IMG/VR virus record: IMGVR_UViG_3300044452_000303
Location: 1-33,243 of that record
Source of the DNA: a virus
Lineage: Duplodnaviria > Caudoviricetes
Length of the DNA stretch: 33,243 bases
Reading direction: 5' to 3' (one strand)
In this document: positions 1 to 33,243 of the stretch, in pieces
Layout of the letters: each line of letters starts with the position of its first letter
Position numbering within the stretch: the first letter of the stretch is position 1
Position numbers and translations under genes: made by a program
The notes under the pieces: model-generated
Told to the model about the DNA's origin: nothing
Databases searched by the model: none
Seen by the model: the letters and a program-made list of their open reading frames with translations, nothing else

Positions 1-219
1 TCAGCCATCGGTGCGCACCACGGTATACATGCAACGGTACTTGTACATCACGTCAAAGCAGGGATGGTAGAGCGTGTCAATGCGGACCACTGGGCTTTCG
101 TAGCCCTCGTACTCGATCGGTGCCGAGTCACACCCCACCAGTAGTGCCAGTAGCCACATGATGGCCACCATGGCCAGTAGGCCGACTATCCGATGGAAAA
201 ACTGAATGAATCGCTGCAT
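1..219 (-). CDS. Small putative lipoprotein
   Basis: Hydrophobic N-terminus ending in a lipobox-like LVG-C; continues the tightly packed leftward operon. Confidence 0.5.
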   Translation of the reverse strand: MQRFIQFFHRIVGLLAMVAIMWLLALLVGCDSAPIEYEGYESPVVRIDTLYHPCFDVMYKYRCMYTVVRTDG

Positions 220-602
220 GGTGCCTCCATGGTTGTGATGCCTACGGACAGCGAAATGCGGTCCAGCGGCGGAACAGTTGATGACTCAAAGAGCTGAGTG
301 GCGACCTGGTCAAATCGTCGTATTCGAGCGCTGTAGGATCCATTCACATCCAGCTCGTTGTTGACGGACCGGATCTGTGTGTAAATGGAGGTGCGGTGCC
401 GATCAACGACGACGCCGATCTGGGAGTGCGTCAGATCACACCGGGTATGAAGCCACCACGAGAGTGTTGATCGGGCCATACTGGCGTTCTCCCCATGGCG
501 TCGACACCTGATTTCGTCCGGCGTAACCCCGAACACAGTTTCTGCAGCCCACTCGGCGCGCTTGGCAGCCCAGTATGCCCTGTATGTCGCGTTGTCGATC
601 AT
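186..602 (-). CDS. DnaA C-terminal (domain IV)-like HTH protein
   Basis: AETVFGVTPDEIRCRR...ARSTLSWWLHTRCDLTHSQIGVVVDRHRTSIY parallels the Bac_DnaA_C pattern (VAxxFGxxxxDLxSxxR...ARQxAMYL...SLxxIGxxFxRDHTTV). 4-bp overlap with the upstream gene. Confidence 0.75.
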   Translation of the reverse strand: MIDNATYRAYWAAKRAEWAAETVFGVTPDEIRCRRHGENASMARSTLSWWLHTRCDLTHSQIGVVVDRHRTSIYTQIRSVNNELDVNGSYSARIRRFDQVATQLFESSTVPPLDRISLSVGITTMEAPCSDSFSFSIG

Positions 603-1447
603 CTCGAAGCCGCCCGTGCAGCTGCACGCTTGTTTTCCTGATAGGCTTTTGCCGTGCTCTTGTCACCGGCCAGAACTATCGTCCTCGTACCCTCTGTAAT
701 GGTCACGATCTCGTCCTTGTCGGACTCCTTGGCGAAGGGGTCTGGCTCCCAATCGTGGACACACTGCCAGCCCCCACAGTTGGTCAGGACGGGCTCCTTG
801 TTGCCGTTTTTAAGCTGCCGGATAGTGTCCACGTGGTGCGTGCTCCCGGCCATCGTGCGGCAGAATGCGCGCGTGACGCCCCGCACGTTGCCCACATATT
901 GATAGTAGAAGACCTCGGCGATCCGGGCCTTCTCGACCTTGGCCACGCGGGAGACTACACGGACTTGCGTCTTGGCGATGGCCTCCGCGTAGAATGCCGT
1001 CTTTTCACTGATTCCGGCGATGGCCTTTTCCAGATCATCCAGGGACTGCCCGGTCGTGACGGCCTTCCTGACGGCGTTCTGGATCTTGATGGCCGCGTCC
1101 TCTTCGTAGTCCCCGAACTGCTGGGCGTTCGCCTGCTCGATGGCATAGATGGCCGTGAAGTTGCGCGTGATATCATCGCCCAGGTCGGAATAGAGCTTGT
1201 TCACGGAATCGATGGCCGAGAACTGGCGCCCGAAAGCCTTGTCCACGTACGGCTCCATTTCACGGGCCATCAGCGTTCGCGCGAAACCCCGGATGTCCTC
1301 CGCAGCCGTCTTGGTGACCCCGGTCCTGGACAGATAGTCCATCACCTTGGCGCGCACTACCTCCAGCTGCTCTTCTGCCGAAAGGTCGCGGGTCAGGCGG
1401 TTCATCCGCTGCCGGAAGGATTGATATCTGGCGTCATCAACCGGCAT
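599..1447 (-). CDS. Mu gpF / SPP1 gp7-family minor head protein
   Basis: C-terminal YQYVG...TRAFC...G...GGWQCVH Cys/His motif typical of Phage_Mu_F. Confidence 0.75.
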   Translation of the reverse strand: MPVDDARYQSFRQRMNRLTRDLSAEEQLEVVRAKVMDYLSRTGVTKTAAEDIRGFARTLMAREMEPYVDKAFGRQFSAIDSVNKLYSDLGDDITRNFTAIYAIEQANAQQFGDYEEDAAIKIQNAVRKAVTTGQSLDDLEKAIAGISEKTAFYAEAIAKTQVRVVSRVAKVEKARIAEVFYYQYVGNVRGVTRAFCRTMAGSTHHVDTIRQLKNGNKEPVLTNCGGWQCVHDWEPDPFAKESDKDEIVTITEGTRTIVLAGDKSTAKAYQENKRAAARAASR

Positions 1448-1646
1448 CGAACATTTCCCCCTGGGTCAGCACGCGCATGGGCCGTAGGTGCTTTTCTATT
1501 GTGAGGAACCGGTACCCACACTGCAGGCACACGTAGCGCCGGGTGTCGTGATCTCCATAGGACTCCTTTCCGCTCAAATTCTTGAGCGGTTTTTTCATGT
1601 CCTCGGATGGCACGAAGCCTTTGTTTTTGCAGTTGGGGCACTTCAT
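1437..1646 (-). CDS. Zinc-ribbon protein (NrdR N-terminal / Ogr-Delta-like), possible late activator
   Basis: MKCPNC...RRYVCLQCGYRFLTIE, two CxxC pairs. Confidence 0.7.
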   Translation of the reverse strand: MKCPNCKNKGFVPSEDMKKPLKNLSGKESYGDHDTRRYVCLQCGYRFLTIEKHLRPMRVLTQGEMFDAG

Positions 1647-1652
1647 TGGCGA

Positions 1653-2201
1653 CTACCAGCTGACGTCAATTCCGCGAGTGTCCACGTGGCAGAAGGTGTT
1701 GTAGGCATTGATTCCGCCGTGGAAAATGAAGGCGCTGCCCTGGAGCGTGTTGTTGACCTTGAGCAGGTCTGGCCGGAAGGGACCAACCCCCGCCACAACA
1801 TCCATCATCACCGGGCAAGGGAAGGGCATTCCGCGCATTTCATCCAGCATCTTGGCCCACTCTTCAGGGGTGCCTGAAGCGGCGGTAAAGTCGAATGCGC
1901 GGAAGTCCTTGTGGGAGCTGAGCTCCGCACCACCGATGGACTGGTTGTATCCGTCATTCCGAAACCCGGACAGGAGGATTACACGGTCGTTCAGCTTGGC
2001 CCGGAATGCGTCCAGTACCAGCAGGGTCGGAATGCAATTGTAGATGAGGCCGACGGGCGGCATACTGTTCTTCACGCCGCCGGCGCTCGTGGAACTGGTT
2101 TTTACCAGCACCTCATCGACGCCGAAATGCTTGATGCCAGCGGCCTTGATCAGGTTCTTTACCTGTTCGCGGGTGGCGAGTCGTTTGGAGTTGTCAGTCA
2201 T
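1653..2201 (-). CDS. Peptidase M15 (D-Ala-D-Ala Zn peptidase) family, probable endolysin
   Basis: SGFR..YN..IGGA..SSH....AFD and HVDTRG motifs. Start placed at ATG 2201 (ACACC-ATG) because the ORF-track ATG at 2228 lies inside the ribozyme core. Confidence 0.85.
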   Translation of the reverse strand: MTDNSKRLATREQVKNLIKAAGIKHFGVDEVLVKTSSTSAGGVKNSMPPVGLIYNCIPTLLVLDAFRAKLNDRVILLSGFRNDGYNQSIGGAELSSHKDFRAFDFTAASGTPEEWAKMLDEMRGMPFPCPVMMDVVAGVGPFRPDLLKVNNTLQGSAFIFHGGINAYNTFCHVDTRGIDVSW

Positions 2202-2219
2202 GGTGTATCTCGGTTTTCG

Positions 2220-2281
2220 GCTGCTCATCAGGCCCGGACCGCCACGTCTGGACGAGGCCCCGGAGGGCCTTTCGCGGTCAA
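2220..2281 (-). ncRNA. Hammerhead ribozyme, type II (candidate); predicted cleavage between 2254 and 2253
   Basis: Minus-strand RNA: UGACC-GC-GAA-[AGGCCC uccg GGGCCU]-C^[GUCCaGAC guggcg GUCcGGGC]-CUGAUGA-GC. The full core is present (CUGAUGA 2231-2225, GAAA 2273-2270, CUC triplet), with stems I and III closed and a 2-bp open stem II. Confidence 0.8.
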
Positions 2282-2288
2282 GGGGAGA

Positions 2289-2912
2289 TCAGAGTGTGGA
2301 CAGGTCAGTGTTCACGCGCTGTTGCTGGCCCTTTTCATCGCGTTGGTAGATCCGGAGGTATTGGCAGCTGGAGGCGACGCTCTGGCTGTCACGGATGGCG
2401 CGCATGGCTTCCTGCCAGCGCTCATCGTCGATATCGAGCCGCGTCAGGGCGATGATGCGTCCGATGGACAGCCTGCCCTCCTTGTCCGTCTGGAACGCGT
2501 GCTCAACGAGCGCCTTGACGTTGTCATTGGCGTCCTCGGCCCAGCGGTGGATGCATTCGTCGACGATCTTCTTGGCCACCTGAATCCGCTCATCGAAGAC
2601 GATGCGGTCGGCCACCTGGATGCGGATTTCTGCATCGCCGTTGAAGGTGCGAAGGGTGACGTTTCCTTTTGCGCCGCCGACCTCGGTGTTGTATTCGGAA
2701 GCGGCCAGCTCGATGAAATCAGAGATCTCCATCATGGCGTCTTCCTTGGCGGATTTCAGGAGATCCTGCGCCCCGAGGACGCGGTCCAGGATGCCCCGGA
2801 CCAGTTCATCCCGGAGCTTGTCCAGGGGATCAACGAGGTTGACTGGTACCAGGTGGCCCTGGGCGTTTTCGAGGTATCCCTCGGGGACGGGTGTGGCTGT
2901 TTTCTTTGCCAT
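2289..2912 (-). CDS. DUF3164 family protein (Mu-like phage early protein)
   Basis: PEGYLENAQGHLVP...GGAKGNVTLRTFNG...FDERIQVAK...AFQTDKEG...DERWQEAMRAI signature. Start moved to MAKK at 2912. Confidence 0.88.
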   Translation of the reverse strand: MAKKTATPVPEGYLENAQGHLVPVNLVDPLDKLRDELVRGILDRVLGAQDLLKSAKEDAMMEISDFIELAASEYNTEVGGAKGNVTLRTFNGDAEIRIQVADRIVFDERIQVAKKIVDECIHRWAEDANDNVKALVEHAFQTDKEGRLSIGRIIALTRLDIDDERWQEAMRAIRDSQSVASSCQYLRIYQRDEKGQQQRVNTDLSTL

Positions 2913-2923
2913 GTCGGTGTTGT

Positions 2924-3130
2924 TCAGTTGAGTGAAACAGGGTTGTCGAGAATGAAGACTGGTCCACGACTGCGCCATTTGGCGAGGTACTGGAGGTAGG
3001 CGGACTCGTGGCCGTCCGGGTTCTCGATGAAGTGGCGGAACTGGATGCCGAATCGGTGGCATTGCGCCCGCATGAAGCGGAAGGCAATGGCCTCAATCTG
3101 GTCGGGCGTTTCGAAGCGGGGCTTTTTCAT
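2924..3130 (-). CDS. Hypothetical protein
   Basis: Fills the operon gap; ATGA overlap with the upstream gene. Confidence 0.65.
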   Translation of the reverse strand: MKKPRFETPDQIEAIAFRFMRAQCHRFGIQFRHFIENPDGHESAYLQYLAKWRSRGPVFILDNPVSLN

Positions 3131-3456
3131 GAGTGGACCCCCCGATAGGGCTTGGCGCAGCGCGGCATAAAGTCAACCCAACCCGTTTTCCAGGCATGCA
3201 AGCACGTCAGCACCCCGGAAATGTCATGCAGGAAGTCCTCGTCGGAGGATTCCAAGAGCGACTGAAAGTCCAGTTCGAAGCACAGCTCATGAAACAGCAC
3301 GATGTAACCCTGCAGGTCGAGTTGCCTTCGAGACAGGTAGGGCCAGCCCATCACCTGACTTGCCCGGACTCCGATGGAACCCAGCGTGTGCAGTTCGTCG
3401 GACGACAGCTTCAGTAGCGCTTTTCGGACATGCTCAAGGTTGCATACCACGTTCAT
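3127..3456 (-). CDS. Hypothetical phage protein (DUF6874-like)
   Basis: LDFQSLLESSDEDFLHDISG...TG...FMPRCA motif; ATGA overlaps at both ends. Confidence 0.65.
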   Translation of the reverse strand: MNVVCNLEHVRKALLKLSSDELHTLGSIGVRASQVMGWPYLSRRQLDLQGYIVLFHELCFELDFQSLLESSDEDFLHDISGVLTCLHAWKTGWVDFMPRCAKPYRGVHS

Positions 3457-4400
3457 GACGCCATCCTCCGAGCCGATGTCCGCGAAGACATCTGCTCGTT
3501 CAGTGCACCCATGATCCTGTTGACCAGATCAGGGTCCTCGTTGCGGCCATGCTCGATGTCGCTGATCGTCGATCGAGGAATACCGGTCAGGCGATCAACC
3601 TCCTTCAGGGAAAGTCCAAGGAGCTGGCGGAGCTGCCCAGGCGAAGATGCAATCATCGTTTCATCCAGCACCCGCACGCCAGCGGCCTTCATGTCCAGGA
3701 AGAGGTTTTCTATGGCGCTGTCCAGCGCCAGCGGCGTTTCGTATACGGCTGCCAGGCGGGCCTTGGCGGTGTCCGTGATCACGTCGCGGTAGATGGTGTC
3801 CAGGTATTCGATCCTGTCCTGAACGGGCATCCAGGCGCTCTGTCGAAGAGATATCTTCCTGGTCCTCAGGTTGACCTCCCCCATGCCCTCCAGTTTTGGG
3901 CGCACGGACCCGTGCCCGATCAGGATTACCGTGAATAGGAAGGACTGCAGCTTGAAGATGGTGCTCTCACGCATGTCCTTGATGGCCATGAGCGTGTTCT
4001 TGTGCAGCCGGTGCGCGTTGTCGATGATGATGACAACCTGCTGGCCCTCATGGACAACCAGGGAGCCAATGATCCGTGACAGCTGGATAGACCGGGCCGC
4101 AGCAGTTCGCCGGGGCGACTCGTCAGAGAGCGCATATATGGCGTGATCCATGATCGCGCCAATGTTCATTCGCTCCTTGTTCGGGTCTACCACATCCACG
4201 ACGCGAAGCCGGGGAATGCGCTTCAGGGTCTCGCGGACCAGGGTGGTTTTCCCGGTACCGAACTCGCCATCAATACAGAGCAGTCGCCGACTCTCGACGG
4301 CATCAAGAATTTCAGTGGAGTACTTTTCGTGGTCGGCACCCCAGTAAAGGGTGTCGGCACTCAGGCCAAAATGACGGAAAAGTGAACGATCGCGGTTCAT
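3453..4400 (-). CDS. Transposition AAA+ ATPase (MuB/ExeA-like) with C-terminal XRE HTH
   Basis: Walker A GEFGTGKT, Walker B IIIDNAH, and C-terminal LRQLLGLSLKEVDRLTGIPRSTISDIEHG. GGAGG lies upstream of ATG 4400, and the gene follows the transposase. Confidence 0.88.
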   Translation of the reverse strand: MNRDRSLFRHFGLSADTLYWGADHEKYSTEILDAVESRRLLCIDGEFGTGKTTLVRETLKRIPRLRVVDVVDPNKERMNIGAIMDHAIYALSDESPRRTAAARSIQLSRIIGSLVVHEGQQVVIIIDNAHRLHKNTLMAIKDMRESTIFKLQSFLFTVILIGHGSVRPKLEGMGEVNLRTRKISLRQSAWMPVQDRIEYLDTIYRDVITDTAKARLAAVYETPLALDSAIENLFLDMKAAGVRVLDETMIASSPGQLRQLLGLSLKEVDRLTGIPRSTISDIEHGRNEDPDLVNRIMGALNEQMSSRTSARRMAS

Positions 4401-4429
4401 AAAGCCTCCGTTGGAAGGGTTTGAGTCCA

Positions 4430-4458
4430 AGGCCGGGGTGGTACCAGCACCCCGGCCT
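4430..4458. promoter_or_regulatory. 11-bp stem-loop between transposase and ATPase
   Basis: AGGCCGGGGTG-gtaccag-CACCCCGGCCT, perfect inverted repeat. Confidence 0.55.
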
Positions 4459-4479
4459 CTTTCGTGGCCTCAGGTCAGC

Positions 4480-6123
4480 TCATACGGCCAACCTGAGAGT
4501 TTCGTCAGACCCAAGCTGAACAAGACGTTCAGCCAGTGCCCGAATTTCGATAGTGGTCATTTCGTTGTGGAGGTTTCCGGCCTGCTGGCAATGGTCCAGC
4601 AAGTCGATAATCTGTGATTCGCTTTCGAAGACATCTTCAGATCGGAGAATGCGGCCAAGCTCTCCACGAGCCTCCAGGAGCGACACCCGATCTCCGGTAT
4701 CACTGGCATGGGTTACCGTCGGAGTCGTAGGCGAACCGATCTTCTTCCGCTCCTGACGGCGATCGATGGCCATGACCTTCTGCGCCTTCTTGACCCTGTC
4801 CTTGATGGAGTCAACAACAGGAAGCGGGGCCGTCTTCTCGAACTCGCCGTAAGCCTCATACTCGAACGGCTTCAGCTCAAGGATTCCACCCCGGTTGTCA
4901 TTGATGACCTCGCACACCCAGCCGCCATTCAGCGTCCGGTAAACGCGCGCAAGCTTCCCGAGGGCCCATGTCGCATGATTCGGAATCTGCAGGCGGAAAT
5001 TGTTCAGGCGGATGATGCCCGTCTTGCTGTCAATACTGCGCTCCCAGTTGCTGAATGCGACCGAGGACATTTCCACGTCGATGAGGGGCTGAGGATGCTC
5101 ACGGATGGACTGCATGTACACCTCGGCATTTGTCATGTCCAGGTGGAACGTATTCCGCTTGCCCTGTCGTTCAATACACCACTGGTGTGCGAGGCGCTGG
5201 ACCTCCGATAGCAGGATGTAGCTGCCCTCGCCATGCTTTCTTGCAATTCTGGTCGCCAGATCAAGCTCGAACGTCTGCCAAAGGCTCCGGAAGTTCCTCT
5301 CGATCATACCGCCGGACTCCTTGGCCCCTGGGCTCGACATGTGCCACTCCGTCCCTATGTGCTGCAATAAATCCTGTGTGATCCGGCTCTTAAGGAAAAC
5401 ACCCTGGTCTGCCTGAATGAGCTCTGGGCGATGACGGAGGAGGAGGGCATCGTCAGGACGATTGAAAAGACGGTCCAGCATCTGGATACCCATGGCAACG
5501 GTTTCGCCTGCCGCAGGTGTGTACATCAAGAGCGGAATACGCGTGAGCATGTCCATTATGCAGGCTACCCACAACCGCTTTCCAATGCGCCCGGCCTTGG
5601 CGTCCTGGTCTCTCTCGAATTTGGACGTAACCCGCACGACCCAGTCGTCGGAATCACCACCTACAGGCCGAATGGTCTGGAAGCACTCAGAGCGCGATGC
5701 GTCGTACAGCATGACCTGACACGCCCGATCAGGCTTCATGAGCTTGAACATCTTGCCGTCCCGATAGCCGTTCTCCGCCAAAGCGCGGTTTACGCCACTG
5801 GCGCTGATTTCGGATGCCCATTGATAGCCTTCATCCTTCAGGATGTCCAGGCATCGGCTTGTTGAAAGCTCTGTCTTTCCACCTCGGAAAAGGAAGCCTT
5901 GTTGCTTTACCTCCCAGATCATATCCAGCATGTCCGGCATGATTTTCTGGGGTTCTGATTGTCGCGTGCGCTTCCTGCCGGTAGCCCGCTGGATTTTACG
6001 CCGGAGCGTGGCCGGGCTCACCCCGAATGCGGTGGCGAATTCTTCAACGACCCGCCCCTTCTCCCCGTGCGGAGCCCGGTCTATCATTTCTGCTACTTCA
6101 CGCAAATCAGAATCGTATCTCAT
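4480..6123 (-). CDS. MuA-like DDE transposase
   Basis: N-terminal HTH (FGVSPATLRRKI) and an RNase H-fold core: MLYDAS, CIMDMLTR, IQADQG, PGAKESGGMIERNF. Confidence 0.9.
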   Translation of the reverse strand: MRYDSDLREVAEMIDRAPHGEKGRVVEEFATAFGVSPATLRRKIQRATGRKRTRQSEPQKIMPDMLDMIWEVKQQGFLFRGGKTELSTSRCLDILKDEGYQWASEISASGVNRALAENGYRDGKMFKLMKPDRACQVMLYDASRSECFQTIRPVGGDSDDWVVRVTSKFERDQDAKAGRIGKRLWVACIMDMLTRIPLLMYTPAAGETVAMGIQMLDRLFNRPDDALLLRHRPELIQADQGVFLKSRITQDLLQHIGTEWHMSSPGAKESGGMIERNFRSLWQTFELDLATRIARKHGEGSYILLSEVQRLAHQWCIERQGKRNTFHLDMTNAEVYMQSIREHPQPLIDVEMSSVAFSNWERSIDSKTGIIRLNNFRLQIPNHATWALGKLARVYRTLNGGWVCEVINDNRGGILELKPFEYEAYGEFEKTAPLPVVDSIKDRVKKAQKVMAIDRRQERKKIGSPTTPTVTHASDTGDRVSLLEARGELGRILRSEDVFESESQIIDLLDHCQQAGNLHNEMTTIEIRALAERLVQLGSDETLRLAV

Positions 6124-6131
6124 GGAATGCT

Positions 6132-6644
6132 CTATTGGGGATCGGATGTAGACTTCAACATCCGCTCCAGTCCCAGAATTACTTTGCTGGCGCGTGCAAC
6201 GCTCAGCATTTCGACCGTGGCCCTGCTCCCTATTTGCCTCTCAATGAAACCCAGCAACCGGTCCGGATTGGTGGCCCATCCCAGATCGTCCTCAAGGCGG
6301 CTAATCCTGTCTGCCTGTGCCTGCGTAAGCCAAGTGCCCACCTGCTTCGATCCGCGCCCTGAATACCGGCTCTCACGGCGGTTCGTCTGGCTACGGTTGT
6401 CGCCGGACCAGCCGTGCCGCTCTTTGAGGATGGATATCAACCGGCGACGGCCAACCCCATCCAGGCGTGCAGAAGACGGGCGCTCGGTGTCGTATTCCAG
6501 CCCCCGGTCAATCAACACGGATTCCACGGTAAGTCGGTATGACGACTCATTGAGCCGACCCTCTTTCACCAGGTCGTTCTTGGCGACGTGGATCAAAGCA
6601 AGCTCCTTCCGGCGGGTGTTCGATATTTTCGAGGAGACAGGCAC
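6132..6644 (-). CDS. Mu gp16/GemA-like regulator (DUF1018)
   Basis: LALIHVAK..L......YR, SSARL, and LLGFIERQ...LS...ASKVILGLERM motifs. Confidence 0.85.
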   Translation of the reverse strand: MPVSSKISNTRRKELALIHVAKNDLVKEGRLNESSYRLTVESVLIDRGLEYDTERPSSARLDGVGRRRLISILKERHGWSGDNRSQTNRRESRYSGRGSKQVGTWLTQAQADRISRLEDDLGWATNPDRLLGFIERQIGSRATVEMLSVARASKVILGLERMLKSTSDPQ

Positions 6645-7684
6645 TAGATGTCGCCTTCTTCGTCCATGTGAACAAGAGTGATCTCGTCGGCTGCCCGGTC
6701 CATTTCTGCCGACATACGCATTTCACCGATCGGGTCGACGGCTGACTCGTTGGCCTCCACGAGATCGATGTACTTCCAGTAGCTACCCTCCACGACTCTC
6801 CGGAGGCGAACCAGAATCCGAGCAACCTCTTCCTCCATTCCTTTGGGCACGTTTTCCGGGTCAGGTAAATTCCCAATCACCTTTCGGATTTCATGCGTGA
6901 GGCGCGTCGCCTCATCGATTCGGATCTGGATCTCGGAGTGGAGGTTGTCCTCCTTGATTGTCCGGGCCTTCAGGCGGCGCAGCTCTTCGGCGGCACCAGC
7001 GTTCTCCTTGCCCTCGGCCTCGGCCAACTTCAGCTTTTCCTCCAGTACGGCGATCCGCTCCTTCTTTTTTTCAATCTCCTCCGCCAGTGCTCGCTGCGCC
7101 TCCCGAGCCTGCTTAAGCTGGGTGCGGGGCGTTTCGTTGATGTTGTCCAGCGAGACCTCCGACCCGTCGGGAAGAGGAATGCTTTCGCCCAGGATGACGC
7201 GACGCGCATCTTCTTCGCCCATCTGTGACAGGTCGTAGAGCTTCGTCATTTGCACTCTACGGAGGGTATCCCATTCAGCGGACCCATCCGTTACACTTTC
7301 GATTGAGTGTCCAACGGTCTCCAGGGTGGAATCAATCATCTCCGCCACCTTCAGGGCCCTGGAGCACTTGGACGGATTGTATCCCAGGTGGTGCTGGGCG
7401 TAGTCACCGATGTTGCTGAACCCTGCGGCTACGTAGGCGCGGTTCTTCTTGACCCAATACAGGTCAACCGCCTGAATTAGCGCTGCGGCCTGCATCCTGT
7501 TATGACGAAGCATGAACTGATCCAGAACATCTGCAGATAGACTTACGACAGACTTGGATTCTTCATCATAGCCGCTTTCCAGGAGGGAAATACTGGCCGG
7601 TTTCGACGAGTGTGCCGTTTGCACTGGTGCAAGATTGGATTGCAAATCGCCGTTTTCGATCAATTGGGGGGTATCTGTGGCCAT
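6644..7684 (-). CDS. HTH + coiled-coil early protein (DUF3102-like)
   Basis: GFSNIGDYAQHHLGYNPSKCSRALKVA helix-turn-helix-like segment followed by a long coiled coil. Confidence 0.7.
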   Translation of the reverse strand: MATDTPQLIENGDLQSNLAPVQTAHSSKPASISLLESGYDEESKSVVSLSADVLDQFMLRHNRMQAAALIQAVDLYWVKKNRAYVAAGFSNIGDYAQHHLGYNPSKCSRALKVAEMIDSTLETVGHSIESVTDGSAEWDTLRRVQMTKLYDLSQMGEEDARRVILGESIPLPDGSEVSLDNINETPRTQLKQAREAQRALAEEIEKKKERIAVLEEKLKLAEAEGKENAGAAEELRRLKARTIKEDNLHSEIQIRIDEATRLTHEIRKVIGNLPDPENVPKGMEEEVARILVRLRRVVEGSYWKYIDLVEANESAVDPIGEMRMSAEMDRAADEITLVHMDEEGDI

Positions 7685-7685
7685 G

Positions 7686-7964
7686 TCAAGCTGCCTCTGC
7701 TTTTCGGTTGAAGAACTCGGAGATGTACTGCCTGGAAAAACCGTAGCAGTAAGCGATGTGGGATAACGAGTGGCCCTGCTCGTGCATCAGTGCCCAGAAC
7801 CGCCACTCGTCCTGCGTGCCCACATAGGACCGCGATTGGGCCTGAACACCAGAGGCCTTCAGGACTCTGCGAACGGTCTTGATAGACACGCGGAGCCGGT
7901 GGGCGATAACGACCACGGGACAATCGTGCTGGGCCATGGCTACGATGCGGTCGTGGTCAATCAT
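7686..7964 (-). CDS. Tandem HTH protein
   Basis: IAHRLRVSIKTVRRVL and SLSHIAYCYGFSRQYISE. The start is uncertain (7964, 7973 or 7985). Confidence 0.7.
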   Translation of the reverse strand: MIDHDRIVAMAQHDCPVVVIAHRLRVSIKTVRRVLKASGVQAQSRSYVGTQDEWRFWALMHEQGHSLSHIAYCYGFSRQYISEFFNRKAEAA

Positions 7965-8355
7965 TTTTGGCATCTCGAACCTCAATGAGACCAGTAGCCA
8001 AGGATTCCAGCCCGGAAATAGACTCTTGGACTGCGCTTTCCATGACGGCGCAACGAACGCAGGGGATCACGCTGAATCGCCTGAGGGTCGACAAACCCAG
8101 TCTTCGGCCAAACTGGTACCAAGAAGAAAGAAGAACCTCTGCATTCCTGATATCGGGGCCGTACACATCTGCCGGGGCGTAGGTGCACCGAAATTGAGGA
8201 TAGGGCTCTTCGTTGGGGTTCATTGTGAAGTGAACCCCGTCGATGATCGCGGTTACAGATTCCGTGCGCGCAGGGTTGATCCGCCTATCACCGGGTCGAC
8301 TAGATGGACTCATGGTGCCGTCCACCTGTCTCTGGATATCGCCTTCCGTAATCAT
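7957..8355 (-). CDS. Hypothetical protein
   Basis: Overlaps both neighbours in the operon; no recognisable motif. Confidence 0.55.
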   Translation of the reverse strand: MITEGDIQRQVDGTMSPSSRPGDRRINPARTESVTAIIDGVHFTMNPNEEPYPQFRCTYAPADVYGPDIRNAEVLLSSWYQFGRRLGLSTLRRFSVIPCVRCAVMESAVQESISGLESLATGLIEVRDAKND

Positions 8356-8567
8356 GCTGCCTCCTCGTAATGGTCCGCGTGTGACTTGATCTTGTTGAGA
8401 TTCTCCGCAATGAACCGGTCTATCTCTTGGCTGACCCTCTTGCTCGTTCGCTCTCCAGCCGCAACCATCATCGGGAAGCGCCGAGTAACTCCTATTTGGC
8501 TGGCAAATTCCTCTTGGGAAATACCCGCGGCCCTAAAGCAAACTGAGAGCATTTGCGCCTTGTCCAT
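8352..8567 (-). CDS. Cro/Ner-like HTH regulator
   Basis: AGISQEEFASQIGVTRR HTH, 71 aa, divergent from the repressor. Confidence 0.82.
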   Translation of the reverse strand: MDKAQMLSVCFRAAGISQEEFASQIGVTRRFPMMVAAGERTSKRVSQEIDRFIAENLNKIKSHADHYEEAA

Positions 8568-8634
8568 CCTAAAGTGAGTTTTCGTTCGTACTATAGTGCC
8601 TAATTGGTACCAAGATATTGAAGAGCATAATACC
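8568..8634. promoter_or_regulatory. Lysis/lysogeny switch region (divergent promoters and operators)
   Basis: AT-rich 67-bp gap between divergent HTH genes, with palindromes ACTATAGT (8590-8597) and TTGGTACCAA (8604-8613). Confidence 0.7.
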
Positions 8635-9363
8635 ATGCAACTCGATCCGGGAAGAATATTAGACAGATTGAGATCAGCGTATTCTCTTCCGTCAGATGTG
8701 GCGGTAGCAGAGTTTCTTGGCGTAAGCAGGAGTACTCCTGCAGGATGGCGTCACCGCGAATATGTGGACCTGGCGTTAATTGCCCGAAAATGCCCTGACC
8801 TGAATCTGGACTGGCTGGTTCGTGGCGACGGAAAGCCACTGAAGGAGGGCCTGTCCGTCGTACGAGAGCCCGGAGGTAGGCCGTTTGCGACGCCGGACGA
8901 CGATTTGCGCGTGCCTGTGATGGGGACGCCTCTTATGGGAGACAAGAGCACGCCCCAGACCCTTGACACTATCGGATCGTATGGATTTACGGTCCGGGAT
9001 TGGATAGAAGACCGTGCAATGGTTGATCCGGAGTCCTGCTTCTTCGCGGTCGTGGGAGATGGCAAGATGGTGGGCATGCTGGATTCAGGAGACCTCATGC
9101 TCGTATCACCGGCGTCCCGTATTGACAAGCATGGGATATATGCCTTTTTCCACAGGGGCGCTTACGTCGCGAGATACCTGAAACCAGATGATGACGGGAT
9201 CCAGTTCATACCACCGTACTCGGCATATCCTATTGAGGCGGTAAGGCCGTCTGAGGAGTTCCAGTTGTGTGGCAGGGTGGTCGCTGCACTGACGAGGATC
9301 TATTATGACGACCCTAGATGGATAGCAACCTTCGCAAGAAAGCAAAACGCAGAAATGTCATGA
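8635..9363 (+). CDS. CI-type repressor (Phage_CI_repr HTH + degenerate S24 domain)
   Basis: ILDRLRSAY...VAEFLGVSRST...W...LNLDWLVRG N-domain; C-domain FAVVGDGKM...SGDLMLV...GIYAF...LCGRVV. Confidence 0.88.
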   Translation: MQLDPGRILDRLRSAYSLPSDVAVAEFLGVSRSTPAGWRHREYVDLALIARKCPDLNLDWLVRGDGKPLKEGLSVVREPGGRPFATPDDDLRVPVMGTPLMGDKSTPQTLDTIGSYGFTVRDWIEDRAMVDPESCFFAVVGDGKMVGMLDSGDLMLVSPASRIDKHGIYAFFHRGAYVARYLKPDDDGIQFIPPYSAYPIEAVRPSEEFQLCGRVVAALTRIYYDDPRWIATFARKQNAEMS

Positions 9364-9839
9364 AGCACACACTTTCCCTCGTAGTCATTATATGTTGCTT
9401 CGCATCGACAGCAGCAGCCCAGAAGGACCTGGAATATCAGCGCGTAGTCGAGGTTCAGGCTAGTGCGGATCAGATTTACGCCGCGGAGCGACAGCGTTTG
9501 GCAGAAGAGATGGTATCTTCGCAAGACGTCATTCAGGTAGACGACCGTATTAACGGGGTGATTACGGGTAATTTTATACTGACAATGCCTATCGGATTCC
9601 GCATTGGGCGCAATATTAAGGTCCGATTTACATCTACCATAGAAGCCAAGGAAGGCAGGTTTCGATATACGGCCAAAAACTTCTATGGCGTTTTCCACGT
9701 GCCGGGCCAGGGTATTTCGTACCTAGATGATATGCACGAACGAATTGTTGGTCGCATCCCGGCATTCATGGACGAGTACACGAATGAAATCAGGGATTAT
9801 ATCAATGCGTGGGCCGCTGAGCCAGAGGACGACTGGTAG
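9360..9839 (+). CDS. Secreted DUF4468-like protein
   Basis: Sec signal peptide (..STAAA|Q) and YQRVVEV..SADQIY...VIQVDD...GVITG...IEAKEGRFRY pattern. ATGA-coupled to the repressor. Confidence 0.75.
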   Translation: MKHTLSLVVIICCFASTAAAQKDLEYQRVVEVQASADQIYAAERQRLAEEMVSSQDVIQVDDRINGVITGNFILTMPIGFRIGRNIKVRFTSTIEAKEGRFRYTAKNFYGVFHVPGQGISYLDDMHERIVGRIPAFMDEYTNEIRDYINAWAAEPEDDW

Positions 9840-9842
9840 CCA

Positions 9843-10268
9843 TCAAACCTCCTTCACCTCAAACGACACCCCGTAGATGGCGTAGTCCGGACGGAGCGTC
9901 ATGAGGGCCATCCGGATTCCGGCGTCGGTGTCGATCGAGTAGTGTCTATCCCCGCCCATCCAGTGGAAGTTGTTTTCCATCCAGTCCACAATGCCTTCCG
10001 TGAGCACAAGCGCATCGTCGGCGCTGTCCTCCTGGTCGAACCCCCGCGTGAATGAAGCCACCAGGCAGTCGAAGTGGTAGAGGCCGTGGCCGCGCCGGCG
10101 CTTGCCTTCCCGGACAATGACCAGTACGGCGGGCATGATATCCATGAGCGCGTGCGGGTCCTCCAGGGCGTCATGAACCTCGCCCTGGTATTCCTTGATG
10201 ACGGCGAGACCTCCCGGAACCTGGACGTCTGCGAGATGGGTCAAAAGTGCGGCTCTTACGGTGTACAT
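9843..10268 (-). CDS. Mu gp37-like tail completion/terminator protein
   Basis: IKEYQGEV...MPAVLV pattern; follows the gp36-like gene. Confidence 0.65.
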   Translation of the reverse strand: MYTVRAALLTHLADVQVPGGLAVIKEYQGEVHDALEDPHALMDIMPAVLVIVREGKRRRGHGLYHFDCLVASFTRGFDQEDSADDALVLTEGIVDWMENNFHWMGGDRHYSIDTDAGIRMALMTLRPDYAIYGVSFEVKEV

Positions 10269-10270
10269 GG

Positions 10271-10696
10271 CTATTCAGGGTCGGTGAACCAGACGCTGAA
10301 CTTGCGCGTCCTGGCGTTCTTTACGGAGACGTCCAGCTGGGTATCGGTTTCGCCATCGGCGAGCGGCACGTTTCGGAAGCCCGCCTGGTAGGACTTCAGC
10401 TGGGCGAGGGAATGCTCATAGTCCCGGATGACCTGCGGCTTCACCTCTGTGGCCCGGTTGCCGTTCTTCAGGTCGAAGGCATGCTTCCGGATGATGTTCA
10501 TGAGGTGGTTGGTGAGCGCGGGCGTAATGGTGTCTGCGTTCACATCAACGTACTCGGACAGCTCGGCGTCCGCGTTGTCCACGACCAGCTGGAGTTTCGC
10601 GTCCTTCTGTTCGTCGGTATCGTTGATGGTGATGACGAGGTACTTCTCCCACTCGGGAAACCGCGTCTTGACGGTGGATAGCGTGAGTATGCTCAT
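10271..10696 (-). CDS. Mu gp36-like head-tail connector (DUF1320)
   Basis: VDNADAELSEYV...VIRDYEHSLAQLKSYQAG pattern. Confidence 0.75.
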   Translation of the reverse strand: MSILTLSTVKTRFPEWEKYLVITINDTDEQKDAKLQLVVDNADAELSEYVDVNADTITPALTNHLMNIIRKHAFDLKNGNRATEVKPQVIRDYEHSLAQLKSYQAGFRNVPLADGETDTQLDVSVKNARTRKFSVWFTDPE

Positions 10697-11217
10697 GGTG
10701 TATCGCTGAGGTTTGCGAGTCTGAGGAATCGCCCGATTTCTTCTCCGGCGAGGGCGCTGATGGTGCGGGCCGACTCTTCGGACAGCTCGAAGAAGCGGTG
10801 CTTCATCTTGTTCTTCCCGGCACCGGCCATCAGGAATCCGGCGATCTTGGACTTTTCCGGGTCGTCAATGAAGAGCGTGACGGACCGAAGATCGCCGCTC
10901 ACAACGTGATCCAGCTTTTCCATCATGCCGCCATGCTCGGAGAAATGGAGGTCCTTGCGGATGGTCTGCAGGGCTTTCCCCGCGCCCTGGCCGCGGCGGC
11001 GCTTGCGGGCATGGCCCTTGGAGTAGGGACTGTTTTCCGCTGGGTCTTTGGCTGTGGGGAATGGCTTGCCCTCGAAGTCCTTTCCCTCGCGGGTGTTCTT
11101 GCGGATGATGCGCTGCGCCGCGAGCCCAATCTTGTTCTGAAGCTGCTGGCTTTCGAGCAGCTCCGCGAGCTGGTGCAGGTCCTTGGCAATCGGGGCTGTT
11201 CCTTTAATTCGGATCAT
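10693..11217 (-). CDS. Virion morphogenesis protein (Mu gpG / tail completion S-like)
   Basis: IRKNTREGKDFEGKPF...YSKGHARKRR...MKHRFFELS; TGATG coupling to terL. Confidence 0.7.
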   Translation of the reverse strand: MIRIKGTAPIAKDLHQLAELLESQQLQNKIGLAAQRIIRKNTREGKDFEGKPFPTAKDPAENSPYSKGHARKRRRGQGAGKALQTIRKDLHFSEHGGMMEKLDHVVSGDLRSVTLFIDDPEKSKIAGFLMAGAGKNKMKHRFFELSEESARTISALAGEEIGRFLRLANLSDTP

Positions 11218-12749
11218 CAGTGAAACCCCCGCTTGTCCCATCTGGGGCGCTCATGACGACGCTTTCCGAGGGGTTTGAATCCGCCGGTGTCGATGTAGGC
11301 CCGAATCATGATGTAGGCCGTAGCGGCAGCGTCCAGGCCGTCCAGCTTGGTGCGGCCATGCTTGCCGTACTTCAGGAATTGACGCTTGTAGATTTCGTAG
11401 TCGCTGGTGCCGACCACGTCCTCATCGTAGAAGAACTGGCCGAGGGCATGCGGATGAACGAGGTTCATGATGCGACTGTCCTTGTCCGCTGCCCGGTGCG
11501 CCGTCTTCAGGTCCTTGGCGTTGTGCATGACAATGGGGAGCGGCGTCTCTTCCTGCTTCAGCCATTCCTGGTAATAGGGCTGGGCAAAGGCCCACTGGCT
11601 GAAGTCGTTCTCAAACAGGATGGCCTTGCACTTCGGCAGGCGAAGCACCATTTCCCGGAGCGCGGAAAAGAAGATGGGATACGGCTCGTTTCGGATCCGT
11701 ATGCCGAGGCAGACAACGCGGTGGTCCTTCAGGATGGCCAGGGCAAACGCGGCCTTGGCGCAGCTCTCCGGGCTCTGGCCGTACGCCGGGTCAACGGCGA
11801 TGATGGTGGCCAGAATGTCATCCCGGTGCGGACGCATGGTATGCAGCCACTCCGGTTGGAACTGATCGCCGAGTTCAAGCGGATCGTCCAGGTACTCGGC
11901 GTGCCAGATGTCGGAGGGCGTTTCGGACTTCAGCTTTTCGATGGCCTCCATGTCCAAGCGCTCGGGCCAGTTGGATTCGCCCTTGTCGTTCAGGATGGGA
12001 AACGAGAAATGCCGATCCGGAAACTCCTTGGCCAGGAGGCGGACCGGGCAGCCGTCATTGATGCTGTTGCCGAAGAGGAGCGACAGGCCGTCCCGCTCCA
12101 TTTGCCGGTACGCCTCCCCTGTGACCCACTCGTAGACGCGCAGGTTGTCCAGCTCGCTCCGGACGGATTCCTTGTTGTAGAGGTCATCCAGGATCATGAA
12201 CCGGATGCGCTTGAAATCATCGTCCACGATGTTCCGGAGGCCGGTGCTCACGGACCCGGCCACCAGGTGCGTGCTGCCGCCCTCGGCCTTGAAGATGTGG
12301 TATCCGGCAGAGTCCTGGACGCAGCTGATGCCGTAGTCGTAGCAGAGCGTCTTGTTGGACTGCAGGATGCGGCTCAGCGCCTTCGTCCGGTTGCGGGCCG
12401 TGTCCAGGTCCCGGCACCCGACGGCGTAGATGCCGCCGAGTCCCATGGCGATCTTGTGCATGCCGACGGCCAGGTATCCGAAGGCGCTCTTTCCGGACTG
12501 TGGGAATCCGGAAATGGTGTACTTCCCAACCTTCAGGCTGGCAATGTGCCGGTGGGCGTCGTTGAAGGGCGCGCTGAAGACGTTCGGGAAGTAGGTCTTG
12601 GCGAAGGCCATGACGTCCGCGTCGGCAGCCCTTCGGCGCTCGCGTCGCTTCTCCGGCGTGAGCTCGGTTTCCGCGACCTCGAAGAGGACGGATTCCAGCA
12701 GCTGATCGAACAGCTCCTCTGCTTGCCGTATATCGCGTTCACGTGCCAT
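11217..12749 (-). CDS. terL: Terminase large subunit
   Basis: Walker A GFPQSGKS, Walker B FMILDD, nuclease motifs AVDPA and DGLDA. Start MARERD at 12749. Confidence 0.9.
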   Translation of the reverse strand: MARERDIRQAEELFDQLLESVLFEVAETELTPEKRRERRRAADADVMAFAKTYFPNVFSAPFNDAHRHIASLKVGKYTISGFPQSGKSAFGYLAVGMHKIAMGLGGIYAVGCRDLDTARNRTKALSRILQSNKTLCYDYGISCVQDSAGYHIFKAEGGSTHLVAGSVSTGLRNIVDDDFKRIRFMILDDLYNKESVRSELDNLRVYEWVTGEAYRQMERDGLSLLFGNSINDGCPVRLLAKEFPDRHFSFPILNDKGESNWPERLDMEAIEKLKSETPSDIWHAEYLDDPLELGDQFQPEWLHTMRPHRDDILATIIAVDPAYGQSPESCAKAAFALAILKDHRVVCLGIRIRNEPYPIFFSALREMVLRLPKCKAILFENDFSQWAFAQPYYQEWLKQEETPLPIVMHNAKDLKTAHRAADKDSRIMNLVHPHALGQFFYDEDVVGTSDYEIYKRQFLKYGKHGRTKLDGLDAAATAYIMIRAYIDTGGFKPLGKRRHERPRWDKRGFH

Positions 12750-12813
12750 GGTGTGTCTTCTATCGCTGAATGGGAGATCGGGCCTCTCGGCCAACGTCGG
12801 ACGGCTTTGACGG

Positions 12814-13314
12814 CTATTCCGGGCCCGAGAGCCACTGCTTCTTTCGGACGCGGTCCAGCGCCTCGTTCTTGAAGTCCCGAATGGCCGCCACAAGGTCTTC
12901 GCTGAGCACGGACTCATGATGCTCCTTCATGTGCCGAAGGAAGTCATTGAGGACGTGGTAGACCATGTGCGTGTGGTAGCTCTCATCGAACATGGTCTGG
13001 AAGGTCTTCGAGAGCTTGGCCAGCGCGTCGGTTTCCTTGGAGCCGAAGTCCGGTTTGTCCAGGAGTTCTTCCAGGCGGCGCATGACCTTGGCCATGACGC
13101 TGCCCGGCGCGATGGTGAGCATTTGCAGCTCGGCGCGCCACTCCTCGCGCTTATCATCCCAGGTGCGGCCGTCCATACCGGGTTTCATGCTGCGCTTGTG
13201 GATGGCGGTTTTTGACGGCTTGCCGTTGTAGATGCGCGAGATTTCACCGGCGGTCTTCCCGTCGGCGACGTACAGGCGCTCGATCTGGTCCCAGATATGG
13301 TCAGGATATCGCAT
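12814..13314 (-). CDS. Probable terminase small subunit
   Basis: N-terminal HTH (LYVADGKTAGEIS...W..KR), helical protein, lies between portal and terL. Confidence 0.7.
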   Translation of the reverse strand: MRYPDHIWDQIERLYVADGKTAGEISRIYNGKPSKTAIHKRSMKPGMDGRTWDDKREEWRAELQMLTIAPGSVMAKVMRRLEELLDKPDFGSKETDALAKLSKTFQTMFDESYHTHMVYHVLNDFLRHMKEHHESVLSEDLVAAIRDFKNEALDRVRKKQWLSGPE

Positions 13315-14453
13315 CAGTCCAGGAGAATGTCTGTGGCACGGGTTTGGCGAACGAGGGCCTGCTGGCCGGGATCAACGTAGAGGCCGAGCTTGCGGTACTC
13401 ATCGGGATCAATGGGCAGTCCGTGGCGGAAGGCCATGTCCACGATGTCCGCGTGCTCCTTGACGTCGACAGGCTTTTTCTTGTCGAGCTCGAAGCGCGGA
13501 TAGCGCTGGTCGGTAAAGTTTCGCCCCCAGATGGTCCGGATGAGCCGGTTCACGTGGGGCTCCAGCCAGTGCATGTCATCGACGGCGAGGTCGAAGCGGA
13601 CTTCGTAGCTGGACGTGTTGTCGCCCACTTGCAGGCCGCTCGACTGCTCGACGCTGTTGGCGTGTCCGAGCAGCGAAATGGCAATGCCCTTGTCCGCCCG
13701 CGCAACGTACTTGTCGTGGTCGCCTGCGGTCTTGGCCGACTCAATGACTTCGACAGATGACCCATCCGGGCCGATTCCCCGCGAGCTGGCGGCAATGGCG
13801 TTGACCGCATCTTCCAGCTGCTTCTTGAAGGCGTCATCCGATCCCGGAGGATACTTGCCCCAGATGAACGCTTCGCCCCAGTTCTCCATGAAGGCGCTCC
13901 AGGCAGCAACGCCATACTCTTTCAGGATGAACTCCCGGAGTACGGGCAGCATGACAGGCATCTTGGACGGGCGCATTTCCGTCACGAGGGCCGTTTCCGG
14001 AATTTCCTCCAGGCGCTGGCCCCAGTCGATTTTCAGAATGCGGTTTTCGTCCCGGCGGAAATACTTCTGGTCGAATGCTTCGAAGGCAACGGGTGTATCC
14101 CTGCCGTCCATCAGCTCCCACTCGAAGTCCACGACCGAATACGTGTACATGCGGGCGGCGTGGATTTCCTCCAGGAGATCCCGCAAGTGAAGCCGCTCCA
14201 GTACGCCCTGGATCCACTCGCGACGCTCGTTGTCCGTGGACTCGTCTTCGTAGCTCACAATCGAGTATCCGCGCTTGTATCCGGAGCGCCTGCCGATGAG
14301 GCACCCGGCCACGTGCGAGTCGGTCTCCGCCTCCTTCATCATGGCGATGAGGTTGCGCGGATCACCTTTTTCGTATTTCTTTCGGGCGTCCCGGAAACCC
14401 TTGGGGTCGAAGGATACGCGTGGTTTGGATGATTGGCGGGGTACTGCCAGCAT
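13314..14453 (-). CDS. Portal protein (Mu gp29 / DUF935)
   Basis: DSHVAGCL..R, WSAFMENWG....GKY and ADKGIAISLLG motifs. Confidence 0.9.
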   Translation of the reverse strand: MLAVPRQSSKPRVSFDPKGFRDARKKYEKGDPRNLIAMMKEAETDSHVAGCLIGRRSGYKRGYSIVSYEDESTDNERREWIQGVLERLHLRDLLEEIHAARMYTYSVVDFEWELMDGRDTPVAFEAFDQKYFRRDENRILKIDWGQRLEEIPETALVTEMRPSKMPVMLPVLREFILKEYGVAAWSAFMENWGEAFIWGKYPPGSDDAFKKQLEDAVNAIAASSRGIGPDGSSVEVIESAKTAGDHDKYVARADKGIAISLLGHANSVEQSSGLQVGDNTSSYEVRFDLAVDDMHWLEPHVNRLIRTIWGRNFTDQRYPRFELDKKKPVDVKEHADIVDMAFRHGLPIDPDEYRKLGLYVDPGQQALVRQTRATDILLD

Positions 14454-14519
14454 ATCGATAGTGGTCAGCGGCTGTTGTTCGTGACCAAAAGTACCCTTAT
14501 CCCCCGCGTCCTCCCCCCT

Positions 14520-14551
14520 AAACCGTCTCTAATGCGCATTAGAGACGGTTT
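14520..14551. repeat. Perfect 32-bp palindrome between the divergent late operons
   Basis: AAACCGTCTCTAATGC|GCATTAGAGACGGTTT. Confidence 0.95.
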
Positions 14552-14609
14552 TTGTGGCGGTCTCCCTCGGAATCGGTCTATGTTTCAGTCACTCAAAACG
14601 AGGGCTGCT

Positions 14610-15734
14610 ATGAACTGGCTTAGCCGCTACTTCAAGAACCGAAACTCCGAGGTTACCGATGAAACGACTCCTGTCCTGCGCGGCATTCCTGCTGGCGCTT
14701 TTTGTAATGCTGTTGAGCTCCCCGACGACGCAGGCGACGCCGGTCCTGATGGATTCATTCGAGCTGTCCCTGTCGGACTCTTCCCCCTCCATCACAATGG
14801 AGCTCACGAAGTCACCCGAGAACACGTCCAGCAAATGGCTGACAATTTCGAGCGCTCAGGTGTTGAACTGCTCTTCGACGTCGACCATCAGTCAATCTGG
14901 GGAAGTACTCGCGCAGCTGGATGGTCAAGTGAAGTCGAAGCCCGCGAAGACGGCCTATATGTACGCTTCCCAGAATGGACCGCCTACGGCAAGCCTTACG
15001 TCGACTCCCGCGAATACCGGTATCTCTCGCCCGTCTACTTCCTCAACTCTCTCGGGAAGGACGGATCCGATCGAGGCGCGCGCATCCACTCGATTGCCCT
15101 CACCAACCTGCCGTACTTCGACGAACGGGAAATCGATTACATAGGCAATCGGTCTCCCGCCCAGGCCCCCGAATCCAGCCACGATTCACCTCCAGAAGAA
15201 GAGAACATCATGGACCGCAAACTACTGATCAACTCCCTTGGCCTCGCCGAGACGGCCACCGATGAGGAAATCACGGCTGAAGTCGAGCGCCTGAAGGCCA
15301 ACCAGGCACCTGCGCCTGAGCCCGAGAGCAAGGATACCCCGGCCACTCCGGCCACTCCGGCCACGCCTCCTGCCGCTGGCAGTGGCGATGGCGACGGCGA
15401 GGACGACCTGGCTGCCAAGGTGAACAGCCTTGAAGAGCGCCTTCGCGCTCGGGATGAAAAGGACGCCCGCGACCAGGCGGAAGCCCTGGTCGATCAGGCG
15501 ATCTCGGACCGCAAGATCCTTCCGACCCAGAAGGCGACGTATGTGAATGCGGCCGTTGCGGACTTCTCGGCCACCAAGGCAGAAATCGACGGCATGACCT
15601 CTGGCACGGTTACGCCGCGGAAACTGCGTGTCAATTCCGGGTCACCGGCAGACGGCACGCCCAAGGATCGCTTCGCGAGCTCGGTCAATCAGTCCTTGCT
15701 CGAACACGTCAACAAGCAGCAGGCCGCCCGATAG
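14610..15734 (+). CDS. Prohead protease/scaffold (Mu gp32 I/Z-like)
   Basis: FDVDHQS, AAGW, EWT..G, EYRYLSP and ALTNLP motifs; C-terminal scaffold domain. Confidence 0.9.
   Translation: MNWLSRYFKNRNSEVTDETTPVLRGIPAGAFCNAVELPDDAGDAGPDGFIRAVPVGLFPLHHNGAHEVTREHVQQMADNFERSGVELLFDVDHQSIWGSTRAAGWSSEVEAREDGLYVRFPEWTAYGKPYVDSREYRYLSPVYFLNSLGKDGSDRGARIHSIALTNLPYFDEREIDYIGNRSPAQAPESSHDSPPEEENIMDRKLLINSLGLAETATDEEITAEVERLKANQAPAPEPESKDTPATPATPATPPAAGSGDGDGEDDLAAKVNSLEERLRARDEKDARDQAEALVDQAISDRKILPTQKATYVNAAVADFSATKAEIDGMTSGTVTPRKLRVNSGSPADGTPKDRFASSVNQSLLEHVNKQQAAR
15210..15734 (+). CDS. Nested scaffold protein (Mu gpZ-like, internal start)
   Basis: GAAGAGAACATC-ATG after a Pro/Ser linker, then MDRKLLINSLGL..ATDEEI, as in Mu I/Z. 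Confidence 0.55.
   Translation: MDRKLLINSLGLAETATDEEITAEVERLKANQAPAPEPESKDTPATPATPATPPAAGSGDGDGEDDLAAKVNSLEERLRARDEKDARDQAEALVDQAISDRKILPTQKATYVNAAVADFSATKAEIDGMTSGTVTPRKLRVNSGSPADGTPKDRFASSVNQSLLEHVNKQQAAR
15339..15365 (+). repeat. 9-bp tandem repeat x3 (encodes PAT PAT PAT)
   Basis: CCGGCCACT CCGGCCACT CCGGCCACG. Confidence 0.8.
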
Positions 15735-15791
15735 GGTGGTCCTCATTGAGGCGAGCCCGACGCCTCTCAGAGAACCCAAACAGAGAAGACC

Positions 15792-16763
15792 ATGCAACTT
15801 GCCCAGCTTTCACAACTCAACTCGGAGCGCGGTCGGGCCGCTCTCGCCGAACTCCTTGACCGGGATCCGTTCCTGCGCTTCCTGGAAGCAAACAGCGCGT
15901 GGGAAGAGGATGCCACCGACTTCGACTGGCGACCCATTGATCCGAGCCAGGCGCTCCAGACGCGCGCCATCGGCGGTGAATACACTCCGACGGATGCGAC
16001 GCCTGGCACCCGGCAGACGGACACGCTGTCGTTCCATGGATTCTCGATCGACATCGACGAGACGCACATTGCCGATGCGAACCGCGGTTTGCGCGACCTC
16101 GACCAGTGGCTCTCGAAGGAGATCACGCGTCGGATCCGCAAGTGGTCCAAGCTCTTCGGAAATGCCCTTTTCGTTGGCGCTGGGACGACCACGCTGCTGA
16201 AGGGTCTTTCCAAGATCCTGGACGGCACGACCGACCTGCCGGGCTACACTGGCGAGACGGGCGTGATCGACGCTGCAGACTGGCTCACGGGTACTCCTGA
16301 CAGCTTCGACCTGTCGAACTCGGCCAACTGGGGGACCTTCATTGAGAAGCTCATCCGGTACCGCCTGTCGGTCCCTGGTGCCAAGGGCATGGCCATGAGT
16401 CCGGAGCTTTATGCCCGGATGTACACGATCGCGCAGTCCAAGCACATCCTCGGAGAGCAGCGGGACGCCTTCGGTGTACCGGTGGCCACGTTCGCCGGTC
16501 TCCCGATGATCGAGATGATCGAAGGATCCATCTTGACCACAGAGCCCGACAACAACGTCTCTCCGGCGACGAACACGACGAGCCTCTATCTCATGCGTCC
16601 CGGCGAAATGGACCTTTCCCTGGTCTCCAACTCCGGCCTTCAGTTCGATGACGACATCGATCTGGAGAAGAAGGAATCGCGCCGCGTCAAGGCCGAAATC
16701 CGCGCCAAGTGGAAGATCGAGGAAAAGGACTCCATCCGTCGCTTCCGCAACATCAAGCTCTAG
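15792..16763 (+). CDS. Major capsid protein
   Basis: 323 aa directly after the protease/scaffold; RAIGGEY..., FGVPVATFAGLP pattern of HK97-fold capsids. Confidence 0.85.
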   Translation: MQLAQLSQLNSERGRAALAELLDRDPFLRFLEANSAWEEDATDFDWRPIDPSQALQTRAIGGEYTPTDATPGTRQTDTLSFHGFSIDIDETHIADANRGLRDLDQWLSKEITRRIRKWSKLFGNALFVGAGTTTLLKGLSKILDGTTDLPGYTGETGVIDAADWLTGTPDSFDLSNSANWGTFIEKLIRYRLSVPGAKGMAMSPELYARMYTIAQSKHILGEQRDAFGVPVATFAGLPMIEMIEGSILTTEPDNNVSPATNTTSLYLMRPGEMDLSLVSNSGLQFDDDIDLEKKESRRVKAEIRAKWKIEEKDSIRRFRNIKL

Positions 16764-16781
16764 GGCTGACGCCCTGGGCTG

Positions 16782-16879
16782 GGCGGTTGCCGGGGTCGGG
16801 CCCCCGGCTTCCGCCTCCACCTGAGACGAACCCGACGACGAAGAGAGTCAAGCGCCGGGCCTCCGGGCCCGGCCTTGAC
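16782..16879 (+). promoter_or_regulatory. Two GC-rich hairpins after the capsid gene
   Basis: GGCGG-tt-GCCGGGG/CCCCGGC-tt-CCGCC (16782-16815) and GTCAAG-c-GCCGGGCC-tccg-GGCCCGGC-CTTGAC (16847-16879). No U-tract. Confidence 0.5.
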
Positions 16880-16899
16880 GCCACGAAACCGAGAATACC

Positions 16900-17343
16900 A
16901 TGCCTACCATTCGCTGCAAGAATCCGTACTTCAAGGGCTCGCCGCACGGCGTCAAGTTCACTCCCGCAACGGGCGGAGCTGTTGCCAAGGCCTCGGCAGA
17001 GGATGCCGAGAAGATCCTGAAGGACTATCCGAACTCGATGGTGCTGGAGGACGCACAGGAGGCTGATGCCCCTGCAGCCACGCCATCGCCGAATGATTCC
17101 GAGCCCCCTGTAGTGGGTGGCCACTCCGGAATCGAGGCCATCAAGGGTATCGGGCCGAAGATGGCTGACGAGCTCGCATTGGCAGGCATTCGCACGGTTG
17201 CGCAGCTGGCCGAGGCATCGACCGATGCCATCGTAAAGGCGACCGGCGTCAAGCAGGAGAAGGCCTTTGACTGGCACCTGCAGGCAAACGAACTCATGTC
17301 CGACGCCGACGGCGAATCGGGCGAAGACCAGGAGGACGCATGA
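16900..17343 (+). CDS. Helix-hairpin-helix domain protein (Mu gp35 position)
   Basis: IEAIKGIGPKMADELALAGIRTVAQLAEA HhH motif. Confidence 0.8.
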   Translation: MPTIRCKNPYFKGSPHGVKFTPATGGAVAKASAEDAEKILKDYPNSMVLEDAQEADAPAATPSPNDSEPPVVGGHSGIEAIKGIGPKMADELALAGIRTVAQLAEASTDAIVKATGVKQEKAFDWHLQANELMSDADGESGEDQEDA

Positions 17344-17603
17344 ACGCTCTCAAATTACTCGTAAGGCTCGCCAAGGCAGTCACGCCCCCCATTGGTGGAC
17401 GTCTGAAGCGCGCCGGTGCAAAGCTCATTGCAGGCGGCGCAGCCACGGGCGGCGTCAGCCTCTCGCTGCCCGACGTTCCGGATTCATGGGTCCAGGTTAT
17501 CCGCCTGGTCCTCGAAATCCTGACCGTCATCCAGGTCATCCTCGGCACCGTGATGGTCGGAGCCGGTCAGGTTCAGGCCGAAGGCCCTGTGGATGGTGAG
17601 TGA
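17340..17603 (+). CDS. Putative holin / small membrane protein
   Basis: Basic N-terminus and hydrophobic segments, 87 aa. Confidence 0.5.
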   Translation: MNALKLLVRLAKAVTPPIGGRLKRAGAKLIAGGAATGGVSLSLPDVPDSWVQVIRLVLEILTVIQVILGTVMVGAGQVQAEGPVDGE

Positions 17604-17872
17604 TGCCGGAATCGACGGACCATATCTCGCGGGACTACTTCGAGGAGAAGTTCCAGGGCATGTACCGGCTGCAGAAAGACATGCAGGAGGCCATGGTGCG
17701 CCGGGACGAAAAGGACAGCACCGACAAGTCTGAGCTGTTCAAGCGCATTGGAAAGGCCGAGGGGGAGATTTCCACCATCAAGGAGACCCGCCCGACCATC
17801 GGAAAGATTCTGGCCGCAATCGTCACGGTCTCCGGCCTGCTCATCACTGTTGCACAGCTCATCTGGAAATGA
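17600..17872 (+). CDS. Coiled-coil protein with C-terminal TM helix (XhlA/holin-like)
   Basis: Coiled coil followed by ILAAIVTVSGLLITVAQLIW. Confidence 0.55.
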   Translation: MMPESTDHISRDYFEEKFQGMYRLQKDMQEAMVRRDEKDSTDKSELFKRIGKAEGEISTIKETRPTIGKILAAIVTVSGLLITVAQLIWK

Positions 17873-18057
17873 CCATGCCTGCCCTGTATCGCTACACATT
17901 TCGCAAGCCCGGCTCCTACGAGCGCAAGGACGGAACGACGCTGATTGTCGTCACGCCCGGCGCGTCTGAAGTGGGCGGATATCAAGCCTTCAAGGCCAAC
18001 AAAGACATCACCGCTGAAAAGATCGGCGGCGACAAAAACACCGAGGGTGACGACTGA
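17869..18057 (+). CDS. Hypothetical protein
   Basis: Translationally coupled on both sides. Confidence 0.65.
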   Translation: MTMPALYRYTFRKPGSYERKDGTTLIVVTPGASEVGGYQAFKANKDITAEKIGGDKNTEGDD

Positions 18058-18479
18058 TGAGTGTACTATTTGGCGGCGTCGAAACCGTGATCATCGAGGA
18101 GGCCGGTGGCGATTGGGCCACACCTCTCCTGACCATGGCAGACCTGACTGAAGAAGGCAACACCTGGCCGGTTCCGGAAACCGTGACCGCCGGGGTCCAT
18201 GGTGGCCAGCAGGGCCCGACCGGCGAGCGGACACCCTTCGTTGTCCAGGGAATCAACGTCGACGCGACGGCCGCGGAAACCGTCCGGCAGCGGGGACTGG
18301 CCCTTCAGGCCTGCGACGTACGGTTCGTGAGCAAGGACGGCAACGTCACCCGGACGCTCTACGGCGTCCTTGTCAGCGTCGCCACGGCTGGCATCGTCGA
18401 GCACGGCCAATACGGCTTCGTGCGCATTTCGGGCACAGCCGTCAGCTCCGGCGCGGCCAAGTCCTACACCGATTCCTGA
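18057..18479 (+). CDS. Putative tail tube protein, paralog 1
   Basis: Beta-rich 140 aa upstream of the chaperone and TMP; paralogous to the next gene. Confidence 0.6.
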   Translation: MSVLFGGVETVIIEEAGGDWATPLLTMADLTEEGNTWPVPETVTAGVHGGQQGPTGERTPFVVQGINVDATAAETVRQRGLALQACDVRFVSKDGNVTRTLYGVLVSVATAGIVEHGQYGFVRISGTAVSSGAAKSYTDS

Positions 18480-18485
18480 TAGATC

Positions 18486-18926
18486 ATGGCAAACGTACTT
18501 TATTTCGGCGGCGTTGGGAAGGTTGTCATCGATGCTGTTGGCGGCGACTTTACGACCGCCCCGGACATTGAGATAACGCAGTTTGCAGAGGAGGGCAATA
18601 CCTGGCCCGTCCCCGAGGCGATCACGGCCGGGGTTCACGGCGGCCAGCAAGGCCCAACGGGTGAGCGAACGCCATTCTCCTTCAATGCACTGAACGTTGA
18701 TGCGGCTACGGTGGCTACCATTCGTTCCGCTGGATACGCATTGACGCGCAAGGATGTCCAGTTCACGTCCAAGGACGGGAAGACCAAGATGGTCGTAGCC
18801 AAGTGCCTCCTACGCATTGTCACGGCTGGCATCGCAGAGCACGGGCAGTACGGGTTTGTGACGTTCGCAGGCGAGGGCGTCGCATCTGGCGCTGGCGCCA
18901 GCAATACCATCACGCATACTCCGTGA
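18486..18926 (+). CDS. Putative tail tube protein, paralog 2
   Basis: Shares EEGNTWPVPE..TAGVHGGQQGPTGERTPF and EHGQYGFV with the previous gene. Confidence 0.65.
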   Translation: MANVLYFGGVGKVVIDAVGGDFTTAPDIEITQFAEEGNTWPVPEAITAGVHGGQQGPTGERTPFSFNALNVDAATVATIRSAGYALTRKDVQFTSKDGKTKMVVAKCLLRIVTAGIAEHGQYGFVTFAGEGVASGAGASNTITHTP

Positions 18927-19387
18927 GCATTCGGGCCACCATAGCGCGGTCCATGGCTCGCGGCAATCGCCGCGTGACCATCAAGCCCAAGCAGGCAGAG
19001 CCCACACTGAAACGGTTCGAGGGCGTGTGCCTCCTCCTCGGACTGGATCCGGACAATGTTCGGAAGGGGCAGCAATCACTGGGGACGGTCGACGTCGACG
19101 TGGCCGTCGTTGGCCGTCCCTTGCTGTCCCTCGTGTGCAAGAATGCGCATGAAATCGACTTGGACCAGTTCGAGAAGCCAGCCGCCGAGGAGCTGGTTGC
19201 CGTCCTGGTGTCGGATTTTTTTTTGCAGTGCATGATGCATTTCGAAAGGCAGAAGATCGCTGTTCGCACTACGCTCGGCGCTCGGGGGCCGCATACATCC
19301 GAGATGATGCTTCGTCTGGTCCGAGCCTCGCGCGCGCTCTCTCCCGCCTCAGCCCACACGACCATACGCACATCACCAGCGAACTGA
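18923..19387 (+). CDS. Tail assembly chaperone (gpG-like)
   Basis: Lies between tube and TMP and contains the DFF slippery site. Start is GTG 18923 or ATG 18953. Confidence 0.7.
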   Translation: MSIRATIARSMARGNRRVTIKPKQAEPTLKRFEGVCLLLGLDPDNVRKGQQSLGTVDVDVAVVGRPLLSLVCKNAHEIDLDQFEKPAAEELVAVLVSDFFLQCMMHFERQKIAVRTTLGARGPHTSEMMLRLVRASRALSPASAHTTIRTSPAN

Positions 19388-19473
19388 CGCTGGAAGAGGC
19401 CATGTTCTACCTCGGGGTCAAAAGCATTGACCTGAAGATGGAGGAGATCGCCAATAAGAGCCGGGGGAAATAA
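19216..19473 (+). other. -1 programmed frameshift site (T9, 19216-19224) and gpGT-like extension
   Basis: GAT TTT TTT TTG; the -1 frame stays open to TAA 19473, which overlaps the TMP ATG. Confidence 0.8.
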
Positions 19474-22400
19474 TGGCACGCTCCATCAAGCTCGTAATCG
19501 ACCTGGACGGCGCAAGCGGCGCGGTCAGCGGCATTCGCTCCGTCGAGGGCTCAGTCGTTGATCTCCGGAAGACGGCGGAAAAGGAAGGCCCCCGGTTTGG
19601 CCGCGTCATGGAGACGGCTCTCGGCTTCGTCACCGCCCAGGTGGTTGATGATATCCGGGCCCGGCTCATGGCCATCCCCGGCGCGATCGTGTCGACGGGC
19701 GCAGCCGTACAAAGTCAGCTTGCAGACCTGTCGGCCATTACCGGCATCATGGGCGATGATCTGAAGCGCCTGGGCGACACGGCGGTTGATGAGTCCATCC
19801 GGACGGGCGTTGCCGCAGTCGATCAGATTGAGGCGTTCAAGCTCCTGGCATCCAACATTGACATTGCCACCATTGGCGGCGTCGACGGACTGGAGAAGCT
19901 GGGAACGGAGGTTGTGACGCTCAGCCGGGCGGCAAAAATCGACCTGGCCACGGCGGCGAACGTAGTCGCATCAAGCTTGAACCAGTGGCAGATGTCAGCC
20001 GATCAGAGCGCTCGCGTCGTGAACGTCCTGGCGGCTGGTTCCAAGTTCGGAGCAGCTGAGGTTGGTGACCTGGGCGCAGCGCTCAAGGAAAGCGGTACCA
20101 CGGCTGCACAGGCGGGCGTCGATTACGAGGTGGCAGTCGGTGCAATCGAGATTCTAAGCCAGAACGCGCTGAAGGGATCTCAGGCAGGAACTGGTCTCAG
20201 GAACGTTATCACGATTCTTCGGACCGAAGCGGCGAAGCTGGCCAAGTTCGGGATCAAGGACGTGAACCTGGAATCCGATGGCCTGGTGAATACCCTCATC
20301 AAGCTGGAGCCATTGCTCGGCGATGCCGCCGGTATGGCCGAGGTCTTTGGGCGTGAAAACCTGAACGCTGCCGCCATCCTGATCCAGAATGCCGAGGCTG
20401 TCGGGGAGATGACCGAGAAGGTCACGGACACCACCACAGCGCAGGAGCAGGCTGAAATACAGTCCAACACCTACGGCGAGGCGATCAAGCGCCTTAGCGC
20501 CCTGATGGACAGTCTCAGCGTCGACATTTTCGATAGCCTGGAAGAGTCGATGGTGGCCCTGATCGATACGTCGATCGCGTTTGTCGATCTCATGCGGGAA
20601 TCGGGTGATGAGGCGGCAGTCGTTGCCAAGGCGGTCGGCGTGTTGGCTGTGGCCGTCGGAACGTATACCGCCGTCAGTCGCGCCTCCGCGATCGCCACGG
20701 CCACTCAGTTGGCCGTTACGCGGGCCTACCGGGCCGTGGTTGCTGCGGTTGAGCTCATCATGTGGAGAGCGACAGCAGCCCAGATCGCCCTGACCAACGC
20801 CATGCGGTCGAATCCGTGGGGGCTGGCCTTGTCAGCTGTAGCGGCAGTGGCTTCTGCCATGCTGATTTTCAGGGACAACACCGCCGATGCGACGGAAGAG
20901 ATCGAGGAGCAACGCGAAAAGGTGCAGGGCCTGACCAAGGACATCGAGAAACTGCAGGGTGCACAGCTGCTGGGCCGCCGTAATGAGCTCAAAACCCAAC
21001 TGGAGGACCTGGAATCCGGCCTGATGGACATCGTTGAGCAGCGCGAAAGCATGGCGCTTCGGATCCGTCTTTCCCAGCAACGCGAAGGCGATGGGTATGG
21101 CGAACTTGCCGCCCTGGATGAAAAGCGATTGGCCACGCAGAAGCGCATCCTGGAAGTCCGTGATGCGATCGAGCAGGCAGATGCCCGAGGGGCCCAGAGT
21201 CTGGAGTTTCGCCGGGCAGTACTGCAGCAGCAGGTAGACGCGCTGGTAGACCAGGGCGAGGAGACCGCCGAGCTTATTGAGAAGCGTAAGGAGCTGGCCA
21301 CCGTTGAGGCTGAAATCGAAGCGCTGCGCACTGGCGGCAGCGGATCAGGCGGAGGCCTGTCGACCGATGAGGCGGCAAAGATCCGCAAGCGTGAACTGCA
21401 GCGCCGAACGCTCCAACTGGAACTCATGGAAGAGTCCACCGAGAAGCGCCTTGAGGCCATTTCGCTGGCCATCGACCAGGAAGTCGAGAAGTACCGGGAA
21501 GAGTACGGCGAGCAGTTTCCGACGCTGTTCGAGGAGCTGGCGGCCAAGCTCGAAGCCGAGAAGGAAAAGATGCGCAATGCGGTCACGTCGGCCGGGTCCG
21601 CTGCGGTACCGGTCAAGGTGGAGCTGGTGCCCGAAGTGGCGCTGAAGGAAGAAGACATTGATTTCTCGTTCCTGGACGACGCCCTGCGACCACTGGACGG
21701 CTCAATCAGCGCCGTGAATCACAATCTGGCCGTCCTACGGGAGCGGTATCTCGAAGCGCAGTCCGCGTCCGAACGCTGGCAGATCCGGGGCCAGATCGTG
21801 GACATGGAAAATGCGGCCGACGAGATGACAAACATGCAGTCTCGCATCCAAACGCTGGCCACCACGGGCGCGGATATGTTCTCAATGCTCGGCCAGTCCA
21901 TTGGCGAGAGCATGGCTACAGGCCAATCAGCCATCGAATCCATTGCTCGATCGGTGAACAAGATGCTGGCCGATATGGCCGTTCAGCTCGGAAAGTCGCT
22001 TTTAGCACAGGCGGCAGCGCTGGCCATTCTGGCTCCTGGAAGAGCGGCAAGGCTGGCCGTGGCCGGTACAGGACTCATTGTGCTAGGGAGCGCACTCGGG
22101 GCCGCTGCCAGCCGTCAGGGCCGGGAGTCCGGTACTGGATCAAGCGCTGCCACGGGGCGACTTGTTGAAACGACGCCGGGCGAATACGAATGGCAGGCTT
22201 ATCGTGACGGCGGCCTCGTTACGGGCCCCGGATCCTCGCGGTCCGATTCGATTCCGGCATGGCTGTCAAATGGGGAATTTGTGGTCAATGCTCGCGCCAC
22301 GCGTGAACACTACCCACTCCTCAGCTCCATTAATGCGGGTGCCGTCGTCGCCAGTATTAACAGCCGACGAGCTGGCGATCGCGGCATCAACCAGCGCGAA

Positions 22401-22529
22401 TTGGAGGAAGCGGTTGCGAAAGCCGTAGTGGCCGGCGTGAAGCGAATCCCGCTTGAGGCCTCGGGTCGATCGCTCAAATCCGTAGCAGCAAGGCAGCAGG
22501 AAATCGACTCCTGGGCGGGCAAGATCTGA
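19473..22529 (+). CDS. Tail tape measure protein (TP901 family)
   Basis: 1018 aa, Ala-rich helical; G..GSQAGTGLRN core and C-terminal GGLVTGPGSSRSDSIPAWLSNGEFVVNA. Confidence 0.93.
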   Translation: MARSIKLVIDLDGASGAVSGIRSVEGSVVDLRKTAEKEGPRFGRVMETALGFVTAQVVDDIRARLMAIPGAIVSTGAAVQSQLADLSAITGIMGDDLKRLGDTAVDESIRTGVAAVDQIEAFKLLASNIDIATIGGVDGLEKLGTEVVTLSRAAKIDLATAANVVASSLNQWQMSADQSARVVNVLAAGSKFGAAEVGDLGAALKESGTTAAQAGVDYEVAVGAIEILSQNALKGSQAGTGLRNVITILRTEAAKLAKFGIKDVNLESDGLVNTLIKLEPLLGDAAGMAEVFGRENLNAAAILIQNAEAVGEMTEKVTDTTTAQEQAEIQSNTYGEAIKRLSALMDSLSVDIFDSLEESMVALIDTSIAFVDLMRESGDEAAVVAKAVGVLAVAVGTYTAVSRASAIATATQLAVTRAYRAVVAAVELIMWRATAAQIALTNAMRSNPWGLALSAVAAVASAMLIFRDNTADATEEIEEQREKVQGLTKDIEKLQGAQLLGRRNELKTQLEDLESGLMDIVEQRESMALRIRLSQQREGDGYGELAALDEKRLATQKRILEVRDAIEQADARGAQSLEFRRAVLQQQVDALVDQGEETAELIEKRKELATVEAEIEALRTGGSGSGGGLSTDEAAKIRKRELQRRTLQLELMEESTEKRLEAISLAIDQEVEKYREEYGEQFPTLFEELAAKLEAEKEKMRNAVTSAGSAAVPVKVELVPEVALKEEDIDFSFLDDALRPLDGSISAVNHNLAVLRERYLEAQSASERWQIRGQIVDMENAADEMTNMQSRIQTLATTGADMFSMLGQSIGESMATGQSAIESIARSVNKMLADMAVQLGKSLLAQAAALAILAPGRAARLAVAGTGLIVLGSALGAAASRQGRESGTGSSAATGRLVETTPGEYEWQAYRDGGLVTGPGSSRSDSIPAWLSNGEFVVNARATREHYPLLSSINAGAVVASINSRRAGDRGINQRELEEAVAKAVVAGVKRIPLEASGRSLKSVAARQQEIDSWAGKI

Positions 22530-25500
22530 TGGCATACGGCGTCAAATATCAGCAGGTCGCATCCTTCGGGGGCCGCACGATTGGCATCTACCTGGAGAAG
22601 TCCGGATTCGAAGGCGAACCAACGGACATCGTGCTGGGCAGCGGAACGCTTCGCCGGTCGGACTCCGGGCCCGACAGTTCGGAGCTGGCAGAACTCCGTC
22701 CCTGGACAGCGGAAATCCCCGTGCCTCCACAGCATTCGGACGTCATCGATGACGTGTTCGGGGATGATGCTACGTGGCGCGTCCGGCAGGAAATCGACGG
22801 GCAGCCGGATCTCTTGGGATTCATCAACAAGGACCGATGGGAAGGCGATGAAGACTACTTCTCCGGCGGCTCGGTCCTGATTGCGGGCGACGGCATTGGA
22901 CTCCTTCAGGGCATTCCCCTGGTGGCGGGTGACGGCACGATCGGGACCCTGCTCAGTGACGGTGACAAGTCCTGGGCGGAGTGGGTGCTTTTCATTCTGA
23001 ATAAGCTGGAAACCGAGCAGCCGGTCCGGATGGCCGTTGAGCGTTACGCCTACCAAATGGACCAAGGCCTCCCTTCGGTCACCCAGGAGATGATCCCGCC
23101 CACGGCATGGGTCCAGGTAGGGGTTCAACCTCCGTCCTGCTATGAGGTGCTTAGGAGCCTGCTTCGCGGCGTAGGTGCATTCATCTACAGCCGGTATGGC
23201 GCTTGGCATGTCCATGAGCGCCGCAAGTATGAGGCCGCAAGCTTCCCCGTCCTCGTGATACCGCACAATCACTTTACGGAAGCCGCTGCGACCTCGACGG
23301 ACACGCACACCGCGCGTTTTGTCATTCCGAGTGGTAACGCCGAATGGTGGCATTTTCACGACGGATCGCAGTCCTCGCGGCTGCCACGTTGGACGTCCGC
23401 CGAAGTCAAGTACGACCATGGACCGCTGGAATCCATCATCAACAATCCCGGCTTTGAGCGCTTTCCGCAGGGCCAGGATGAAGGTGTAGACGAGTGGACG
23501 CTCCACGGCGGCGCGGAGATAGCCATCAAGTCGACCAACAGGTCGGGCGGGCTGAACCGATCGGTCAGGCTCGACAACAGCGTGCTCACACTGGTCCGGT
23601 CCGTCACGCAGCCTGTCGTCCTGGAGGGGCATTCACTGCTCGTCAATCCCCGGTGCTTCCGCGAACTGACGGCAGCTGCCCGAGAAGACTCGAAGAACGT
23701 GGGGGCGGTGGATGCGCGCGTCCGCGTGATCGCGGTTGGCGTCGATTCAGGAACGACGCGCTACCTCAAGAAAACCGCCGTCCAGTCGATTGGAACATGG
23801 CAGGACCTAGTCGGGGACGTTGCCCGCGTAAAGGTGGCCAGCGAAGAGTGGCAGGAGCTTGAAATCCGTTCTGCAGCGCTTCCTGAAACCTCCCGGATCC
23901 GGATCGAGCTGCTGCCTGTCGATGAGATCGTACCAACCGGGGCCGAGAAGAAGACGGCATACACCTGGTGGGACGACGTCCAGGTCATTCCTATCGATGG
24001 AGCCAGGGGCGGCGCTTTCGCCTCAACGCGCATGATTGACTACGTAAGCCGCTCGGGCGGGGCCCGGCGCGACGCGATCGTGGTTGACCATGGCCAAGGA
24101 CCGACGTCCGCCCATCGTGGCGCATGCCGTCTGTCTGACGGGACGCTGCTGTCCGACTACAAAGACGAGCCGTACGGGCTGGCCGAGGAAGCATCGGGCG
24201 TAACCCGCGAGCAGGTCCTTCTGCATGATGTTCTGGAAATGAGCCGCATGGGCCTGAAGCGGATTCAGATGACGTTCGTTCGCCAGGTGGAAGTGGACTG
24301 TGTGACCGCAGTCCAGGTGGCCGGAGGGCTGTTCTTGCCGGTGGCCATCGACGAAAACGTTGAGGACGCGGTCAAGGAATGCACACTGATCGAAATCGCG
24401 CGGGACCCATTTGCAGCCGACTTCGACGCCCTTGGCGCGGATGGCGCTGATCTGCTCACGGGCCCGGCTGGAAGCGGCGTTGCCTTGCTCCTGCAGCAGC
24501 GCGATGATGAGCGCGGCGCGAGTGCCGTTATTTCAGCGCTGACGACGCTCACGCTGGACGTTGGCCCAGGCATTGTGGATCGCATTCCGATTGAGCTGAC
24601 GGAGCCCATGACTCGGGACCAGGAGGCCATGAAGGAGGGCAAGCAAATCACGATCGGCGGGCTCCGGGGCGGGATGTGGCAGATGGTGTTGTCGGCGGAC
24701 CAGAAGGGCGGGGATCCATTCCTCTACGTCGTTCCCTATGATCTGGGCACGGACTTCATCCCGGCCGGATCGGGAGTCACGCCGTCGACTGCAGACCTTT
24801 ACAACGTACTGACGCTCACGCGTGACGTCACGTTCAACCTCATTCGGCAGGGCAGCCTTGCGCAACTGACGGCTTCCTATGATGAGGTATCGCTGGACGA
24901 GATTGCTGTTTCTGCCCTTCGCGAGCGCATTGATGCGGGTCGGATGCTGGAGCGACGCGATCGGGAAGGAACGGTCCTGGAGTTCTGGGTCCGCGAAAAC
25001 GCGCCCAAGGGAGCCAAGCGCCTGAAGATCAATGCCGATCGGCCCATCTTTGCGGATGTCCTGGATGGCGACGTGGTCGTCGGCAAGACGCTCACGAACC
25101 CCGTCCCTGTCATATTCACAGGGTCAGTCGGGGATGCTATTCGACGGTCCGATGTGGCCGAGCAGCTGGAATCCCTGGAAACCGCCCAAGGCCTGACGCG
25201 CACGGTTACCCGTGCGGAGTTCAACGCCATGGAAAGGCGATTGGAAGAGGTTACTGCCGGGCCCGTCGAACAGCTGACCGATGCGCTCGGTGAGCCCTGG
25301 ACGTCCAATGGTACGCCAATCCAGTTCTCGAAGAAGCTCCGTGACATCATTCCTGAGCATGCCGACGAGCTGGTGGTCCACGGATCGGCCATCCAGCAGC
25401 TGGACGATTCGGTGACGCTGATCGTCGCTGGCGTGGACCCGAACGTTGTGAACCTCGCCGTCCTGGACGTCCGTGTCGGGGACAACGAATCAGAGATATC

Positions 25501-26869
25501 ATCCCACACGGGTGTTTTCGCATCCAATGGACTGGACGGCACCACGAATATTTCCCAGCGCGTCCAGTTCACGGAAGATGACATCTCCATCAATGCGTTG
25601 GCCATTGCGGGAATCGAGGCCAACCTCAGCCTGAACGGCATCGACGCGACGTCCAATCTGGCCACCCGAGTTGGCATCGTGGAAACGGATACAGGCAGCA
25701 ACGCCACAGCGATCTCTACCCTGCAGTCCGACCTCGCAGCCAATGGCATAAACGGCTCATCCAACCTGACGCTGGCGGTCAATACGGCTCAGGACCAAGC
25801 GGATTACAATGCGTCGTCTATCGCCAACCTCAGCAGCACGCTTTCGGCGAACGGGATCACCGGCGCGACGAACGTCAGCCAGGCCATCATTTTCAACTCG
25901 GACGATATCGACGCTCTCGATACTGCCATTGTGGACATTGGGGCCATTCTGACGACGAATGGCATCACCAACTTCACCAACATCAAGTCCACGGTGGACA
26001 CCATCGGGGCCCGCGTGGTGGTCACGGTCAGTGGCGGCGGAACGCTTGGGACCATTTCGTTGGAATCCGGCGCAACCGGATCCGTGGCCGCAATCGATGC
26101 CAGTCAAATCAACCTGACTGGAGACACGAGTGTTGATGGCAGCTTTGTCGTTGCGGGCGCAAACGTCCACATCACAGCAGCGACTACGTTTGACGGGAAT
26201 GTCGTGATCAATGGCATCCTGGACGGCGTGACGGGTACGTTCTCGGGAGATCTCGATGCGGCTGGTGGGTCCTTCTCTGGCAGCCTGGACGCCGCATCGG
26301 GCACATTCGCTGGAGCGCTCGATGCTGCTAGCGGATCGCTGGGCACACTGGCGCTGTCGGGCGACCTGACCATGGCCGGAGGGAATTACCTCAGCGGGGC
26401 GGGTACTGCGTCCTTTGGGTCAGCCACGATTGGTGGGATGACGTTTTCAGGGTACTCCATTACCGCAACGGCAGGTTCGCCAGCGCCATCCATTTCCGTC
26501 GACAGCTCCAACTGGCTCTACCTGAACGGCGACAACGGCGTCGCCATCACCGGATTCGGGGAGCTGACTCATAATGGCAACGCCGTCTACGACCACAACA
26601 ACTTTTCATTTTACCTGGGCTTCTGGGGCCTGTGGTCTGAGAACAACGACGGGCCCGGATCCGGGATGCATGCGGATCTACTGGACGGATATCACGCTGC
26701 AGACTTCCTGCTCGCATCGGGCGGGGCGACGTTCTCCTTCAACGAAACAGAGCACCGGGATGAGCCCGTCACCGGAATATCCCAATATCGCCAGCGCAGC
26801 ATTTCCGTCATAGACGGTCAGGCTCAGACTCCGGGCGCATGGGGAAGCTGGATTTACATCAACAACTAG
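22529..26869 (+). CDS. Large fused tail tip / central fibre protein
   Basis: 1446 aa after the TMP, with a CBM-like INNPGFE..W segment, 36-aa coiled-coil repeats, GTFSGxLDAA repeats and the fibre motif DGPGSGMHADLLDGYH. Confidence 0.8.
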   Translation: MAYGVKYQQVASFGGRTIGIYLEKSGFEGEPTDIVLGSGTLRRSDSGPDSSELAELRPWTAEIPVPPQHSDVIDDVFGDDATWRVRQEIDGQPDLLGFINKDRWEGDEDYFSGGSVLIAGDGIGLLQGIPLVAGDGTIGTLLSDGDKSWAEWVLFILNKLETEQPVRMAVERYAYQMDQGLPSVTQEMIPPTAWVQVGVQPPSCYEVLRSLLRGVGAFIYSRYGAWHVHERRKYEAASFPVLVIPHNHFTEAAATSTDTHTARFVIPSGNAEWWHFHDGSQSSRLPRWTSAEVKYDHGPLESIINNPGFERFPQGQDEGVDEWTLHGGAEIAIKSTNRSGGLNRSVRLDNSVLTLVRSVTQPVVLEGHSLLVNPRCFRELTAAAREDSKNVGAVDARVRVIAVGVDSGTTRYLKKTAVQSIGTWQDLVGDVARVKVASEEWQELEIRSAALPETSRIRIELLPVDEIVPTGAEKKTAYTWWDDVQVIPIDGARGGAFASTRMIDYVSRSGGARRDAIVVDHGQGPTSAHRGACRLSDGTLLSDYKDEPYGLAEEASGVTREQVLLHDVLEMSRMGLKRIQMTFVRQVEVDCVTAVQVAGGLFLPVAIDENVEDAVKECTLIEIARDPFAADFDALGADGADLLTGPAGSGVALLLQQRDDERGASAVISALTTLTLDVGPGIVDRIPIELTEPMTRDQEAMKEGKQITIGGLRGGMWQMVLSADQKGGDPFLYVVPYDLGTDFIPAGSGVTPSTADLYNVLTLTRDVTFNLIRQGSLAQLTASYDEVSLDEIAVSALRERIDAGRMLERRDREGTVLEFWVRENAPKGAKRLKINADRPIFADVLDGDVVVGKTLTNPVPVIFTGSVGDAIRRSDVAEQLESLETAQGLTRTVTRAEFNAMERRLEEVTAGPVEQLTDALGEPWTSNGTPIQFSKKLRDIIPEHADELVVHGSAIQQLDDSVTLIVAGVDPNVVNLAVLDVRVGDNESEISSHTGVFASNGLDGTTNISQRVQFTEDDISINALAIAGIEANLSLNGIDATSNLATRVGIVETDTGSNATAISTLQSDLAANGINGSSNLTLAVNTAQDQADYNASSIANLSSTLSANGITGATNVSQAIIFNSDDIDALDTAIVDIGAILTTNGITNFTNIKSTVDTIGARVVVTVSGGGTLGTISLESGATGSVAAIDASQINLTGDTSVDGSFVVAGANVHITAATTFDGNVVINGILDGVTGTFSGDLDAAGGSFSGSLDAASGTFAGALDAASGSLGTLALSGDLTMAGGNYLSGAGTASFGSATIGGMTFSGYSITATAGSPAPSISVDSSNWLYLNGDNGVAITGFGELTHNGNAVYDHNNFSFYLGFWGLWSENNDGPGSGMHADLLDGYHAADFLLASGGATFSFNETEHRDEPVTGISQYRQRSISVIDGQAQTPGAWGSWIYINN

Positions 26870-26878
26870 GATCACATC

Positions 26879-27169
26879 ATGAACCAGGACAAGATCACCG
26901 AAAAGCTGCTGGCCAGCGCCAGCGCCATCGAGGACGACGCGCAGCGTGTCAAGAAGCTCATGCACGCATCCAATACGCTCAGCCCGGATCGGGCCGCGGC
27001 CATCCTGGACGAGTGCGAATCGATCATTGACGACATGGACCCGGAAGACCAGGTCGGCCTGTATGGTGAGCTCATCGCATACCAGGACCGCGTCGAGACT
27101 CGCATGAAACACCAGAAGGAGGCCGAAGAGGCCCATCAGGCACGAATCAACAAAGCAAAATCCAACTAA
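26879..27169 (+). CDS. Hypothetical helical protein
   Basis: Within the operon, with phage-like codon usage. Confidence 0.7.
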   Translation: MNQDKITEKLLASASAIEDDAQRVKKLMHASNTLSPDRAAAILDECESIIDDMDPEDQVGLYGELIAYQDRVETRMKHQKEAEEAHQARINKAKSN

Positions 27170-27174
27170 GCACC

Positions 27175-27597
27175 ATGGCCACGAAAAAACGCGCAACACG
27201 CACTGCCCCGAAGCCCGCAATCGATCCGATCTTCCTCTCCATATGGGAGCGGATCGAGATTCACACGAATCTGCTTACCAGCGGCGGGTCATACGATGAG
27301 GTCATCCTGACGTTGGAGATCAGGGACCGCCTGAAGCCGCAGCCCGATGAGATCGAATCGATGAACATGCAAGAGGTGGGCCCCGGCGCATGGATGTGGA
27401 ACTCGGCAAAGGAGTCAGGGAAGCAGCGGGCATTCCGCTTCAATCAGGCCGAATTGAGTCATATTCGGAAGGCATACGACCTGCGTGCCGCCAAGAAGCA
27501 GATCGACCAGCGACCTCCGGCCATGGATCTCATGTTCAAGTTCATTTCACGCGATGCCTTCGTGAAGAAGGCCAAAGCCAAGAAAGCCGATGCCTGA
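27175..27597 (+). CDS. Hypothetical protein
   Basis: Within the operon; overlaps the next start. Confidence 0.7.
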   Translation: MATKKRATRTAPKPAIDPIFLSIWERIEIHTNLLTSGGSYDEVILTLEIRDRLKPQPDEIESMNMQEVGPGAWMWNSAKESGKQRAFRFNQAELSHIRKAYDLRAAKKQIDQRPPAMDLMFKFISRDAFVKKAKAKKADA

Positions 27598-27982
27598 AAT
27601 CACATCCCAGATCACTCCCGGCCCGAATGACGAACCCCTCATCCGTCGCAATTCGGACGGGGCCGTCGTACGCGGAGTCAACATTCCGACCGGAGCGCCC
27701 TGGGGCGGCGCTGGAATTGCCGATGAAGTACTGCTCCAGGAGGGGTACGACATGACGGCGTTGACATACGATGCGGACGGAGTGCTGACGAGCGCTACAG
27801 TGGTCTGGTTTGATGGTTCATCGGGCGTTTTTACGGTCACCGAGATCGATGCGGATCTGCTGCTTCCCAAGTCCTACACCGTCACCCATGCCCTTTCAAG
27901 CAAGACCGTCACTCAGCCCGCCGTGACGCGGGATGCCGACGGAAACATCACGGTAAAGCCCGTGAGGACGGTTTCAACATGA
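27590..27982 (+). CDS. Putative minor tail protein (beta domain, paralog A)
   Basis: C-terminal ~70 aa paralogous to the next gene. Confidence 0.7.
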   Translation: MPEITSQITPGPNDEPLIRRNSDGAVVRGVNIPTGAPWGGAGIADEVLLQEGYDMTALTYDADGVLTSATVVWFDGSSGVFTVTEIDADLLLPKSYTVTHALSSKTVTQPAVTRDADGNITVKPVRTVST

Positions 27983-28452
27983 CCATCGATCCTACATGGC
28001 CACGCGTCCGCCAAACGTTCGCCAAGGCCCAGCAATGGGCCGAGTTCGCCGAAGACGCCGAAGTCGAGCCGGGGATGTACTCGGCAAAGCACCATGCCGC
28101 GAAGGCTGAGGCATCGGCCAGCGCGGCATCCTCTTCTGCAGGATCGGCGCTGGCATCAGCCGCGTCAGCACAGGATTCGGTCGACTCCATTATTACTGAC
28201 ATGATCCTGTCAGAGCGATATCGATTCATTCAGCCGGTGTGGAACGCCCAGGGCGTCCTCGTTTCGGCCTCCGTGAAGTGGGTCGATGGGAGCGAAGGCG
28301 ACTTCACGTCAACCCAAGTCAATGCGGAGTTTCTGGCGGTCGACGCATATACGGTCACGCATGACGACTCCGGCCTGACGCTCACCCAGCCCGCCATTAC
28401 GCGCGACGCACTTGGTCAGCCAACATCCATTCCAACAGCCACCATAGAGTAG
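27979..28452 (+). CDS. Putative minor tail/fibre adaptor protein (paralog B)
   Basis: Ala-rich coiled coil, fibre-like VEPGMYSAKHHA motif, and the shared beta domain. Confidence 0.7.
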   Translation: MTIDPTWPRVRQTFAKAQQWAEFAEDAEVEPGMYSAKHHAAKAEASASAASSSAGSALASAASAQDSVDSIITDMILSERYRFIQPVWNAQGVLVSASVKWVDGSEGDFTSTQVNAEFLAVDAYTVTHDDSGLTLTQPAITRDALGQPTSIPTATIE

Positions 28453-28456
28453 AACC

Positions 28457-29896
28457 ATGAACGGACAATCCCTTCTTTTCAACGAGTACCCGCGCGTCCG
28501 TCGCGCTGCAATTGACGCGGAAACTGCGGCTCAGACGGCCCAGGACTACGCCAACGAGTTCGCCGGGCTGGTGTACAACAGAATCACCATCGGCGGATAT
28601 GGCGCAGCGGTCTCGGTTTGCCCTCCACATGCATTGCCCCCTGGCATGACCGAGCTCCCCGGCACAAAATCCAAGCTGAGCGACGAATATGGTAACTACC
28701 AGTACATTGACGGCTCTCTGATGGTGTACGTGGCGATGCACTATTACAAGGTTGGCACCGGGGCGAATGGTCTGGCCGTCAATGAAATCGAGATCGCCGA
28801 TGCGCATGATTTCGAAGACCGGGCCGAGGCAGAAGCTGCGGGATTCGCCCTGGATCGCGCATTCATCAACGGCGGTTCTGTCATGCAGGGTGTCTTTGTC
28901 GACAAGTATCTGTGCTCCAAGGTTGCGAATGGATCAGGGTTCTCCGCAGGGTCCATCAAGTTCGGGCTGCCTATTTCAACCAGCTCGGCCCATAATCCGA
29001 TAGCCGATCTGAGCGCGTGCGCCGGTAATGCCTACTACGAAGTGGTCAATGCGGCAAAGGGCCGAGACGGCGTGAACGGAGCGGTGAATGCCGAATCGAT
29101 CTTCTTTTGCAACACGAGGTTCATTCGGGCCATGCTAGCCCGCCTGTCAATGGCTCATGGCCAGGCTTCTACATCCACCGCTCATTGTGCGTGGTACGAC
29201 GCGGGAGGCACGACCAATTTCCCGAAGGGATGCAACAACAATGCGCTCGGAGACGCGAACGACGGTGAAATCGCTTACGTGAGCGACGGATACAGCAATT
29301 GTGGCCAGACGGGTTCCGGAACGCCGTTCGCCAAGACGACACACAATGGGCAAGCCTGTGGGATCGCTGACCTGAATGGCAATATGTGGGAAATCGAGCT
29401 CGGCCTGACCCGGCCCGGATCAAGCCCGACAGATACGACGAATCAGAACGATACGGCGGCATTTTACATGCTGAAGGAGTCTGTTCGCGTTGAGGATCTG
29501 ACGGCAGGCTGGAACGCCGGAAACGATGCATGGGGGGATGCGACCCATCTGGCCACGCTCTATGACGCGATCGACATTCCGTACGTGATCAACACAGGCG
29601 TCTTGAATCGATTCGGAAGTGGTGCGAATCAGGTCCTGTCGGAGGCTATTTCGGGGGATGGATACAGGCTGGCAGGACTCGGCTTTCCAAAGGACTCAAA
29701 CGCCAGGAGCGGCGGTGGCACCAACCTTTTTGGCGCTGACTACTTCTACGAGTACCACAGGGCCAATCTCCCGCTCATATCGGGCGGCGCCTGGGACTAC
29801 GGCTCGACCGCCGGTGTCTGGACGGCCAACTTGACCAACTATCGTTCGTACTCGAGCACGAACGTGGGCTTCCGCTGCGCCTGTTACCCTGTCTGA
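28457..29896 (+). CDS. DGR target: Mtd-like receptor-binding protein (C-type lectin / FGE-sulfatase fold)
   Basis: VFVDKY, GIADLNGNMWE and C-terminal GGAW...NVGFRCA; the 3' end contains VR. Confidence 0.92.
   Translation: MNGQSLLFNEYPRVRRAAIDAETAAQTAQDYANEFAGLVYNRITIGGYGAAVSVCPPHALPPGMTELPGTKSKLSDEYGNYQYIDGSLMVYVAMHYYKVGTGANGLAVNEIEIADAHDFEDRAEAEAAGFALDRAFINGGSVMQGVFVDKYLCSKVANGSGFSAGSIKFGLPISTSSAHNPIADLSACAGNAYYEVVNAAKGRDGVNGAVNAESIFFCNTRFIRAMLARLSMAHGQASTSTAHCAWYDAGGTTNFPKGCNNNALGDANDGEIAYVSDGYSNCGQTGSGTPFAKTTHNGQACGIADLNGNMWEIELGLTRPGSSPTDTTNQNDTAAFYMLKESVRVEDLTAGWNAGNDAWGDATHLATLYDAIDIPYVINTGVLNRFGSGANQVLSEAISGDGYRLAGLGFPKDSNARSGGGTNLFGADYFYEYHRANLPLISGGAWDYGSTAGVWTANLTNYRSYSSTNVGFRCACYPV
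29772..29883 (+). repeat. DGR variable repeat (VR)
   Basis: 112-bp ungapped copy of 30342-30453 with 8 mismatches, all opposite TR adenines. Confidence 0.97.
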
Positions 29897-29916
29897 TCAC
29901 CGCGATAGCGGGGATC
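29895..29916 (+). promoter_or_regulatory. DGR target-recognition hairpin downstream of IMH
   Basis: GATCACCGC-GATA-GCGGGGATC, 8/9 pairs, GRNA-type loop. Confidence 0.7.
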
Positions 29917-29928
29917 CCGCCTTTCATC

Positions 29929-30315
29929 ATGAATGACACCCAAGCCCAGGCCAAAATGACGCAGGTTTACCTGCAGATGATTCGTCTTCTGCACGTCTAT
30001 CTGGCCCACTTCCCCCGGCATGAGAAATATGCGCTTTGCAACCGCATCAGAAACACGGCTTATGAAGTGTTTGACTACATCACCGAGGGGCACAAGGTCT
30101 TTCATAAAAAGACGACCTTGAGGAATCTGGATGTCGCACACGAAAAGCTCCGGATGCAGATCTACCTCGCCTATGAGATGGGGTATCTGGGATTCAAGGA
30201 TGGTCGTACGGCGGAGGACGCCGTCGATACCGGGGCCCGCCGACTAAAGGCAATCGGAGTCCATATGGACGAACTCGGCAGGATGATCGGCGGCTGGATC
30301 AAATCACAACACTGA
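29929..30315 (+). CDS. avd: DGR accessory variability determinant (four-helix bundle)
   Basis: FPRHEKYALCNRIR...K...LRNLD...LR..I.LA...GYL...ELGRMIGGWIK; located between VR and TR. Confidence 0.93.
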   Translation: MNDTQAQAKMTQVYLQMIRLLHVYLAHFPRHEKYALCNRIRNTAYEVFDYITEGHKVFHKKTTLRNLDVAHEKLRMQIYLAYEMGYLGFKDGRTAEDAVDTGARRLKAIGVHMDELGRMIGGWIKSQH

Positions 30316-30341
30316 AAATGGGCAATGCATTAGCGGTCTCG

Positions 30342-30453
30342 CGCTCATATCGGGCGGCAACTGGAACAACGGCTCGAACGCCGGTGTCTGGACGGCCAAC
30401 TTGAACAACTATCGTTCGAACTCGAACACGAACGTGGGCTTCCGCTGCGCCTG
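30342..30453 (+). ncRNA. DGR template repeat (TR)
   Basis: Intergenic, 25 adenines, 10 AAC codons in the target frame. Confidence 0.97.
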
Positions 30454-30574
30454 CTATCCATCCTCAAAGCCCATCCAGGGCATAGTGGATCACAGGGATG
30501 TATTGTCCTGCTAACGCGAAATACACCGATAATGCCATTCTGGTAGCCACGGCGAACGTCTGGCGGCATCAATC

Positions 30575-31603
30575 ATGAAGAGATACGGAAGCATATACCG
30601 CACGGTCATTTCGGCATCAAACCTGCACGACGCTTACCTGGAAGCGCGTAGAGGCAAGATGGGCCGGGCGTCGTGTTTTCACTTCAGCAAGCGACTCGGG
30701 GCCAATCTGGCGGACCTGGAGCACGAATTGCTGTCCGGGGAATACCGGCCTCGGCCCTACTGCACTTTCCGCGTCTACGAGCCCAAGGAACGGCTTATTC
30801 TCGCCCCGGCGTTCCGTGACATCGTTGTCCAGCACGCTGCCTACCGTCAGGTTCTCCCGATCTTTGACCGTTCATTTGTAGACACTGCGTTTGCGTGTCG
30901 CGTTGGCCGAGGCACGCATGCCGCGTCTGACTATATAATGAACTGCGTGAAGGAGTCTGGCCCAGAGGCCTACTACCTGCAGCTCGACATCAGGAGGTAC
31001 TTCCATAGCATTGGCCGTGACATGCTCCGGTCGCAGCTGGAGCGCAAGCTGAAGGAAGCCGCCCTGATCGACCTGCTGATGGGTTTTGCCCATAACGGGC
31101 AACCTGTCGGCGTTCCGATCGGGAACCTGCTCAGCCAGCTATTTGCGAACATATATCTCTCGCCCATGGATCACTGGATCAAGCGAGACCTGAAGATTCG
31201 CCACTACGCCCGATACGTTGATGACCTTGTATTGCCTGGACTGAGCCGACGCGAATGCGAGGTGGCCAGGAATCGTATTTCTAGGTATCTGGCCGACCGA
31301 TACGGAATGGAGCTGTCCAGGTGCGTGATCGAGAAGCAGTCCCGAGGCATCAACTTCTGCGGCTACCGGATGTGGGTCAACAAGCGACTCATTCGCAAGC
31401 ACAGCCTACACCGATTCAGGCGCCGGGTCCGTCAATCTGACCTGACGGCGGTTGTGTCCCTGCTTGGCCACGCCAAGCGCACCTCCTCACTTTCACACAT
31501 GACGAATTACATCAACGAGGTCAATCATGAACTCTATCAAGCGTTACCGGAAGATTACAGACGATCACACAACTCACCAGGTCCACTACGGCAGCCTGGA
31601 TGA
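30575..31603 (+). CDS. DGR reverse transcriptase
   Basis: EPKERLI.AP.FRD.VVQHA, LDIRRYF.SI, GVPIGNLLSQ (DGR-type SQ), catalytic RYVDD, NFCGY; 342 aa with no maturase or endonuclease domain. Confidence 0.96.
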   Translation: MKRYGSIYRTVISASNLHDAYLEARRGKMGRASCFHFSKRLGANLADLEHELLSGEYRPRPYCTFRVYEPKERLILAPAFRDIVVQHAAYRQVLPIFDRSFVDTAFACRVGRGTHAASDYIMNCVKESGPEAYYLQLDIRRYFHSIGRDMLRSQLERKLKEAALIDLLMGFAHNGQPVGVPIGNLLSQLFANIYLSPMDHWIKRDLKIRHYARYVDDLVLPGLSRRECEVARNRISRYLADRYGMELSRCVIEKQSRGINFCGYRMWVNKRLIRKHSLHRFRRRVRQSDLTAVVSLLGHAKRTSSLSHMTNYINEVNHELYQALPEDYRRSHNSPGPLRQPG

Positions 31604-31937
31604 TGACAATGAACCCATCGTAGAACTGGCCACGCTTGATGATGGATACACTTATATATCTGTGCCTGACGGCGCAACAATCAGCTCTTCGAGCGACCTT
31701 GTTGAGGTGGAGGACGTCGAGCTGACCCCGGTCCTGCGTAAGCAGATAAGAAAGGCATCCCCGCACGTTGCGCTCATCAAGCAGCGCATCAATGAAAGAA
31801 TACGTGAACGCTACTCGGAATCGGACGAGTTTCAGATGCTCCGGACTGGCCCGACAACGGAATCATCCGCCTATAACGATTACGTGGAGTCCGTTCTTGA
31901 GTGGGGTCGAGACCAGCGGCGGGAGCTCGGTTTGTGA
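31527..31937 (+). CDS. Phage protein, possible tail-fibre assembly chaperone
   Basis: C-terminal IRERYSESDE..MLR......YNDYVE resembles fibre-associated proteins; overlaps the RT gene by 77 bp. Confidence 0.65.
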   Translation: MNSIKRYRKITDDHTTHQVHYGSLDDDNEPIVELATLDDGYTYISVPDGATISSSSDLVEVEDVELTPVLRKQIRKASPHVALIKQRINERIRERYSESDEFQMLRTGPTTESSAYNDYVESVLEWGRDQRRELGL

Positions 31938-32008
31938 CGTCAACCCCGATCCGGGAACGGATTACGATTTGTCGCAGTTACGACCGGGAATTTTCGCGGT
32001 TTGGTACA
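31920..32008. repeat. Candidate right-end transposase-binding repeats and terminal CA
   Basis: CG(G/A)TTTG at 31928, 31965 and 31997, each preceded by CGGGA; ends ...TGGTACA (TGTACC... on the minus strand). Confidence 0.55.
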
Positions 32009-32301
32009 TGGAGCGCTTTCGTCCCGTCCCCGGACTGTTCCTGGGTGGCGGCAGCATGACGGACTTCGACGGCGATTCCGACGTGGACATCCTGCTGCAC
32101 GGGTTCGTCGGTCTGGACAACGACGAGCAGCAACGGCTGGTCATCCTGGAGCAGATTGACGGACAGTTGCTGAACATCCTGGATGCCCGGTCAGTCCGGA
32201 ACGGGACGGTCCTCATGATGGACTACGACGGCAACGGCCGCATGGACCTCTTCCAGGTCGGTCGTCAGGGAGACCAACTCATCATCCAGATCTTCGAATA
32301 G
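32009..32301 (+). pseudogene. 3' remnant of a host FG-GAP/VCBS-repeat protein interrupted by the prophage
   Basis: DFDGDSDVDILL and DYDGNGRMDLF repeats; no native N-terminus, since the upstream frame runs into phage sequence. Confidence 0.75.
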
Positions 32302-32331
32302 CCGCTGCCGCCGTGCCACTGCGACCGTGGA

Positions 32332-33243
32332 TCAGTTGACGAATGTCAACCAGCCATGTGGATCGTTGCCGCGGTGCAGGATATCGAAGAAGGCCGTCTG
32401 CAGTTTTTCCGTGATCGGCCCGCGCTTGCCCGCCCCGATGGTGTGGTGGTCAATGGATCGGATGGGCGTCACTTCGGCTGCCGTGCCCGTAAAGAAAACT
32501 TCGTCAGCAATGTAGAGGGCTTCCCGCGGAATGAGCCCTTCCTTCACCGTCAGACCCATCTCTTCCGCCAGCGTGACAATACTGCTGCGCGTGATTCCGG
32601 GCAGGATGGAGAGTGCTACCGGCGCCGTGTAGAGTACGCCGTCCTTGACGAGGAACAGGTTCTCACCCGAACCCTCTGCGAGATGCCCGTTCACACTGAG
32701 CATGATGCCCTCTGAAAAGCCGTTCAGAACGGCATCCATCTTGACCAGACTCGCATTCAGATAGTTGCCACCCGCCTTGGCCATGGATGGAAACGTGTTG
32801 GGCGCCATGCGATTCCAGGAGGCCACATGGACATCGACACCATTCTCCAGGGCTTCCGGACCCAGGTAAGCGCCCCATTCCCAGACGGCGATGATGGTAT
32901 GCACGGGGTTCTTCAGCGGATTCACGCCCATGGGTCCGTAACCGCGGAAGGAGAGCGGCCGGATATAGCACTCCTTCAATCCAGAGCGCCGGATGGTCTC
33001 CAACGACGCCTCCTCGAGCTCTTCCCGGCTGTATCCCAGATCCATGCGGTAAATGCGGCCTGAATCAATAAGTCGCTGCATATGCTCCGGATTCCGGAAG
33101 ACCGCCGAGCCCTTGTCCGTCTTGTAGCATCGGATGCCCTCGAATACGGACGACCCGTAGTGCAAGGCGTGCGTCAGGACGTGGACGTTGGCATCTTCGT
33201 GTCGGACGAACGAACCGTCCATCCAGATATCTGGCTTCGACAT
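32332..33243 (-). CDS. ilvE: Branched-chain amino acid aminotransferase
   Basis: [50 protein letters not shown]. Confidence 0.97.

Follow-up and report, generated by a model that had tools for sequence, protein, structure and literature searches.

Genomic setting of the DUF3164-M15 junction

The window, which denotes here the whole stretch of 33,243 nucleotides that was analysed, is a Mu-like prophage whose early genes lie on the minus strand. Read along this strand, the gene order is Mor-like, GemA, transposase, transposition ATPase, DUF6874, DUF3164, ribozyme, M15_3 peptidase, Zn-ribbon protein and gpF-like protein; a CI-like repressor (8596-9363) stands ahead of the Mor-like gene, and head, tail and DGR genes are found further on. 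The 87-nt gap between the DUF3164 and M15 genes (2288-2202) is almost wholly occupied by the ribozyme. A preliminary description of this DNA had placed a hammerhead on the sense strand of a Mu-like early operon, directly before an M15 peptidase gene, and this placement is borne out, the peptidase gene matching Pfam PF08291 and PHROG 894. The genes on which the argument draws are the following:

7686..7985, minus strand: Mor-like gene (PHROG 836, E 2e-5; own GemA/Mor profiles, E 4e-6 and 0.004)
6132..6644, minus strand: GemA (PF06252; own GemA/Mor profiles, E 4e-6 and 0.004)
4480..6123, minus strand: Mu-like transposase (PHROG 310 and 296 cover transposase and ATPase)
3453..4430, minus strand: transposition ATPase (PHROG 310 and 296, as above)
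2289..2912, minus strand: DUF3164 gene, 207 aa, whose stop ends 13 nt before stem II of the ribozyme (PF11363, E 1.3e-72)
1653..2201, minus strand: M15_3 peptidase, endolysin-like, 182 aa (PF08291, E 3.6e-13; PHROG 894 endolysin, E 3.5e-12)
1437..1646, minus strand: Zn-ribbon protein, 69 aa (NrdR-like Zn ribbon, E 8.4e-6, sub-threshold)
599..1447, minus strand: Mu gpF-like head protein (PF04233, E 2.7e-6, slightly under the cut-off)

The activator gene that had been placed downstream of the ribozyme is not supported: the Mor-like gene and GemA lie upstream, and the downstream Zn-ribbon/HTH matches are sub-threshold. The location of both genes upstream of the transposase sets the window apart from most of its relatives. 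The promoter and terminator scan stayed at chance level, with no minus-strand site at the DUF3164-M15 junction.

The M15 protein scores 50 bits with PF08291, against a cut-off of 23.2, and its residues H97, D104 and H172, which we take to be the zinc ligands, are invariant in the three aligned rows. It is endolysin-like, and we regard it as a putative endolysin with predicted peptidoglycan hydrolysis activity; it is also the single stand-alone lysis match among the 50 window ORFs scanned. A protein search with the M15 sequence returned two proteins, one of them the window's own, while no relative was confirmed in the viral contigs searched and no matching solved structure was found.

Several other features of the window were recorded. 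The gpF-like gene is distant from the portal gene (13314-14453) and the terminase. On the plus strand, a diversity-generating retroelement at 28457-31603 comprises a candidate target (28457-29896), Avd (29929-30315) and RT (30575-31603), together with a 123-nt repeat pair that is 91% identical (29767-29889 and 30337-30459). A 72-aa minus-strand ORF at 1-219, with a hydrophobic N-terminus, a lipobox-like LVGC motif and no family match, could be a spanin-like or exclusion lipoprotein, and a 90-aa plus-strand ORF at 17600-17872, far from the M15 gene, has a C-terminal hydrophobic helix and is possibly holin-like. The minus-strand ORF at 32332-33243, which ends the contig, resembles by eye a host branched-chain aminotransferase, so that the right prophage end would precede it.

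A type II hammerhead ribozyme

The search with Rfam covariance models yields a Hammerhead_II (RF02276) match on the minus strand at 2277..2215, which spans model positions 1-66 of 66 and scores 58.4 bits (E 9.1e-10), well over the gathering score of 37. Among the six Rfam matches listed for the window, it is the only one that reaches its own gathering score, and the type II call of the preliminary description is thereby upheld. The elements of the ribozyme and its immediate surroundings are as follows:

2215..2277, minus strand: type II hammerhead, entire Rfam match (RF02276)
2274..2275, minus strand: 5' strand of stem II, G2275 and C2274, pairing with G2224 and C2223 (2 bp; both pairs unchanged in 41/41 aligned copies)
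2270..2273, minus strand: core GAAA, preceded by C2274 (from the sequence; invariant in the alignment of copies)
2255..2270, minus strand: stem III hairpin of 6 bp, made up of A2270-U2255 and five G-C pairs and closed by UCCG (in context, pairing probability 1.00)
2253..2256, minus strand: CUC triplet (2256-2254) and predicted cut C2254/G2253 (Rfam alignment)
2232..2253, minus strand: stem I hairpin, eight positions (2253-2246 with 2232-2239), including the A2249-C2236 mismatch (alignment)
2225..2231, minus strand: core CUGAUGA (sequence and alignment)
2241..2244, minus strand: UGGC of loop I, one half of the pseudoknot (95.7% paired over 164 cells)
2218..2221, minus strand: 3'-tail half of the pseudoknot, GCCG (alignment; architecture as in the available text of PMC3088659)
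2274..2279, minus strand: 5' arm of a competing helix, pairing with 2242-2237 (minimum-energy fold; unconserved)
2208..2211, minus strand: weak Shine-Dalgarno-like motif GAGA, 6 nt upstream of the ATG (GAGG in locus L133; function inferred)

The three core segments of a hammerhead, CUGANGA, GAAA and an NUH triplet, are present at 2231-2225, 2273-2270 and 2256-2254, respectively, the GAAA bases being those that we number G12, A13, A14 and A15.1. Loops close stems I and III and stem II is open, which is the type II topology, with one mismatch in stem I. The core pattern occurs once in the window and also in 1 of 100 shuffles, and no second hammerhead was found in the window. Across 45 copies, the cleavage triplet is GUC in 41, GUA in two and CUC in two, namely the window and L133 (L followed by a number designates a locus compared here).

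All core coordinates of the preliminary description agree with the minus strand, and its predicted cut at 2254/2253 falls 52 nt upstream of the M15 ATG at 2201. Conservation in homologues was assessed on an alignment of 41 of the 45 descriptor matches, which leaves out two duplicates (L199 and L268) and two copies with long stem III inserts (L203 and L213). The core GAAA is invariant, and 98.0% of 820 cells are paired over the entire structure, with 157 two-sided changes; for stems I and III this figure is circular, since the copies were chosen for pairing in these stems. The element is thus confirmed, on sequence and fold conservation, as a genuine type II hammerhead, for which self-cleavage is predicted.

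The loop I/3'-tail pseudoknot and a competing helix

In type II hammerheads, the pseudoknot is formed by loop I pairing with the 3' tail past stem II (Perreault et al. 2011, PMC3088659). In the 41 aligned copies this pairing extends to 95.7% of 164 cells, a value reached by none of 500 shuffles, with four two-sided changes, all of them at one pair. Pseudoknot pairing was not a selection criterion for the copies, and the sequences are related, so the comparison with shuffles is to be read as support and not as a probability.

The preliminary description had instead assigned the pseudoknot to the 5' tail and the distal part of stem I. The complementarity is present, yet it is not the type II pseudoknot, and the bases 2221-2218 of the actual one lie partly beyond the range 2220-2281 then considered, which therefore did not cover it fully. 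As a conserved pairing the 5'-tail helix was rejected: 50.8% of 246 cells are paired versus 48.6% after shuffling, 44 of 500 shuffles are as high, and its covariation score is equalled by 7 of 500. Because it occupies stem II and stem I bases, this helix would compete with the active fold. A change at 2240, found in L133 and in contigs of runs X9, X10 and X14 (X numbers denote sequencing runs whose DNA contigs matched the window), breaks one of its pairs, which the main contig of run X8 retains.

Distribution in Mu-like early operons

The survey comprised 169 DUF3164 loci, each taken with 3-4 kb of flanking DNA; they are the 80 best of 582 and the 80 best of 517 confirmed matches, plus nine. 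It used a model built from the 41-copy alignment, and most of the matches found had trained it. The ribozyme gave 51 matches in 46 of the 169 loci, corresponding to 37 of 114 clusters at 90% identity. All 51 have the sense orientation; 50 are found at most about 2 kb downstream of DUF3164, and 46 of the 51 lie within 1 kb, the DNA scanned amounting to 619 kb upstream versus 611 kb downstream. GemA follows the ribozyme in 43 of the 50 cases, precedes it in none and was not seen in seven, and Mor follows it in 41 of 50 and likewise never precedes it. What the ribozyme marks in Mu-like early operons is a region and not any single gene.

No ribozyme match lies within 4 kb in 123 of the 169 loci, and no other ribozyme class was found in the 42 of these 123 that were scanned with Rfam; the element is hence dispensable for most of the loci. 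Its presence is clustered but patchy, with 15 changes on a 116-row DUF3164 FastTree versus 32.8 after shuffling, and at least five presence/absence changes are forced by well-supported branches. Several DUF3164 loci carry two copies. A separate pattern scan returned 123 viral loci, some of them short or overlapping, of which 44 pass the descriptor and 13 of these 44 have DUF3164 in the available DNA.

Further observations concern individual loci. The one match upstream of DUF3164 (L162, 82-153) is a hammerhead directly before the transposase gene. Copies with an altered core occur in L204 (4629 and 6219), L297 (4917 and 5500), L162 (4968), L232 (2701) and L197 (4985), mostly with a U inserted after the core heptamer and ahead of stem II; this may be a recurrent variant or decay. 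The viral contigs L060/L061 and L083-L085 hold six to seven type II hammerheads within about 6 kb. Matches to C4 antisense RNA, isrK and Proteo-phage-1 are found in hammerhead-free loci (L140, L145, L146, L151, L153, L158, L278 and L144), 1.5-3.5 kb downstream of DUF3164.

Proposed constitutive cutting of the early transcript

The reading that we favour, and hold to be probably correct if only just, is that the hammerhead is a trigger-free (constitutive) cutter of the early transcript at 2254/2253, after which the two halves are independent. The sequence, the conservation of the fold and the position are observed, and transcription through the site, cleavage and an effect on RNA stability are inferred. 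The transcript would be cut soon after synthesis, likely without any trigger. Given the end chemistry described for self-cleavage (PMC6765202), the stem III hairpin and a cyclic phosphate would terminate the upstream product; its downstream counterpart would carry a 5'-OH and open with the stem I hairpin, at a distance of 52 nt from the M15 ATG. Capped by these hairpins, the halves would decay and be translated separately, in the manner of an insulator ribozyme. A 5'-OH end resists RNase E, and what such an end does here depends on the nucleases of the host. Direct data on 5'-OH ends were not found in the available parts of PMC4033574 and PMC6993053. In favour of the reading stand the conserved fold, the sense-only orientation and constant position relative to DUF3164, gemA and mor, an upstream stop at most 15 nt away in 48 of 50 distinct copies (9.8% at random positions), a start at most 20 nt past the pseudoknot tail in 35 of 41, the variety of the next genes, and the retention of the ribozyme in L133 and in contigs of four runs while the middle of the M15 gene diverges. 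It also gains by analogy from RiboJ and from related prophage hammerheads, for which cutting has been shown both in vitro and in E. coli (PMC3088659). Against it stand the stem I mismatch and the unfavourable nested folding of the window copy, described below, and the many related loci that do well without a ribozyme match; a promoter inside DUF3164 is also conceivable.

The window allele and its predicted folding

The closest relative, L133, has the same gene order, an M15 protein that is 71% identical and an almost unchanged ribozyme. No RNA data set was among the 16 runs listed in the search for transcripts, the contigs compared being DNA. The ribozyme is also kept in contigs of four runs, in three of which, compared over a long stretch, about 310 nt of the middle of the M15 gene are replaced. 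One contig of run X8, assigned by depth, appears to have a two-sided stem I change (2247 with 2238). Run X6 carries the window allele with zero differences, which indicates that the mismatch A2249-C2236 is not an assembly slip.

In nested folding, which omits the energy of the pseudoknot, the window copy lies 6.4 kcal/mol from the active-compatible fold, the fifth worst value of 45 copies (median 3.3 kcal/mol; L133 4.1 kcal/mol), and its stem I probability is near 0 in the native context. The plain fold of 2300-2200 is no stabler than shuffles (z -0.61), a value that is uninformative for a pseudoknotted RNA. Masking of the 5' flank as a way to relieve the competing helix is unsupported, the gap still being 5.8-6.6 kcal/mol. 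According to this model, the window copy may be a slower cutter than the other copies.

It is conceivable, but in our judgement unlikely, that the family is functional while the window allele misfolds, cuts poorly and is decaying. The mismatch is the lone unpaired cell of 41 at that stem I pair, the relatives compared having G at 2249, competing folds win in the nested model and the Shine-Dalgarno-like motif is weaker than in L133, all of which would accord with decay. Nevertheless, core and pseudoknot bases are all intact, the defect is a single mid-stem mismatch, the folding model leaves out tertiary contacts as well as the pseudoknot, and the flanking genes are intact.

Spacing to the flanking stop and start codons

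Constitutive cutting may also be set against a cutter gated by translation, in which a terminating ribosome would cover stem II and GAAA, or a loading 30S subunit would cover the pseudoknot tail, so that cutting would reflect whether the neighbouring genes are being translated. The spacing would suit such gating: of 50 distinct copies, 20 have the upstream stop immediately next to stem II and 27 have it at most 1 nt away, as compared with 0.4% and 1.3% at random positions, and the downstream start is found a median of 15 nt past the pseudoknot tail. However, short distances are to be expected in compact phage genomes in any case, and a stop also lies within 7 nt of 15 of the 32 other type II copies. 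Moreover, the copies are related, the upstream ORFs were called mechanically with a PHROG match for 13 of 40, the gap between stop and stem II in the window itself is 13 nt, and the active fold is not favoured even without the 5' flank (gap given above). Taken together, gating by translation is improbable, to about the same degree as decay of the window copy.

Release of the ribosome-binding site by cleavage was also considered as a general mechanism and rejected, its predicted accessibility being almost unchanged in the 41 copies (median change on cutting +0.009; above 0.15 in 3 of 41).

A proposed link to lysis

In the preliminary description, cleavage splits the transposition genes from the lysis genes. 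As a dedicated lysis control, cutting would set when, or how strongly, the endolysin and head genes are expressed compared with the genes for transposition. In favour of such dedicated control, the ribozyme directly precedes the sole stand-alone endolysin-like ORF of the 50 scanned, its position at the junction is kept in L133 and the four runs, and the junction has no terminator-like site, whereas in L283, which has a similar gene order and no ribozyme, the M15 gene is preceded by a hairpin with a T-run (one case, read by eye). The genes that follow the ribozyme elsewhere do not uphold the link: in 42 loci they comprise 11 PHROG families and 18 genes without a match (GemA 6, PHROG 3273 5, PHROG 5671 3, PHROG 421 2, HU 2 and five single families among the tally), and an endolysin-like gene comes next in just one, L133. 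The M15 genes of L163 and L199 come after mor, some 2.7 kb past the ribozyme; no sensing element was found, and the nearly constant predicted access of the ribosome-binding site likewise argues against control of this kind. We therefore consider it quite unlikely.

M15-like genes occur in six other loci, five of them after mor, presumably the usual lysis position, and one shortly after DUF3164, in L283, where gemA and mor lie upstream and the ribozyme is missing. The L283 segment 4560-5140, as read by eye, contains an HU-like gene and short repeats along with the hairpin and T-run before the M15 gene. The adjacency of ribozyme and M15 gene in the window follows from the location of gemA and mor upstream of the transposase in this lineage. 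On the gene orders compared, the lysis link is lineage-specific and is not supported as a rule. No described role of type II hammerheads at lysis genes or stop codons was found in the literature searched, in which subscription journals are thinly covered.

The two preceding proposals may be combined: the ribozymes would be translation-gated splitters in Mu-like phages, and in the rearranged lineage of the window the RNA cut would time the endolysin at the early-to-lysis boundary, the ribozyme replacing the terminator and activated promoter that other phages use there. This joint reading is again doubtful, at a level similar to that of dedicated lysis control. Finally, the ribozyme might be a neutral or hitch-hiking module at a site of small-gene turnover, which we consider very improbable. 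The patchy presence (the 15 tree changes, at least five of them forced) and the two copies in several loci would suit this, but the sense-only orientation, narrow position and compensatory changes point to selection on the RNA; a few copies (L197, L204, L162, L297 and L232) have altered cores.

Relation to known systems

Type II hammerheads are very common in bacteria, near prophage genes, and processing of polycistronic phage RNA has been proposed for them, with cutting demonstrated for three clusters in vitro and for one in E. coli (PMC3088659). With this class (RF02276; PMC3088659) the window element shares the core order, the 2-bp stem II, the 4-bp pseudoknot and the prophage setting; it differs in having CUC instead of the usual GUC, an A-C mismatch in stem I and a single copy. 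The clusters of Clostridium scindens, Azorhizobium caulinodans and Agrobacterium tumefaciens (PMC3088659) are similarly intergenic in a polycistronic phage transcript, with a proposed cut into shorter mRNAs, but they are clustered and their cleavage was tested, whereas the window ribozyme is single and known from sequence.

According to a 2023 paper (PMC10085705), the genes with which hammerhead and twister ribozymes of bacteria are most strongly associated are those of Mu-like phages, for a reason described as unknown. These Mu-associated ribozymes resemble the window element in their Mu-like transposable prophage and in their early-operon region near DUF3164, while the window lineage departs from them in having gemA and mor upstream and the ribozyme directly before an endolysin-like gene.

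RiboJ provides a functional parallel, as its self-cleavage ahead of the RBS gives the downstream RNA a 5'-terminal hairpin, and in E. coli it raises the transcript about twofold and the protein two- to tenfold (PMC6206723). In contrast to the window element, it was engineered from sTRSV, carries an added hairpin and is placed after a promoter; it is not a homologue in context. The glmS ribozyme (PMC6765202) is likewise self-cleaving upstream of a bacterial gene, but it belongs to a different class, is metabolite-dependent and leads to decay, and the window copy has no sign of a ligand site.

Implications

Both the association with Mu phages and the idea of operon processing are already in print (PMC10085705 and PMC3088659, in their available text). 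The window ribozyme is one more member of a common family, and its identification is correct and largely ordinary. What purpose self-cleaving ribozymes serve in phage operons continues to be described as unknown (PMC10085705, PMC6765202), and the window locus leaves this question unchanged. The locus is nevertheless a convenient test case, as it combines a single ribozyme, a possible lysis read-out downstream and naturally occurring alleles with differences in stem I. Were gating by translation or the timing of lysis to be demonstrated, it would be among the very few defined roles of self-cleaving ribozymes on the bacterial side.
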